64,000 bases of DNA from assembly GCA_038496445.1 (NCBI GenBank), contig JALMLS010000378.1, positions 124,001 through 188,000 of the forward strand. The letters run 5' to 3'. Positions 1 to 64,000 of the stretch are shown here, in pieces. The notes beneath the pieces were generated by a model. That model was not told the origin of the DNA, ran no database searches, and worked only from the letters and a program-made list of their open reading frames with translations. A program made the translations under genes and the position numbers. Source of the DNA: Trichosphaerium sp. ATCC 40318. Lineage: Eukaryota > Protista > Tubulinea. Each line of letters begins with the position of its first letter. The stretch's first letter is position 1.

Positions 1-399
1 ACGCTTTAAATCTGATGAATAGATAGCGTGGACCTTTTTATTAAGTCCGACAATGTACTTTGCTAGTTTCTCAGCCTGACCTCTTCCAACATCATTTAGA
101 GAAGTATCGAACTGTCCTAAACAGATAATTAGACTCTACGACGCTGTTGATTCTGAAAACAACTAACAGTGCGCAAATACGATCTATAGGTTTATATGTA
201 TCTATTTAGGCTCTCAAACTACGTTGTACCTTGTATCCGTCCAGTTTTGTTATAATCTGTTTGTCCATGACGAATAAGCCAAATCTCGGTGGAGTTTGCA
301 GCGCTAAGCTCAGGTATGTTGTTTACACTCATACTATTCTAAAAAGTTGCTCACGTTTGCAAAAACAGTTCAATGAACCAAGTTTCCACTTAACTTGAT

Positions 400-2055
400 T
401 TGCTTAAGGCAGTACGACTCCTCAACGTTTGGTTACAACAAATGATGAATTTCTCAGGGATTTCGGTAGATCAAGCGCTTGCTTACTACTATGAGAACCA
501 TAAAAAAGCGTATACTAAAATAAAGGGAGAACAAATCAAAACTTTTGTAAAACAAGTTGAAAGCATATTAGACGCCGCAAATATAAGTGTAGCTAAACGC
601 TTAGATGATTTACTTTACAAACAAATTGATACTGCCATCTATACAACCAATCAACCGTCAGTACCTTCTAAGGACCTTACAGTACCTAAACGCAAAGAAC
701 TAAAGAGGTATGGACCAACATTTCGTATGATGAATTGTTTTTTTGTTTGTTTGTTTTTTTTACTAACACGTGGTACCAAAAGTGTACAATATATGATCCA
801 TGAGGAACAAAGTATATTAGAGTTTCCTATAGAGATTATTTCAAATATTTTTCATTACACAAAACACAATGCAAGGTTTTCTGCCGCTCAATCATGTAAG
901 TTATTTTCCAATGTTATTCATGATATTGTGGGATACGAGACAGTTTATCTCTCAAGTATTTTCGATATTCTAAAGGTTAGACAGTATAAAGGCATAATGG
1001 ACAACAGTCTCATTATAATACATGAAGATAGATACCTTAGTATCTATCAATTGTTATCTGGGTGTCGTAGCATAAAAATATCAAACTGGTGTGGCAATAA
1101 TCTCAGAGCAATCGCAAGCGCTCGATCTATTGACCTAAGCGATTCATTCAGAATAACTGATGAAAGCATACAAGACTTGAAAGGAGTTCATACAATTAAC
1201 TTAAGCGACTGTATGGTAACAGATAAAGGTATACAAGCTTTGAGAGGAGTACATACAATTGACATTCGACATTGTGATGCTGTGACAGATGAAGGGTTAA
1301 AAGCCTTGGAAGGAGTTCATAGCATTAACCTTCGCTATTGTACCAAAGTGACGGATGAAGGTATAAGTAAGTTGAAAGGAGTGCACACAATTGATCTCAC
1401 AATGTGTAAGCATATAAGTGATAAAGGTATAAGTAAGTTGAAAGGAGTTCACACTATTGACCTCTCAATGTGTGATCAAATAACAGATGAAGCCTTAAAA
1501 GCGTTGACAGGAGTCCATTCAATATACTTAGCAGGATGCCATCGAGTTACTGATGAAGGCATAAAATCATTGAAAGGTGTTCATACTATTGATCTTAGTA
1601 GTTGTTGCCGTATAACAGATGAAGGTGTAAAAGCATTAAAAGGGGTACACACAATTGAGCTCAGCTATGTGACAGTTACAGATGCAGGTATCAAAGCATT
1701 GAAAGGAGTTCATACCATTACTCTCCGATATTGTAACACAGTGACGGATGAAGGGATAAAAGCTCTGAGAGATGTACATACAATTACCCTCTACCATTGC
1801 AACCAAGTTACAGATGAAGGGATAAAAGCGTTGAATGGTGTTTATAGCATCAGTTTGTGGTTTATGCACTCAGTGACAGATGAAGGGATAAAAGCTTTAA
1901 AAGGTGTACACACTGTTACTCTTCATGAGTGTGGTCGAGTGACAGATGAAGGGATAAACGCATTGAAAGATGTACCTAAAATTTATATCAATCATTGTAG
2001 CCAGGTTACAGATGAAGGTATAAAAGCTCTGAATGGTATTCATATTACCACCTAG
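400..2055 (+). CDS. F-box + cysteine-containing leucine-rich-repeat protein (5' end uncertain; probable in-frame intron 708-782; F-box from ~793)
   Basis: F-box-like LEFPIEIISNIFHY...AAQSCKLF followed by ~14 tandem 22-aa repeats LKGVHTIDLxxCxxVTDEGIKA. Segment 708-782 has a GTATGG donor, T-tract, CTAAC branch and AG acceptor. Confidence 0.8.
   Translation: MLKAVRLLNVWLQQMMNFSGISVDQALAYYYENHKKAYTKIKGEQIKTFVKQVESILDAANISVAKRLDDLLYKQIDTAIYTTNQPSVPSKDLTVPKRKELKRYGPTFRMMNCFFVCLFFLLTRGTKSVQYMIHEEQSILEFPIEIISNIFHYTKHNARFSAAQSCKLFSNVIHDIVGYETVYLSSIFDILKVRQYKGIMDNSLIIIHEDRYLSIYQLLSGCRSIKISNWCGNNLRAIASARSIDLSDSFRITDESIQDLKGVHTINLSDCMVTDKGIQALRGVHTIDIRHCDAVTDEGLKALEGVHSINLRYCTKVTDEGISKLKGVHTIDLTMCKHISDKGISKLKGVHTIDLSMCDQITDEALKALTGVHSIYLAGCHRVTDEGIKSLKGVHTIDLSSCCRITDEGVKALKGVHTIELSYVTVTDAGIKALKGVHTITLRYCNTVTDEGIKALRDVHTITLYHCNQVTDEGIKALNGVYSISLWFMHSVTDEGIKALKGVHTVTLHECGRVTDEGINALKDVPKIYINHCSQVTDEGIKALNGIHITT
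1120..2050 (+). repeat. Coding tandem repeat, ~66-bp unit (LRR)
   Basis: Recurrent acagatgaaggtataaaagc-like blocks at ~66-nt spacing. Confidence 0.85.
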
Positions 2056-2464
2056 TAACAAAGAACACTACATGACGATCCTCTGTAAATGAAAACCATT
2101 TTTTTAGACTTGTAATTTATATTGCGTTGTTCCTTAAACAACACAAACCATTGATTACTTTGATGCATTATAACCCAATTGAAAAAGAACAACTCATAGT
2201 TCTTGAGAGAGTTTAGTTTTTACAGTCAATTTAGGTGGCAAACAAACACAAAAAGTCACACATGAATAGCCGAAATGTGACACCTTTTTGGTTATTACGT
2301 GTAGGCAATCGAAGACGTTTGAAGCTCGTATGCCAATTAATAGTCGTTGAATAATGTAAATTCCAGAAATATGCTTAACACGTGATTACATGATCTTGTG
2401 GGTTTTTTTGAACAACGATCAAAATTGACTATCAATCAACATAGTTCTCGGTTACAAAGCGTTG

Positions 2465-3519
2465 ATGTTTACTACACCCACTAAAACTCCAGCCGCTCAA
2501 AATTACGAGCAATCTCCATTGCGCGGCGGTTATAAAACTCCCGTACGACCAACGCAACCACAAACGGCCAGAACACCCGGAGGATCCCTTTCAGCGCATT
2601 TATTTTCTGCAAACGGAATGCCAAGTCCCACAGGACCTGCACGTGTATCTTCAAGGCCTGAAACTTCTCCCTATCGACCAAAGAGTACCAAGAAACAAAC
2701 TTCAATGCCAATATCTTCATACTATGACGTACGTACCGAAAACAAGCCACTTTATTAAAAAAAGTTTATTAATACAAATTGACGTTCTATCTTTACGTTT
2801 TAGTCTTCCTTGCTACTAATCCACTACCAAGGATGACGATGAACAAACTCCAGCACGTAAGTAATCGCGCCTTCGGCATGCTCTACGCCTTAAACCAATA
2901 ACAACTGTTAGCAACGCCACGTGCATCAGTTTTACCTTATAGAACCAATGTCGCTTCGTCTGGAAAAAGAAACTGTTGGGTTACTGTTTTTGGCTTCCCA
3001 CGTGATTACCATTCTGCTGTAGTAGCATCTTTTAAAGAACATGGTGCAATAGAACGCATAGAGCAAGCGCAGGTGCCTCATACCTTGAATTTTCTTCCGT
3101 CATTGAAGATATTATGTTTACACCGTTTCCTGATCACAGTCTTATCGTAGAGTGGAGGAAACTGGTTTCATATTTGTTACAGTACACCTGAAGCAGCAGA
3201 AGCAGCTTTGTCTAAGAACCACATGATCTTGGATGGAAACATTATGATTGGCGTCAGAAATTGCATTCATGATGCTGATGATGGTTTTAACAATGATGCT
3301 CCATCTCCTCCCCCAAATCTCGTAGCCACCCCTAAAAAAGCGCCATACAAACCTGAAGGCTATACACCAACACCAACGTACGATAATGAAACGAAATAAA
3401 AATCGTTTATACTGGAGGTACTTATGTCTTCATTCAGCCAGTATCAAGTGGACGCTGCATATAGAAGTACTTGGTTCTCTTCTGCAATTACCTATATCCG
3501 AGATTCGCTGACAATGTAA
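2465..3519 (+). CDS. NUP35: Nucleoporin Nup35/Nup53 (RRM-like MPPN domain), multi-exon
   Basis: SP/TP-rich N-terminus, then WVTVFGFP...F..HG.I... and GGNWFHICYSTPEAAEAALSKNHMILDGNIMIGV, the Nup35 RRM signature. Confidence 0.8.
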
Positions 3520-3988
3520 TCGACACTTCATATAATGGAGTTAACTGTACTAATTGTAATAAAATTCATAAAGGCTGGACATTAAAAACAGTAAAACTCT
3601 TTGTGTGCTTGGGCGACCAAAACACTTGAAATACTTGGTTGCACGAAACTTGTAATTTTCAATGATGTGTGACCAATCTAAGTACCAATTGTAGAAGTGC
3701 CTCACTCTTATCCAGGTAACCGAGCAAAATGAACGTCACTATTGGCACTAGTGACGGTGACTGTCACGTGATCACTAAACTGGACATAAATAGTATTATG
3801 TTAAACAGTTCAACTAGACAAATGACACTCAATACAGCGCTCGAGAAGGATATTTTATTGCCCATAACTAATTTTCATATTAAATCGCTAACATAGTTTT
3901 AAAAAAGCAACGCTTTACATAAATAAACCAGCCTTTGCAACAATTTTCCAAGGAACAGTTCTTTTGGGTTATTCTGTTTTTGGGCAGT

Positions 3989-4873
3989 TCAGTACACGCC
4001 AAATTCATCCACAAAAAAGCCACATTGAACGCCTGTATGAGTGATGCCCGCTAAACAATAACAATAAAATACTAATGAAGAGATGTTTTTGTAGCCATGT
4101 ATTTCCTTGAAGAGTGTGCCTTCCAAACTTTTCATCTCAGAAATTATTTTTGAAAGATTGAGTTCCCACTCCTTTTGCTTTTTCTCAAAATCATCACCAT
4201 TGCGGTATACCCCTTCTCTAAAGTTCTTAGTTACACCATGACATTTCATCTCAGATACAGTACTATCAACGTCAAATTCCAACAAACGCTGTGCTTCATA
4301 TTCAGTAGAATGTTTGTCTGTTTCCTGTTCTTTGTCTAGAAACACCCTCGCTTCACCAATCTCATAATCATCAGGGTTAAAGAACTCACCTGTATCATCA
4401 AACTGAAAAGCAACATACTCATATAATGAGTTAAAACCCTCACAAGGTTTCAAGAAAAAAGAATGACACTCAGGATTACCACCTGTAAACTCTAAATTTG
4501 TTGACCATTTTTTAGCCAACACGTGACAATGAATGAGATCTCTTGATATTAATTCTTCTTTTGAGCGCTCCATTGGCACTTGAGGTGGTATACCTTTACT
4601 TTTAAAGTATAATTCACCTCTTCCAGAGACTGCAATGCCGTTGTGGGCTACATACATGAAAAGTTGCTGATCTTGCTTAAAACACGATGCCTTGTTTATA
4701 TAACTACTCCAGAAGCGTTTGTCATCTCTAATAATGCCCTGATTGCTTTTACAAGCCATACTAAAGTGAATAACATCTTTAACGCTTATTTGTACAAATA
4801 TTTCTTCCTTGTAAATCTCATTGGGTATTTGGAGAGTTGTTAAAGGTTCTGCAGATAGTATCAGCTTTGCCAT
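3989..4873 (-). CDS. F-box domain protein, intronless
   Basis: N-terminal LQIPNEIYKEEIFVQISVKDVIHFSMACKS...FW; 294-aa ORF. Confidence 0.7.
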   Translation of the reverse strand: MAKLILSAEPLTTLQIPNEIYKEEIFVQISVKDVIHFSMACKSNQGIIRDDKRFWSSYINKASCFKQDQQLFMYVAHNGIAVSGRGELYFKSKGIPPQVPMERSKEELISRDLIHCHVLAKKWSTNLEFTGGNPECHSFFLKPCEGFNSLYEYVAFQFDDTGEFFNPDDYEIGEARVFLDKEQETDKHSTEYEAQRLLEFDVDSTVSEMKCHGVTKNFREGVYRNGDDFEKKQKEWELNLSKIISEMKSLEGTLFKEIHGYKNISSLVFYCYCLAGITHTGVQCGFFVDEFGVY

Positions 4874-5431
4874 GTATGCTGGAAAATTATGGTGTTCTTA
4901 CTTTCTTTGACTTTTTTATTTGCACCAACATCACATGTTCAAGGTTGTAATGCAATTGTTTTCGTATGATTAGGCCTTTTTTGTACACGATGCTACTTAG
5001 CTGTGATGGTCAATATTGGAACCCGACATAGTCGAGGTTTGACCAAGGAATGTAGACTTTATTATACAAAAACAATAATGTTTTGTTTTTAGAAGTTGTA
5101 CGAAGTGAGGTTGTAATATGTGATAAGGCGCCTGTGCTAGCGACACTTGCAATGATATGGGAATGCCGCCAAGTTGCTACAAGTCATAAAAAGGCAGCTC
5201 ACTGCTGCTGTTACTACTTCCTAGTCAATCTACCTTACTTTGATACGAGACGTGATCGTCTTGTTTTTGGGTCGTGTGACGGAGTTCTTGATTATCGAAA
5301 ACTTCTGTATTTTATTATCTACAATTATGCTACACTTTTCTGGGGTTTTCGTTTTTTTTCACATGTTTTTTGTTTCTTGTTATTCTTAGTTTTTGTTTTT
5401 GTTACCGAAAAAAATAAACGAAAAAAATTCT

Positions 5432-8038
5432 TCAATTGCTCTCGCTATTAGCGTCTTCATCTTTAAAAATCCAGCTCTGAGGTGTCGCTCGGTCACTGCT
5501 TCCATCTTCAGACGCTGAACATTGGGCTCGGTAGTCATATATTGCTAGTTTACCAACACTGCAAACAAGTCAGTATCTTGTTTCTCCATGCGAGCGAAAA
5601 AAAAGACATCATTCGTCAAAAAAACGTACTTGTCTGTTACAGCAACAATGCCGTTTAAATGAGGTGCGAATGTTCCTGATGTAGCATATCCTGACTTTGA
5701 TCTAGGACTTCCAGGTAAATCCATTTTATTATGAGCCCTTAAAAGTTAGATATGAGCATGCAAAGTGATAATAGATTTTGAGTTTGTTTAACTAACCAGC
5801 AATTAAGCGTCTGTGACTGATACTCAACCTTCCAAAATGTGAATTCTGATTCACCAAACATTGCTACATTATTGGAATCCTTATCTAGTTGTATATCACC
5901 AATAGCTGTAATGTATTGATCTGAGAATGATCTTGTACTAAACAACAAAAATTAGTCAAAATAAAACCAAATAACTTGATGCATCAAACTCCGTCTTATC
6001 ACTTACAATTTTCTTTTTCTTATATCATAGCTTGATATTGTACCATCTCCAAATCCAAGAAGTACTGTATCATCGTATATCCATTCATGTGTGTAAAGTT
6101 GCTAAAGAACAAGAAATTAGTAATTTATTTTTTCACAAAATGTCCTTCAAAACGTTTTCGTACATATTTTCCTGTGTCGACTTCTATTGCAGGACGTTTT
6201 GGTTTCTCTCTAATATCGAATATATATACACCGCCTACATCTGTTGTACAACTGGCAAGAAATGGATCTAAAGACAACAGTTAAACAAGTTAAGACAGTA
6301 TACAATCATACCTGTTGGATGCCATCTTACACTTCCCACAACACTATCACATGTGCAGTAGACTCCTTGTCCTTTTTCTGAAGATTTCCACATAACATCG
6401 TGGTGCACTTTACAAATATCTGTCACGTGAACAGTACCATCAAAGCCTGTTTGACAAAGGTCATTAAAAAAAAACGGTTTTGAGAAATCAATTAGTACCT
6501 CCGCTTGCCAACAAGGCGCGATTAAATTTGTTACCAGCTATCTCACGGATAGTATCAGTATGGCACTTTATTGGTATGAGCTCTAAACAAAGAGTGTAAG
6601 AGAAATACAGCGACGATTTAAGACAAAAGTGTGATGTTAAGCTGAGAAGAGAAAAAAAAATAGAAAGAAAAAAGTAGGTTTTTTATGGACATACTTCTAG
6701 ATATATAATCTAGCTATAAAATTAGTACGTTCGACTCTCTGTGTTACAGACACTTGAGCTATTGTTATTGTATCATTTACCGCCACACAAACACGTGCCC
6801 AATCAACCCATTCAATATCACAGACCCTCTTTTTCGAAAAAAATTAGAAATCAAGTCGGATTTTTTCAACAAACGTTAAGGACAAGCTTGTCCCCAGTTG
6901 GACATGTGTACTGATAAAAAATTTGAGGTTATTACTCCTAAAATATTCGTACGTCAGTTAGTTTAAGGTGAGACACCATAGGAGCCCCACCATTCTCCTT
7001 TTCTCGACAAATCTCGTACTTCTCATCTATTTGTACAAATATCAACGTGTTATCCGCCTTGTGTTGCGGATCATCGTAACACGTGCCAATAGCGATGTGT
7101 TGAATATTGTCATTTACTGGCTCTGGGTTAAAGCAAGGCCTTGAGAGAGGTGTCGCTTCTACAAGTACGTATTAGATCTTATTTTTCAAAAAAAAACGAA
7201 CACCAAACAAAAACTACAAAAACAGCGAACGGAAGCGTGTTCGGTTGTTTTCTTCTCGAAACTATTTTCTTTGTGGCTGAACAAGGTACACAAAAAAAAA
7301 TACGTACTGTCACTTCTTCTCTTTGAATTTAGCGACGGCGTAAAGTCGTAATACTAAAAACATTAGCGAGATTACCCACGTGGAAGAAATTCTGAAACCC
7401 TTTTTGCTTTAGAAAAAAACGTACTGAGACTAATTTAAGGTCTGAACTATTACTAGAGTGCACCACTTTCCAATCGGCGGAAGCTAATCAAAAATTAATG
7501 ACACTAAATCAAGAAAAAAGTACAAAAACTTTTAATTTACAAAAAAAATTATTTATATTTTCATCTCACGTGACGTTTTGTTTGGAAACTTTTACGCACC
7601 TGCCCACGTGTACCCAAGCATTATATCACTAAATTCGTCGCCATTTTCATCAAACTCTGTATTCAATATGAACTCTGGTAATAGAGGGTGTCCAGGAGGT
7701 AAGTGTGAGAGATTTGTTGTAAATTTTTCAGCTGGCGGTTTGATTTTTTTTGCATTAACTCGCGTATTAACAGGTGATTCAGGCTTTCTCTTCGTTGATA
7801 TATTCACTGTATTATCCTTGCGCACGAGAGGAGGTATTGGGTTTATAAAGCCATCTCTATTGACGTTGTTCTGTTTATCGAAAAAATCATTGTTTTTTTG
7901 CTCCGTAAAGTCCTCTGTAGGTTCACTGGGAGCTGAAGCGCTATCTTCTGTACGTACAGATGGGTCTTTACCATTATCACGTGCCCAATACTCGCGTTTA
8001 GGCCAATATTTATTGTTAAGAAGCAACTGAAGATCCAT
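5432..8038 (-). CDS. WD40-repeat protein, multi-exon (ORF 7592-8038 is exon 1)
   Basis: Exon 1 ends GYTWA/G|GTGCGT and splices in frame to SADWKVV. Later exons encode CHTDTIREIA...LLASGG/FDGTVHVTD...VGSVRWHP, typical WD40 blades. Stop TGA at 5432-5434. Confidence 0.7.
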
Positions 8039-9013
8039 TGCCGGCTATATAAAGAGAAATGGAATTTGTTTTTGTTCTGGTTTTTTTTTTTTGTTATTTG
8101 TTTAAGGTGTCAAGGATAATCTAAAAACGCACGTGAGAACGTTAATATAGTATTTTTATACATGTAGAACGAAAATGTGTGGATTAATAAAGGTGTGAGG
8201 GTACTTACGTATTGTGTTTTTTAAATCTCCGTGTATGTTTACAATGATGTAATTCTTGAGGAAGGAACTTAAAAGTGAAATGACTACAACATAATTAGGG
8301 TTTGAGTACTGAAAAGAAAACGTGAAAGACGAACATTTATAAGTTCAATGGAGATAATGGTTTTTTGGGATAAAGTATTTAATAGATGCTCTTGTTGTTA
8401 TATAAGGTATCTATAAGTATGAATACAATGTTGAATTACTTTGACGCTAGTATTAAGAAGTTTTTGAAGTCCTTAAAACAAATCACTTCTATTCATCAGA
8501 ATTAACCCAATTTCTACTACCAAGACTCTTTATCGCGTAGTGATGTATAGTACATGAGGTAATGGTTAAATACTGTGAGCCATGTGGTCTTTTTTATAAA
8601 TTGGGTGTCGAGATATTTATATTGTCAGCAATTCGGACAGGTTTACTGTGACCAAGTGTATGAGTCGCGTTGACGCGTTCATACGGCATAGTGCCTGATA
8701 AGTGTCATTTGTGAAAAAAAAAAACCAAATGAAATATTTTGCCAACATTAGGGCCCTACCGCTCTTGAAGGCTGTGTTATACAATTTATTTTGATACATT
8801 CTCTTTAAACGCACAATGACAAGTAGTTTTCGATGCATTGGAGGCGAGATAGCCGAATTGGTGTAAATAATGAAAAGAAAAAAAGTTGTTACAAAGGTAA
8901 CATATCCTAAGCGATGTCCTACGCGTGGTAAGTGCTGTGAAGCGCGGAGGGAACAGGTGAATGGAAAAGTGTTTTTCAAAGGTGTAAATGCTTAAAAATG
9001 CATAAATCGATTC

Positions 9014-9378
9014 TCAACGCTTGAATTTTGCTGCTCGTACGTCGTAGTCATCTATTGTGTCATTCATCTCCTTCATTTTCTACAGTTTTGTCAGAAACGC
9101 ATACTTCTGGCGTATTACACGTACCTCATAGTCTTCCATTGCTTTTTGAATAACTACAACACGATACCGTGCTCTACTGAGTGCTTCTTCATCAGCATCA
9201 ACAGAATCAACTACAATCGCGTTGGTACAGTGTTAACTGTCGAGTGTCACGTACAAAAACCAGCTTTGATGAAAAACATCTCCAAAAAGAATCCAGACGC
9301 AAAGAAAAACCCTGTCAATGAACCATAATAGCGCCAGTGACGAGCGACATGCTGTATTCGCCGTGTAAAACTAGACAT
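9014..9378 (-). CDS. Small single-TM protein (~90 aa, 3 exons), SMIM4/UQCC5-like; not in ORF track
   Basis: Spliced product MSSFTRRIQHVARHWRYYGSLTGFFFASGFFLEMFFIKAGFFDSVDADEEALSRARYRVVVIQKAMEDYEKMKEMNDTIDDYDVRAAKFKR*, with two GTACGT...TAG introns in consistent phase. The FFxxGxxxExxxIK motif resembles the SMIM4 family. Confidence 0.6.
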
Positions 9379-9505
9379 GTACTAAAAGGCGTACTAGCAC
9401 ACGTAAACTCAGAAGTGATTTGTAATATGACTTCGCACAAAGCTAAAACACGCTAACATTTCTAGTCAATACGCTTCTTTAGTGAAAAGGCACAAAAGAC
9501 CGAGT

Positions 9506-11396
9506 ATGAGGGTCCTGGCGACCACTAAGTGTGCTTGCCCAACTAAGTGGGCGCCTACGCAAGAACACGCGCGCTCATACCATACAACACCAAGTGCGTG
9601 CAAAAGAGTGTTAAACAGCCTTTAACATAACGTAGGCACCAATGCATACCTCGTACCAGAAGTAAGACGCAGTGCCATACCATTCACTCCACAACAAAGA
9701 ATAGCCAGATACAAGGTAAAACACGACACATTAGCGGCGTCTCAAGTAATTATCATGCTGCCGCTTTGTTAATTGCGAATAATAGAACCGACAAAGCATA
9801 AACGCCCTTAAAAATAAAGAAGCAGAGGAGTCTGGCCTTAAACCATGGGATTTAGAAGTAACATGTGTTCTACAACGCCCAGAGCTTATTGTTCCTAAAG
9901 CCGCCGATTGGGAGCGTGAGTACCTCGAATGGAAGCAAAAGTAAGGAAAAAACAGCGTAATATGCGCGTTGCTTGAACTAAAAAATACAAATAGGTGGTA
10001 TATCCCTCAAATTGCCCAACGGCCCGATCCTATCATGTGGCTTGAGCAAGGAGATAAAGGTGACACTGTAAGTATTGTTTAAATCTGTTTTGTTTTCAGT
10101 ATATTCGAATCAGACGTAGAAACACTCTCTCACTGTTTACAACAGGGTATCTTTGCAAAACCAAAGTCAGAGTTATCAGAACGTGAACTTAAAGAAAGGG
10201 AAGGTATTGAAATGAGAGCTCAAGCAAGGAAAGACGCTATGGAGACGCAAAAACGTCAAAAAGTATGTTTGTTTTACAAGGAAATTTGTGCTCTTTTTTT
10301 TGTAGGAAATCTAATGGTATTACTTTAGATTGGCCCTAGAGACTCTAAAGCTGATTTTTTTAATGATACAAAATCAGTGCTGAGGTATTGACGCGTTTGT
10401 TATGCGTTTTGCGATGGTTTAATAGAGTTGTAGGTGTATGGATAGAAAACTTTACTTTATAGTAAAGGGACAAGATGGCGAAGACACCTGGGTACGTTTA
10501 TTCTTATGAAAGGGAGTGTGTTTGACATGCTTACATTATTTCTTGTTCTGTTTGCTTACAGAGTGCAGGATTTCCCACGAGGCTTTCATAAAGAGGGAGA
10601 AACCTTGCGACAGTGTGCTGAGCGAGTATTGAAAGAGAGACTCGGAGATAAAATGCAGAATTACTTTGCAACAATGGCACCAAACCTACATTATTCTCAA
10701 AAATACTCTCCAGAAGTACAGAAGGAGCGTCAAGCTTATGGTAAAAAGGTGCGTAGTTGGTCACCGAGTTTTGAAGGTTGTTTACTCGTAGAATTCATAT
10801 GACGAATTACACCCAGCTCATCTGAGTTTATATGACGCACAACTAGTGTTCTGATGATTTTTATTTAAAACGAGGGCTTCCAGAAAAGAAAAGTTTTTTA
10901 TCGCTACGCGGTCTTCTAAACTCGTTGTAGACATTTTACTATGTACCATATTACCTTCAAGGAGATGTTGATTTAAATACTGATCTTGCTGATGATTACC
11001 TGTGGAACCACAAGGCCGAACTCAAGGATATATTCGAAAAACAAGAAGAACAAAGGCGCTGGGTTATGTTAGATTACGTCGTTGAAGATCGTATGTTTGC
11101 CTCTACGCGTTTCTCATTTTTTTTTACAAAAAACGCGCTTTTTCTTTGTTTTAATACTTCCTTCTATTTTATATCACGTTCTCCAACCCTCTAATGATGT
11201 TTTTGTAGCTCATGAAAAGTTTGATTATAAGTTTCCTGTTTGGGATAATCCACCACCAAAAGATTGCTTGTACCCTTATGGAGAAGACGAAGAAGGTGTT
11301 GAGAAGAAATGGTTAAAGTACCAAGAAGGAACAGCATGGCATAAACGCCGAGAGTTGCTTATTAAAGAAAGAACAGCAAAAGGAAGAGTTTGGTAA
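9506..11396 (+). CDS. MRPL46: Mitochondrial ribosomal protein mL46 (Nudix-like fold), multi-exon
   Basis: Presequence-like N-terminus (RSYHTT), WDLEVTCVLQRPELI, ADFFNDTKSVLR-CMDRKLYFIVK, FP...GETLRQCAERVL, DDYLWNHKAEL. Confidence 0.85.
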
Positions 11397-11883
11397 AAAT
11401 AATAAAAAAACCTTAAACTCAAGTACGCCAACTACATGTTTTTATTGCATCATTCATAGATACAGCCTGAACTTTATGTTATGTCACTAAAGGAACAACG
11501 CAGTACGCTTTTTGAAGCTTTCAAAAAAAATAGTCAGGATTCGAACAAAAAGAAGGTGGTGTTGTTTTATAGCGCTACGTTACGACGAAGTGGTGGTAGT
11601 CCCGTTGCCAGCATTGATTTTGTCGCAAAACTAACGCTTTGACATACAATTATACGTTTTCAAAAAAACAGGCGTAAGAAGCCAGCAGTAGTGGCTGTAA
11701 TTGTCAGTTTAAAAAAGTTCACACGTTTACTCTTTTGTTTGAAGTTTTTCCTTTTTTCCTTCGCTAGTTTTCATCTGTGGTATTGTTATTTGTGGCAGAG
11801 GGGATACATTGAAGTGATTGAAAGTGAGAAAGATACTTAAACTTTTCTGGCTTTAACTTCAAAATTTGACACCTTACTAAACA

Positions 11884-14800
11884 ATGAAGCGACCTTGTTG
11901 CTGTGCTTTTGTTTTTTTTATCATCGGCATACTGTTTGTTGGTGCTGGCATTGCTGCATGGTTTCTAATTAATATGCGTATAAATGCCGGTATAGACGAC
12001 GCTAATCTCGTAAGCACCGACCCTGCTGACGAGTTCAACGATTGGGTAACGACAAACAGCGAGAAGATCCCATATTTCAGACGGTTCTACATGTGGAATC
12101 TTACCAACGCTGCTGACGTAGTTTTGGGCGCAAAACCAACCTACTCTGAAATAGGGCCATATATTTACAGGTAAACTCTTTTTTTTTATCAAAAAAGTCA
12201 TTCAGGATATTCCACAGAAGACTACATCCTATTCTAACCATCATACTGACTTTTTTCTTTTTCAGGCAGTACAAAACCCGAAAAAACGTTACGTTTTCTG
12301 ATGAGGATGAGCGTGTGACGTTTAATGAACATACTGTAGTGTATTATGAGTCAGGTAAGCTTTTTCCATATTTATTTTTTCAAAATAAGCACGCGACGCC
12401 CTATGCTCACGTGTTTTTATTTAGAGTTAACTGGAGAGCACTTGAGCGAAGATGATATGATAACGAACATCAACCCGGCTTACATCGCTGTTATGCAGGC
12501 TACATCAGGTGAACAAGGTCTTGCCTTAACGCTTCAAGCTGGTGCTGCTGAGACTATTCAGAGCTTGCTCACAACAGTGTACGACTTGGAATCTTCTTAA
12601 CGTTTTTACAAAAACACTGACTTTCTTTTTAAGGTTTGTTGACATTGTTCTGGAGCAATTTTTCTCCCAATCAATGCCTGAGAACTTTGCAGGGTTTCTT
12701 GAACATATACAGAATAATTATAATATGACTTTTGAAGAAGCAGAAGCATTCGCTTTCACTCAATTTGCAAACGCTACCGACAACTACCAAAATGATCCTG
12801 CTTTTGGTGCTTGGAGGATTAGTAAAACTACTCCATCTGGTCTTAGTCTACAAATCACGAAAGATCTATGGAATTTTTCAGTACGATAAAAAAAAAAAAC
12901 TTTTGACACGTGCGCATCACATGACCCAAAAAAATTGTGCAGCTATTTTTTTTCCTTTTGTTCTGTTTTGTGGGCATGTCTTTTCCAGTGCAAGTTAAGA
13001 AACTGACTAATTGTTTCAGTTCCCTTTTTCGTTTTTTGATGACGATACAAACTCCTCTATTACGTGGTATTCTGCTTCTCAAGGTGAACCTGAAGCTAGA
13101 CAACTATTAATGTCACAGTTTCCTGGTATAACACCAGCACAATTCCAACTTGTCCTTGATTGGCGTGTCGAATTTAAAAAACTGATTACACCAGCTGCAG
13201 CTCAATATTTTGGAGTACCAGGTACGTTTAACGTCAACAACAAAACTTGACGAAGTTTCAAAAAAAAAATAAAGGGGCTCAGAGTTGCTCACTTTAAATC
13301 TTTTTTTAGAGCTTGTCGACATTGCTTATCTACAGTGGGGTAATGCATCTGTACTTCCAACAGGTGTAGCAGAATTATATGATTTACCAGGGCCTCCGGA
13401 GTTTAAACTTTGGTAAGTAAAAGCTTTTCTTTCTTTTTTCTTACATTTTGTTTCAAACAGGGCCAATGAAAGTCTTGGTGCACCAATGGAACTAACTGTT
13501 GATCAATCAAAAGCTATTCTAAATCCTGTAGCACCTGGTGTGACTACAGTAGAAGGCCTTGTGATGTACATGACCTACGTTGCGGCTGGAAATTACAGCG
13601 CAATTAACGCAACTTACGGACTCAACGCACAAGAAGCTAATGCTGTTGCGGCTTATCTTGGATACCTAAACACTACTTTCGCTTTTCCATTAGTCCAGCA
13701 AGCTTTTGCTAGTGGCGGTGGTCTATTCACAACAAGAAGTGTTAACGAATGGCTTTGGACTGGCGTCGATCCTCTTTTGACAGTTCTCGAGTTCCCTGCT
13801 CATGTTAATCTACAAGATAATGATACAACATTATTACCTCATACGATATACACTGGTACAGGTGATAAAGCGCTTATTAATGAGTACATTAAATGGGAAA
13901 ATAAGACCGAAATTCTCGTTTGGGAAGCTCCTGTTAGAGTCGGTGGTACGCTCTTTTTTTTTTTAAGTCTTGCTCTTCATATGCTTTTTCTTCTTCACCT
14001 TTACGAAGATTTTGTCTCGGGCTTAGGTTTTTGATATTAAGGTCTTTTTAGGAACAACAGATGGAACACAGTTCGCATACCCTGTTAAGGACGAAAACCT
14101 TAAAATTTTTGTTGATGAAATTTTGCGGCCTGCAACCTTTTTTGATGCTGAGGATGTAAAGCTACACGTACGTGATCACACAAAAGATTATACCTTTATT
14201 CTTGAAACGCATAAGCGAATCTTTCTGTTTTTATCACCAACTTAAGTACGATGACCTGAAATTAACCCATTGTTTTACTTAGGATATAAAATTGATAAGA
14301 TTCAAAGGCTCTGAGGAGAATTTTGCTGTTAACCCGTTATATTACCAGTATATACCCGGATTCGCTAATATGACTGTTACAAGACAAGCACCTATATTTT
14401 TCTGTCAACCACACTTTTTGCAAGTACGTACCAAAAAAAAAAATTTTGCGAACTTTCATTAGCTTTCACGTGATGATGTTTTGACATTTTATCCCAGGCG
14501 CCAGGAAACTGGACACAACGCATTAATGGTGTATCCGAACCTGAACCTGCTTTACATGAAATATCTATTGATGTAGAACCTATAACTGGTCGAGGTATTT
14601 TGTTCAAAAGTTGTTTATGAAATTTATGCGATCTCTACTTCTTTATATCCTTTCGTGTTACTGACATCAACTCCATAGCTATGCGCGTAGCAAAGAGGTT
14701 ACAAGTCAATGTGTATATTGCCCAAGATAACACGTGGTTTAACACATTCAAGTTCGTATTTCAAAAACAAACCTTGTCAACGAAAGGCGATTAATTTTCG

Positions 14801-15119
14801 TTTAGCCCAGACATGTACTTAGATGCTATGTATCCACTAATATGGGCGGAGGATGTATCTGAACTAGGAGAAGACGATGCTAACTCCTTTAAAAACACTG
14901 TATACTTGTTCAAGGTACGAAACTAACAAAGAAAACACGAAAACAACTTCATTATGTGGCGAACAATCAAAGATTTATTTTAACTTTTTTTTCTTCCAGA
15001 ATATGGCTCTTGGCCTTCTTATTTCTTGCGCGATTGTTGGAGCGATTCTGGGATTAGTGATCCCTATCATCATCTTGTTGGCTTGTCGCCGCGACGAGAG
15101 CTACGAAGTCGTACAGTAG
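11884..15119 (+). CDS. CD36/LIMP-II family lysosomal integral membrane protein, multi-exon
   Basis: N-terminal TM, FYMWNLTN...PTYSEIGPYIYR, GGLFTTRSVNEWLW.G.DPLL, GTTDGTQF, PIFSCQPHF, DVEPITG, KRLQVN, C-terminal TM and YEVV tail. Confidence 0.9.
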
Positions 15120-15690
15120 AGTTCAATAATAAACTTTCATTTTCTCACTGGCGTCCGTTTTCTTGCGTTTTGCGTCGGCTGATGTTATCAGGAAAGATCA
15201 TCCAGAGTCGATCCTTTTAAGGTCTAGTAACAACAACGTTGTATGTAATCATAGTATTACGCCTATAGAGCGTTAGACGCTGCAAATAATCGGGTTTTAT
15301 AGAAGTTTTTTGGTTTGAAAAGTTTTCAGCAGTACATGAAAGATAAATCATCAGCAAGTTGTATGCGGGACTGGTTGAATTGACATCATAATTTGAGGAG
15401 AAAACAAAAAAAAAATCAAGAAAAGGAGTAGAAACGTACTGTTTTACTGCCTTTTATAAGCTTATACACACTCTAGCGCGTTGCGCGAGCGTCAGTGTTC
15501 TAACTGGTAGTTTGTGGTAGCTTTAGTGAGGAGACATAGCCTCTAGTAGCCTTGCATTATGTTGTGGTAATCGTACGCATTGTTGCGTTGATGGTTGGGC
15601 AATAACTTAATCTGCAAACTGGTTTTTGGGTGGCAACATCTTTGTCACCCAAATTCTGTTTCTCTGTACAGCTTTCTTATTGTTTCAAAC

Positions 15691-18600
15691 ATGGCAACCC
15701 AGGCCCAGAATTGGTCTAATCGCATAGAATTCTACCTAAACGGACGCAAAGTATAACGATTCAAGTCTGTTAAACCGATTAATGTATTGTAGCGCGTTCT
15801 AACTGGTGTTAATCCAAAGGCAACGCTTCTTGAGTATGTCAGAAACGAAGAAGAGCTCACGGGCTCAAAGCTATCATGTGGACAAGTATGTCATTTACAA
15901 GACGCTTCTCTTTTTGTGTTTTTACAATCTATAGGGTGGCTGTGGCGCTTGTACAGTGACAATCACTCGATACAACAAGGATAAGGGTACGTATACATAA
16001 AAACAGAAAAATAACTAAAAAGCGACTTTCTTGTTGCCTCGTTTTTCCAAAACAACGTATTGTGTTCAACATTGTCGCATCTTTACTAAGTTTATCTGAT
16101 AAGATGAATTCGTTAATAACCCAGCAAACTCTTGCCTTATGCCTCTACTGTCTGTTGATGTACGTATTCGTGAAAAGTCACGTGGCATGATCAGTTTTTT
16201 TGCTAAAAGCAAGTTTTTATTAGGGCGCAAACGTGACAACAGTGGAAGGTATTGGTAGTAGTAAGAATGGATTTCACCCAGTACAGCAGCGCCTTGCTGC
16301 TAACAATGGTACCCAGTGCGGATACTGTACGCCAGGAATGGTAAGTCTTCAAACATACAACCACAGTGCTTGGTGCACATTAAAAAACTTTCTGGATCAT
16401 TTCGCTGTTTCGAAAACAAGCCTCTAGACAGTGTACCGCGGCTATACATCCAAAAAGAGTTTATCGTTTTTACATAACTGTCGCCATAGCGAACGATATG
16501 CGATCACTTTTCAACTACTATGTTTTTTTTTGTGTCGGCGATTTATTTCCCCTTCGCTCCGGTTTCACTATGTATCTGATTGCCTAATTTTTTAGGTAAT
16601 GTCAATGTATTCTCTACTTCAAGAGACTAAAGGAGAACCAAAACTTGATCAAATCACACGTGCTATCGATGGTAAACAAAACTTTTTTTTTGAGAATTAT
16701 TATTTCCATTGTCCGGGCAAACATTTATGCACTTCAAGGTAACATTTGTCGGTGTACTGGATATAGGCCTATATTAGACTCTTTCAATACCTTTGCTTCA
16801 GATTGTAAGAACTGTCCTTCTGTTGATATTGAAGACATAGGTACAAGTGCATAAAAAGAGAAGGAAAAATAATTTTTGTACTTAAGGCAAAAAGTATGAT
16901 AAGTACGATCACGCAACAAATGATCCTAAGCCTCCTGTGGCATTAAAATCTCACCAAGTAAGTTAAAGGATATGTTCATAGATAAAAGTTGCTTACGAGT
17001 TGTTGTAGGCAAAACCTCTTTGCTTCGAAAAAGAAGGGTTGTTCTGGTACAGACCTTTGACTTTGGAACAGGTAAGAAGAAATATCTTTTTGTTTGACTG
17101 AAAACTATTCTCTTTGGATCTTCATTGATTTAACTCTCCATGATTTAGGCTTTGTCTGTTGTAAAAGAACACAGTGATAAAGTATGCCAATTTGTTGTTG
17201 GCAACACAAAAAGAGGTACGCTCCAAAACAAAAACCTTGAACTCACACTTTTTTTTTCTCAAACTTACATTTTGTTTGTATAGGTGTCTACGGATTTGAC
17301 TCAACTGTCCGAGTATTTATTGACCTTAAGCTTATTCCAGAGCTTAATGAGATTAAAGAAACACAAGAAGCACGTGCGTGGATACTTGACAAAAGATCTA
17401 GAAATGCAATAATCTGATTTCTTTCAATAGCATCACCTTTCAAGTGCTCTTCAGGAAAACGCAAAGGTCTCGTTATTGGGGCAGCTGTATCAATCGAAAA
17501 TGCCATCAATGCCATTGAAAAACACGGTGATAGTAATCCAAATACTTTCAAGGCTATTGCAACCCATCTTCGAAGGATTGCAGGTCGTCAAGTCAGAGGA
17601 CTTGCTTCTTGGGTTGGCGGTGTTATTATGGCCAAACAAAACGTACTTAGCTTGCTTCCCTTTCATCATGGATCATCTAACTAGCTAACTAGGGATTTGC
17701 ATCTGATACTACTACTGTTTTATACGCTGCTGGTGCTGTATTGACAGTCAGTGTTGGTGGGAAAGTTGAGTAAGTCTTTTTTTTTTCTTTGTTCTTTTTT
17801 TTTTTAAATGTTTCGTTCTTGTAGACAGTATGATGTTGAGAGCTTCTTGAAGATTACTGATGATTTCTTGGTTATCAATGTTACTATTCCTTTTGCTGAT
17901 GAAGATGAATATTACTTGTCGTACAGAACAGCAATGCGTCCACAGAACTCACATGCTCTTATAAACGCTGGTTTTCGTGTTAAGCTCGATCAAGGGAAGA
18001 TTAAGGAAGTCTATATTGTATACGGTGTTGTTGATCATCATGCAAAGAGGGCAATAAATACAGAAACGTTTTTGGTAGGTTGCTTTCTATCGCAGACAAG
18101 GTTTTTTTGTTATGAACGTGACTGACTTTTTTGTTTTTTTTGGTAGGTTGGTAAAGGATTTGGTAGTAACGATACTTTGTCTGAGGCTATAACAATTTTA
18201 TCAGAAGAGATTAAACCTGAAGAAGAAAAACAGTATATTACTAGACATAAACCAGAGGGAGCTCAGGTGATGATACTTGTTTTTATTAATAATCCACAAA
18301 AAATTGTTCTGTGCATCTTTGACAAACTAATGTTGTGCTTAGGCTTACAGAGAATCTCTCGTTGTCAACTTTTTCTACAAGTTCTTTATCCACATGGCAG
18401 GTTAGTTTATTGCTATAGAAAGCTTTAGATTGCCCATTACATTGCTATGGATTAAGTTTTAATCTAGATAAAACTGCGACTGTTTCTCCAAACTTGCGTT
18501 CTGGAGCAGATGTAATCCCAAGAAAAGTTATCACTGGAAAACAAGAATTTGTTGTCCCAGAAGGACGCACTGGTTCGTATTTTTTAAATGATACTTCTAT

Positions 18601-21600
18601 TCTTAACACCTTAATCTAATACCTTTCTTTCAGCATCTCCTAAGGTAGACGCAGTATTCCAAGCTTCTGGAGAGGTATACCTACTCTTTTTTTTTTGTGC
18701 TTTTAATCTCACTTTTTTCTCAAACAGGCGCGCTTCACTACTGATCTCCCTGCGATGAGAAGAACGCTTTATGGTGCTCTAGTAGTAGGAACTAATGTTA
18801 TTGCAACAATAACAAGCATTGATACATCCCTTGCTGAGAAGTCTCCTGGGTACATCGACTTTGTTTCTGTCAGTGATATTCAAGGAAAGAACGACCTCGG
18901 ATTCTTCCCTGGTGAAGAAAAACTCTTTGCTGATGGTAAAACTGAGTCTTGCTATCAACTCATTGGTGTTGTTATTGCTGCTTCTCAGAGGGAAGCAAAT
19001 GAAGCATCAGCATTGGTGAAGATAAATTACGGTGATGGTACGCAGATACTTTAGTTTTTTGTTGGTAATTTTATACTAATGGAGTTTAGATGCGAGACCT
19101 GCCATTACCACGATTAAACAAGGTGTTAAAGAAGGATCTTTTATACCTACGGGAGAGCATAAGGTAGATAGTGGAAACGTTGATGCTGCATGGGATAAGT
19201 GTGATGATATTGTTGAAGGCGAAGTCTTGGTTGGTAAGTTTCAGCACAACTCGATGTAATATTGTCTCTGTGTCTGACTTTGTTTTAGGCTCACAAAAGC
19301 ATTTTTACATGGAAAAACAGACTGCACTCGCTACTCCAATAGAAGGAAACAAAATAACAGTCCACACTGGAACACAAACTGCAGAGCACACTAGATCTAA
19401 AGTACTTTTTTTCTACATACCATCATACTTTCTCAATAATGTCTTACTATGTTACTAGATCACAGGCGTGTTGGGTGCAGGTGAAAATGATGTCACAATC
19501 ATATGTAAACGGTACGTTTACGTTATACCACACGTGATTTACAGTACGACATAAAACTATCCGAGGTTGACTTTTCTTTTCTTTAGAGCTGGCGGCGCTT
19601 TTGGAGGTAAACTTTCAAAGCAATTGTGGTGTGCAGCTAGCGCTGCTGTAGCAGCAAGGTTAGAATCATTTTTTTAATAATAAAGGGTACTTTTGTTATC
19701 ATTGATGACTTATAGGAAACTCGGACGTCCTGTTAAAATAGCAACAGATATTTTTACAGATATGAAAATGATTGGTGGTAGATCTTCTGCTTACGCAAAG
19801 TACAAAGTTGGATTTTTGAAGACTGGAGAGATTATTGCTGCTGATTTGAAATGTTATACAAACGCTGGATGTGCAACTGACCTTACAGGGTTCATGAACG
19901 CTGAGTACGATAGCATTCTTATCTTCTAGTTATGCTTAAATCGAACGGAATTCTTATTTTTTTCTTACAGACTCTTGGAGACCCTTGATGGTGTGTATTA
20001 CATTCCAAACTTTAGAGGATATATCAATGGAGTAAAGACCGATCTACCTTCACGTACAGCAGTACGTTCATTCGGTACGTAAAGACACAATTCAACAAAA
20101 CTCTTCTGAAACCAAACTAGGTCATATTCAAGCAGTATCACTTTCTGAAACCGCTCTGATTGACTCTGTTGCTGCAAAGCTTCAGAAAACACCTGAAGAG
20201 ATCAGGGAGGTTAATATGTTCACACCTAGAAACAATGTACAAGCGAATGGACACTACCTTGGACAAGATTTTAATGTCCGTGAATTGTATTTCAAGTTGA
20301 AGAAAAAAGCAGAATACGAAACAAGAAAAGCTGCTGTTGATGATTTCAACACGTACTATTAACCTCTTAGTGCTATCTCATTTTTTCTTACTTTAAATTG
20401 CTAGGAAACATCGCTGGAAAAAACGTGGATTGTGTATGCTTGGTATTAAATATGGTGTAGGACAGCCGTCTCAAGGAGCACAAGCTCTTGTAAGTTTTGG
20501 CGTTTTTGATTGGTGAACAAGTCTTTTTTGTTGACTTTTGTTCTTTGTTTAGGTGAACATTAACGGTTCCTCTGGCTCTGTGTATGTTCATGTATCTGGC
20601 TGCGAGATTGGTCAAGGTCTTCATACAAAGGTAGCTCAAATAGTTGCACACGAACTAGGATGCAGTATTGACTGCGTACGTGAAAATAGAGGCAAAGAGT
20701 GAACACAACTTAAAGCTAGAATAGGTTGCTGTTGGTGAAACCAACACCGAAGTTGTTCCTAACGGTAAAGTAACAGGTGGTTCTACTGCATCTGAGGCCA
20801 ATGTAGCTGCTGCAAGGTAATTTTATTATTAATATAACGTCAGCTAATACGGTGCTTTAGTTTGGCTTGTATTAAGCTGAAGAAGAGTCTTCGATTCTAC
20901 AAGGAAAACCTAAGAAAAAAGCTTGAAAGAGAACCAACGTTTAAGGTGCTCATTAGACATATCCATTAATTATTTACGCATTTATCAGGAAGTTGTTGCT
21001 GCAGCTGCAGGGTCAAATGAATTGTTGAGTGCTACCTCCGTTTTCATTCCGGCAGGACGGTAATACAGGTTTTTTTTACTTCGAAAAAGCTAATTTGTGC
21101 TCTTTGTAGTGATGGACGGGAAGGTAGTAATATCTGGCGTAAGTATGCTACAGAATACTTTTGTGATGGTGTAGCTCTTTCAGAGGTAGAAGTAGATATA
21201 CTCACTGGTGAGACCGTAATCCATAGGTACGTTGTGAAACAATTTTTTTGGAAGAAATTTTGATTCAGTGGATGTTAACTTTCTTTGCTTCTCATTACAG
21301 GTCTGATATGATATATGACTCTGGTAAATCCCTTAATTCCATTATTGATATTGGGCAAGCCGAAGGGGCCTTTGTTATGGGTGTAGGCTACTTTTTAAGG
21401 TAAATTGAAATGAAAAGAATTGTTTCAAAACAACTAAACAATTCTTTATAGGGAGAATGTCTTGATCTCTCCTGAAGGCGTTCAAAATAGTGACTCAACA
21501 TGGGAGTACAAACCACCATGTTCCGACGATATACCTCTTGATTGGCGCATAGAATTATCTGATGTCGAACATAGAAAGGCACGAGATATTAAAAACCAAC

Positions 21601-21873
21601 CTCGCCAAATTCTGCTTTTTTTTTGCACGTGCAATGAGCGCTTTCAAGCGGTTGATGTTCATATTTAATGTTTAGGGCGTTCATGGTTCAAAGGCAATAG
21701 CAGAGCCACCTATGATGTTAGCATATTCAGTATATGGAGCTGTGAAAGCAGCTATAAATGCTTCAAGAAGAGAAAGAAGACGTGGTGAAAAATGGAGTCT
21801 TCCTTGTCCTATAACTGTTGACAGTGTTCAAGAAAGTTGTTCAGTTGAGAAAAGTGACTTGCAACTTTACTAA
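15691..21873 (+). CDS. Xanthine dehydrogenase/aldehyde oxidase family molybdo-flavoenzyme (probably aldehyde-oxidase-like), many introns
   Basis: 2Fe-2S motifs [31 protein letters not shown]; QKHFYME; RAGGAFGGK; EIGQGLHTK; [12 protein letters not shown]; SKAIAEPP with the catalytic Glu. Confidence 0.93.
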
Positions 21874-22312
21874 AACATGATTCATTCACAGTAAGAGAAA
21901 TAAAATAACACAGATTAAAAACAAAGAAGAAAGAAGCTATAATGTTTTTTTTTGTTGTTCTTTTTAATAAATATTTACATTGTTCTTTTAATGAGCATTC
22001 TCAGTTTTAGAAAAGCACGACTTCAATATCTTTTCTGTTTCCTGTTTGTGCCCACGCAAAAAGAAGAGAATCCAAAGCTTCTTTCTTAGTCTTTTTTTGA
22101 AACGAAAAGCCCAAAGTTAAAGCCTACAGATCACGCTTGTTTTCTACCCTTCTTTGCGCAAAAAAAAAGACAAAAAAAAAAGAATCGAACGAAAAATTAT
22201 CACTTTCAACCTTCTTTTAGTTGTCAAGTCAACCAAGCCTCAATGGAAGAAGAAAAAGAAGTACTAGGAGAGTAATAATGGTAAAAAAAGTATAAAAAAA
22301 GTCAGGTGTTTC

Positions 22313-24180
22313 TCAAATCTCCCTACTCATTGTTTCTGACTTGACAACTGTACTTCTCTTCCTCTCCATAGACTTAGAACGTCTATGTCGACCTTGATTT
22401 GAATTACGTGAAGATCTTCCACGTGAATTACGCTTATCACGTGATGATGAATCTCTTCCACGTTCAGGGCTCTTTATACGACTTCCTCCGGAGGGTGAAC
22501 TCCTTGAGCTTCTTCCACTGTGTCCATCTTCTTGGATTGAAACAATCCCTCCTCTGGCTTTCTTATAGTCAGCATATTTCTTTTTAATCTCACCACTTGA
22601 ACCTGATACGCTTCTTGACTTCTTCATCCTTGGTCTTCTAAAACTTGCTGCATTTACTGATTCTTTATCTCCATAATGCTGTCTTGAGCTTCTATTTCTT
22701 CGAAGTTCTCTTCCTTTTGTTTTTGATTTAATGAAATTTTTCATTGTTTGCATCTTTTGTTTTCTTGCTGATAGTTCGTCTTGTAGTACGTCTACCATCT
22801 TTGATAGCCTACGTGTTTGTGATTCTAATTTTACAATTCTATCATTAGCTTTTTTAAGCTTCTCTTCTAGTTCTTTCTCCCTCTCGGAGGGTCCGCTTGA
22901 AGGAGGTGCTTGCAAGTGAGATGGTTTTGGCGGTCGAACTGGTTTTTCTACTGGACGTGAAGACCCCATTCCAGCACCGGCATATTGGTTGACGAGTTCA
23001 GGGGCTATACCGCCAAAGTTTTGAGTGCTCTTTTCGGCGCTCATTGTATCAGAACCAGATTGTGCTAATAAGTCGTCTTCAAGAACATCATTATTTACTA
23101 GATAAGAGTAAGCAACAAAACCAAAAAAACCCAAAAAAAACCATAAAAAACCCCAAGCACAGGACGTACATTGTTCTCGGTCCATGTCAGCTTCAGACGA
23201 TCCTAACGTCTCATACTGCATCAGCAACGTCCATTTCTTATCTATAATAAGCGTTACTTCGTAATCGAGTTTTTTGTAAAATCCATAAAATCAGACATCA
23301 AAAACAACCAAAAAAAAAAAAATGAATGTAAAAAAAAAAAAATCACGTGCCTGTCGTTAACGTATTCGCTGCTTCCGGTGGCATTTTCATTTTTTTCTGA
23401 AAGAAAAATAAAAGTGAGTTAAAAAGCGTTTTATATAAGGATATGGTGCGTGTAGGAGCGATTTACACATGAAGGACAAGTGCACCAAAGAAAATAAAAA
23501 AGAACTTACTGCTAATGTTACAAAGAGTCTGTCAACTACATCTTTAGGTGGTATAACATCCTACATGTTGTTTTAGATCATTTTCATTGCGTTCTTGAGC
23601 TATCAAGCCAAAAAAAATACAGAAATTTCTGTTTTTGCCGCTGATGTAGCTGTTGCGTCTACATATTATTGCGCTATAACCAGCTGGTAAAAAAATATTT
23701 TAACGAAGTTATCTAATTGATATTTTGGCTACTCGGCTCCTTTTGTGCTAAACTACTATCGTAAAGGTACCTGTTCTTCAACGATACTAATTCGGTTGAA
23801 TCCACCTGCAGGATAAGATGCTTTATGGCTCGATTTGCCATTTGTGTTTTGTGGTGGCGCTGACGCACGCATGCTGTACATGCTATGGGGTCGTAGGTCC
23901 TTCTGTTGGTGGACGGGAATAAATTTGCCAGAAGTATTTTCGTTGCTACGTGCCATAGCCGGAGGCATGGTAGACTGTTTAGAGAGTAAGCTAATCAAGT
24001 ATTTTGTAGAATTACAATTACACGTTTCATATTAGGCGCAGGAGGCTTTAACATCGTTGGCATTGAGTCTGAGCGTTTTCTTTGATGCCCGCGAGCCCGG
24101 TGGTTAGCGCCTATTCTGACTGGGACCCAAGGTGATTGAGGCTGCGCCTCATCAATAGTTTCCATCGCTGGTGACGCCAT
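22313..24180 (-). CDS. Low-complexity/coiled-coil protein with an N-terminal formin GBD (Drf_GBD)-like segment, multi-exon
   Basis: Spliced DVIPPKDVVDRLFVTL-KKMKMPPEAANTLTTDKKWTLLMQYE, then a coiled coil (ELEEKLKKANDRIVKLESQ...) and an R/S-rich tail. Confidence 0.55.
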
Positions 24181-24770
24181 TTAATGGGTTCTTTGATGGG
24201 TAGTTTTTACTAAAAGCCGCAAAGGAGAATGTGATCCCCATGTGACAGTTAAATACACTCACAACGAAAGCACACGATATCGATTGTAGCTAAAGCTGAA
24301 ATAAAATAATATGAGATGTAATTGGCAATTTCTTGTGGAATTGATCATCCGGTACCACGGAAATCCCGAAACGGAGAACATGATAAAGTTTGTCTGTTCT
24401 CAACTAAATGTATTTTTACACCTATTACATCCATGTGGTTACTACAAACTTACTTTCAAGAACATTTTAAGTCCCAAGTTCATTACAGCGATATTATTAT
24501 TAGTTCTTAACTTTTCTAGTGTTCCTGATTAAAGCAACCATGCAAAAATAGTGTCATTTGTAGGCACATTACTTTGTAGATGCCCCAACACTGAGAAGCA
24601 TAGACAGAGCTATTGAATTTTGATTAACACAAAACGTATCTTTATTTTGTTGGATCAAAACTTGAGATGTTCCATACTGTTCTATGTTTCAGAAAAAAAA
24701 AAAAGCAATAAAAAAGTGAATAACAGGGTCTGTAAACATGGTTAATATTGTATTGAACTACAAATAGTTT

Positions 24771-26020
24771 TTAATCCTTTATGAAAGTAGCTGTCCATTC
24801 GTCAAGTGACATTTTGTCACCAGCTACATCCTTGAGAGCACATTTCATCCATTGGCCAGACTTTAACAAGTATTTAACACCTGCTTCAGTAAGGCGTTCA
24901 CGGAGTTCTCTATCGGAAGTAGCAACGAGTGTTGAAGGGCAAAGGGCGCTGTTTCTTTCTGCCCAGGCTACTAAAGCATCATCTGCAATCTTGTAATGAG
25001 GCATACAACCTAGCAATGAGATAACCGCCCCGTTTTGTAATCTAAGAACAAAATAAGAATGAATCCAGAAAAGTTCTTGTACGACGTACGTTTCAGTTCT
25101 TTGGGTGCATTTTCCATCAAATAATACAGTAACGTTACGGAGGTTTGGATGTACCATAGCGAACTGTTTTGCCATTTGGTAGAAAGCATCCTCAACTTGT
25201 TTTTTGCCACCTCTTCCGCCTCTGATGAACTTGTTTCGAAGGGTCTTTGTGATGAAAGCCATATTGTTTGCATCCAATAAAAGGTGCGTCACATCTTGAG
25301 GAAACTGGTATGGCTCTTCTGAATCGCTACAAAAAGAATTAGAACAAAAACTGAAATCATAGAAACTCGTGAGAGACTCATACCTTGATTCATTGTCATT
25401 TGTATCCATTTCATCAAATTGCTTCTTCCTGCGTTTGTCTTCACGTTTGTGTTTTCTATGTTTATGCCCTTTATCATCCGAGAAGCGTTTACGTTTGAGG
25501 TCTCTCTTTTCTTCACGTTTTTGTAGGCGCCATGCTTTGTGTTCGTCCATGTCGTTGATGAGTTGTTGAAGGTTCCCTGTGTACCCTGTTTTAATCATGG
25601 TATTCAAGCAAGGTTTCCATCTGTTGTATCCTAGAGCTTGTAGCTGCAACAAAGCTTCTATCCATTGTTCTTCCTGACCTTCTGGAACGCGGTTGAAGAA
25701 ACGAGGGCATGTTTTGATTCTGCTAACAAGTTCTGCGTCTTCTGGAGTATGAACAGATAGTTGAAGATTGCTTATAGGCTGCAAAGTTTGTAGTTTTAAG
25801 TTTCCTCCATGCTCAGCTGAGCACGTGATAGATAACTACATCGATGTAAGTATGTTATTATAACTATTAGAAAGCGCACCTGTTGAGCTGTATCATCAGT
25901 ACTTTGGACACCACAAGCATTAAGAATATTGCTTAAAGTTGCTTGTACGTTATCTTTGTTAATATCAAAGTCTAATGTCACTCTGGTTGTATGGGTTGAT
26001 TGTTCTGTTGTTGGTTCCAT
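24771..26020 (-). CDS. UBA-like + YacP/Rae1-type NYN (PIN-fold) putative RNase, multi-exon
   Basis: LLQLQALGYNRWKPCLNTMIKTGYTGNLQQLI (UBA-like), basic linker, then LLLDANN, VLFDG, ADDALV, VATSDREL acidic PIN/NYN motifs. Confidence 0.7.
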
Positions 26021-26527
26021 TTTATTTATGTGTTTCGCGTATATGTAAGCCACGTTGTTATGGTTGTTTGTTATTTTGATTTATAAAGCTACAAGACACA
26101 AACTTTTTTCAGTGAACTGTTTTATTCATAATTATTGCCTGTCCACGTTTTTGTTTTTATGAATGCGTTTCTCAACGTATTTTGAGAAAAATACCTAGGA
26201 ACGCATAAGATACTAGTATACTAGTGAACATGCTTCTTGTTCTTCACCTTCATCATCACAATTTTCCACAGTTGAACCTATCTGCTATTTCAGCAAACGC
26301 GAAAAGTCTCAGAAATAAGGCTTCAAATACGACTGTTATTGGTAGTAAGAGGATTAATGAGCTTTTGTTGAGTGATACAACCTTACCCTTTCTTTGAGAA
26401 AGGGCGTGAGATAGGATTCTAGACAGAAGAAGTTTTATTCAACAAAAAAATTTTGTGGACAAAAAGTAGTCGTAGTCTTGCGTATGTTCAAGTTGATGTT
26501 TATTTTTATCCCTGTCTTTTTGAATTA

Positions 26528-27226
26528 TCAGTCAAGAGAATCAGAATCTTTCCTCTTTCTTTTCAAAAGCGGTATAGATTCATTATCGTGAACTTTTCTA
26601 CTTATAAATTTAAAAACAACCATGCCAGTTATAAGAAAGCAAACAATCACAAAAGTGGTCGTTAACACGATAAGTTCAACGTATGTAGAAGGATGATTTT
26701 TTGTGCCAAGTTCCCATAGTACATTAGCATCATAGTACGCAGCACCGCCAAGAAACAACAGCCCAAAAACAGCTCCAAAAATCCACTATTTGACGGAGAA
26801 AAATTAGTTTACAAATGTCTCTTGGTGTCACGTGCGCGGTTTAAAACAAAATACTGCTTACCATTGCTAGGTACACTGAGTGTAGTAATTCTATACACAC
26901 CATAACCATAGCGAATATTGCCATTGTAAAAAAGAATACGCTTGAAACGAGCGTGAAGCCAGTACTTAAATCTTGTGGATAACAAAGCGTTTGGGTAACG
27001 CTTGGCACATCAACTTGTATATACGTCGTACACTCTTGTCCTAGCCTTCTCCATACACCTGACGCTATTGAGCACATTGAAGCAGCCTATATTGGTACAA
27101 TAAGACGATAATTGGCACGTGATCCTTAAAAAAGCGTTACGACGCTCTTACCAACAATGCCAATCCCCACACACTTATATACATCTCGCACAGTAAACAT
27201 CCTCCAGAGCATCTACCTTTAGCCAT
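26528..27226 (-). CDS. Four-TM (claudin/tetraspan-like topology) membrane protein, 3 exons
   Basis: MAKGRC...WGLALL|AASMCSIASGVW...C...C, three further hydrophobic helices, and a cytosolic tail with ESIPLL acidic-dileucine motif. Confidence 0.6.
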
Positions 27227-27395
27227 CGTTGACACTATCTGGTATTCTTTGGGTAAAACAGATGTATGCTGTGCCACACAAAAGGCACTGACGGGTTTTT
27301 ATGACTGGCTTAACATGTTAAGCCAATATATCAGAATGGGAGATCTCTGTAGTTTCTGAGGAAAGTAACGTAGACTCTACAACGAGGTATAAACT

Positions 27396-28811
27396 TTACA
27401 CTGTATTAAAAAGTGGAATGTCAAAGGGTTCCAGACTAAAAGGTATTTCGATTTCTGTGGCCATGGGAATATCTTCCAAAGGCTGTTCTTCCTCTATCGA
27501 TGTTACTGGGCTGCTGAAAACATGTAGCTGGCTCTTTAGTATTGCAATCTCGTTACGTAGGTCTTCATTGGTTTGTTGTAGGGAAGCAATTTTGGCTTGA
27601 TATTCTTCGTTTGTTGTGCTGTTTGTTTCTTCCAGCATGTTTCTAGCCCTACCAGCGCAAGACACGCAATCGAAATTGATTTCTAGTGACCCTTTAAACC
27701 TTGTCGTTAGCTTAAAACGCTTTGGTTGTTCTGATATCCTAAGAAAAAAAAGCACATCAGACGTAAATACTGGTGTTAGCGTTCTTACTCTATGAGGTAG
27801 GTAGTTTGTGGATCTTTGAGAAGTTTCTCCCTTTCCTCGTTGGATAGAATATCTATTTTACTACGATGGGCGTTAACGAGTGAGAGACAGCCCGGCGAAG
27901 GGGATACAAAAACTTAGTAACTTACCTTACAATTTCACGCCAAACTTGGTTTATTGTGCTCTTGTCGCTCAGATACAACAAGTAGAACACAACTAGGTTA
28001 GCTATTAGGGTCCCCGCTGCTTCGATATTTGTATTACTGGCGATGTAAGTACACGTAGAATCTAGTAATACCGTACAAAACTGAGAGCTTTTTGTTTATG
28101 TTTTCACCTTCTTTCAGCCAACTTTGCTTGTTGGAGCCAGCTCTTATTCTATGGTACTCAAGGTACTCATAGATATCGTTTCGTACTACATTTGGGTCTT
28201 TTGATACCACCTACAGCGAGTTACTATTTACTAAAAAGTGTCTCTGAGAGCAGTTTTTCATGAGAGGTTTTCTGTACTTCTAAATATTTCGGCCAAAAAC
28301 TTTCAATACAAGTCCTTAGCCCGTTTGACGGCCCTCTGTGACATCCAACCGGGAGGTCAATAGAAACGTTCTCACAATGAGTACCATTAATTAGTACGCT
28401 CACGCTGAAATACAGCATTGACGGTGACTTTGGTCTAAAGGACTTTTAGATAGTCTTAAAAAATAGTATTATATGGTATTATTTTAAAATGAGTACTCAC
28501 TCGCTGTAGTCAACAGCTTTTGCAATGTTGACAGTAATCTCTCCGCTATTTGCTTTATTAACGTATGACTGCTTTCTTGGGCCTGTCTTCTTGAGCTGAG
28601 ATTTTCTCTTATACTGTTCGTGCGAACAAGCAACAGAGAGGATCACTTGAGTTGTTCTAATAGTTACATAGTAGTCCTCGAGTTGGCCTTTTCCAGCTCT
28701 CAACCATAGAATACGTGGTGTCACTTGTATTTCTAATGACGCCGTGTTGTTACGCCTTTTCGCTTGTTTACCGTTATTATAAGAAGTTTTTGATCTCTTC
28801 CTCTTTGACAT
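27396..28811 (-). CDS. Hypothetical nuclear protein (NLS, beta-rich core, C-terminal coiled coil), multi-exon
   Basis: MSKRKRSK...KRR basic NLS; joinable exons with GT-AG ends; C-terminal EYQAKIASLQQTNEDLRNEIAILKSQL heptads. Confidence 0.5.
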
Positions 28812-29239
28812 GAGGGCTTGCTCTCGACTAGTTTTTGGAAATATTGTTTCTGCTAACAAAAAAAAAAAGTGAACATTTTCTGACTGCACTTTTAATTGGT
28901 ACGGTTTATTTTCTGTCGGTCTAATAAATTGGTTGAGATTGTTTATTTCATTAGGCTGTCATCAGTGTTAGAATAGAAGTTAGACAAAACCTGGTTCGCT
29001 GAGGTATGAAGGGTGGTTTTTTGTTGGGAAGTGTATGTTCCCAAATTGTTTGCATTCCAAAACAGTAACGACATGTGTATAACCGAGTAATTTACATCTA
29101 GATAAAAACTATCTATAACTCTACAAAACAATGTGATAAATAATAACCGTATCATCATAATTGTTGTTTGGAATACAGATTTAAATATGACGTAATTTTG
29201 TATGTACTTCATTTCTTTGGTAGCTATCTATATTACTTT

Positions 29240-29381
29240 TGTCGTATATGAATACTTCATATACGTCATTCGTTATTCAGATAACGAAGTTCCTAAATGT
29301 AATAAACTTAATAAATACAGAATTCTCCTTACCTCGTACCTGCAACAACTCGTCCTATAACCCTAGCTAAGTTATACGACA
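29240..29381 (+). repeat. 5' LTR (142 bp)
   Basis: TGTCGTATA...TATACGACA with 9-bp terminal inverted repeat; one mismatch versus 37323-37464. Confidence 0.95.
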
Positions 29382-29383
29382 CC

Positions 29384-29394
29384 TGGCGACACAG
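29384..29394 (+). other. Primer-binding site (tRNA 3'-end complement, possibly tRNA-Ser)
   Basis: TGGCGACACAG 2 nt after the 5' LTR. It implies a tRNA ending CUGUGUC-G-CCA; the G discriminator suggests Ser (inference). Confidence 0.65.
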
Positions 29395-29813
29395 ATTTGT
29401 AATAGGGTAAGTCTTTAACAACTAACACTCGGCACCTTTGTGCATATATATATTTTCGGAGTACTTTACACTCCTTCTTTCTTGGCTATACGCCTTCGGA
29501 TTATACCGTAAACAAACACGTAAGCCGACTTAGTTCGCAGTACTCCTATTTACGTCGGACTGTGCTCCGAGCGTGTAAGTCGTCTTAGTACGCGAAAACA
29601 AACATCAACGAAGCCAAACCTTCGTGTAAGTCGAGTTATCTCGCGAAACCTCGGACTCCCAAGTCCTTCGGAGTACATAGTACTTCTTGTATTTGGTTTA
29701 AAAACCCCACAAAACTGTACAGGCCATCAGCGCCTTAAAAAACTATTAATAAAAAACTATTAAATACATAGTACACATCTCTTATCAATAACTCCTCTTG
29801 TCTTCCGTCAGCG

Positions 29814-31352
29814 ATGACTGACCTGTCACAACAGGGTGATATCCCTCTTCCTGGCGTTAGTTTTGATCAAGAATCACAAGCCAGTGAACATGATTCCGTT
29901 CAACAAGACCTTGAACGAATTGAAGAAGAAGACAAAGAATTGCGACAGCAACAAGCTGATGAGCAATCACAAAGTGATGAGGATTACGAAGAGCCTACTA
30001 ATACGCCTCCTCCTAAAGGTACCCAACAAACATATGAAAAAGAGTTAATGACAGGGTTGTCTGTCCCAGCCGGACTTAACGTAAAAGCCGATAAAAAGGT
30101 TCATCCCAAAAGTCCGATCAACTTAGAACCACATACACCGTTAACAGAAGCAGTTAACAGAGGGTATGGAGATGATGATTCCAATACATTTGCTGACTCT
30201 ACAAACTCCAAGAGTACCGAAGTAGACAGTGATAATGACAGTCAGGACTTTGAGTCGAAAACATCTAAAAAATCGACCAAATCAAAAACATCAAAAAAAT
30301 CAAAAAAATCTAAAAAACCTAATAAAAAATCTCCTGCTGATCTTAAACATGTCCTCAGTTACATTCCGCGTTTAAAAACAAAAAACCGTGCTACCATAGA
30401 TCATTGGTATAAATTTAGCATTAGCTTAGCAAAAACTTATGGTGTCGATGATGACACTCTTGCTTTAGCACTAAGAGTTAGCATAAAGAACGAAGAGCTT
30501 AAAAAACTGCTCACAACTGTTCCACTAAACTCATCTCCTATCAAAATATATAACGCCATAATTGCGGAGGTTGTAACTCTGTTGGACAGAGCTTGTTCGG
30601 TGATTAATTTCAGAGATTGTGTACAAGATAAAGATGAGACGTGCAGAAAATACATGCGCCGTCTTAAAGAAACAGCGAAGTACGCTAACAAAAGTACTTG
30701 TGCAGTAGTGGAGCAATTTGTCCTCGGACTTAAAAAAGACCTCCGTGCTCAGATCTATAACACATATATTGTGCTTAGAAAGAGCTATGAAAACAACGAC
30801 ATTAAATCTAAATACTTTTGTGAAAAAATACTTGAAAAAGCTGAGAAAAAAGAGATACAGCTTAATCTCGCAGGTGTAGATACTAATCTTATTAGTCATG
30901 ATAGTTCTAACACTATTTCTACAAACAATATTGATCGCAATACTCGTTGGAACGTACCTGCGCAGATACCTTCTAATGTTCAACCGCAACAGTCTCAAAC
31001 GGCAAGTGACCTCGAAAAAGAAATTGCCAAGTTGAACAAAAGGATCAGTGAACTAACTAAGAGTAGGAAGTTCAACAACAACAACAACCGATTTAACAAT
31101 GGTCGTGCCCCGAAACAACAGTGCAATAACTTTAATGGTAATAACAACCAACAGCGAGGGCAAAGAAATAACAAAAACAACCAACAAAATAATCAGAGAA
31201 ACAACAATAGTACCCCACGTGGAACAGTCATGCGTGAAGGTCAACTTGTCTGTTCTACCTGTTATGGTCCAGCACACGCTAACGGCGAAATATGCAGCCT
31301 ATACTCTGATTACAAGACGCAACGCGTGCAGACATTCGTAGAAAGAACTTAG
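29814..31352 (+). CDS. gag: Retrotransposon Gag
   Basis: MHR-like Q.KDETCRKYMRRLKETA, FVLGLKKDLR, N/Q-rich linker, zinc knuckle CSTCYGPAHANGEIC. Confidence 0.85.
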   Translation: MTDLSQQGDIPLPGVSFDQESQASEHDSVQQDLERIEEEDKELRQQQADEQSQSDEDYEEPTNTPPPKGTQQTYEKELMTGLSVPAGLNVKADKKVHPKSPINLEPHTPLTEAVNRGYGDDDSNTFADSTNSKSTEVDSDNDSQDFESKTSKKSTKSKTSKKSKKSKKPNKKSPADLKHVLSYIPRLKTKNRATIDHWYKFSISLAKTYGVDDDTLALALRVSIKNEELKKLLTTVPLNSSPIKIYNAIIAEVVTLLDRACSVINFRDCVQDKDETCRKYMRRLKETAKYANKSTCAVVEQFVLGLKKDLRAQIYNTYIVLRKSYENNDIKSKYFCEKILEKAEKKEIQLNLAGVDTNLISHDSSNTISTNNIDRNTRWNVPAQIPSNVQPQQSQTASDLEKEIAKLNKRISELTKSRKFNNNNNRFNNGRAPKQQCNNFNGNNNQQRGQRNNKNNQQNNQRNNNSTPRGTVMREGQLVCSTCYGPAHANGEICSLYSDYKTQRVQTFVERT

Positions 31353-31608
31353 ATCAAATATGTAATAACAGTAAGTCAACAAACTCAACCAATAAAACTA
31401 ACATAGTTGTTGCTTCAGATCAAGATAACACCTTCTCGAATTATCAACAATCGCGCTATATGCCTACAGCAAATCAAATTATGGATGATGTCATGTCAGA
31501 TGACGAAGAGGAATTTAATAACCGGATCATCAAACCAACAGCATCAATCCATATGCTGCTCCTCTCTCTCCTCTTGTAGATGATGAAGACGACGATCCTT
31601 TCTCACCT

Positions 31609-34347
31609 ATGGTATCCCGCGTGAAACAAGCAAAACCAACTATACAGAAACCTGCCAAAGAATACTACAGCAGAGGAATCAAAGAACTCGCAAAAAAATA
31701 TAAAGATCAATTTATTACCGAGAATATCTTTAACGCTGGCACAGATAAGTCCAGCATCGACAGCGAGAAGCTCCCTATCGTCCATATTAAACTAGGTGGA
31801 CGCACAGTAGAAGCTATGATCGATTCCGGATCCACAATCTCTGTAGTAAGCAACAGATGTGTCAACTATCTCAACAGCTACTTCAAAAAAGCAGGAAAAC
31901 CTATACTTGCAATTAATCACAGTAAGATTATTCAAGTTTCTAGTGACATACTTAACAACGTTGCTGAATATTCTTTAGGCGTCGTCAATACCGAAATAAT
32001 ACTCATGGATGTGCCAACATTTGAAACACTCCATGTGATGGAAAAACCCCAATTTGATGTTGTTCTTGGTATCAACACTCTCATCAACGCTAAAGCAGTG
32101 ATTGATTTCAGCAAAAGCGTCATTTACTCCGGTAAACATTATGGAGTCACTCCTACCGTCAACCTCACAGACATCAACATTTCTGAGCCTAAAATCGCCA
32201 ACTCGGCTGATAACTCCCTTCACGAAGATATACCCTTACCTATGGATGAATCCGAGAAGGATACAGAATCCACTATCAACACTACAGAAGGCAGTCTTCC
32301 TAACACGCCTCTGTACTCGGATGACAATCTCATCAAACAACTCACGGAAGGAGGTGACGAACCTGAGATAGATACTCGCAAAATCAACAAAGCGAACAAG
32401 CTCACGACAAACGAGATCAAAAAGATTGTCGACAAGGCTAACATCAAGAAAGAAGCCACATTCTGTTCCGAAATCACTTATAAAAAATCGGATTACAGGG
32501 AAATCGCTCTCATTTCAGACAAAAACGCTGAAGTCAAATTCACCGACCGCGAAGGAATGACTTTCAACTTTAGACTTCCTAATCTTCCTCCCTTCTCCGA
32601 AGTTACCATCACTGAAGCTCTCAGCTTTAGAAAGGAAAACGAAGTCATGGTATCAATGATTGGACTTGGATCTCATCAAACCAGCAAAAGCGTTCAATTA
32701 ACCATCTTGCATCAAGATCAAGAAAACCGCAACACCCCTATTGTCATCAAAAAGGGCAGTGTACTCGCCTACGCGTTCATTAATCGCCTTGGCAAAATCA
32801 ATAGCAATAAACCTACCTTAGTTTACTCTGAGTTAATTCCTAACATAACTCCTACTAACAAATCACTAGATTTTAATAAGTCAGTTGAATTACCAAAGTT
32901 AGTACCTGAGAAAGGAACCCCACCTCCTGTCGAGCGTTTCCTAAATAGAGCACCTAACACTTCTACTGAAACGTTAACAGAACTAAAGAATGATCCTGTG
33001 CTCAAGGACATTCAAGTTAATACTAAAGTGCTATCTAACAATCAACGTGATTATCTGGTTGATTTATTAAAAGTCAAGGGTACACGTGTATATAATGAAC
33101 CTGAAAAGTACGGTCAGGTAAAGTACGAACCAATTAAACTTAAAATAAGAGATAATGCTGTACCACACAGAGTTAAAAGAAGACGCTATGCAGCAAAATA
33201 CGAAAAACAATTACAAAAATGTGTTGATCGTCTAGTTGCACAAGGCATAGTATCTAAAGTTACCGGCTCTGACTGGGTGTCTCATGCAATGGTCCTCCGT
33301 AAGAAAACTGGCGATGATCGCTTTATTATAGACCCTGCAAAAGTAAATGAGAACACAGAATTCTACCCATATCAAATACCTGATTGTAATGAAATGCTTA
33401 ATAAATTTTCAAAATGGAAATATAAAAGCGCTCACGACCTACCTCAAGGTTTCTTCCAGTTCTTGTTAGATAAAGATAGTCGTAAATACACGGCTTTTGT
33501 CACTAAGAAAGGAGTATACGTCTTCAATGTCTTATCAATGGGTTACAAAAACTCACCTGCTGAATTCCAAGAAGCAATGAACAATATCTTTAGCAGTCTA
33601 GATCACACTGAACCATACTTTGATGATGTTGGAACGGGAGCCAATACAGTGGATCAAATGCTAAAACATTTAGAAGAATTCTACGATGTATGCATCAAAT
33701 ACAATGTAAGAATGTCCCCTCGTAAGACAGTACTATTTGCTACAGAAATGAACCACTTAGGACACACGCTAGTGGGTAAAGCAATGGTTCCTAGTGAAAG
33801 TAAAATTAGTAAACTACTATCAGTTGCAAAACCTACAGGGAAAAAGCAACTTAGCTCCATAATACATCTAGCAGGTTACTATCGTAAGTTTGTAAAGGAC
33901 TTCGCTGGGATAACTCAACCGCTTACAAAATTACTCAAGGATGATGTTCCCTTTGAGTGGAAGGATGAAGTTCAAGGAAAAGCGTGGAATACTTTACTAA
34001 ATAAACTTACTTCATACCCTGTATTAGTTCCACCTGACTATTCTAAACCATTTGTATTACATACAGACGCTTCTAAACATTCTATAGGCGCTGTACTAGA
34101 ACAAGAACATAATGGTGAACTCCACGTTGTTGAATACTTTTCTAAGAAATTAAAACCTGAAAGAGTTAAGAAATGGGAAATTTGGAAAAAGGAATGTTGG
34201 GCTATTGTAGCAGCAGTAACGAAATTCCGTCACTACCTACTCCCCAACAAATTTACTATAGTAACGGATCATAAAGCGTTACTCTATCTCAAGAATTTCC
34301 ATGACCCTACTCCTATACTAATGAGGTGGGTCATGAAACTGTCAGAA
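31609..34347 (+). CDS. pol: Pol N-terminal part: aspartic protease, reverse transcriptase, RNase H (interrupted by insertion at 34348)
   Basis: AMIDSGS protease; DLPQGFFQ, MGYKNSP, YFDD RT; LHTDAS, KECWAIV, TDHKAL RNase H. Confidence 0.92.
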
Positions 34348-35260
34348 CAGGGGTAAAAATATTCTCAGCAAATAAATAGCATTTGCCAGCAAAATTTACT
34401 GGCAAATCATAAGATTTTGCTGGCAAAAAAATCCATTAAATTCAGGGTTTTTGCTGGTTTTTTTGGCAAACATTACTTGCAAATATCATCATTTGCCAGC
34501 AAATATCCATGGTATTTGCTGAAAATTCACAGTAAAAAAAACACATTGTCAATAAAACCAGTCAGGAGTTTCAATCAATGCACAAGGTATTTTATTTAAA
34601 TCACATGCACAAATACAAAATCACATTATAATGTACATAGAGTGTTTTTCTGTTGGGTGATTGGAATATTTCGCCATATGATTCTATACCATGTACCCCC
34701 CTGTAAAATGGTGCTGCGCATCTAATGCAAGTGGTTTCATCAAAATCCGTGTATTACTAAGAGCTACAGAAGTATGTAAATATAATCGCTCGAATAAATA
34801 AATAAATACTTACACATACCTCCGGACGCCTGCGGAAGGCAGGTACTTCCGTAATACTTTTGTTGGTAATGTAAATTGGTCTTGCGGTCACAGGGAGCTT
34901 GGTTTGGTTAAATTCCGTCAATTACTAAGAACGCTACATACCATTTAATAGTGATCATCCAAAATCGTTTTGAGCTCACATTGAAAAAGTATGTCAAGTC
35001 AATGAGTTTTTTCTTGGGAATATTATAGCTGGTGTTTTTTGGCCAACTCAGCAAAACCATGGCATTTGCCAGCAAATGGCAAATATCTGGATTTGCTGGC
35101 AAATGACAGTTTTTGTTAATTTGCACAATGGCAAAACCATGGCATTTGCCAACAAACAGCAAATATCAAGATTTGCCATCAAATGACAGTTTTTGCCATT
35201 TCAATAAAAATGGCAAATATCAAAATTTGCCAGCAATTGCCATAGATATTTTTACCCCTG
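34348..35260. mobile_element. Non-autonomous TIR DNA transposon (MITE-like, 913 bp) nested in pol
   Basis: Perfect 15-bp TIR CAGGGGTAAAAATAT...ATATTTTTACCCCTG, flanked by AA/AA, with many subterminal ATTTGCCAGCAAA repeats. Removal restores LSE-YDFDIQYRKGK...ADALSR. Confidence 0.92.
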
Positions 35261-37308
35261 AATATGACTTCGATATACAGTATCGCAAAGGCAAATCACA
35301 TGCCAATGCTGACGCTCTCTCTAGATTAGAATTCGAAGGAGATCATGAACTAGATGAAGAATTAGAAGAACTTCTAGATCCACAAGACCTTGAAAAAGCC
35401 AATCTATCCTTCAATATAAAAGACGCTAAAGGAAATGTAGTATATAAAGTAAATAACACGTCAACTACATCAATATCTCCGTTTGTACCTGAATTGAATC
35501 AGCGAAAAATAAATATTAGTAACCTCCTGACCTGATTTATTTCCTTAATTGCTGAGCTCGAAACTAGTACACTAACACAACCTAAACTTACTCGCAATGG
35601 TACATTTGCACTTGACTCAGATGGTGTACTTAATAATTTTACAGTACCACCAGGTCATGTCAAAGCAAACGGCATATTTAGAATTGTCGTCCCGGACTGT
35701 CTAAAAATAGATGTGCTAAGGCACTTCCATGACTCACCACTTAGTGCACATGTAGGAGTAAACAAAATGTATAACAATATTAGAAGCCGTTTTTATTGGA
35801 AGAATATGTTAGCGGATATTCAAAATTATACATCTAAATGTGACATCTGTCAAAAGCGTAAATTTCGGTCTAAAACAACTAAAGACGGACACATGATACC
35901 AATAACAGCTCATCCTTGGGACGTTATAGCTGTTGATATATCAGGTCCATTTCCAACGTCCTACAAAGGAAATTCGTACATCCTTTCAATATCTGATTTG
36001 CTATCTAAATGGCATGAATTCGTACCTATGAGCTCTACAACTTCAGACTTAGTTGCTGATGCTATATGTGAGCATATCATTACTAAGTTTGGCGCTTTCA
36101 GAGCCATAATCAGTGACAATGGCTCCAATTTTAGAAGTGAAATTATAAGTAAAATATGTGAAACAATGAAAATCGAAAATCGATTTATTTCACCTTACAA
36201 TCCTCAGTGTAACGGGCAAGCTGAAAGATCCTTTGGAACCGCTGTACCGTTATTAAGAGCTTTAACTGTAAAAGACCCACATGACTGGGATAATAAATTA
36301 CCCTTCTTACAGTTCGCCTTTAATAGTACAATTAACCGTACTACAGGAGTAAGTCCACATTTCGCATTATTTGGAAGGGAGCCTAGACTTGACCAAGTGT
36401 ACGCTACCAACATTCCAACAGATCACGTGGATGCAGCTACATACACTGCGAATATGGTTAAAACAATTGCTGATACACAAGAGCTTGTTCGCCAACACAC
36501 TAAAAAGCGACAAGCTGAGTATCAAAGGTACAAGGACAGAAATGTGCCTGACAAAATTGAAACCTTTACAATCGGTCAACAAGTACTCGTTTGGAAAGAA
36601 CTCCAAGGCGAAGGACCGAAAAAGTTAAAGAATAAAAGACATGGTCCGTACACCGTTACAGGAATAATTGGTCCTAAAACGTACAAATTAAGACACAATG
36701 TCAAAGGTCACACTGAAAGTGTTGACATGAAACGAATCATTGAGTACAAATCACATGACTCAATTGATCAAATAAATGAAGACACGCGAAGAGCGGTCTC
36801 AAAACTCCTCAAAGATCTTCCTCACGCCAAGTATCACTTGCGCGATGATGAACCATATGATCGAATCTACCACGCTGAAAACGTGGATCAACCTATGGAA
36901 GTACCAGAGCTTATAGATGACGAACCTGACACCGACTCAGAATCAGTCACTACCACAGTCTCTCCTCCATCCTCACTACCTCCTCCTCCTGAAGATACTG
37001 CTTCTCATGATGAACAAACCGTCGAATACACTCCGTTAATGCAAACATTCAAAGAACTTATTGTGAATGCAAGGAAGAAAATCACGAAAACAAAAACCAA
37101 AGTTTTGCACAGCTCTTTCAGAACGAACCTCAGAAACATGGTTGAACCTGGTGCTGGTTTTATTAAAAAAGAAAATGCGTCAGAATTCAAACGCGAAATT
37201 ACAAAGACGAAAACGAAAACCCAAGCGCTCACATTGCTGGATGAATGGATCAACAACTTCGATGTCGTGTTCGCACATGAAATACAGAAGCCGAGACGCT
37301 TCTCTTGA
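35261..37308 (+). pseudogene. pol: Pol C-terminal part: end of RNase H and integrase (in-frame TGA at 35533-35535)
   Basis: ADALSR; HHCC (HD...H...CDIC); DDE core VDISG, SDNG, GQAER; GPY motif; same frame either side of the TGA. Confidence 0.88.
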
Positions 37309-37320
37309 AAAAGGAGGGAG
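37307..37320 (+). other. Polypurine tract
   Basis: GAAAAAGGAGGGAG 2 nt before the 3' LTR. Confidence 0.85.
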
Positions 37321-37322
37321 TA

Positions 37323-37464
37323 TGTCGTATATGAATACTTCATATACGTCATTCATTATTCAGATAACGAAGTTCCTAAATGTAATAAACTTAATAAATA
37401 CAGAATTCTCCTTACCTCGTACCTGCAACAACTCGTCCTATAACCCTAGCTAAGTTATACGACA
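37323..37464 (+). repeat. 3' LTR (142 bp)
   Basis: Direct repeat of 29240-29381. Confidence 0.95.
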
Positions 37465-39102
37465 CCTTGGTACACTGTTCTGTGGAATTTGCACTTTTGC
37501 AACGTATCGAATGATCTCGCCTACCTACGTTTCGCGGCAGATGTCCAAAATCTCCGATAAAATCCATGGATTAAAGGTCATCTGCCACGAAATTCATGGG
37601 CTATTGTTCTAAAAATCTATCTTTGTATGTTCACTGAACTTTTTTTGGTGTGACATGGTGACAAAGAGAAGCAAACAAAACAATAATTTTTGAGACAAAG
37701 TTGCGATGCGTTTAAGCGATTGTTTGATTTACCAGTTTGACTTTATGAATAGTTTGTACTATCGCCAAAGCCATCTTAGATACATTTACAAACAACGCTG
37801 TGGCAGCAAGGAGTTTTAGGACCATATAAAAATCAGTTAAATTTCTATTTCATCGATTTTATTGGTTTTCATTGTTTGGTTCAATCCCACAATTCTTTGT
37901 TGGAAATACGCCATGTTCAAAACTGAAATTATACTTAAAAGTAATCTCGTTCGATTATGGCTCAAGCATATAGCTAGCCAACCCATTGCGCACCAGTCGA
38001 AGATTCACTGGTCGCATGGGTTATCACCCCATTTCTCAAATCACTCCAGCCGCAGCCATTGCACCAATTAAGCGAGGGGATTATCCGAGCAGCAATGCAT
38101 ATAATTTAGTATCATGGCACCGAGTTACTTCTTTTTTTGTATCAACACGCGATCCTTGTCAAAACGGGCAAGGGGCTGGCTTAAAAACCAGTCAAACTGT
38201 AAAGAAAAAAACTACTTGCTAAACTGGACAGTGATCTTCGTAGCGCATAAAATGTTTACATTGCGTGACTGCTAGTCACTAAAACTGAGAACCGTGTGCA
38301 CTCCTTTGTTAACATCTCGGAACGGTAATCCGTGAGACCGAAGCTCAACTCTGAACTCATAGATTAGGACCGTTTCTTTTCCGACCATTACATGCTAATG
38401 TTACACAGCTTGTTGTGCTTTTAAACCGTTCACATGGAAAAAGTTCAATGTAGGAATTAGCATTGCATTGAGTAATAGATAAAAGAGCCACTAATGCGAG
38501 CTGAAGCGTGCAAGGGTTGCAGGCAATAAATAGAAATGTTGATTGTAAACAGTATTTGCAGTGTTTCGTTCTTGACCGGAGAAACAAAATCTCCCTATTC
38601 GTGTTTTGCACAAGAACCAACACACAGTAAACTATACATTTTAGAGCCAAAATATTGAATTCAAAAAAAGGACGTTAGGGGTTGCAATTCAATGGTTTTT
38701 TTTTTTTGGTTTTTTCTCGAAATTGTTTTGCATGTTAGCAGCTTGATAGGACACTTTGTTTGTTTGTTGTTTAGATAAAGTATGTAATTCCACAATTTAG
38801 CTTAATAAGGCTAAATCAGCTGAAACTATTTCTAGATTCATCAACCTGAGGTCTACATACCATGCCATATACTCTCTACGCGATAAAATTCGTTTTAAGC
38901 GCTTTTCCCTTTCCCTCCTCTTTAGTATACTTAGTTTGTTTTTATCTTTCTCGAAACAAGTTGTGATGCCTTTAGATTAGTGCTGACACTGTTTTTATAT
39001 TATTTTATTGTTCGACAAAAAACGGCAAGGGCAAACAAGGAATTTCTTTCGGACGTTTTTTCTTCCGTTAGAAGACTCAATATTACCAATAGATAGTACC
39101 CA

Positions 39103-42100
39103 ATGGCATCTCACTCGTCGTCCCTTGCTTCGGGTTTGTCTTCTGGGTCACGCATATCAAATGCGAGTAAGAGCTCTGAATCAGGCTACAGGTTTATATT
39201 ACCGTTTTTGATAACCTTGTGCGTGACAATATCGTAGGACGGGTTTCTTAATAAAAAGAACAAATACCGAAATAAGTTCCAACAACTGTGGTTTGAACTA
39301 GATGAAGTGGCTGAACAGGTATACAGGCCATCTATAACGACTTTAAATAAATTAACGGCAAATAAATAGGTTACATACTATACAGCTGATCCCAGCCTTG
39401 GAGCAATGAAGTGTAGAACAAAAGGTAGTATAAACTTAGAAAAAGCAGAAATTACATACAAATGCACTTCAATGCCGAAAATTGAAATAAAAACAAAGGT
39501 ATGAGCGTTAACGAGAGTTTGGGAACGCTTTTGTAAAACACAAAAAAATCTTCACCTAACTTTATGCAAATTGCCTCCCTGCTCTTGACTAATCTTTGTA
39601 ACTCATAGAAAGGAAGAAAATATGTGTTACAAGGTGAAACACCAGGTATGGAACGTTTTTTCATTCAAAACTAAATTGCTTCTTCACAAATCGACTTTAC
39701 GCGCTTTTTTGTGCGTAGTGGCCAGTGTTTATTTGCTGATTATTATTTTTAAAATAGATAAAATGAAGTTGTGGCTTCAGGATTTTGTAGCAGTTCGTGA
39801 TTTTGCTAGTTCTGCGTTAGAAATGAAGGATAAATGGAAAGATGCACCTGAAGAGTGTCAAGCTTGTTTGGTGGGAAGTGACAGTGACCAAGAAGAGGAA
39901 GAAGAAGAAGATATTGAAATGGCTAGTATTGATAATGAAGAGCGTAAGCGTCATTGAATACTTGTTGTTAAACCTGTTTCAATTATTGGCGAAAACTCAT
40001 TTTCGAGTAGTTTGGAAAGTACCTATAGTAGACTTGGAGCAAAATACGCGTAACTTTGGTGATGTTATATCAGAAAACTTGACCATGGTTGTATTTTTGA
40101 GACACTTTGGATGGTGCGTAGCAGGATCCCCCAAAGCCATGTTATTCACTCTTTTTTTTTTGTTTAGTATGCTGTGTAGACGTGCCTGTGGTCGTGTTTT
40201 AAAAAGCCGTAAAGTGCTTGAAGAGATGGGTATTACTGTAATTGCTATAGGCCATGGTTCACCTGAGAGTGCAAAGAATTTTAAAAAGGAACAAATGTTT
40301 CCTGGTACGCTTATTTTCAACGCTGGAGGAATTTCTTTATGTGCTTACATGACGTGTAAATAGGTAACATCTACGTGGATCAACAAAAAACCTTGTACAA
40401 AACGTTTAACCTCAGGAGAGGATTAAAGTACTGTGTATCACTAAAGACACTTAAAGCAGCAAAACGAGCGTTTGCTGAAGGTTATCGGCAAGGAAGAACT
40501 CAAGGTGATGATAAGTACGTTGGTTTAGTAGTACAGGTTGTTGAGCTTAATAATAACGTGTTTATAGGCAACTTGGCGGTACAATTATTCTTTCAAAGGA
40601 ACGAGGCATTGTTTTCCAGCATATTGAACGCTATGCTGGTGAAGCAATGGATTATGAGAAGCTCTTGGAATCCGTAGTTAAGTTTGCTGAAGACCACCCT
40701 ATTGACGTGTGGACAAGCGCGTCATTACCCAAAGACTGGAAGAACGTTGTATGTGTCTTATTTACTCATTTTGTGTCTTTTTTCCAAAAAATCTAAATGA
40801 ATTGTAGCTATCTAGGATTAAGACCCGTATGCTTACCCCTTCGACCTCTCTTGTTTATGAAATTGGTCGTAATAATGTGATATATGCTGCTCCACAACAT
40901 ATGCCTCTTATTGATGATATACTGTTCTACAACGCTTACTTCTTTAAAGATAGTACGTAACTTTTTGGTTTTTTTTGTGGTTTGGTTTGTTTTTACCTTA
41001 CTGACATTTATTTCAACAGTCAACGCTAGTATTTGGATTAATACTGGCGCAAATGCTGCAGATAATCCTGCAGTTGTTTGTTTGAAGAAAAATGATGTTC
41101 AAGGCGTTCGTAGAGGATTATTCTTCTCAGTTGAAGTAAGTTTTTTACTTCCTTTTTTTTTTTTCGTATTTAATTCTTGTAACTTCCTTCCCTTATTAAT
41201 ATTTTAATGTAGGGTATATATCGTAGAGTTGTACCTGCACGTATAACATCAATGAAAGAGAAACTTAAATTTATTGTACGAGCTGATGATGACACTGACG
41301 AAGAACTGGATAAATACAATTTCGTCAGGGTACAAATATCCACAAAAAACTAAGAACAAATTAATGACTCTATTTTTAGATCAGAAATCCGTCTATTTAT
41401 AATGAACTCCTCACCCTTGAGTCTAAGATTGCTCATAAAAGAAACTACTCTATTGGTGTTCTATATGCAGCCAATGGTCAGCTGACTGAAGATTTATGGT
41501 ATAGAAATGGTACAACAAAAAACCTTTTGTTTTACCCTGTTAAACTCTAGTATTGATGCCTTTTATAGTGAACCATTCTCCTCGGTTTGAAGAGTTTTTA
41601 TGTTTCTTGGGTAGAAGAATATCTCTTCGTGGACACACAAAGTATTCTGGAGGTCTAGATACAAAGAGTATGTCATTTGCATACTTTTTGTTTTTTTTTT
41701 GGACTTTGTTTTATTTATTTATGCTTAGCCGATTGTAATGGTAAACAAACAGTTTATGCAAGTTTGAAGGATGTCCAAGTAGTATTTCACGTTTCTACGC
41801 TCATCCCTGATCATCCTACTGATCCATCAAGGTATTTTTGTTATATTCTTTACACAAAGTCTTTTATATGTTGCCTTAACTGTTAACTTCAGGAAACGGT
41901 TCATTGGTAATGATGCAGTTGTTATTATTTTCAGAGATAATATTTCTGAGCCATTAAACTTATCTTTGATACATTCACAAGTAAATCGTGCGTTTAAAAG
42001 ATAAAAACGAAATACTTGGTTTTTTAAACGATTTTTTTTAGAAGTATTTGTTGTTGTTAGTAAGGAGCTTGGCCCTGATAAGACAACTCAATATCGAGTT

Positions 42101-42872
42101 GAAATTGCCCATAAGAGGCCTATAACACCTTACCCACCATTCTTACCACACCCTGCTCTTCTAGAAAACACACCAGCGCATCGATTGTTGTTCTTATCCA
42201 AATGTAATTTTTTTACAGTTTTTTTCTTGATATTAACTAATGCTCTCTTATTAGTAATAAATGCTGAGCGTACAGCAATAAATACAGTACCTCTTCTAAG
42301 AAAGAGACTTGAGAACTACAGAAAACAATCATTAACAGCGCTAACAAAGAAATACAAGGTAGTCCACTTACGCATTTTTAGGCTTTTTTTGAACTAACGT
42401 TCTTGAAACCTTAGAAAAAGTCTGCACGTGCTCAACTCAAAATACCATCTCCACGAGCTCCAACGGCGAAAGGAAACACTGCCGGGAATCCACCTGTAAG
42501 AGCACAGTCAGCTAGAGGCCATCCTAGGCCAACTAGACAAATGTCCATGCTTATGCAAGAAAAAGAATTCTTGCGAAGATTGAAGGGTAACAAGAATGGT
42601 CGTACTGCTATAACTGTGAGAGGTTCTCCTAAGCAAGAACGTATAGTCAAAGACAAGGATAGACGAAAGACAATAAGTTTAGGCGGTTTTCAGCCTCCTA
42701 AAGTACGTCATGATTTATTTTTGTTTTGTTTCCGTTTCTTATTTTTTTCCTTCTTTTTCTTACTGATTAGACAAAGCGCGCCATGTCTACTTCTATGCTT
42801 CCTGTTCAAAAGAAGAAACAACAAAACAATGATGCGTTTATAAGAAACTTTGCTTCGAAGGTTCACAAGTAG
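39103..42872 (+). CDS. PH + peroxiredoxin-like 2 (AhpC/TSA_2, CxxC) + Rap-GAP fusion protein, multi-exon
   Basis: PH-like GFL.K...FQQLWFEL...MKLWLQ; VVFLRHFGCMLCR, YVD...LYKTFNL, QG...QLGG; RapGAP IGVLY, FEEFL.FLG.RI.L.GH..YSGGLD, VFHVSTL, RKRFIGND, INAE. The domain-linking exon junctions checked are in phase. Confidence 0.85.
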
Positions 42873-43174
42873 AGCCAAAAAAAATAGCCAATTGGTTTTG
42901 GCGATTTTCCTCCTTCCACTCTAATAAAAATTGTACAGTAAATTATTGAATGCTTGTGTAAGTAATTAGTGGGTGTCTGCATCTGTAACGCTTGGTCTAG
43001 AGTTGCTGCGATTGCTTTGTTAGGCTTGCATTTGGTCTTATGATGTATAATGCCGAACTACAAGAAGAATCAGCATCTTTAGGTGACAACTTGTGAATTT
43101 GTTTGGCTTAATTGTGTAGTGTTAAGTACTGTTGAAAGTTTTTCGCGCTTACAGTAAGAGCAAGTTCGATTCAA

Positions 43175-46132
43175 ATGCCCCCAAAGAAAAAGAAGAAGAT
43201 TGTAAAGAATCCTTGCGAAGGTACGAGATATTTAACGCTTGTTCGTGGAATATTTCTACTAACTTACCTCACAGGCATGGTTTTCTGTCTTAGTGGGTCT
43301 CTTTCTGCTTCTAGGACCGTTATAACGAATAAAATCGTTGCCAATGGTGGTACGCCTTGAAAAACCTTTAAGCTGCTCTTTTGAGCGATTAAAATGTGTT
43401 GGTTGTATTAATATCTTTTTTAAAAGGTGTTGTAAAGAAAACAGTTACAAACGCTGTAGAAATATTAGTAACGACGCCAAACGAAATTTCTGATAGTACA
43501 AGCAAGGTTAATAAGGCTAAGATGTTGTCAATTCCACTTGTAAGCGAAGATTACCTCGACGCTTTATTTGCAGGAAAAAAAGCCAAACCAGACGACTACC
43601 TACTATCTGATGATATGGACGTAGGTGATGATGATGAAGACGAATCAGAAGAAGAACACGTGCCTAAACCGAAGAAAAAGGTCGTTAAAATCGCCAAGAA
43701 AAAACCTGCACCAAAAAAAGTTGTTGCAAAAAAAACTGCGCCTGTGAAGCAGAGGGGTATCAAAAGAAAGGCTGATGGGACGCGTACGTATTACTACATA
43801 CTTTATAGTACTTTAGAGTATTATTAAGCTCATATGTGCGCGTTTAGTTGATGCGAACAGACTCTTTAAAAAACTAAAACCTGATGAATGTTCGAAACCA
43901 CCTAAAGTAAAGACTTTTACTGTTGGTAAAGCTGGAGAACCTTCTTTTACTTCAGACTATATTATAGAGGAAAATATTGTATTACAACTTACTGATATTG
44001 GTAATAACAATAATAAGTATTATGCACTTGAGCTACACAGTGGAGGTAGGGTTTCATTTTCGAATAAAATATTTTATCATTTTCTAACTTTTTTCGTAAT
44101 TCAGACGGTTCTTATCGTGTATTTACTCATTATGGGCGTACTGGAGATCTTGATACAAATCCTAATGCTGGTGTTCGACAAACAAGATACTATGATGACT
44201 TGGAAGGTTAACATTTGTGATTTTTTTGGAACTATTTTACCTTTTTTCGTTGACACTTTCTCATATTTTTCAGATGCCCAAGCTGGTTTCTATGGAATAT
44301 TTAAAAGTAAAACGGCCAAGAGTAAGGGATACAAACCAGTAAATCTAGCTTCTAGCAAGATTGGAAGCTTAAAGGTGGAGATTTTTCTTTCTTAATCGTT
44401 AGGTTGCTTAACCCTATTATAGGCACGTGGGCAATCAACAACAAGCTCAGGAACAGGTAAAGTCAGAAAAGTAACAATTAAGACGAAACCTTCCACATTG
44501 GACCCACCTGTATGTACAAACAGACAGTTGTTTTTTAATGCTTCAAAAAGGAATTGCGCTGACTTAGTACCTTTTCCTTTAGGTTCAAGCTTTGATAAAG
44601 AATTTATACGATGCTTCTGTTAGCTCACTTGTTGGTTCTGTGTCTGTTCAGATTACTGAAGATGGTATAACATCGTGAGTACCAATACTGTTACATAGAA
44701 AATAGTGTTAAAGAAATTTCTTTTAGGTCACTTGGTGTACTTAGCTTGGACCAAGTTGAAGAAGGAGAGTCCATATTAGACGAGATATATCAAGAAATTA
44801 AGGTGATAGATTATTATATTTTTCATGGAAGTCATTGTTAACAAGTGTTTCTTAGGGTAAAAACAGAAAGACAGTTTTGGGTAGATTATCAGGAGAGTTC
44901 TACACTGCAATACCTCATAAACTTGGACGTAGTAAAGCAGCTATAAGTGCTGCTGTAATATCAACACAAGAGACTTATAAAGACAAGAAGGAACTTCTTC
45001 AGCTCATGAGTGATATGGTCAATGTACGTGCACTGTTTTTTTTAACACTTCGTTCGTTTAAGGACGTGAGTCTAAGGCATTTCGGGTTTTAGGTTAATTC
45101 AGGAGAGCAAGGAAATATTCTATATTCTGATGACTTGGACGCCAAGTATAAGGCTCTAGGAGCAGAAATAAAACATGCACGTGCTACTTTTTTTTTTGAA
45201 GATTATTGCTGATATTCTTCTTTTTTTAGCTTAAACGTGATAGCGCTGAATGGAAGAAGGTTATGTCACATCTCCATTTAACTCAAGAGAGAGAGCTCTT
45301 AGGAGAAGAAGACGCACTTACAGAGGTAAGGACGAACCATTAGGAGATTTGAGATCCTACTTGTCGATGTAACGTTAATTGCTGTTTTTTTTCCTTTAGG
45401 GATGGGAAGACGAGTTGAATTATGAAGTCAAACAAATCTTTTCTGTTAAGCGTAAAGCAGAGAGAAAAGCATTTAATAAGAGTGTTGGTAACGAGAAATA
45501 CTTATACCATGGATCTCGTGCGAAGGTACAAAAGCAATCAAGCAAACAACAACCATGAAACTAAAGTTTTTTACCTTAGAACTTTGTTGGACTTCTGAGT
45601 CGTGGTATTCTTATGCCTCAGGCTGTGACTAAGCTAGGTATTCGTAGAACTGACTTTGGATGGCTTGGTGCTGTACGACATCATTGAATAGTTTTTTTGA
45701 CTGATGACGGCGTAACTAGGGTATCTACTATGGAGACTGTTATGAGACTTCTGAGCAGTACTGTGAGCCTGCTAACAATGGAAACAGTTATTTTTTCTTA
45801 AGTAATGTTGTACGTATTCTAGATGTTGGCTGAAAGGTTATTTTATGTTACATACTAATGATTCATCATCAAGGCACTTGGAAAGATTGCTAAACAAACA
45901 AAACAAGATGGCACAATCAAAGCACCGCCAAAAGGGTATTAAACTTATTTTTTTTTTGGTTGAAGATTTCTTTGTCTTCTCTTTCGTTGTTCTAAATTCA
46001 ATCATTAGATACGATAGTATACATGGAGATCCAGATGCTGATGGTAGTGAGTTTGATGATAACGAATTCTGTATCTATAATCCAAAGCAACATTACATCG
46101 CATACCTCATTGAGTGCGAAACAAACATGTAA
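43175..46132 (+). CDS. Poly(ADP-ribose) polymerase (BRCT-WGR-regulatory-catalytic), multi-exon
   Basis: BRCT FCLSGSL...; WGR NNNKYYALEL...HYGRTG; PARP-reg FYTAIPH; catalytic LYHGSR, GWLGAGIYY, DNEFCIY (H-Y-E triad). Confidence 0.92.
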
Positions 46133-47034
46133 CCTCAGCTCGATTGTAGAAATGTTAACCGGTTTTAACAATGTGATTGTCACTCGCAGATGTTTTAATG
46201 CGCGATAACAAGGTTATGAATGTTGTGTTCTTACAATGGTTAACAATACAATACTATTTAGTAAAGCATGACTTTGTTTTTGGACTGGATATCGGTTCTT
46301 ACTTTTTCGTTTTGACCTCTACCCTCACCTAACAGATACTTGCAAATATTTATGTCTTAATACTTCATTACTCCATTTACCCAATACAAAAATACTGTAG
46401 AAAATAGTGATGAAGATCATGGTTGGATGTTGTTAGCTCGACATTATTGGCATGTTTTGTTTTTTTGTTTGTTTTTTTTTGCGTTTGGCACTATCTAGAC
46501 ATAACTGTGGTTATGTTCAGAACAACAATCAATACATGTAGAACAGTCTTGGTACGGTCTAGACCTAGTTTCACAAAGTCAGAGAAAATGCAAAAAAGTC
46601 ACCCAAGAATTGCACAATGCCATTTGATCGCCGCAAACACTTTACTGTTTGAAGTTATTCCATCGAACGGTTCAGTTACTTAACACGATTTTCTTTGCAC
46701 TCTCTTGATGTTGATAAGAATTCTAAAAAACAAGCAGATACACCTAGGAAGTGCACTAAACAAATATAAGTACACTGTCCTCACCTGGTGAGATACTTTT
46801 GTTTTAATCTGACACACCATCTCAAGTACTTGGACATTAAGAATATCCATTAAGTAGTACCTACAAGGTATTGAGGTGAATATCGATATTCTCTTGTGAT
46901 AAGAATAGGTAAAATACACGAAAAAAAAATCCAGTTTTTTCAAGTCAGGTACTAAGTAGTTACAACCAACGCAAAGGTCCTTGACAACTTTATTTTTATT
47001 AGGAGTGTACTACATCAAGGGTTCATATAAGTGT

Positions 47035-47541
47035 TTATGGTGGAGGTATTCCCAAACAAGCATGTAGAATGGCTATCTCCCATTTGGCCATTTTTTTGTC
47101 ACCAACGCAAATACCTGCCGGCTTTTTCTTGCTTGAAGGAGCGTTCAATGAGATAGAATTATATCCAAGGTTACCTTCTTTCTTGATTGACCACCCACTT
47201 ATAACAACCTTGGGAACATCAATTGTCAGCTTCTTGTCAAGTGCCTTGTAAAGCACAAGGTTAATGACAGCTGCAAGCTGTTCATGTGCTGATTGGTCAA
47301 CATTTGGTTTGAAATGGCCCATTGCAAGTATGATATGATTCGGTAAGTATATTGTAATACCCGTGTATCCTTCTTTGTGCTTTTTAGGCATTCGTGGTTC
47401 TTCCATCACCTTCCGATTCAAGAAAACTATTATTTTGTTTTTCGTTGCTGATATTTCGATTTTTCCTTTTTTTTTGGGGTGTAGATCTTTGAATTTGTCA
47501 CTGTTGAGGTACGCCAGAAGTTTTTTCTTGTCTTTGCCCAT
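47035..47541 (-). CDS. Hypothetical basic protein (168 aa, intronless)
   Basis: ATG-started stop-free ORF with protein-like composition; no motif recognised. Confidence 0.5.
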   Translation of the reverse strand: MGKDKKKLLAYLNSDKFKDLHPKKKGKIEISATKNKIIVFLNRKVMEEPRMPKKHKEGYTGITIYLPNHIILAMGHFKPNVDQSAHEQLAAVINLVLYKALDKKLTIDVPKVVISGWSIKKEGNLGYNSISLNAPSSKKKPAGICVGDKKMAKWEIAILHACLGIPPP

Positions 47542-48528
47542 CTCTTATTGCTTAGTGTTGGTTATTGTAAGATTTTGATGTACACTAAAAGTTAAGTCAC
47601 TGTATTTTAAATGTTTCACGTGAAAGTCACGTGATTTTCAGGTGAAAACTTTTAATTCTCATGAAAACTACTTTGCGTTCCTATTTTCTCTCGTTGATGC
47701 TTCACAGGAAGATACAGTTTCTACTGACTCAATGTATAAAATAGGAGAAACTTGGGAATCCTCCCGACTTGCATTGTTTTTGTGTTCCAATGTGAAACGC
47801 CAACTGAATTATTCATGAGATATAATTTCTCTGTATTTCTCGTTACTGACTCATAAAAATTTAGAAAAAGCTAGCTAATCGTTAGTTTTTTCAAGTTTAT
47901 ATGTATATGGTAGATCACTCTGAAGTACTTGCAATGACAATGTAATGTGAAGTGTATTACTGCACGCCAAAAAAGAATGTTCTTTTGTTCAACTAGTAGG
48001 CCTTGTTCTCAACTTTCAAAGAAAGTCCAGTTGTACATCATGTGCAATACGACTGGATAGTCTTGTCACAATATTAGTAGGATAAACACTACCACATCCC
48101 AGCTATAGCAATCATATTTCGTACAATAAATTCTGAGTTCCGCCTTGTTTCTTACTGAAACGTTGCTCTTGAATGTTTGCTTCACTTACCATGATGTTCT
48201 TTCGAACATAAACTAACAAAAGCATGTGTTGAAAACAGCCATTAACTCTAGACCTTGTTATTGGTAGGGGGTATCACTCATACAGCAATTCAGTGTCAGA
48301 AGTTATCTGTACTAGCAACCATGCTTGAAGAACAACTTTAACAAGAGTAAGAATAAAACAAAACAACATGTTGTTTTTAGTTAGTCCGACCACCGTGATG
48401 ATGCATAAATTTAACAACGGCTATGTATTTGGTAATCTATTAGAGTATTAAGTCATCGGTTGGCATTCACATGATATACACAGACGTTGAAAATAAGAAT
48501 TAAATAGCACAAATTGTTTTTTTGGTAT

Positions 48529-50773
48529 TTATTTGGAAGGTTCCAACTCAAGTGATATTGCATGAAAATCAAAGTTAGTCTTATTACATTGCCATCCAGT
48601 GACTAAGGTACGTATATAAGGATTTGATAAGAACGGATATTGTGGCTTTATCAACTTGAAGAACCGACAAGCAAAAACAAATCTTGCTTTTTGTTTTTTT
48701 GCATTAAAAAACACTTTTGATTCTCCTTGTGGAGACCACGTCGATTCATGACCTTCATGAACATATGTAAGATCAGCTAGTGATAAACCAAGATAAGGCA
48801 CTTGAGGTAATAAGCCTATCTCACGTTCCCTTCATTGACAAATGAGCAAACTGAATGTCATTAAAAAAAAAAAAGAACGCACTTGAGGAATGTTCTTAAA
48901 GGTAGGTATGACTTCTCCCTTGTTAATAGCGATTTCGCTTTAAAGTATTTGATTTTGAGGCCATCTGAAATCTATGTTTAAGGTGTGTCAGATAAACATC
49001 AAGGGTGTTTGTTGTAGTACACAAGACCATGTTTTTTTAAGTCGATACACTGAACTGTTTTCAAGAGAAGAAATGACACACATAGCTTCGTTTGAGTTGC
49101 CAAGGTTAATCAACTCTGTCAAGAACCGTATGAGAAAAGAAATGCGATAAGCTCGTTTCTTGGGCGTGGGTTCTATAAGAACAGCATTTGTCATGAACGC
49201 TGACATCTAAAGAAAGAAAATAATAAGAATATTAAAGAGCATTGAAGGGTTTAATTGGTTGGTTATAAGTACTTGATTAAATCGATTTATCAGCAATTGG
49301 AGGCCTTGAGGAAGAGGTCGACCTGTATAGTATAGCATATCACCACAGTTCAATTCTTGAAACCTAATAGCAATGTCAAAATCCAACTCGTGATCTCAAC
49401 GCTATATATCTTCTCCAATAAAGCAACAATCAACGTACATTTCATTTGAGGCTAGCGTTACTTCTATAGCAACTTCTTTTGGAGGAATATCCCACAGGTT
49501 CCCTTTGTCAATCAGTTCTCTCTTTGTAGGTCTTGTAGGTGCCAAAACACTTCCAGGCTTTGAGTTGAAACATATGAGTGGTCTCTACAGTATCCAATGA
49601 ATTAAACAAAAACTAACCTAAGTAAGAGAAATAGCTAACCTTTAGGTTTGTAAAGCACTTGACCCTGTCGGTAAAAGCACTATTTACTATTTCAAATTGA
49701 GGACCATCGAGGCTGTAAATGAAGTCCTTGAAATCTGGAGCTAGTGAGACATCTCCAAAACTCTCTATTGCTACAGTTGGATATAGCGGTAGGTTCTCAA
49801 GCATAAACGCAAGAAATTGTATTATCCTTGAGACAAATAAGTAAGATGTCTTATTACAATAACTAGTTAAAATAACCTGTTTGCTGAACATTCAGTACTT
49901 GTCTTATATCTTCTTATTAGAGCCTTCACTAAGAGGGTTGGAAATGAAGGTAACTTCATCCATCCACCAATTGCTAATGCAATGAACTCACCTTAAAGCA
50001 ACGAGTATGTGAACAAAAAGAACTCAATAAACAAGTATTAAGACTTACTTGATACATCGTAGTGTTTGTATTTATGCATTATGTCTAGGCAATCAACTTC
50101 ACAGAATTTGACAGGATGTGCGATAATATCAACAATTCCTTCTATTGTACATCCTTTGAGTTGCGTAATTATACAAGGATCTTGATCATTTGACAACAAA
50201 GACAAGCTATCAAGCTTTCTAAATTTACCATAGAACAACTAAAACAAATGACTTAATTCTCATGCATGTGAGTGTATACCTACCTCTTCTATACTAGGAT
50301 GACGCTGAAGTAGTTCTGTATTTGGATATTTTGCCATTTGTACAAAAACAGGCCATGAAGCCTTTGAACTTGAGATTGCTTGTTCCGCTGTTTGGTAAAA
50401 AAAAAGGTTAAGTGTTTTCTCTTTTTTTTTTGATAAACACATGTGGCGACACGTGAAAATATCTTCACTTACCATCTTCGTATGATATACCTAAGCTATG
50501 AACAAATGATTTCTTCCATGTTGCTGGGTGGTTGATAACTTGCTGCCATGTTTTACAAACCTATTACATTAACCGAAATGTAAGCGTATATGTTTGTAAT
50601 AATAGGCCTGTTTTCACAATGTCAAGAATCGTTAGGACTTACTGAGGCATTACTGGTAAGTTGAGAGAGTTGCAAATTTCGAAAAACCCATTAAATACGT
50701 TAGTATAAGCGAAGTGAAGGTATCAATGTACATAAATAAGTATTTCAGGAGGTACAACTTGTATGTCGCTCAT
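48529..50773 (-). CDS. F-box + RasGEF (CDC25-domain) protein, multi-exon
   Basis: Spliced N-terminus MSDIQVVPPEILIYVFRNLQLSQLTSNASVCKTWQQVINHPATW (F-box); CDC25 motifs PPKEVAIEVT, INRFNQMS, LGNSN...ISSLENSSVYRLKKTW, VPYLGLSLADLTYVHEG. Confidence 0.82.
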
Positions 50774-51217
50774 AGTACTAGAAAATACTTCAATTAACCT
50801 ATAATCTGGCTACAGTCGCGTTTATAGCTATTCAGAAGCGACTTCTGTCAACTCTTCGCCACTTTGAAGTTTCTTTGATAAGTGAGGCGTGTTTAAGTCA
50901 ATATCAATTACCTAAAAGCTGTGCTCACGAACGGTTTTCGATAAAACTCAACAATAAGAACATATCTCATACGATGAATAAATTATTACGCCCCCCTTGA
51001 GAGCCTGTCATTTCCTAAACCTTTAGCAAGTGAAGCTGCTTTTGCTCACGTGCGAATCTAAAAGTCTACTTCCACGCCACAAAACAAAGTGTGGTAGTGA
51101 GTGGGGTAGAGATGCACGGCCTTGAATGTTCCGTACCATGAAAAACAAAAGCAGGTTGCATCGGGTCAATGAGCGGTCAATTAAGTGTTGTACTTATAAA
51201 ACCAAAAATAGCTCAAC

Positions 51218-52263
51218 ATGACACAGTTTCTTACAGACGATATTGTTTATGAACTGTCAAAATTCCTTCCTGTATCATCTATTGGTGCATTACGTAGTAT
51301 TTGCAAGCAGACGTACACTTTGCCGATAACAAAAAAGGATTTGTCTAAAAAACGCGTATTTGATAGCACAAGGTATAAGAATCCTTCTATGGTGCTCAAC
51401 GTGTTCGAGAAAGCGGCTTTGAGAAATATAACCATAAACAAAGCAGATTTCGTTGAAAATGATATTCTATGCTCCACAATAGCTGCTTGTGGCGAAACTT
51501 TAAGAAATGTGGCTATTTATTCACTGATAGACACAAATGAAATATTACCTTTACTAACAGCGTTAAGTAGCTGTAAGAGGTTGTTAGACGTTAAACTGAG
51601 CGTCCAAACCATTCTAAACGTAGACGATATCATAGCAAACGTAAAAACAGAGCAACTCACTCTTATCGATACCGTAGTGACAGTAGAAGATATGGTTGCA
51701 TTATCACGGCATTACCTTAAACTCAAAGTAGACAAACTCACATACAAGCCTGGAGATGGCGTGCTCTTCGGTTCTGAGAGAAAACCAGACGAACTAGTAG
51801 TGGCATATGTAGGTCCGTTCAATATCTTTTCACGTGTTTTGAAAAAAAAACCTAACGTTTTCTTGTTAACTTGTTTCTAGTACCTGGGGAACCATGGTGG
51901 GCACCCAGGGCGCGCCTTGCAGAATATCTTTATTATAAGGACTCAAATTACGATGATAGAAACGCTGTTAATTGCACTATGGTTAGTAGTATTGTGCAAG
52001 TCATCTGTTACGATGATCTTGTTGCTATGGACTGTAATGGGAATTCATTTCAAGATTTCCGATTGGATTTTGATCAGATACCAGCGTTTAAGAAAGTTGA
52101 TTTTAAGAACAAGTCTGGTAGGAATTACATACCGGTTTATGGAGAGTTTTTTGGTGTTCTTTGGTGCTTTGAATACGACGATATTAAATCAGAATCTTTC
52201 CTTGTTTTTCAGGTTGATGAACCTGCGAATTGGTCTGATGTAGCTCTTGTAGAGACGTTGTGA
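51218..52263 (+). CDS. F-box domain protein, 2 exons
   Basis: FLTDDIVYELSKFLPVSSIGALRSICKQTY; intron from about 51812 to AG at 51880 links to the second ORF. Confidence 0.65.
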
Positions 52264-52810
52264 ATATTAAATAAAGAAAATGTGAACTTTTGTACGGGAG
52301 TCAAAAAACTGATTTGTCAAATTGAAATAGTTTCATTACTTGTTTTTTCACCACTCCTACTGTCAAGTGGAATGCTAGATGGACCGTGCAAGCTGTGTAA
52401 TATGTGCTGAGGGGAAGGTATAAAAACGGAATATAATAAGAAAACCCAGTTAAAGTACAGTCTCCTTTCGTTAAGATTGAGAAGGCTTTATTACAATACT
52501 CCTTAGAATAACGCTATCTTAATGCTCGATGATGAAGCGCTTGTGACCACTTCCTTCGCAGCTAGGCCTAAACGGTTATGGTAAAAAGAGTCAGTATTTC
52601 CAACGTATACAATTGCTCACAACCTCGGTAAACGTGTTGCACACTTACACACACGCAAATGACGTGTCAACCTATTCCTATTGACTGCTCTTGTAATAAG
52701 GTTACAGCCTTATTCGACTTGACGTAGTAGGTAGAGCGAAATTCCGTTCAAAGAAAACTAAGCCAAAAAGTGCCAATAATACTATTTTATTGTTTTCATT
52801 CACTGCAAAA

Positions 52811-53909
52811 ATGAGCGAAAACAACAACACCTCCTCTGAATGCTTTGATATCTCTTTTGTAGATGATCAAATTTTGGTAACAATTAACGGACAGCCAACG
52901 TTTATTGACACTGGTGCGAATTAGAACGCATTAAACCACTTTCTAAGGTTATCTATAAAGGCGCTCACGTCTCCATTGGGTCTACAAAGGAAATTAAGCT
53001 TCTTGGAGATGTACACACTCTAAGCGGTCATTATATCGGTAAAACATGCGCTGAATTGAGTAAATACGTAGGAAAAGAGTTCACACAGCTTCTTGGTACG
53101 TTTTAACATCGTCGTTAATGTCAACAGTTTCTGTTAACCGCAAGCGCCACTCTTACGCAATGATATTGCTAACAACGCCCGGAAGGCACCAACATACTAC
53201 GCAACTATTATTTTGAGCTACAATGGGTTAAAGCTACCCTGACGCTACACAAACAAATCCCTAGCACTGTTAAAGCAACTTATAAGAAGATACCTCTTCT
53301 TCCTGTTGATGGCATTCCACATATTGAGTGTGTTGTAGGAACAGTGCCAGGACAATGTTTTATTGACACAGGTGACTTTCTTTTCTTTCTTTTTTTTTTT
53401 GAGTTTCACTTTTTTTTCGTCCAAAAAAAAACCCACGTGCGCAAGGTTATTGCAAAGTACATTGTAAAAATCATATTTTTTGTTTTCTTTTGTACCTTTT
53501 CGCACTACATTGCATGGTGTTGACATTTTACTCCGAAAGCTGTTTTTTTTTCTTTTGCATTTCATCTTTTTTTTATACTGTTCTGAGCTCTTATATTATT
53601 ATGGTAGGCGCTCCAATTTCATATATTAGAAGTGATATAGCTAGGAGATATAAAAGTAGAAAGTTGCCTAACACTAAAGAAGACTTTTATCCTGGTTTTG
53701 GTACATTCAATACTGAATTGTATTCCATCCCTGTTGTTATTGGAGATATTACACTTTCTTTTAATTTTGGAGTACTTCCATCTGAACTAGAGGATGGTAT
53801 GTTAGTAACCCGTATTGGAGTACTTGGTAGCGATCTTTTTAAGGGTTGTAAAGCCGTTGGATTCGACCTTATAGAGTACAACTTGTATATTCTTCCGAAG
53901 AAAACCTAG
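52811..53909 (+). CDS. Two-domain retropepsin-like (clan AA) aspartyl protease, 4 exons
   Basis: FIDTG-A...LLG.NIL then FIDTG-A...GVLGSDLF; three phase-1 GT-AG introns. Confidence 0.8.
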
Positions 53910-53979
53910 ATGTATATTCTATCTAAGTCAGTTTTTATAATTGTCAAGCAACAGTGTTTATCATGATGAAGGCCCCAGT

Positions 53980-54778
53980 TTATGGGTTTCTTATCAGTTC
54001 ACCTTTGAAATACTTTTCTTGTACAGCGGTATTTCCGTGTTCATCTAAACCAATAAACAACCCATGTTTCTTGTCATTGTACATAAATACAGCGCTCTCA
54101 GGTCTTCCATTATCATAAAAAGTATGCTTGGGACCTTGTTGAAGACCATTGATCATATTTACTATCAACCTTAGGCCACCATTAGGATAAAAAAAAGCAC
54201 AATCACCGTTTTCTATTCCTTCAATCAGAAACGTCTTCAGCTTGAGTGTACCATCAGGGTACCATTCGCAAAACTCTCCAGTCTGTTTATCATTAAGGTA
54301 AGCAGATCTAAATTGTACTACTTCTCCATTCGGGTACCACTGTATACTATCACCATTGGCGATACCATTTATAAATGTTGCTTCAAAATGCTTGACTCCA
54401 TCTTTGAAACTTGTGTATTTCCCATCAAATTGTCCTTGAGTCATGTTTACCTCATAGTCAAGTTGTCCATTATCATGATAGCATTTGCAAATACCATGCA
54501 CTGCACCGTGTACGTATACTGTCTCAAAATGGACTGTACCATTTTGATGCCATTTAAACCACGTTCCATGTCTTTGCATGTTCACATCAAACCCATTTTC
54601 TAACGCATTTGTCTTTGACAGCAAATTCCTGAGAAAAAAAAAAAGACAGTCAATCACGTGACAACAATTATTTGGTAAAACTGTAAAGAGCCGTTACATA
54701 CCATTTGGTGAAGGTCTCAGCGTCATATGAGCTTATGAGTTGGTGTACTTCATTCGGGAGTTGTACAGGAACATCCAT
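53980..54778 (-). CDS. MORN-variant (YwqK-like) repeat protein with F-box-like N-terminus, 2 exons
   Basis: MDVPVQLPNEVHQLISSY, then repeats such as HG.CKCYHDNGQL, GEFCEWYPDGTL, GPKHTFYDNGRP. Confidence 0.78.
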
Positions 54779-55240
54779 TTTTAGTTTCTAATCACAACTC
54801 AATCAGGAATTATGTAGCGTTGATAACTGACTAAAGATTACGTACAGAGTAACTTTGTGTATTTTGTTTTACTTTCTTTTGAGGTGGTTCACTGTTTTTG
54901 CTTTAAAGCGTCAATAGAGCTTATATAAGGTTATATAAGACGTACTTTGTGTTAAACATGATAGTTAACCTGTTATTTGTATCGATTGGTTAGAATTTAA
55001 GATTTCTATCGCAAGAGTGACAAATTGGTTGAAAAGTGTTGAAAACTTGACATTTTACCAGTTCACACACTTCGTGATAGGTACAGCTGTGTTCAAAATT
55101 TGCTGTGTTAAGCTAGTAGGGACTTTTTGTTACATTCGTTGTTTGTTACAAAGTTTTTTACGCCTTACAGTTATAATTTCTTGTTTACGCGTTTTTTGAA
55201 CAATTCTAATACTTCGGGAAGGTTTACCCGCGTATTTGAG

Positions 55241-56408
55241 ATGGGACCTTGCGCCAGAATCACTACAGGCTTTTTTCTCTTTCTAGCCGTGCTAATAGCG
55301 CTACGGTTAAAGGATTTGCGCACTTTTGACGCGCTGAGAACTGATACTCGCGCATGGAAGACATGTAAACGTGTTGAAGGCGTCATTGCGTCAGAAGACT
55401 TTGTAATATCATACAAGAACGACATCAGTACGAACTAATTTCTGTGAAAGCCTGGTTTAAAACGTCTGTTTAGTCTACGTCTCGTCAGCGAATCTCTCTC
55501 AGGCTATAGAAGGAGGTGCTGCCCATGGTAATATATACTTATTCGATGGAGAGAATGCAAAGGCGCTCTCTATAAAAGGGTATAAGGTAATACAATTTTT
55601 TTTTCACAACGTTTTTATTCGTTTTTCTCTCTGAGTCTTGTAGGGAAAGGATTTTGCCCCACATGGCTTGTCGCTCACGGAGGAAGATGGTAAAGAATAC
55701 TTACATGTCGTAGACCACGGATACAATGAGGCAAAGCAAGCTATTGTCATTTTCTCTGTTGATTTGGAAAAAAACGAAATAGAACAAATTCAGGCTGTCA
55801 CTTCTCCTCTCTTTAGATCCTTGAATGCTGTCCGTGCTATATCACCTAAAGAATTTTATGCAGTCAATGATAACTACTATGGCATGCCTGATCCTCCTGT
55901 AATCGCTATTCTCGAAAATCTATTAGGTGTTTATTGGGCTTCAGTTGTTCATTGGAAAGAAGGACAAGATGCGAAGATTGTCATTGATAATGTACCTTCA
56001 GGTACTTATGGTATAGAGTATGCTAATGGTAAGGTATTTTTACCGCATTTAATGCGTGGGAGTATCAGTCAGTATGATGTAGTTTCCGGTATGATGGAGT
56101 ATGAACTTGCTAAAATTGGAACAGGTCCAGATAATCTTCATTTCGACCCTCAAGGTCGATTGTGGACTGGGTCGCATCAAAGTGTACTTAATACTATAAT
56201 ACATCTTGCTACGGGTGCACCAACTTCAGCGGAAGTGATTTATATACAAACAAAAGGGGAAGATTTTGATTTAAGTCAAAATCCACAAATAGGTCGTGTT
56301 TATTGTTCTGACTCTGGTCCTGTTTCTGGTGTTTCTACTGGAGCAATTTTTAATGATAAACTTGTACTTGGAACCATGAGAGACGGATTTGCTGTTTGCA
56401 CTAAATAA
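55241..56408 (+). CDS. Paraoxonase/arylesterase (PON-like six-bladed propeller), 3 exons
   Basis: N-terminal signal anchor, C...G..ASED, FAPHG, LHVVDH, LNAV, FYAVND, PDNL, LWTGSH, LVLGT. Confidence 0.87.
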
Positions 56409-56846
56409 AAAGTAGCTAGAGCTTTAAACATTTTAGTGCTTCTGTTGTCATGCTGGTTACTCCGGCTGCTGTCCACTCTTGTCACTGTTCTATGCTGTAC
56501 TTCTAGGGAACCACTGAACAGAGTGTCATATTATAAGGTGAGGGACACGTGATAAACAGCATTTTATTTTGACATACAATAAATTCTCGCGCTTTTTTAG
56601 GGACGCTAAGTGTTGTTTATTCAATAACATATTTGTCGCGCCTTTAGCAAGATTCGTACAGGCTTGACAGCATTCTTCAATGGATGTGGTACCCACTCTA
56701 GTGATTTAAGTTGCTTGTGATTACGGTCCAGCTGAGTGTACACTTGAACGCCCATTTTCTTTGCTTTTGCTGACCTTCGTGAAAGTTTAAGTTAGCACTT
56801 AACCTTAATTGACGAGGTGAATTCCATCCACGCAAGACACGTCAAA

Positions 56847-59800
56847 ATGACTTTTCTCAAATGTGGCGTAATTTTTATGCTTGTTTTCGTCACATACTGT
56901 AATGCTGAAGCGCTACTGGAAGATCAAGAAAAATTTTCGCTATGCGCCATCTCAAAAGAGTTTGCGTTCATCTGGGAGCTAGATGAATCCCCTTCAGATT
57001 GGTTTGAGGTAATAATGTACACCCAAGGCATAGGGGAGCATGGACATAATAAAAACATATCTGTGGGCGTACAGGCGCGTAAATGATGGTTATTACAACA
57101 TTTCAACTCACAAAAGAACTTTCAACATCTTTTTTGACTCACAACGCATGGTTGTTCCTTATGGTTGTCCGGGGAAACCTACCATACCTATTCATAGCGA
57201 AATATATAAAATGACGCTTTACATGACATTTCTAATGCTGTTTCTAGCTTCAACAAGAACGAATGGGTTCTCCAGGCGATTGGATAGATATTGGTGAAGC
57301 TTGGCATTTAGTTCTTGAAGAAGATCTTGAACGTAATCTAAGAGAGTGGAACGTCAAGAAACAAGCAAATTGGACAGGTACAAAGCCATTCAAGAGGCTA
57401 AAATAAAACGTGTTTGACCTTTCGGGCTTTCTCAGTTACGATGGCTTATTTACGAGATTTTTAGATAGCGGATCCGCTCTAAGGTTCAGGTTCACAACAG
57501 AGGTACGTAACAACCCGTCACGTGGGTTTTTTTTTTGTCAAAAACTTAGAACGATATTTCGTATTCAAATACAGAAAAAAACCGTTTTGGGTTTTTTAGC
57601 CTTCGTAGCACGTGTTTAAAGGGTTTTTATCTATTTTTATTTTTTTGCCATTTAAAAGCTTACTTGTATAGAATGAAGAGCCTGTAGCTGTTTCTGCGGC
57701 TGTATTACAGCTAGGTGCTGTTGGACAACATCAGGTTCGCTTTAACAAGAGAAAAACCGACTTGAAAAAAAATTCGCTAAAGGGCTATCTTTGTAGGTCT
57801 GGATTGCTGGTGTTTTGCTTGTTGCTGTTTACATTCTTCTTGTATTTGAGTTAGTACATCGTACAACAGCTGCACTAATAGGTACAGTCTTTTTTTGGGG
57901 TCAAACCAAAAACGAAGAACTTTCTGTTTACTTTTTTTTTTCAATCTTATTTGCTTTCAACCATTCTCATGGTTTTTGTTTAAGGCGCTGTTGTGGGTCT
58001 AGTGATACTATCCATTTTGCGTGAGCGTCCATCAATCGCTGTGATTATCACATGGATCGGTACAATAAAGAATTTTTGCTTCTTCGAATACGTTGCTAAA
58101 AGATTGCCTTTAGATGAGGGTACCATTGGTCTTTTATTGGGTATGATGATTATAATCGGTGTATTCAGTACTACCGGGTTTTTTGAATGGGTGTACGTTA
58201 TTATCTAAGAGTTAGGAGGAGCTTATCAGAGACTTACTTTTTACTTAGTGCTATTAAGTGCTTTAAGTTAAGTCGTGGTCGCGTTTGGGTTCTTTTGACA
58301 GTTCTTTGTGTATCTACAGCGGTACTTTCAGCGTTTTTGGATAACGTAACAACAATGTACGTCATAGTGCGATCATTTTTCTCTAAGAACATTCTTGCCT
58401 GTGCTAGAGGCAATACTTCTTCGGATTCTTATTTTTTTCTTAGCATGCTTGTCGCACCTGTAACTCTTCGTCTATCACGTGTTGTTGACTTACCACCAGT
58501 CCCTATTATTCTAGCTGAAGTATTCTTCTCAAACATTGGCGGAACAGGTACACTATTAGAGGCAGCATTGGGTGTTCACTAAATCGTTTACAGCAACACT
58601 GATTGGTGATCCACCAAATATCATTATTGGTTCGATGTTAAGCAAGTACATCTCCTTTGCGGACTTTATTATCAATCTTGCTCCTGCTCTTATAATAGCA
58701 GCTCCATTTTGTTTACTATATTTGCGTATTGTTTTCCGTAATAAGTTACACGATAAGGTACAATCACAAACATCATTATCTGACTCATCCGTTTTTTTTC
58801 TTCGATTAATTTTTTGATATGCTGACTACATGTAGCATGTTGAAAATATGGATCAGCTCGAGAGAGAATACCGTATCACTGATATGCCTCTATTCATAAA
58901 AGTTTGCGTTGTATTGGTACGCTAAAACCAAGCATCTTTTTTGTTGTTAATGTTTTTTAAAGGGTACAGTAATTATCGTCTTCTTTATGGAACAAATCAC
59001 TCATATTGAACCTGCATGGATTGCTATGTCTGGTGCAGCAATATTGCTTATGATAGCTTCACCTCATGTACGTGATTCAATAATAACCCACTATCAGACT
59101 AAACAAGCAGCTAACCGGTTTTTTGTAGGAAGTTGAACACTTTCTTGAAAAAGTAGAGTGGAGTACACTTCTTTTCTTTGCTGGATTGTTCATATTCATT
59201 GAAGCTTTGAAAGAGATGGGTCTCATTAGATTCATTGGTACGTCATAACAACCCCACATATGAAAAAGGGTGGCAAACCTGTTTAGTGTTTTTAACTTTT
59301 TCGTAACTGTTTGTAGGTGATACCACTGCGTCTATTATTGGTTCTGTTGATGAAGAGCAAAGGCTTATGGTAGCAATTGTTCTTGTTATGTGGCTATCAG
59401 CAATAGTATCAGCCTTCATTGATGTACGCATTACTATGAATCAATCTCTCAGAAATCTTCAACAAACCATTCTAATCAAACTTCTAGAACATTCCTTACA
59501 CAGCTACAATGGTACCAGTCATTCTACAACTCGCTAATGATGATACACTTGGTCTACCTCTCAAGCCGTTGGCTTGGGCACTAGCTTTTGGAGCATGTCT
59601 AGGAGGCAACGGTACCATTATCGGCGCAAGTGCAAACGTAAGTTTTCAACAAAGTATTTTTCTTTTTTTTTTTTTGGGATTCAAAAAACACGTTTTTACT
59701 CACGTGTTTTTCTCTTGTAGGTTGTCGCTTTGGGTATTATGGATAGAGCTGGGTACAAGATTACATTCATACAATTCATGTTGTATGGTATGCCTATCAT

Positions 59801-59873
59801 GTTCATATCAGTTTGCTTTGCTACTGCTTACATGTTGGTTGTTCATTACAAACTTGGGTTTGATCAAGATTAA
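56847..59873 (+). CDS. OCA2: P protein/OCA2-like transporter (ArsB/NhaD/CitMHS, SLC13-type), multi-exon
   Basis: ELVHRTTAAL, TIGLLLGMM, SAFLDNVTTM, SNIGGTATLIGDPPNII, VEWSTLLFFAGLF, SAFIDNIPYTATM, ALAFGACLGGNGTIIGASAN. Confidence 0.9.
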
Positions 59874-60390
59874 TACAAAAGGTCGATGTGTACATCAAAA
59901 ATTTTAATACTTTTTTATGATATCATAAATTACGCTATTGTCCATCAAATAAATGATTAAATTACCATAATATCTGTCTGGTTCAAGTACTCCCTAAAGC
60001 TCCACTCTTTTTTGATTAAATTCCCTATGGTCGCTTGTTACAAACAGGTTTCAATGTGCCTTTTCTACCAGTATAAAATAGCAATACTAGTTCCATTATT
60101 AGGTTTGATTGTTGCAATGACTAAATCTTCCAGTGTCATATAAGCAAAATATTCTCGATTGAAGCGACAACAAGTGATGTATCAACAAATGTAGTATGTT
60201 ACTTGTCGACTTGCTGGTGTAATTTTCCACACCTGATGACACGTGCAGCAAGAAGGCGCGAGAATCCTAATACCTAAAATCCTTCTAACAGCACTTTATC
60301 AGTCGATCTCTGAGTTGTTAAAGTCAATCAGGGTCTTTTAAATTCGATCTTCGTGCAAACGCTTGAGCGCTACTATTGAACACCAACGAA

Positions 60391-62116
60391 ATGGTACGCG
60401 AGCTAGCGGTTTCTTTGTATTCAAATAATGGCGTTTTACAACTTCACACGTTATTATTCGATAAACATCGTTTTATACGACCGAGTTAACCCTACGAATA
60501 GTTTAACAATTACCGTGGGCAGCGATCATTCTCCCAAACCTTCAATGTTATCCCAATGGTAGCTAGACGGCCTAATCTAGAGGATGGCGGAAAAAGTATG
60601 TAAATAGAGCTAATTTCAGCGTATACCAAGCTGTTTTGTCTGGAATCCACAAATTAATTGTCGCATCGTTAGTTATCTTACCACCAAGCGCGTTGGAGCG
60701 TATCAGCCATTTAAATCTTGTTTGGCCTCTTCTCTTTGAACTCGCCAATCCTAAATTCCCAGACCGCCGCACACATTGTACGTACACTATACGCACTGAC
60801 TCGCTTCATATAATGCAATTCCGAAAACTTGACGTTTACAAATGTCTCTAGGTGGTGTACTTGAGTTCACAGCTGAAGAGGGAACAGCATACGTGCCATT
60901 ATGGGTATAACCACTTTCTTACTATTAAAATCAGTTTAATTCGCTTCTAAACGCGTAATATTATAGATGATGAACAACATACAGCTTGACGTTAATGACT
61001 ACGTTAAAATAAGTACAAGAGAGCTTCCTAGGGCGACATTTATAAAATTCCAACCACAATCTACGTCTTTTCTAGACATCACAAATCCAAAGGCTGTGTA
61101 CGTAGCGCAAAATACGCGTAGCTGATTTTTTTTTCTGTATTCTGGTCTTCAGGAGAAAACCATAATTTTTTTTTTGTTTTCTATTGTCCAAACATTCCTA
61201 ACTTTGTACCTCGTTTAGACTTGAAAATGTACTTAGAAAGTATGCTGCATTATCAAAGGGTGATATTATACTATTCCGTTATAACAATAAGGTACGATTA
61301 ATTGTTAAAACACACCGTCAACTGTTACCACTTGTTTTTTTTTTGATGTTGAAGTTTAATTTTTTTTTGAATAGGATTATCGCTTGTTGGTCTTGGAAGC
61401 CAAACCAGAGAACACTCATAACGCTGTATCTGTTATTGAAGTAGATCTTAATGTAGACTTTGCTGCACCAGTTGGTTATAAAGAACCTGAAGTCGCACAA
61501 CCAATGGTACAAACTCATACAAATACTTACCTGCCACATTATTCTTTTCGCCTTCTTTTCACTGAAACGAACCTCACTCACATGTGTTCATTTTATTCTG
61601 TTGTGCTAATATAAATAATAATATTAGGCTATTGATGGTGTTTCTGATGATGAAGAATCTGATAGCGAAGATGAATGGGAGAGAAAACGATTTGTTGTAT
61701 TCAATGGATCAGGACAAAGAATTTCAGGTAATTCACCACTTTCCTTGGATTTTTATGACTCTTTTTAATATTCTAAATAAATCTATAGGAAAACCTGTTG
61801 CATCCAGTGTTAAAACTAACCTTGCAAAGTACGCAACAAGCTAAAAAAAAAACACATCTCGAAAAAGAAAAAAAAAGCAAAAACATTTAATTATTTTTTT
61901 TTTTGGTTTTGTAGCTCCTTTGCGTTCTTATCTTTGGTTAGATCACCTCTTTCGCAATCTCCTTCACCATTAGATTGTCCACTTGATAATATGCCAGCAA
62001 GCCCAAGCAAATTTGTAGCTTTTGGAGGGAAGGGTCGAACTTTGGTGCGTTTTTCTTTTGGTTTTTTTTTTCTTCATTTGTCGCTTTACTTATTCTTGTA
62101 TCTTTAGAGGGACTAG
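60391..62116 (+). CDS. UFD1: Ubiquitin fusion degradation protein 1, multi-exon (start approximate)
   Basis: [75 protein letters not shown] boxes FNGSGQRI and [11 protein letters not shown]. Confidence 0.93.
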
Positions 62117-62528
62117 AAGTTTATCCTTTTTTTTCTTGAAGTATCTTATTAAAAAGAGTACCACTATTTTGTGTAAATGTACAAAGTGTTTATTGAACAG
62201 AGTAATCGAAACTTTCGGGTCATGTCATTAATAATAATAAAAAAATCCAAACGTCAATCAATGTCTGATCAGTCGTAAAAATCGCCGTTACCTTCAAAGA
62301 AGAAGGAGTGACATTGTCGCTATTGTATAGCTCATAAAAGGGATAATGTTAAGAGAAGGACGACTTAGTGTGCCTTGTATAGGCACAACAGAAAGGGACC
62401 GTTGCTAGCAAAAAATCACCCAGATCTTAGTGCTAGAAATTGCAGCTATATAAGTTTAATATTGGCATAGCTAGGAGGAGAGAATGATGTTGAAGATAGA
62501 AAGGAGAATGATGGTGTTTTATTAGATG

Positions 62529-62970
62529 TTAGAGCTCGTTTACCAAGACCGCAGTAAGACTTCCGTCAGCTAGTAGACCCTCTGCGAATGCAGTGTAAAT
62601 AAGATTAGCTTGAAGTGTAACATTAGGAACTGTAAGAGCAACAGTGTTGGTTCCAGCACTGCGAACTTCAAGGTCTACTGTTCCAGGACTCAATTCCAGG
62701 TATGTGGAAGCATTTGTGAAGCTGATGTTCTTGAACAATACAGGACCTCCTTTTACGGCAATATCAACAGCTGGAGCATCAGGAGACAAGTGAATGCAAG
62801 AAAAAAAACAGTAGGGTTTTGGTCGAGGAGATCCTATGCACGTACACTCTGAGGGAGTCTGTTGTCATCCATGAAACCTACAGGACGAACTGCAGTGAGT
62901 TTTCCTACAGCAGTTACTGTGATAACTAGATTGTTGCTTGTATCAAAATTGCTTTGTGAAGACAATTAGA
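62529..62970 (-). pseudogene. DUF4397-domain protein, C-terminal remnant
   Basis: IHLSPDAPAVDIAV.GG.VLF.NISF...STYLEL.PGT.DLEVR.AGT...YTAFAEG. The upstream part ends at a poly(A) block, and no clear AG acceptor precedes the last exon. Confidence 0.65.
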
Positions 62971-62983
62971 AGTTAGACAAAAA

Positions 62984-63040
62984 TTTTTTTTTGTTTTTTT
63001 TTTTTTTTTTTTTGTTTTTTTTTGTTTTTTTTTTGTTTTT
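62984..63040 (-). repeat. Interrupted poly(A) tract (A-runs separated by C) on the minus strand
   Basis: (T)nG runs on the plus strand, directly after the stop of ORF 63039-63308. Confidence 0.85.
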
Positions 63041-64000
63041 ACATTCTTGGGCTTCCGCCTTCGAATGCCATTTTTGCTAGATCAATGTCATAGCTGGATA
63101 TCATTATGATATTTGATACGCCTGTAGGTGGGTAGTAGAGGTCTTCTACCTGTGGGTCCCAAGTCAGAGCGTATGTGTAGTCTGGGTTGGTATTAACCAG
63201 GATGCTTTTAGGGACTGTGACCGTGACTTTAATCACTAGTGGTCTGCCCAGGAGAGAATCGTATTTTTTACGAGCGTACTTTCGCACTGCTCGGAGTAGT
63301 CTTGACATGTCAAGCAGAAGTATAGATATTGTAGTTTTAGTATTCGTATGCTTCCACTAGATAAAAAATCGAATTTGCTTTTAACCAAGTAATTTTGTGC
63401 AATAAAAAAATTGTGGTTTGCTACAGTTTTCTTAAAAACCGTTCCAATGCGTTGTACACACTCATCTAAGCATATTGTTATGAATTTATAGCTGATATAC
63501 GGATTTCGATGTTGGGTTTTGAGATGTGGAGTTATGAAGTAAATCGGGATTGTCTTGTTGAGAAACAAATGTGAAAAAAAGTGAAATTCAAAAAAAGACA
63601 TAAATGCAACTTACACTGGTGTATGCGTTTCGCGTGGTGTCTTCCAGGCGTATTATGAAGCTCATCTATGTTTGCAATGGAAATTAATTCACTAAAAATC
63701 CGAAGAACTCAGAATTTGTGTGATCAAACATGTAGTAACTTGAGGTAAGTTATTAGCGTAGATTAAGACGTTTCCGAGTTGTTTTGATCCAAAAAAGCTT
63801 GATCTTTCTGTTATTGCTTCCTTCAAGCACTTATTGCTAAAAACACGCCTTGGATTTTATAACGTAACAAAATATAGCGTTGGTGACGTTTTGAATTGGT
63901 TTCCTGCCTTTTCGGTTTCAAAAAAACGTGATCGTACCGTTAATTTCTTTTCACTTTGCTCCTTGAAAGTACTATGAGAGGTGGTTTCCTTGCTGTTGAT

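What the first reader, a model, noticed from the sequence alone, without database searches (positions are those of the whole stretch)
39103..42872. PH - peroxiredoxin-like (CxxC) - RapGAP fusion: candidate redox-switched Rap GTPase regulator
Seen: exons join in phase from a PH-like domain into a PRXL2/AhpC-TSA-type thioredoxin fold and on into a RapGAP domain. The CxxC (RHFG-C-M-L-C) forms only after removing intron 40114-40167, so it is invisible in the ORF track. The RapGAP keeps the Asn-thumb motif RKRFIGND. Established: PRXL2 domains are usually standalone redox proteins, and RapGAPs inactivate Rap1. Inference: this may be a membrane-recruited GAP whose activity responds to oxidation. I do not know this architecture as characterised.
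Basis: partly seen in the sequence, partly recalled or inferred. Interest (0 to 1): 0.72.

Follow-up and report, generated by a model that had tools for sequence, protein, structure and literature searches.

The report
Redox-domain RapGAP fusion gene of amoebae
This is a real, spliced gene whose single protein joins a PH domain, a thiol-redox domain like human PRXL2B and a Rap-inactivating (RapGAP) domain; the arrangement is conserved in several amoebae, I found it in no paper, and it may wire oxidant signals directly to Rap signalling, which is untested.

Summary
A 20-exon gene (about 39161-42872, + strand, 19 GT-AG introns of 50-112 nt) encodes PH, then a PRXL2/AhpC-TSA_2 domain, then a Rap1GAP-type GAP.

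- **Motifs:** the LRHFG-C-M-L-C-R motif exists only after intron 40114-40167 is removed. The Asn thumb (RKRFIGND) is present.
- **Conservation:** every exon from E2 to E18 maps colinearly on a profile built from 13 natural full-length relatives. The same cassette is in a second gene of this genome (contig C33), which the scan probably also noted as s1-390872. It is also in at least 16 other proteins, among them single Trinity transcripts of four Amoebozoa.
- **Redox site:** the first Cys, which aligns with catalytic Cys44 of human PRXL2B, is present in all 20 proteins read. The second Cys is replaced in 6 of 19 RapGAP fusions.
- **Corrections:** The last intron is unconfirmed.
- **Limits:** redox control of the GAP is inference only. 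No paper I searched describes the architecture, and no NCBI or UniRef entry appeared among the relatives found.
- **Method:** I searched gene A exon by exon and never joined its exons.

Rating: new variant of a known kind, interest 0.6.

The parts
39161..42872 (+). Coding model of gene A: 20 exons, 19 GT-AG introns, 2472 nt, 823 codons
   Evidence: Exons E2-E18 are colinear with the family profile.
39161..39166 (+). Candidate start exon ATG CGA, followed by donor GTAAGA at 39167.
   Evidence: this is the only ATG with a good GT donor in phase with the acceptor at 39237. Paralogue B starts MSAGVNRAGFLNKK in the same place. No RNA covers this part.
39238..39840 (+). PH-like domain, in exons 39238-39318, 39370-39498, 39609-39645 and the start of 39758-39943
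   Evidence: E2, E3 and E5 align to the PH part of the family profile. Pfam PH hits occur in relatives P0011, P0015, P0022, P0027 and P0064. The single exons of gene A give no Pfam PH hit.
39870..39943 (+). Acidic linker (SDSDQEEEEEEDIEMASIDNEE)
   Evidence: Translation
40011..40748 (+). PRXL2B-like thioredoxin-fold domain (AhpC-TSA_2), in exons 40011-40113, 40168-40304, 40364-40514 and 40568-40748
   Evidence: The family profile matches human PGFS/PRXL2B 9US9 at E 6e-23.
40112..40177 (+). Redox motif C-M-L-C. The first Cys codon is TG(40112-40113)|T(40168), split by intron 40114-40167; M L C lie at 40169-40177.
   Evidence: Paralogue B has the same intron position in the Cys codon.
40808..41509 (+). 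Conserved linker plus the part equivalent to the Rap1GAP dimerisation domain, in exons 40808-40952, 41020-41135, 41213-41329 and 41380-41509
   Evidence: Colinear with family profile positions 368-530, weakly for E10-E12. Relatives give Pfam Rap-GAP_dimer hits. The family profile aligns from residue 14 of 1SRQ.
41569..42358 (+). Rap_GAP catalytic domain, in exons 41569-41667, 41729-41831, 41893-41987, 42042-42203 and 42255-42358
   Evidence: Pfam Rap_GAP pieces at E 2.5e-9 to 3e-4
41909..41911 (+). Asn-thumb codon within R-K-R-F-I-G-N-D (41830-41831 plus 41893-41914)
   Evidence: Sequence. It aligns with RKRHIGND of Rap1GAP through the family profile.
42359..42414 (+). Intron confirmed by an RNA-derived contig
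   Evidence: the contig of run X1 joins 42358 to 42415 (GT..AG, skips 56).
42415..42872 (+). Basic C-terminal tail without a recognised domain. The predicted last intron 42703-42770 is not removed in the only contig; the alternative stop is at 42841-42843.

Best explanation
**Shown.** Gene A is a real, at least partly expressed, single gene. It belongs to a conserved but undescribed family found in Amoebozoa and in environmental transcripts. Members carry a PRXL2B-like thiol-redox domain directly in front of a complete Rap1GAP-type unit (dimerisation plus catalytic domain), usually behind an N-terminal PH domain. Gene A keeps the redox-site Arg, Gly, Cys and second Cys. It also keeps the catalytic Asn thumb of the GAP.

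**Inferred.** The protein inactivates Rap-GTP. The first Cys of the PRXL2 domain reacts with a peroxide (H2O2, or a lipid hydroperoxide or endoperoxide) and is recycled by the second Cys or by an external thiol such as thioredoxin. Its oxidation state changes GAP output in cis, through conformation or dimerisation. Oxidant production at the membrane would then feed directly into Rap-controlled adhesion, motility or phagocytosis. The PH domain would place the protein at the membrane.

The confidence given is for the whole statement including the inferred redox gating. The shown part alone I put at about 0.95.
For: - **Gene model:** exons are in phase with canonical sites.
- **Domains:** Pfam pieces are colinear. 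Exons E2-E18 map colinearly on a profile of 13 relatives.
- **Expression:** one spliced RNA-derived contig covers the 3' part.
- **Paralogue:** a gene on contig C33 has the same domain order and the same intron inside the Cys codon, at about 40-50% identity.
- **Relatives:** AhpC-TSA_2 plus Rap_GAP occurs in 12 of 13 long hits of an exhaustive search, and in further hits. These include single Trinity transcripts of Soliformovum, Protostelium, Cavostelium and Flabellula.
- **A mobile cassette:** it recurs with different outer domains (PH, DEP+RGS, kinase, KHA), which argues that the pair itself is the selected unit.
- **Redox site:** the first Cys, with Arg and Gly of R-x-F-G-C, is invariant in the 13-protein alignment and present in all 20 proteins read. 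These residues align with Arg40, Gly43 and Cys44 of human PGFS/PRXL2B. There the thiolate of Cys44 attacks the peroxide, and the CxxC redox state changes stability and disorder (PMC12938796).
- **Sec at the same position:** the standalone PRXL2-like gene of this genome has TGA exactly where the fusions have that Cys.
- **GAP module:** the family profile matches Rap1GAP 1SRQ at E 2e-74 over residues 14-323. The model of a relative superposes on 3BRW at TM 0.85 and on PGFS 9USA at TM 0.86.
- **Substrate:** Rap-type GTPases with DTAGTEQF lie at three loci of the genome.
Against: - There is no experimental or structural evidence that the two domains communicate. The complex prediction gave no verdict.
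- Two divergent members (P0026, P0001) keep CxxC but lack the Asn thumb. The redox domain can therefore be retained without GAP catalysis.
- The second Cys is dispensable in about a third of members.
- RNA evidence for gene A covers only 42264-42826.
- The PH domain of gene A lacks the usual basic pair before the WF of strand 2. This is my reading of the sequence, and lipid binding is untested.
Confidence: 0.45

Rival explanations
1. Bifunctional tether. The PRXL2 domain is an autonomous thiol reductase, either a peroxide reductase or a PGFS-like endoperoxide reductase. It is merely co-localised with Rap signalling by the PH and RapGAP parts and does not regulate GAP activity.
For: The closest solved relative is an enzyme, human PGFS/PRXL2B. 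The active-site Arg, Gly and Cys are kept. CxxC is kept even where the Asn thumb is lost, in P0026 and P0001. The same domain is also fused to a RasGEF in P0067.
Against: The recurrent, order-conserved cassette has a conserved linker with invariant residues between the domains. That is more than co-localisation would need. No substrate is known in amoebae.
Confidence: 0.28
2. Structural or pseudo-enzyme role. The thioredoxin fold serves only as a scaffold, dimerisation surface or binding surface for the GAP, without redox chemistry.
For: The second Cys is lost in 6 of 19 RapGAP fusions. PGFS is a homodimer whose interface involves the helix carrying the CxxC (PMC12938796).
Against: The first Cys, with its Arg and Gly, is present in every member read. 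It aligns with Sec in the standalone gene of this genome. A pure scaffold would not keep these residues.
Confidence: 0.12
3. Gene-model artefact. Two adjacent genes (PH-PRXL2 and RapGAP) only appear to be joined.
For: No RNA of this organism covers the PRXL2-RapGAP junction.
Against: Introns there are 59-77 nt with canonical sites, and the reading frame has no stop. The linker exons match the conserved linker of the family. Single transcripts of other species, and the paralogue, carry the same fusion.
Confidence: 0.03

Closest known systems
Rap1GAP (human RAP1GAP catalytic fragment, PDB 1SRQ and 3BRW)
   Same: The dimerisation plus catalytic unit aligns end to end: family profile E 2e-74 over residues 14-323, and a relative's model at TM 0.85. 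The RKRHIGND helix with the catalytic Asn is kept as RKRFIGND in gene A.
   Different: Rap1GAP has no thioredoxin-fold or PH domain in front of this unit. The redox domain sits about 50-60 residues upstream of it, behind a conserved linker.
Human prostamide/prostaglandin F synthase (PRXL2B/FAM213B; PDB 9US9 and 9USA; PMC12938796)
   Same: It is the best solved match of the redox domain by sequence profile (E 6e-23) and by fold (TM 0.86, rmsd 2.1). L-R-x-F-G-C-x-x-C-R aligns with LRRFGCVVCR (Arg40, Gly43, Cys44, Cys47), and GDxLQxGG is also shared.
   Different: PRXL2B is a standalone enzyme of about 200 residues. Here the domain is internal to a signalling protein, identity is about 20-25%, and the second Cys is optional across the family.
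Dictyostelium multidomain RapGAPs (RapGAP1, RapGAPB, RapGAP3, RapGAP9); from my own knowledge and PMC12142906
   Same: They are amoebozoan RapGAPs with accessory targeting domains that regulate Rap in adhesion, motility and development.
   Different: I know of no thioredoxin-fold domain described in them, and I could not search the Dictyostelium proteome here.
Thiol-peroxidase redox relays (yeast Orp1/Gpx3-Yap1, Tpx1-Pap1, PRDX2-STAT3); from my own knowledge
   Same: The concept is shared: a peroxide-reactive Cys protein passes the oxidant signal to a signalling protein.
   Different: Those are separate proteins that meet transiently. Here sensor and effector would be one polypeptide, and the sensor is PRXL2-type rather than Prx or Gpx.

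Membership tests
RapGAP, Rap1GAP type (Pfam Rap_GAP PF02145) | Sequence match to the Rap_GAP catalytic domain | tested here: met
   Exons E14-E17 hit Rap_GAP positions 9-153 of 185 colinearly. E13-E18 match the family profile, and that profile matches 1SRQ at E 2e-74.
RapGAP, Rap1GAP type (Pfam Rap_GAP PF02145) | Catalytic Asn thumb in the R-K-R-H-I-G-N-D helix | tested here: met
   RKRFIGND, with Asn at 41909-41911.
RapGAP, Rap1GAP type (Pfam Rap_GAP PF02145) | Dimerisation domain N-terminal to the catalytic domain | tested here: inconclusive
   Relatives give Pfam Rap-GAP_dimer hits just below the cut-off, and the profile aligns from residue 14 of 1SRQ. Exons E10-E12 of gene A match that part only weakly (E 0.0055 to 0.36).
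RapGAP, Rap1GAP type (Pfam Rap_GAP PF02145) | A Rap substrate (Thr61-type GTPase) in the same genome | tested here: met
   Three loci encode ILDTAGTEQF.AMRD; the reversed-pattern control gave 0.
RapGAP, Rap1GAP type (Pfam Rap_GAP PF02145) | Stimulation of GTP hydrolysis on Rap | not testable with these tools
   Needs a biochemical assay.
PRXL2 / AhpC-TSA_2 (PF13911), PRXL2B-like | Sequence match to the domain | tested here: met
   E7, E8 and E9 hit positions 8-37, 40-69 and 93-113 of 114. Each exon alone is below the cut-off, as expected for pieces. Against the family profile they score 57-63 bits each. Relatives score 39-77 bits in Pfam.
PRXL2 / AhpC-TSA_2 (PF13911), PRXL2B-like | Active-site motif R-x-x-G-C-x-x-C (Arg40, Gly43, Cys44, Cys47 of human PRXL2B) | tested here: met
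   LRHFG-C-MLC-R after splicing. The alignment of the family to 9US9 places Cys on Cys44. Paralogue B has C-A-H-T.
PRXL2 / AhpC-TSA_2 (PF13911), PRXL2B-like | Thioredoxin-like fold | tested here: inconclusive
   Met for the natural relative P0038: model pLDDT 85, with 9USA as the best match for the thioredoxin-fold domain at TM 0.86. Gene A itself was not folded, because its exons were not joined.
PRXL2 / AhpC-TSA_2 (PF13911), PRXL2B-like | Thiol-dependent reduction of a peroxide or endoperoxide | not testable with these tools
   Needs an enzyme assay.
PH domain (PF00169) | Sequence match to PH | tested here: inconclusive
   No Pfam hit for single exons E2, E3 or E5. They do align to the N-terminal part of the family profile (E 3e-5, 4e-6 and 3e-4), which is Pfam PH in relatives.
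PH domain (PF00169) | Phosphoinositide or membrane binding | not tested
   No computation here bears on it.

The most novel reading that the evidence does not exclude
The PRXL2-like domain is a portable peroxide-sensing input module. Amoebozoa have wired it repeatedly into regulators of Ras-superfamily GTPases: RapGAP here, RasGEF in P0067, and RasGAP-like proteins according to earlier scan notes. This would give a family of redox-gated GTPase switches in which sensor and effector are one polypeptide.
Probability: 0.3. Interest if true: 0.8.

Novelty: new variant of a known kind. Interest (0 to 1): 0.6.

Why it matters
Links between oxidants and small-GTPase signalling are usually indirect, running through kinases, phosphatases or transient peroxiredoxin relays. 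This is a natural protein family in which a PRXL2-type thiol domain is covalently joined to a Rap1GAP unit, with the reactive Cys kept in every member read. It offers a directly testable case of hard-wired coupling between redox state and a GTPase.

The natural one-Cys and two-Cys variants, and the variants without the Asn thumb, act as built-in controls for experiments. The family also gives the poorly understood PRXL2 proteins a signalling context. It adds an unannotated architecture to the RapGAP repertoire of amoebae, whose motility, adhesion and phagocytosis depend on Rap.

Tried and rejected
rejected as the likely start. No GT donor lies in phase with the acceptor at 39237, and only weak GC donors would fit.
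- **RNA support:** only one small run held any of the stretch. It covers 42264-42826, so the PH, PRXL2 and GAP junctions of gene A have no RNA evidence of their own.
- **Complex prediction (PRXL2 domain against GAP unit of P0038):** no verdict, score 0.00. This is not evidence either way.
- **The protein-atlas search:** no usable hit.
- **The search for homologous proteins:** full-length P0038 and alignment A1 each gave only 2 hits, because the method depends on shared words. The search limited to the PRXL2 region gave 7.
- **PDB search with a single exon of paralogue B:** 0 hits. The family profile was needed.
- **Literature:** searches for RapGAP with peroxiredoxin-like, AhpC, thioredoxin, PRXL2 or the Pfam names found nothing relevant. 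Two candidate papers do not mention such a domain.
- **Not done by rule:** the spliced protein of gene A was never assembled, searched, folded or put in a tree. All work on gene A was exon by exon, by reference.
- **Organism:** I could not name the organism, and I could not search the Dictyostelium, Acanthamoeba or Physarum reference proteomes.
Full report
**1. The observation**

The window is AT-rich eukaryotic DNA (37% G+C) with short introns. I read 38500-43500 and all three forward frames. I then built an exon model by hand and checked it by script.

The model has 20 exons and 19 introns of 50-112 nt, all GT-AG, most with a CTRAY-like branch site. It is 2472 coding nt, or 823 codons.

The first Cys codon is split TG|T by intron 40114-40167. 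The unspliced ORF reads RHFGWCVAGS, and only the spliced reading gives FLRHFG-C-M-L-C-RR. The Asn-thumb helix RKRFIGND is formed across intron 41832-41892, with the Asn at 41909-41911.

Folds and complex predictions used natural relatives.

**2. Is it more than chance?**

- Pfam on single exons gives AhpC-TSA_2 positions 8-37, 40-69 and 93-113 in E7, E8 and E9.
- It gives Rap_GAP positions 9-39, 43-72, 78-109 and 111-153 in E14-E17. Both sets are strictly colinear.
- A profile built from 13 natural full-length relatives (alignment A1) matches exons E2 to E18 in order, from profile position 15 to 719.
- Neighbouring exons abut within one to three positions. Scores include E7 1e-18, E8 2e-20, E9 7e-20, E14 2e-12 and E17 4e-13.
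- This validates both the exon model and the single-gene reading.

**3. Corrections to the coordinates**

ATG 39103 is in the same frame as exon 2, but an in-frame TAG sits at 39235-39237. No GT donor lies in the right phase. ATG 39161 followed by donor GTAAGA at 39167 splices in phase 0 to 39238 and gives MR|DGFLNKK. Paralogue B begins MSAGVNRAGFLNKK at the same point.

At the 3' end, the only public run holding any of the stretch (X1, a small set of contigs) yields one contig. That contig joins 42358 to 42415, so it derives from spliced RNA and confirms one intron. It also runs straight through my last intron, 42703-42770.

That intron has good signals (GTACGT, then a pyrimidine run, then CTGATTAG), so I read the contig as intron retention. 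The alternative C-terminus, ending at 42841-43, cannot be excluded.

**4. Relatives in the same genome**

The assembly (G000) is 70 Mb in 642 contigs. Pfam AhpC-TSA_2 finds three places: this gene, contig C33 and contig C4.

On C33, Rap_GAP pieces lie directly downstream on the same strand. Exon-by-exon tblastn and translation show a paralogue, B, with the same order PH, PRXL2, RapGAP at about 40-65% identity per exon.

B has the same intron inside the Cys codon (TG|T) and the same AA|G intron before QLGG. Its motif is C-A-H-T rather than C-x-x-C. It keeps KRHIGND. An earlier first-stage note of this scan (s1-390872, another piece of this genome) describes the same architecture and is probably this paralogue. 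So the scan found this before on other DNA.

The C4 locus is a standalone PRXL2-like gene. Its reading frame has TGA directly after TFVRHFG, followed by a donor site. This agrees with the earlier follow-up s1-406602, which read it as a selenoprotein. Sec or Cys at this one position is what a catalytic redox residue looks like.

The genome also has Rap_GAP matches at roughly 25 places (76 exon-level matches). Three loci encode Rap-type GTPases with DTAGTEQF, against 0 for the control pattern.

**5. Relatives elsewhere**

An exhaustive phmmer search of 1.84 billion cluster representatives, using the 95-residue PRXL2 exon of paralogue B, gave 30 hits. Thirteen of these are long proteins.

Twelve of the 13 carry AhpC-TSA_2 followed by Rap_GAP. 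The thirteenth, P0002, is a TPR protein matched in seven short stretches, which I take as spurious. Further members came from word-based searches: P0039, P0040, P0064, P0065 and P0066.

Sources are as follows:
- EukProt Trinity transcripts of Soliformovum irregulare, Protostelium nocturnum, Cavostelium apophysatum (Evosea, Variosea) and Flabellula baltica (Tubulinea), all Amoebozoa
- one MMETSP transcript
- JGI/IMG and Logan contigs of about 3 kb

These single transcripts are RNA-level proof of the fusion in other species. No hit carried an NCBI or UniRef source. The searches were not sensitive enough to call the architecture absent there.

The best relative of gene A is only about 37% identical (P0038). 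The outer domains vary:
- PH in front (P0011, P0015, P0022, P0064 and others)
- DEP plus RGS in front (P0001)
- a protein kinase behind (P0026)
- a KHA domain at the end (P0024 and P0038)

One protein joins RasGEF to the same PRXL2 subtype (P0067). The constant unit is PRXL2, a conserved linker, then the RapGAP dimerisation and catalytic domains.

**6. What is conserved**

In alignment A1 (13 proteins), Arg, Gly and Cys of L-R-H-F-G-C are invariant. The first Cys is present in all 20 proteins I read, including genes A and B and the RasGEF fusion.

The second Cys is present in 13 of 19 RapGAP fusions. It is replaced by:
- Ala in P0015
- Ser in P0023 and P0066
- Gly in P0012
- Thr in P0040 and gene B

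The Asn thumb is kept in all members except the two most divergent ones: P0026 (IAKD, kinase fusion) and P0001 (IGEC, DEP-RGS fusion). Both of these still have CxxC.

The linker also holds invariant residues, a Trp after the redox domain and an E-x-G motif. Gene A has both: HPIDVW and VYEIGRNNV.

**7. Comparison with solved structures**

The profile of the redox part matches human prostamide/prostaglandin F synthase (PRXL2B, 9US9) at E 6e-23. LRhFGCvlcRq lies on LRRFGCVVCRW, so the invariant Cys corresponds to Cys44 and the Arg to Arg40.

The paper on that structure (PMC12938796) reports four things:
- a thioredoxin-like fold
- a homodimer whose interface involves the helix carrying the CxxC
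- strictly conserved Arg40 and Arg41 that make the site positive
- Cys44 placed to attack the peroxide, with a CxxC disulfide whose reduction changes stability and disorder

The GAP part matches Rap1GAP 1SRQ at E 2e-74 over residues 14-323, that is, dimerisation plus catalytic domain.

An AlphaFold2 model of the natural relative P0038, residues 247-812, has pLDDT 85 and pTM 0.76. Foldseek puts 3BRW and 1SRQ first (TM 0.80-0.85). Human PGFS 9USA is the best match for the thioredoxin-fold domain (TM 0.86, rmsd 2.1), ahead of PrxQ/BCP and ResA.

The fairly high pTM for a multidomain chain hints at a defined packing of the domains, but I have no PAE or coordinates, so I do not lean on it. A two-chain complex prediction of the redox domain against the GAP unit gave no verdict.

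**8. How it most likely works**

*Shown:* one polypeptide carries an intact PRXL2B-type active site and an intact Rap1GAP-type catalytic unit. The pairing is under long-term selection, and Rap substrates are present.

*Inferred:* it is a RapGAP whose output depends on the thiol state of the first Cys. A peroxide oxidises that Cys. The second Cys, or an external thiol where it is missing, resolves it. The change in conformation or dimerisation is passed to the adjoining GAP dimerisation domain.

The main rival is a simple tether, in which a reductase is carried to sites of Rap signalling. It is favoured by the two members that keep CxxC but lack the Asn thumb. A purely structural role is unlikely given the conservation of the Arg-Gly-Cys site.

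I put about 0.45 on redox gating, 0.28 on the tether, 0.12 on a structural role and 0.03 on a model artefact.

**9. Surroundings**

- Upstream, at 31609-37308 (+), lies a Ty3/gypsy-type retroelement pol. It has a protease, RT, RNase H, and integrase H2C2 plus core.
- About 1.8 kb of non-coding DNA separates it from gene A.
- Downstream, from about 43175 (+), is a separate intron-containing gene with a BRCT domain.
- Nothing on the minus strand under gene A looks coding.

**10. Novelty and score**

Both domains are well known. Their fusion is not described in any paper I could search and is unnamed in the source databases ("hypothetical protein", "peroxiredoxin").

I rate it a new variant of a known kind: a multidomain RapGAP with a new, conserved, probably redox-active accessory domain. 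Interest is 0.6. It is a clear and testable lead for redox and GTPase biology, but so far it rests on sequence evidence only.

Noticed in passing
window 31609-37308 (+): A Ty3/gypsy-type retroelement pol lies upstream of the gene. A 915-aa ORF carries an aspartyl protease, RT and RNase H, and a 531-aa ORF carries integrase H2C2 plus core. A frame break separates the two ORFs. I only observed this.
   Followed up: partly
window 43175-43830 (+): The next gene downstream is intron-containing and has a BRCT domain (Pfam E 3.5e-5) followed by a lysine- and acid-rich tail.
   Followed up: partly
L015 (G000:C4:538000-546000), minus strand, about 4390-4300: A standalone PRXL2-like gene has an in-frame TGA directly after TFVRHFG, exactly where the fusions have the invariant Cys, and a GTACGT donor follows.
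   Followed up: partly
L014 (G000:C33:361500-370500), minus strand, about 5983-2700: Paralogue B has the same PH-PRXL2-RapGAP order and the same intron in the Cys codon, but its motif is C-A-H-T and exons E7 and E8 are fused.
   Followed up: yes
G000, many contigs: There are 76 exon-level Rap_GAP matches at roughly 25 places in a 70-Mb genome, which is a large RapGAP repertoire.
   Followed up: no
P0067, P0026, P0001 (proteins from public collections): The same PRXL2 subtype is fused to RasGEF in P0067. PRXL2-RapGAP with a protein kinase (P0026) and DEP-RGS-PRXL2-RapGAP (P0001) both keep CxxC but have lost the Asn thumb (IAKD and IGEC).
   Followed up: partly
window 42703-42770: The only RNA-derived contig splices intron 42359-42414 but retains this predicted last intron. 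Reading through would give a Phe/Leu-rich tail ending at 42841-42843.
   Followed up: partly
window 39103-39237: A 44-codon ORF (MASHSSS...) overlaps the likely true start at 39161. It is probably a uORF or lies upstream of the transcription start.
   Followed up: partly
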